Part shown: one piece after another, positions 1 to 13,333 of the stretch | Position numbering within the stretch: the stretch's first letter is position 1 | Layout: every line of letters starts with the position of its first letter | IMG/VR virus record: IMGVR_UViG_2909309443_000008 | DNA: 13,333 nt | From: a virus | Lineage: Duplodnaviria > Heunggongvirae > Uroviricota > Caudoviricetes | Strand: one strand, 5' to 3' | The notes under the pieces: model-generated | Told to the model about the DNA's origin: nothing | What the model saw: only the letters and a program-made list of their open reading frames with translations | Database searches by the model: none | Translations under genes and position numbers: made by a program

Positions 1-7506: not shown

Positions 7507-7959
7507 AACCCCACCTCGCAGACAAAGCGGGTGTAAATTGAGGGAATACAACGTATCGCAAAAAAGCAGAAACGTAACAGACTCGGAGTCAGTGAATAAC
7601 TCAGGTATTGAGTTATCAGCTAATATCGAGACTCAAAAAATGGAAAAACCAGCTCGACGGCGGGTTTAAGCTGTGTGACGAAGTAACCACTCTTAACAGC
7701 ATAACCAATTTTTTACGTACGTAAACCACTGAATGATATTTATGAGAATGCTACCGAGTGTTCAAAACACCACCACAAATATATAAGAAAACCTCAACAA
7801 ATAACCAATAAATAATTTCCGGCGTTATTTTTAGTTGATTTAAATTAAACCACCGAATTATAGAACCCCCATAAATAACAGCCATTAATATAAATTAGCT
7901 AATAGGTTTATTTTTGTTCAAATAAGAGCCATAAATAGGTTTCGATAGAAAAAGTTCAG

Positions 7960-8094
7960 ATAAAAATAGAGATCTACTTCACAAATTAAATGAGAAACTA
8001 AAACTTACATCTTGAAATAATCACATTGATTAGATGAATATTTATCGCGCAGTGACATCATTTTTTAATAATAGTTCAAAAAAAAGGGCTCACG
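7960..8094 (+). promoter_or_regulatory. Putative nmpC promoter region with OmpR-box-like repeat
   Basis: AT-rich leader. The motif ACTTACATCTTGAAATAATCACATTG at 8003-8028 resembles the TTTACATTTTGAAACATCTA-type OmpR sites of ompC/ompF as recalled. Confidence 0.3.
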
Positions 8095-9177
8095 ATGAAA
8101 AAATTAACAGTGGCAATTTCTGCTGTAGCTGCATCAGTACTGATGACGATGTCTGCTCAGGCAGCTGAAATTTATAATAAAGACAGTAACAAGCTGGATC
8201 TGTACGGGAAAGTTAATGCCAAGCACTACTTTTCCTCTAACGATGCAGATGATGGTGATACTACTTATGCCCGTCTTGGCTTCAAAGGTGAAACCCAAAT
8301 CAACGATCAACTGACTGGTTTCGGTCAGTGGGAATATGAATTCAAAGGCAACCGCGCTGAATCTCAAGGTTCCTCCAAAGACAAAACCCGTCTTGCATTT
8401 GCAGGCCTGAAATTCGGTGACTACGGCTCAATCGATTACGGCCGTAACTACGGTGTAGCATACGACATCGGTGCGTGGACTGACGTTCTGCCAGAATTCG
8501 GTGGCGATACCTGGACCCAAACAGATGTGTTCATGACTGGTCGCACCACTGGTGTTGCAACCTATCGTAACAACGACTTCTTTGGTCTGGTCGATGGCCT
8601 GAACTTTGCTGCTCAGTATCAGGGTAAAAATGACCGCACTGACGTAACTGAAGCCAATGGTGATGGTTTCGGTTTCTCCACTACTTATGAGTATGAAGGA
8701 TTCGGCGTGGGTGCAACCTATGCTAAATCAGATCGCACTGACGGTCAGGTCGCCTATGGTAAGAGCAAATTCAATGCCTCCGGCAAAAATGCGGAAGTAT
8801 GGGCTGCAGGCCTGAAATATGATGCGAACAATATCTATCTGGCTACCACATATTCTGAAACTCAGAATATGACCGTTTTTGGTAATAACCATATTGCAAA
8901 CAAAGCACAAAACTTTGAAGCAGTAGCACAATATCAGTTTGACTTCGGTCTGCGACCATCTGTTGCTTACCTTCAGTCAAAAGGTAAAGACCTTGGTGTT
9001 CATGGTGACCGAGACTTAGTCAAGTATGTCGATGTCGGTGCTACTTACTACTTTAATAAAAACATGTCCACTTTTGTTGATTACAAAATCAACTTAATTG
9101 ACGATAGTAAGTTTACCAAAACAGCTGGTATTGATACCGACGACATCGTCGCTGTAGGTCTGGTGTATCAGTTCTAA
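8095..9177 (+). CDS. nmpC: General diffusion porin, OmpC/OmpF family (phage-borne NmpC/Lc-type), intact
   Basis: 360-aa ORF with signal peptide [30 protein letters not shown]..., porin hallmarks (…GFGQWEYEF…, C-terminal …VAVGLVYQF). It is uninterrupted here. Confidence 0.95.
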
Positions 9178-9345
9178 TCTGATTACGAAAAAGATATGTT
9201 GCGGGAGGCTTTGCCTCCCCAACATATAAGTGGCTCCCTCAAGCCACTTCCTTTAGAAGCACAACCTTGCTTCTAACTATATAAACCTTCTGTTATATAT
9301 TACCCTTTATTTTTGGGGGCGTCTCAACGCCCCATTTTTAATAAT
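9178..9345 (+). ncRNA. ipeX: nmpC 3' UTR; candidate IpeX-type sRNA region
   Basis: ~165-nt untranslated segment between the nmpC stop and a strong intrinsic terminator. In DLP12 the IpeX sRNA is reported to derive from the nmpC 3' region (recalled from the literature, not seen in sequence). Confidence 0.35.
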
Positions 9346-9366
9346 TTTTAGTAAACAATTGGCATA
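9180..9366 (-). promoter_or_regulatory. Candidate late promoter PR' / Q-utilisation / tR' region immediately downstream of Q
   Basis: By position, the late promoter belongs just downstream of Q. On the minus strand there is a TTGAGA...TAATAT pair (spacer ~19) followed by successive hairpins and a GGGAGGC-aaa-GCCTCCC stem (9203-9219) with CTTTTT after it, resembling a short terminated leader. Confidence 0.3.
9316..9345 (+). terminator. Rho-independent terminator downstream of nmpC
   Basis: GC stem GGGGCG-tctcaa-CGCCCC (9316-9333) followed by ATTTTTAATAATTTTT. Confidence 0.6.
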
Positions 9367-9750
9367 TTAATTAGAGTTATTAACAACGATATCCATCTCT
9401 AACCGGATATCTAATGCCATTAACATCCCTTCAATTATGCCCTCAGCCTTCTGTAACCTTTTCCCGATATAACCATCAGAGCAGCAATGCTTACCTGCCA
9501 GTGACATGAATGTCATACCGACTACATAATAATCTACTAATAAATCGTGCAAATCGCTGTTGTTCTTTTTCAGACGGGCCATGCACCCGCAAATGATCAT
9601 CGCGTCATCGTCACAACATTGCGGGCGAGATTTTACTTTTGAAGTAATTAATCCCTTAAAACCGGCGGCAATGGACGACCAGGTCACATCTTCATGATTA
9701 TTAGCCGCCCACGCTCCCCAACGCTCAAGAACCATCTGAATATCACGCAT
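9367..9750 (-). CDS. quuD: Late-gene antiterminator Q (QuuD-type)
   Basis: ATG at 9750 with a GGAG RBS. Translation [24 protein letters not shown]...[16 protein letters not shown]... has a Cys-rich zinc-binding region. The ORF-track start at 9765 is a TTG and is rejected. Confidence 0.88.
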
Positions 9751-9835
9751 CAACTTACTCCACAAAAATCAGACCAGAACGCCAATTACAAGCAAAAATC
9801 AATAAAACAGTATTAGTTGATTGTTATCTCTGACT

Positions 9836-9973
9836 TCATACTCCTGCTCCTGTCAGGGTTTTGGCGTAATTCCTCAGTATTCGGTAATCGGTCAAAACAG
9901 AACTGGGGAAACGATATAAGCGCAGGCGCATCCAGCGGTGGCGAAGAAGTTCTGCCATATTAAACTCAAACAT
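9836..9973 (-). CDS. ylcG: Small basic ORF (45 aa) translationally coupled to rusA; YlcG-like
   Basis: ATG at 9973 overlaps the rusA stop by 1 nt (TGATG). Translation [45 protein letters not shown]. The size matches the small ylcG ORF adjacent to rusA in K-12 DLP12 as recalled. Confidence 0.45.
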   Translation of the reverse strand: MFEFNMAELLRHRWMRLRLYRFPSSVLTDYRILRNYAKTLTGAGV

Positions 9974-10335
9974 CATTCATTCCCCATTTCGGTGATGGTC
10001 AGTTCCAGCCTCCCACCTTTGGTAACAGGCATCTTCACAACGCGGTAATCAACGACCTGAGCATCATCCAGCCAGAAACCTGCTTTAGTGAGTGCGTCAA
10101 AAGCGGCTTTTTGCAGATTATCCAGGTCACGGCGACGGCGATCCGGCATGTGGCACTCAATGCGGATTTTCACAGGGATAGCCAGGCCGATATCCAGCAT
10201 TGCGTTTTTAATGATTCTGGCGACGTTATCGCGGTATGCCTGCCCCTCTGCGCTGACGTGCGTGCGCCCGCGATTATGGCGGTAATAGCGATTATTGCTC
10301 GGAGGCCAGGGTAATGTGATGCTGTAGGTATTCAC
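9973..10335 (-). CDS. rusA: Holliday-junction resolvase RusA
   Basis: 120-aa [49 protein letters not shown]...[30 protein letters not shown]... matches RusA as recalled. Confidence 0.95.
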
Positions 10336-10390
10336 GCCTTAATAATCCCCTCTTTCAGCCACATAACCTGTGTTTTCGCCATACCTTCCA
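10336..10390 (-). pseudogene. ybcO: 3' remnant of ybcO (DUF1364) upstream of rusA, truncated at a deletion junction
   Basis: The frame ending at the TGA that overlaps the rusA start encodes ...[19 protein letters not shown], matching the YbcO C-terminus as recalled. Similarity is lost upstream of ~10390 and the frame has no start. Confidence 0.5.
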
Positions 10391-10404
10391 ACTGAGGTGT
10401 AAAA

Positions 10405-10683
10405 ATGTTCAGAATCATTTTGCCTAACACCTGGTACGTCGACCACCACGGCACTCCCTGCAAAATCCTGCGTTCTACCCACAACAAAGTTCACTACATC
10501 CGAAAAGGCAGAACATGTATCGCCAGCATGTTCCGCTTTAATCATGACTTTGAACCTGTGAATAAAGCTGATGCAGATCGGATAGCAGAAGAGATCGAAA
10601 CGGCAGAACACATTAAGAAGTTACGTGACATGCGTTCAAAAAGCAGAGGTAACCATGGAATCATACAGCCTCACACTCGATGA
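10405..10683 (+). CDS. Hypothetical phage protein (92 aa) upstream of xis/int
   Basis: ATG at 10405 with a GAGGTG RBS 5 nt upstream. Co-oriented with xis and int, and overlaps the Xis-like start. I recognise no family. Confidence 0.45.
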   Translation: MFRIILPNTWYVDHHGTPCKILRSTHNKVHYIRKGRTCIASMFRFNHDFEPVNKADADRIAEEIETAEHIKKLRDMRSKSRGNHGIIQPHTR

Positions 10684-11026
10684 GGCCTGTCAGTTTCTTA
10701 AGATATCCAGACCAACCGCCACCAACTGGATACGAACAGGCCGCCTACAGGCAACACGTAAAGATCCAACCAAGCCAAAATCTCCTTACCTCACAACACG
10801 GCAAGCCTGCATTGCGGCGCTTCAGTCTCCGCTGCATACTGTCCAGGTGAGCGCGGGTGATGGCATAACAGAGGAAAGAAAATGTCACTCTTCCGCAGAA
10901 ATGAAATATGGTATGCCTCGTATTCGCTCCCGGGCGGGAAACGAATTAAGGAATCTCTTGGCACAAAGGACAAGCGGCAAGCTCAGGAGTTGCACGACAA
11001 GCGAAAAGCAGAACTCTGGCGAGTAG
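10655..11026 (+). CDS. xisD: Excisionase-like (Xis) HTH protein, unusually extended over the int start; possibly degenerate
   Basis: ATG at 10655 with a GAGG RBS. Translation [32 protein letters not shown]... is Xis/AlpA-like. The frame runs on 145 nt past the int start to a stop at 11026. Confidence 0.5.
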
Positions 11027-12045
11027 AAAAGCTAGGGGATTTACCTGATGTCACTTTTGAAGAGGCCTGCCTAAGATGGCTTGAGGAAAAAGCTGATAAA
11101 AAATCTCTCGATTCAGATAAAAGCCGGATTGAGTTCTGGCTTGAACATTTTGAGGGTATAAGGCTTAAAGATATCTCGGAGGCAAAGATTTACTCTGCTG
11201 TAAGCAGAATGCATAACAGAAAGACGAAAGAAATATGGAAACAGAAAGTTCAGGCCGCCATCAGGAAAGGTAAAGAACCGCCTGTTTATGAACCAAAGCC
11301 AGTATCAACTCAGACAAAGGCAAAGCATCTTGCCATGATAAAGGCCATTCTCCGTGCTGCAGAACGCGACTGGAAGTGGCTGGAAAAAGCGCCTGTCATC
11401 AAGATACCAGCGGTCAGAAACAAGCGAGTCAGATGGCTGGAAAAGGAGGAAGCAAAACGCCTTATTGATGAGTGCCCCGAACCACTGAAATCTGTCGTCA
11501 AGTTTGCGCTGGCAACTGGTCTGAGAAAGTCGAACATCATAAATCTGGAATGGCAACAAATCGACATGCAGCGACGAGTTGCCTGGGTGAATCCAGAAGA
11601 GAGCAAATCAAACCGCGCCATTGGTGTGGCGCTGAACGATACCGCCTGTAAAGTGTTGCGTGATCAAATAGGCAAGCATCACAAATGGGTGTTTGTACAT
11701 ACCAAGGCGGCTAAGCGAGCAGATGGAACATCAACGCCTGCGGTCAGGAAGATGCGCATCGACAGCAAGACATCATGGCTATCAGCTTGTCGTCGTGCAG
11801 GAATTGAAGATTTCCGTTTCCATGACCTCAGACACACCTGGGCAAGCTGGCTGATTCAGTCAGGCGTCCCATTATCAGTGCTTCAGGAAATGGGCGGATG
11901 GGAGTCCATAGAAATGGTTCGTAGGTATGCTCACCTTGCGCCTAATCATTTGACAGAGCATGCGAGGAAAATAGACGACATTTTTGGTGATAATGTCCCA
12001 AATATGTCCCACTCTGGAATTATGGAGGATATAAAGAAGGCGTAA
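10882..12045 (+). CDS. intD: Tyrosine site-specific integrase (lambda Int family)
   Basis: 387-aa ORF with a GAGGA RBS. C-terminal catalytic motifs ...[14 protein letters not shown]... and ...MVRRYAHL (R-H-R-Y). Convergent with, and 15 bp from, the 3' end of a tRNA gene. Confidence 0.95.
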
Positions 12046-12060
12046 CTGATTGAATTGTAA

Positions 12061-12137
12061 TGGCGCGCCCTGCAGGATTCGAACCTGCGGCCCACGACTT
12101 AGAAGGTCGTTGCTCTATCCAACTGAGCTAAGGGCGC
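12061..12137 (-). tRNA. argU: tRNA-Arg (anticodon UCU)
   Basis: Minus-strand 77-nt sequence GCGCCCTTAGCTCAGTTGGATAGAGCAACGACCTTCTAAGTCGTGGGCCGCAGGTTCGAATCCTGCAGGGCGCGCCA folds as a cloverleaf: anticodon stem ACGAC/GTCGT, loop CT-TCT-AA, T-loop GGTTCGAATCC, 3' CCA. Confidence 0.95.
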
Positions 12138-12379
12138 GTTGATACCGCAATGCGGTGTAATCGCGTGAATTATACGGTCAACCCTTGCTGAGTCAATGGC
12201 TTTTGATCTGGTTGCTGAACAAGTGAACGACCGCGTCTGATTTTCTGATTTATTTCGCTATAGTGGCAAACAAACGCACACCGCTGCGCGTCTGAATCAA
12301 GAAAACCCGTATTTTCATGTATCAAAGTACAATTTACCGCCCTAACGGAAAATTGTCCGCTCCTATGAGACTGGTAACT

Positions 12380-13012
12380 ATGAAACCAACGTCGGTGATC
12401 ATTATGGATACTCATCCTATCATCAGAATGTCTATTGAAGTTCTGTTGCAAAAAAACAGTGAATTGCAGATTGTCCTGAAAACGGATGATTACCGCATAA
12501 CCATCGATTATCTCCGAACCCGTCCTGTTGATTTAATCATTATGGATATAGACTTACCCGGAACAGACGGTTTTACCTTCCTGAAAAGGATCAAACAAAT
12601 CCAGAGCACAGTGAAAGTGTTATTTTTATCATCGAAATCAGAATGCTTTTATGCTGGCAGAGCGATACAAGCTGGTGCTAACGGTTTTGTCAGTAAATGC
12701 AATGATCAGAATGATATTTTTCATGCCGTTCAGATGATCCTCTCCGGATACACGTTTTTTCCTAGCGAAACGCTTAACTATATAAAAAGCAATAAATGTA
12801 GTACGAATAGTTCAACGATCACTGTGCTATCTAATCGTGAAGTGACCATATTACGTTATCTGGTTAGCGGATTATCTAATAAAGAAATTGCCGATAAGTT
12901 ATTACTTAGCAATAAAACAGTTAGTGCGCATAAATCTAATATTTATGGCAAGCTAGGTTTGCATTCAATTGTAGAGCTTATCGACTACGCCAAATTATAC
13001 GAATTAATATAA
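12380..13012 (+). CDS. fimZ: LuxR/FixJ-family response regulator FimZ
   Basis: Receiver domain (…VIIMDTHPIIRMSIEVLL…DLIIMDIDLPGTDGF…) plus C-terminal LuxR-type HTH (…LSNREVTILRYLVSGLSNKEIADKLLLSNKTVSAHKSNIYGKLGL…). Canonical start taken as the ATG at 12380 (MKPTSVII); in-frame upstream ATGs at 12317 and 12365 lack an RBS. Confidence 0.88.
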   Translation: MKPTSVIIMDTHPIIRMSIEVLLQKNSELQIVLKTDDYRITIDYLRTRPVDLIIMDIDLPGTDGFTFLKRIKQIQSTVKVLFLSSKSECFYAGRAIQAGANGFVSKCNDQNDIFHAVQMILSGYTFFPSETLNYIKSNKCSTNSSTITVLSNREVTILRYLVSGLSNKEIADKLLLSNKTVSAHKSNIYGKLGLHSIVELIDYAKLYELI

Positions 13013-13024
13013 TATTAATTATAA

Positions 13025-13333
13025 GGTAGTGACTCCAACTTACTGATAGTGTTTTATGTTCAGATAATGCCCGATGACCTTGTCATGCAGCTCCACCGAT
13101 TTTGAGAACGACAGTGACTTCCGTCCCAGCCTTGCCAGATGTTGTCTCAGATTCAGATTATGTCGCTCAATGCGCTGAGTGTAACGCTTGCTGATAACGT
13201 GCAGCTTTCCCTTCAGGCATGATTCATACAGCGGCCAGCCATCCGTCATCCATACCACGACCTCAAAGGCCGACAGCAGGCTCAGAAGACGCGCCAGTGT
13301 GGCCAGAGTGCGTTCACCGAAAACGTGCGCCAC
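13025..13333 (-). mobile_element. IS1: IS1 insertion sequence, right copy (partial, continues beyond the window), inverted relative to the left copy
   Basis: Terminal repeat GGTAGTGACTCCAACTTACTGAT at 13025-13047, 12 bp after the fimZ stop, followed by the insB 3' end on the minus strand. Confidence 0.95.
13040..13333 (-). CDS. insB: IS1 InsB, C-terminal part (5' end outside the window)
   Basis: Translation ...[96 protein letters not shown]. It differs from the left-copy InsB at several residues, so the two copies are different IS1 isoforms. Confidence 0.9.

Follow-up and report, generated by a model that had tools for sequence, protein, structure and literature searches.

The stretch of DNA analyzed here, the whole 13,333 nucleotides of which we call the window, carries the following features (positions are counted from its first letter).

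1-713: IS1, at the left end of the window
Right of IS1, in this order: appY, tail-fibre fragments, nohD, then ylcI and iss/bor
Between iss/bor and the porin gene, minus strand: the lysis cassette rzpD-rrrD-essD
8095-9177, plus strand: porin gene (nmpC/ompC-like, 360 aa), intact
9367-9765, minus strand: quuD, a Q-type antiterminator and the last gene of the retained rusA-ylcG-quuD block (Pfam Phage_antitermQ, E 4e-53; RefSeq quuD)
9836-9976, minus strand: ylcG (PHROG 2705, E 2e-20; RefSeq YlcG family)
9973-10335, minus strand: rusA, Holliday-junction resolvase, intact, GTG start (Pfam RusA, E 2e-22, residues 9-114 of 120 aa)
10332-10390, minus strand: 3' remnant of ybcO (DUF1364), identical to the K-12 ybcO C-terminus at 56/59 nt and 16/19 aa
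10339-10545, minus strand: chimeric ORF that spans the junction described below, RefSeq "hypothetical protein" WP_236920177.1; it reads DUF4222 in antisense and continues, out of frame, into the ybcO stub
10394-10399, plus strand: Shine-Dalgarno sequence of DUF4222 (GAGGTG), 6-11 nt before the ATG and 4 nt inside the right arm; read from the sequence and identical in relatives
10405-10683, plus strand: DUF4222 gene, full length, 92 aa, first retained gene of the leftward (pL) operon (Pfam DUF4222, E 2e-19; PHROG 285, E 8e-38)
10655-11026, plus strand: xis (excisionase), full length, 123 aa, overlapping the start of int (PHROG 2907, residues 1-116 of 117, E 6e-46; Pfam HTH_17, E 1e-8)
10882-12045, plus strand: intD, tyrosine integrase, intact, 387 aa (Pfam Phage_integrase, E 6e-47)
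12061-12137, minus strand: argU, tRNA-Arg(UCU), the DLP12 attachment site (ARAGORN; Rfam tRNA, 72 bits)
Right of argU: fimZ, then an IS1 variant at 13025-13333

Judged from its sequence, the window represents a lambdoid cryptic prophage of the DLP12 family that has integrated at argU. The argU gene is adjacent to and convergent with intD, which is the attachment-site arrangement of the DLP12 family, and it was the sole match in an Rfam scan of the whole window. According to the RefSeq annotation of an identical locus and to BLAST, the late genes are ordered rusA-ylcG-quuD-porin-essD-rrrD-rzpD-bor...nohD...appY as in K-12, with the window oriented in reverse of the K-12 DLP12 map. This late region is colinear with that of K-12 at 91-99% identity, and intD with its flanks is 99.55% identical to K-12 at the nucleotide level over 10787-13024 (99.76% over 10787-12045). 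The rusA locus was 100% identical to WP_001099705.1 loci. The prophage is defective, in that the window lacks a repressor, N, O, P and a complete virion gene set; the virion genes annotated at the identical RefSeq locus are terminase and tail-fibre fragments only.

Some features of the window lie away from the rusA-int region. The left IS1 sits between ompT, which is itself outside the window, and appY; the right-end IS1 variant is diverged (90-94% identity), inverted and located just beyond fimZ, and the two copies flank the entire prophage remnant plus argU and fimZ. Another deletion junction of this prophage was noticed at about 4347-4561, where a terminase (aaaD-like) fragment abuts the middle of a tail-fibre gene; it measures about 0.2 kb in the window vs. 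4.3 kb in REL606 and is common to the strains TUM9803 and AR_0085. The porin gene is intact in the window and broken by IS5 in K-12, by IS1 in REL606 and by ISVsa5 in AR_0085 and 2017-03-3CC, its inactivation by IS elements being a matter of recurrent, independent events.

The start codons of rusA and of the divergent DUF4222 ORF are separated by exactly 69 bp (10336-10404), the distance given in the initial annotation, and DUF4222 has a ribosome-binding site of its own, as was also stated there. The same annotation had claimed a deletion junction near rusA, and the alignments confirmed it: two arms that are distant from each other in relatives are cleanly joined here. The interval 10336-10404, as we read its sequence, very probably holds a deletion scar in a DLP12-family prophage.

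The breakpoint was placed by base-by-base and BLAST alignments at 10387-10390, four bases (TCCA) that are common to both arms. Homology of the left arm (ybcO-rusA) stops at 10390; the right arm matches the DNA that precedes DUF4222 in relatives from 10387 onward. Arm ends were taken from BLAST against six references (K-12, REL606, 2017-03-3CC, AR_0085, TUM9803 and phage 2G7b), and three-way alignments across the junction were made with 2017-03-3CC, K-12 and TUM9803. Written with a slash at the break, the left parental sequence is ...CCATACCTTCCA/GCGCGC and the right one ...CAACATCGTCCA/ACTGAGG; TCCA was found at both parental sites in TUM9803 and in 2017-03-3CC. Every base beside 10387-10390 could be assigned to one arm, with zero inserted bases. 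The join precedes the DUF4222 start codon by 15-18 bp and spares the Shine-Dalgarno sequence of this gene. Elsewhere the arms are separated by 3.3-12.2 kb (AR_0085, TUM9803, REL606 and 2G7b). An alignment to the ybcO-rusA and xisD-exoD regions of K-12, which had been put forward as a way to locate the breakpoint, placed its left side but not its right side, because K-12 lacks 10391-10786. The int-side homology of K-12 resumes only at window position 10787; DUF4222 and the first 44 xis codons are missing there, and what remains of xisD in K-12 abuts an exo fragment.

The frame that ends at the start of rusA had been described as ybcO-like, and comparison with the K-12 YbcO C-terminus (LEGMARTQVIWLKEGVIKA, followed by the stop) bears this out at the identities listed above. 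The remnant comprises 18 complete sense codons together with the stop, preceded by 2 nt of a 19th codon, and the earlier figure of about 17 remaining codons agrees with a count from an internal ATG. Its TGA stop overlaps the GTG start of rusA (GTGA). The initial annotation had implied that the deletion at this site truncated ybcO, and this implication does not stand. In 2G7b, TUM9803 and AR_0085, alignments upstream of rusA showed that ybcO homology begins only about 90 nt before the stop, with a ninX/DUF2591 module directly upstream of the stub, so that a stub of about 90 nt was already there; the deletion shortened it by about 30 nt, to 59 nt. This comparison identifies the stub as a mosaic boundary that the parental phage type already had, separate from the deletion at 10387-10390.

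The content of the missing DNA can be seen in 2G7b (Nesevirus, NC_049954; relatives ev243 and PhiR68_2), a functional and complete phage with full head and tail genes. From 10387 through int, 2G7b is 99.9% identical to the window, and in the rusA-Q-porin-lysis-bor region 97.8%; it carries the same ybcO stub upstream of rusA, and its ompT gene adjoins int, matching the ompT end of chromosomal DLP12 loci. It differs from the window in having 25 genes between rusA and DUF4222. The DNA between the two breakpoints amounts to 12.2 kb in 2G7b, and the distance from the rusA start to the int start is about 12.7 kb. The 25 annotated genes of the interval include the following.

DUF2591/ninX, dam, ninB, ren, P, O
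cII, cro, cI, N, sieB-like, ral
kil, gam, bet, exo, DUF1317, DksA-like gene

The initial annotation had stated that everything between xis and the nin region is missing, and indeed all 25 annotated genes of this interval are absent from the window. When every ORF of at least 40 aa in the 2G7b interval (n = 66) was compared with the window using tblastn, no early gene was found; the sole weak match, of 21 aa (E 1e-4), lies at the junction. The statement that the element can neither replicate nor regulate itself also holds, the repressor, the antiterminator N and the replication genes all being missing from the window, as are the recombination genes. Kept intact in the window are rusA, quuD, the lysis cassette, the porin gene, bor/iss, appY, xis and int. 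The prophage remnant is locked and promoter-poor; it cannot be induced, replicate or kill its host.

Alleles at argU vary in how far the start codons of rusA and int lie apart and in the DNA that fills this interval.

K-12: about 7.4 kb; full ybcO, ninE, ybcN, ylcH, ybcM, ybcL, ybcK, ylcJ, emrE, renD::IS3, peaD, exoD'
REL606: about 7.2 kb; full ybcO to ren, P', dam', hypothetical gene, traR
TUM9803: about 5.4 kb; 4820 bp between the breakpoints (ninX to P', then bet' to traR)
AR_0085: about 3.9 kb; 3331 bp between the breakpoints (ninX to P', then dam' to traR)
2017-03-3CC: about 1.05 kb; ybcO, truncated ninE, traR fragment
14EC033: about 0.97 kb; zapA-like fragment, traR
Window: 546 bp; 69 bp between rusA and DUF4222

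Among the alleles compared here, that of the window has been reduced furthest, and at least five junction architectures shorten the rusA-int distance at argU (that of the window, 2017-03-3CC, 14EC033, the TUM9803/AR_0085 series and K-12/B). K-12 DLP12 shares with the window the integration site, int, the lysis cassette, nohD and appY, as well as a rusA-ylcG-quuD block that is 98.9% identical in nucleotides, and both are defective and lack immunity and replication genes. They differ in the spacing of rusA and intD (7.4 kb vs. 546 bp between start codons) and in the porin gene, which is disrupted by IS5 in K-12 only of the two. As the alignments read, K-12 DLP12 and the window are independent decay products, neither of which is derivable from the other. 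Between REL606 and the window, 35 substitutions are clustered in quuD-ylcG-rusA-ybcO (9547-10375) vs. 5 in 2.6 kb on the int side, which indicates that the rusA module of E. coli B is a different mosaic allele, with a full-length ybcO. REL606 was rejected as a parent of the window on account of these 35 differences and its full-length ybcO. As a direct parent 2017-03-3CC, whose gap is about 0.5 kb longer (BLAST span +507 bp), was rejected as well, since it has another junction (ninE'/traR') and 19 left-arm mismatches.

The nearest relatives found were TUM9803 and AR_0085, which show 9 and 6 differences from the window, respectively, over about 11.5-12 kb. TUM9803 is colinear with the window over 1051-10390 and AR_0085 over 1538-10390, the junction near 4347 included. 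Both have near-identical flanks, the same structural-gene deletion, the ybcO stub and the same rusA and int alleles as the window, and they differ from it in keeping the 4820 and 3331 bp, respectively, that the window has lost. Neither strain has cI, cro, N or O any longer, and P has been cut down to a C-terminal fragment; their early-region junctions are bet'/P' in TUM9803 and dam'/P' in AR_0085. Because these two are nearly identical to the window in the flanks yet already defective, parsimony suggests that the ancestor of the window was likely defective already.

The P-gene endpoints of the TUM9803 and AR_0085 deletions (about 12788) lie within 2 nt of each other (CTGCTGTA/ACGATG vs. CTGCTGTACC/CCCGTAC). 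Their near coincidence may reflect either a secondary deletion anchored at an older junction or a breakpoint hotspot in P.

We propose that an illegitimate, microhomology-mediated deletion at the 4-bp TCCA occurred inside a DLP12-family prophage at argU. It would have fused the ybcO 3' stub, which lies upstream of rusA-ylcG-quuD (the rightward pR operon), to the point 15-18 bp before DUF4222, and the rusA block and DUF4222-xis-int (the leftward pL operon) would have ended up head to head with nothing between them. Compared with a functional phage, the 12.2-kb early region would thereby be gone, both early promoters included, although the last event probably took just 3.3-4.8 kb from an early region that was already gutted. 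Its losses would be ninX, ninE, dam, ninB, ren and the P fragment, followed by (bet', exo, DUF1317) dam/dam', a hypothetical gene and a TraR/DksA-like gene. The data directly give the junction coordinates, the gene content, the population distribution and the pre-existing stub; the order of the deletions, and slippage or end joining as the mechanism, we infer.

The exact junction was found in 29 of 5426 complete E. coli genomes, several of the records being labelled O6:H16, in a search for 100% identity over 200 bp centred on the junction. Five further genomes have two other short-gap architectures (the 2017-03-3CC type and the 14EC033 type). Strains such as TW10598 and B2C, which like FORC_031 have the junction, are ETEC challenge strains. 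In 99-3165, the one junction-bearing genome that was checked, the prophage has at most 4 SNPs relative to the window outside the IS1 copy. The sublineage that 99-3165 exemplifies has a different variant of IS1 at the left end, which carries 30 of the 34 differences, and its fimZ is truncated by IS5 instead. Resolved to the base, the junction cleanly marks one lineage and can be used in lineage typing and annotation. Of the cryptic prophages of E. coli, DLP12 is reported to be the most widespread, with 74% of 638 strains carrying it (PMC6379469). The scar is ordinary prophage erosion that would not surprise a specialist; it adds a data point on the erosion of lambdoid prophages, in which toxic and regulatory early genes would be lost in nested steps while late and integration genes survive.

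The new upstream context of rusA, to which attention had been drawn at the outset, is real as sequence, but a promoter-like site facing rusA was not found there. Our promoter and terminator scans consist of consensus matches only. They gave no sigma-70-like site facing rusA on the minus strand of 10336-12160 and none facing DUF4222, and no promoter was created at or near the junction. On the other side, the plus-strand porin gene is succeeded by a terminator-like hairpin (9316-9333), which makes read-through from that gene into DUF4222-xis-int unlikely. Going by these scans, rusA-ylcG-quuD and DUF4222-xis are most likely transcriptionally silent. The argU promoter (12196-12169, minus strand, 11/12 consensus positions) is co-oriented with rusA and now stands about 1.8 kb upstream of the rusA start codon. 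No canonical intrinsic terminator was seen directly downstream of argU (11900-12060, minus strand), and argU transcription may continue antisense into int. In K-12, rusA is quiescent and is activated by IS2 or IS10 insertions upstream (PMC1636454). These rus-1 and rus-2 alleles resemble the window in that the sequence upstream of rusA is rearranged; they differ in bringing in an outward promoter, whereas the consensus scan of the window shows none facing rusA.

How the join was made, and in how many steps, was weighed against several alternatives. At the junction, distant arms meet cleanly and the parental breakpoints share a few base pairs of identity, a pattern that fits illegitimate microhomology-mediated recombination and not an IS-mediated or site-specific event. 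A random join is expected to show microhomology of at least 4 bp with a probability of about 0.016 ((m+1)(1/4)^m(3/4)^2 summed for m of at least 4; our own calculation), and a match of just 4 bp says little about which mechanism was at work. We consider it highly improbable that an IS element or a site-specific recombinase (Int/Xis, or the YbcK serine recombinase of some DLP12 versions) made the deletion. Such an origin could be argued from the IS1 copies at both window ends, from the IS-interrupted porin genes of K-12, REL606 and AR_0085 and from the P endpoints of TUM9803 and AR_0085, which resemble nested, anchored deletions; yet base-by-base alignments revealed no IS end, inverted repeat, target duplication, att-like core or foreign sequence at the junction, the parental breakpoints share TCCA only, and ybcK is missing from TUM9803 and AR_0085. 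The IS sequences nearest to the junction are those at 1-713 and 13025-13333. An assembly artefact or the natural module boundary of a viable phage can practically be dismissed. An artefact is refuted by the 29 independent complete genomes in which the junction is 100% identical, and as for a module boundary, no phage record matching either arm has the arms adjacent, and the phages matched by both arms carry them more than 11 kb apart.

With illegitimate recombination as the preferred origin, the number of steps has to be considered. The initial annotation had the entire early region removed at this junction, which was probably not the case in one step, the nearest relatives being already without the cI-O-P core; on the comparison with them, the window junction is rather likely to be the last of several nested deletions. 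That an intact, inducible prophage lost about 12 kb in a single deletion is the less likely course, though one that deserves some weight: both breakpoints exist in functional 2G7b, 12.2 kb apart, the scar bears no trace of earlier junctions and would look identical after a single 12-kb event, and the lineage of the window could predate the loss of the immunity core in TUM9803 and AR_0085. Set against this are those same relatives, which differ from the window at 6-9 positions, share its structural-gene deletion and already lack cI, cro, N and O, and parsimony favours a final step of 3.3-4.8 kb. A different proposal is that the deletion was an adaptive rewiring that activates rusA-ylcG-quuD, through argU read-through or a promoter made at the junction, in the manner of the rus alleles. 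In its favour, rusA of K-12 is switched on by upstream changes (PMC1636454), the argU promoter points at rusA with no canonical terminator directly after argU, and at least four independent deletion alleles reduce the rusA-int distance. We regard it as very unlikely, for no promoter-like site was made at or near the junction, two weak terminator-like hairpins (11632-11615 and 11334-11319) lie en route from argU, and recurrent loss of toxic early genes accounts for the recurrence without rusA. Untranslated antisense int/xis RNA of about 1.7 kb would be a good substrate for Rho, and because of Rho-dependent termination on this RNA, argU read-through to rusA is very unlikely. Equally unlikely is a convergent, selected loss of the early region, in which argU read-through would supply low constitutive RusA and Q in this lineage and might, through Q, also switch the lysis cassette on to some extent. 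Should expression of rusA or Q in the new setting be demonstrated, the allele could be regarded as a natural counterpart of the laboratory rus alleles; there is no sign of such expression here.

The analysis corrects the annotation of the locus at three points, namely the chimeric "hypothetical protein", the excisionase miscalled an "HTH pseudogene" and the ybcO stub, which is a feature of the parental phage. The chimeric ORF gave zero Pfam or PHROG matches and is probably not a real gene. At the xis locus, RefSeq has just a 66-nt "helix-turn-helix pseudogene", where the ORF is really a full-length excisionase. The DUF4222 CDS is 279 nt, the same as in phage 2G7b and in REL606, and the calling of the chimeric ORF (WP_236920177.1) by PGAP had cut it to 216 nt.
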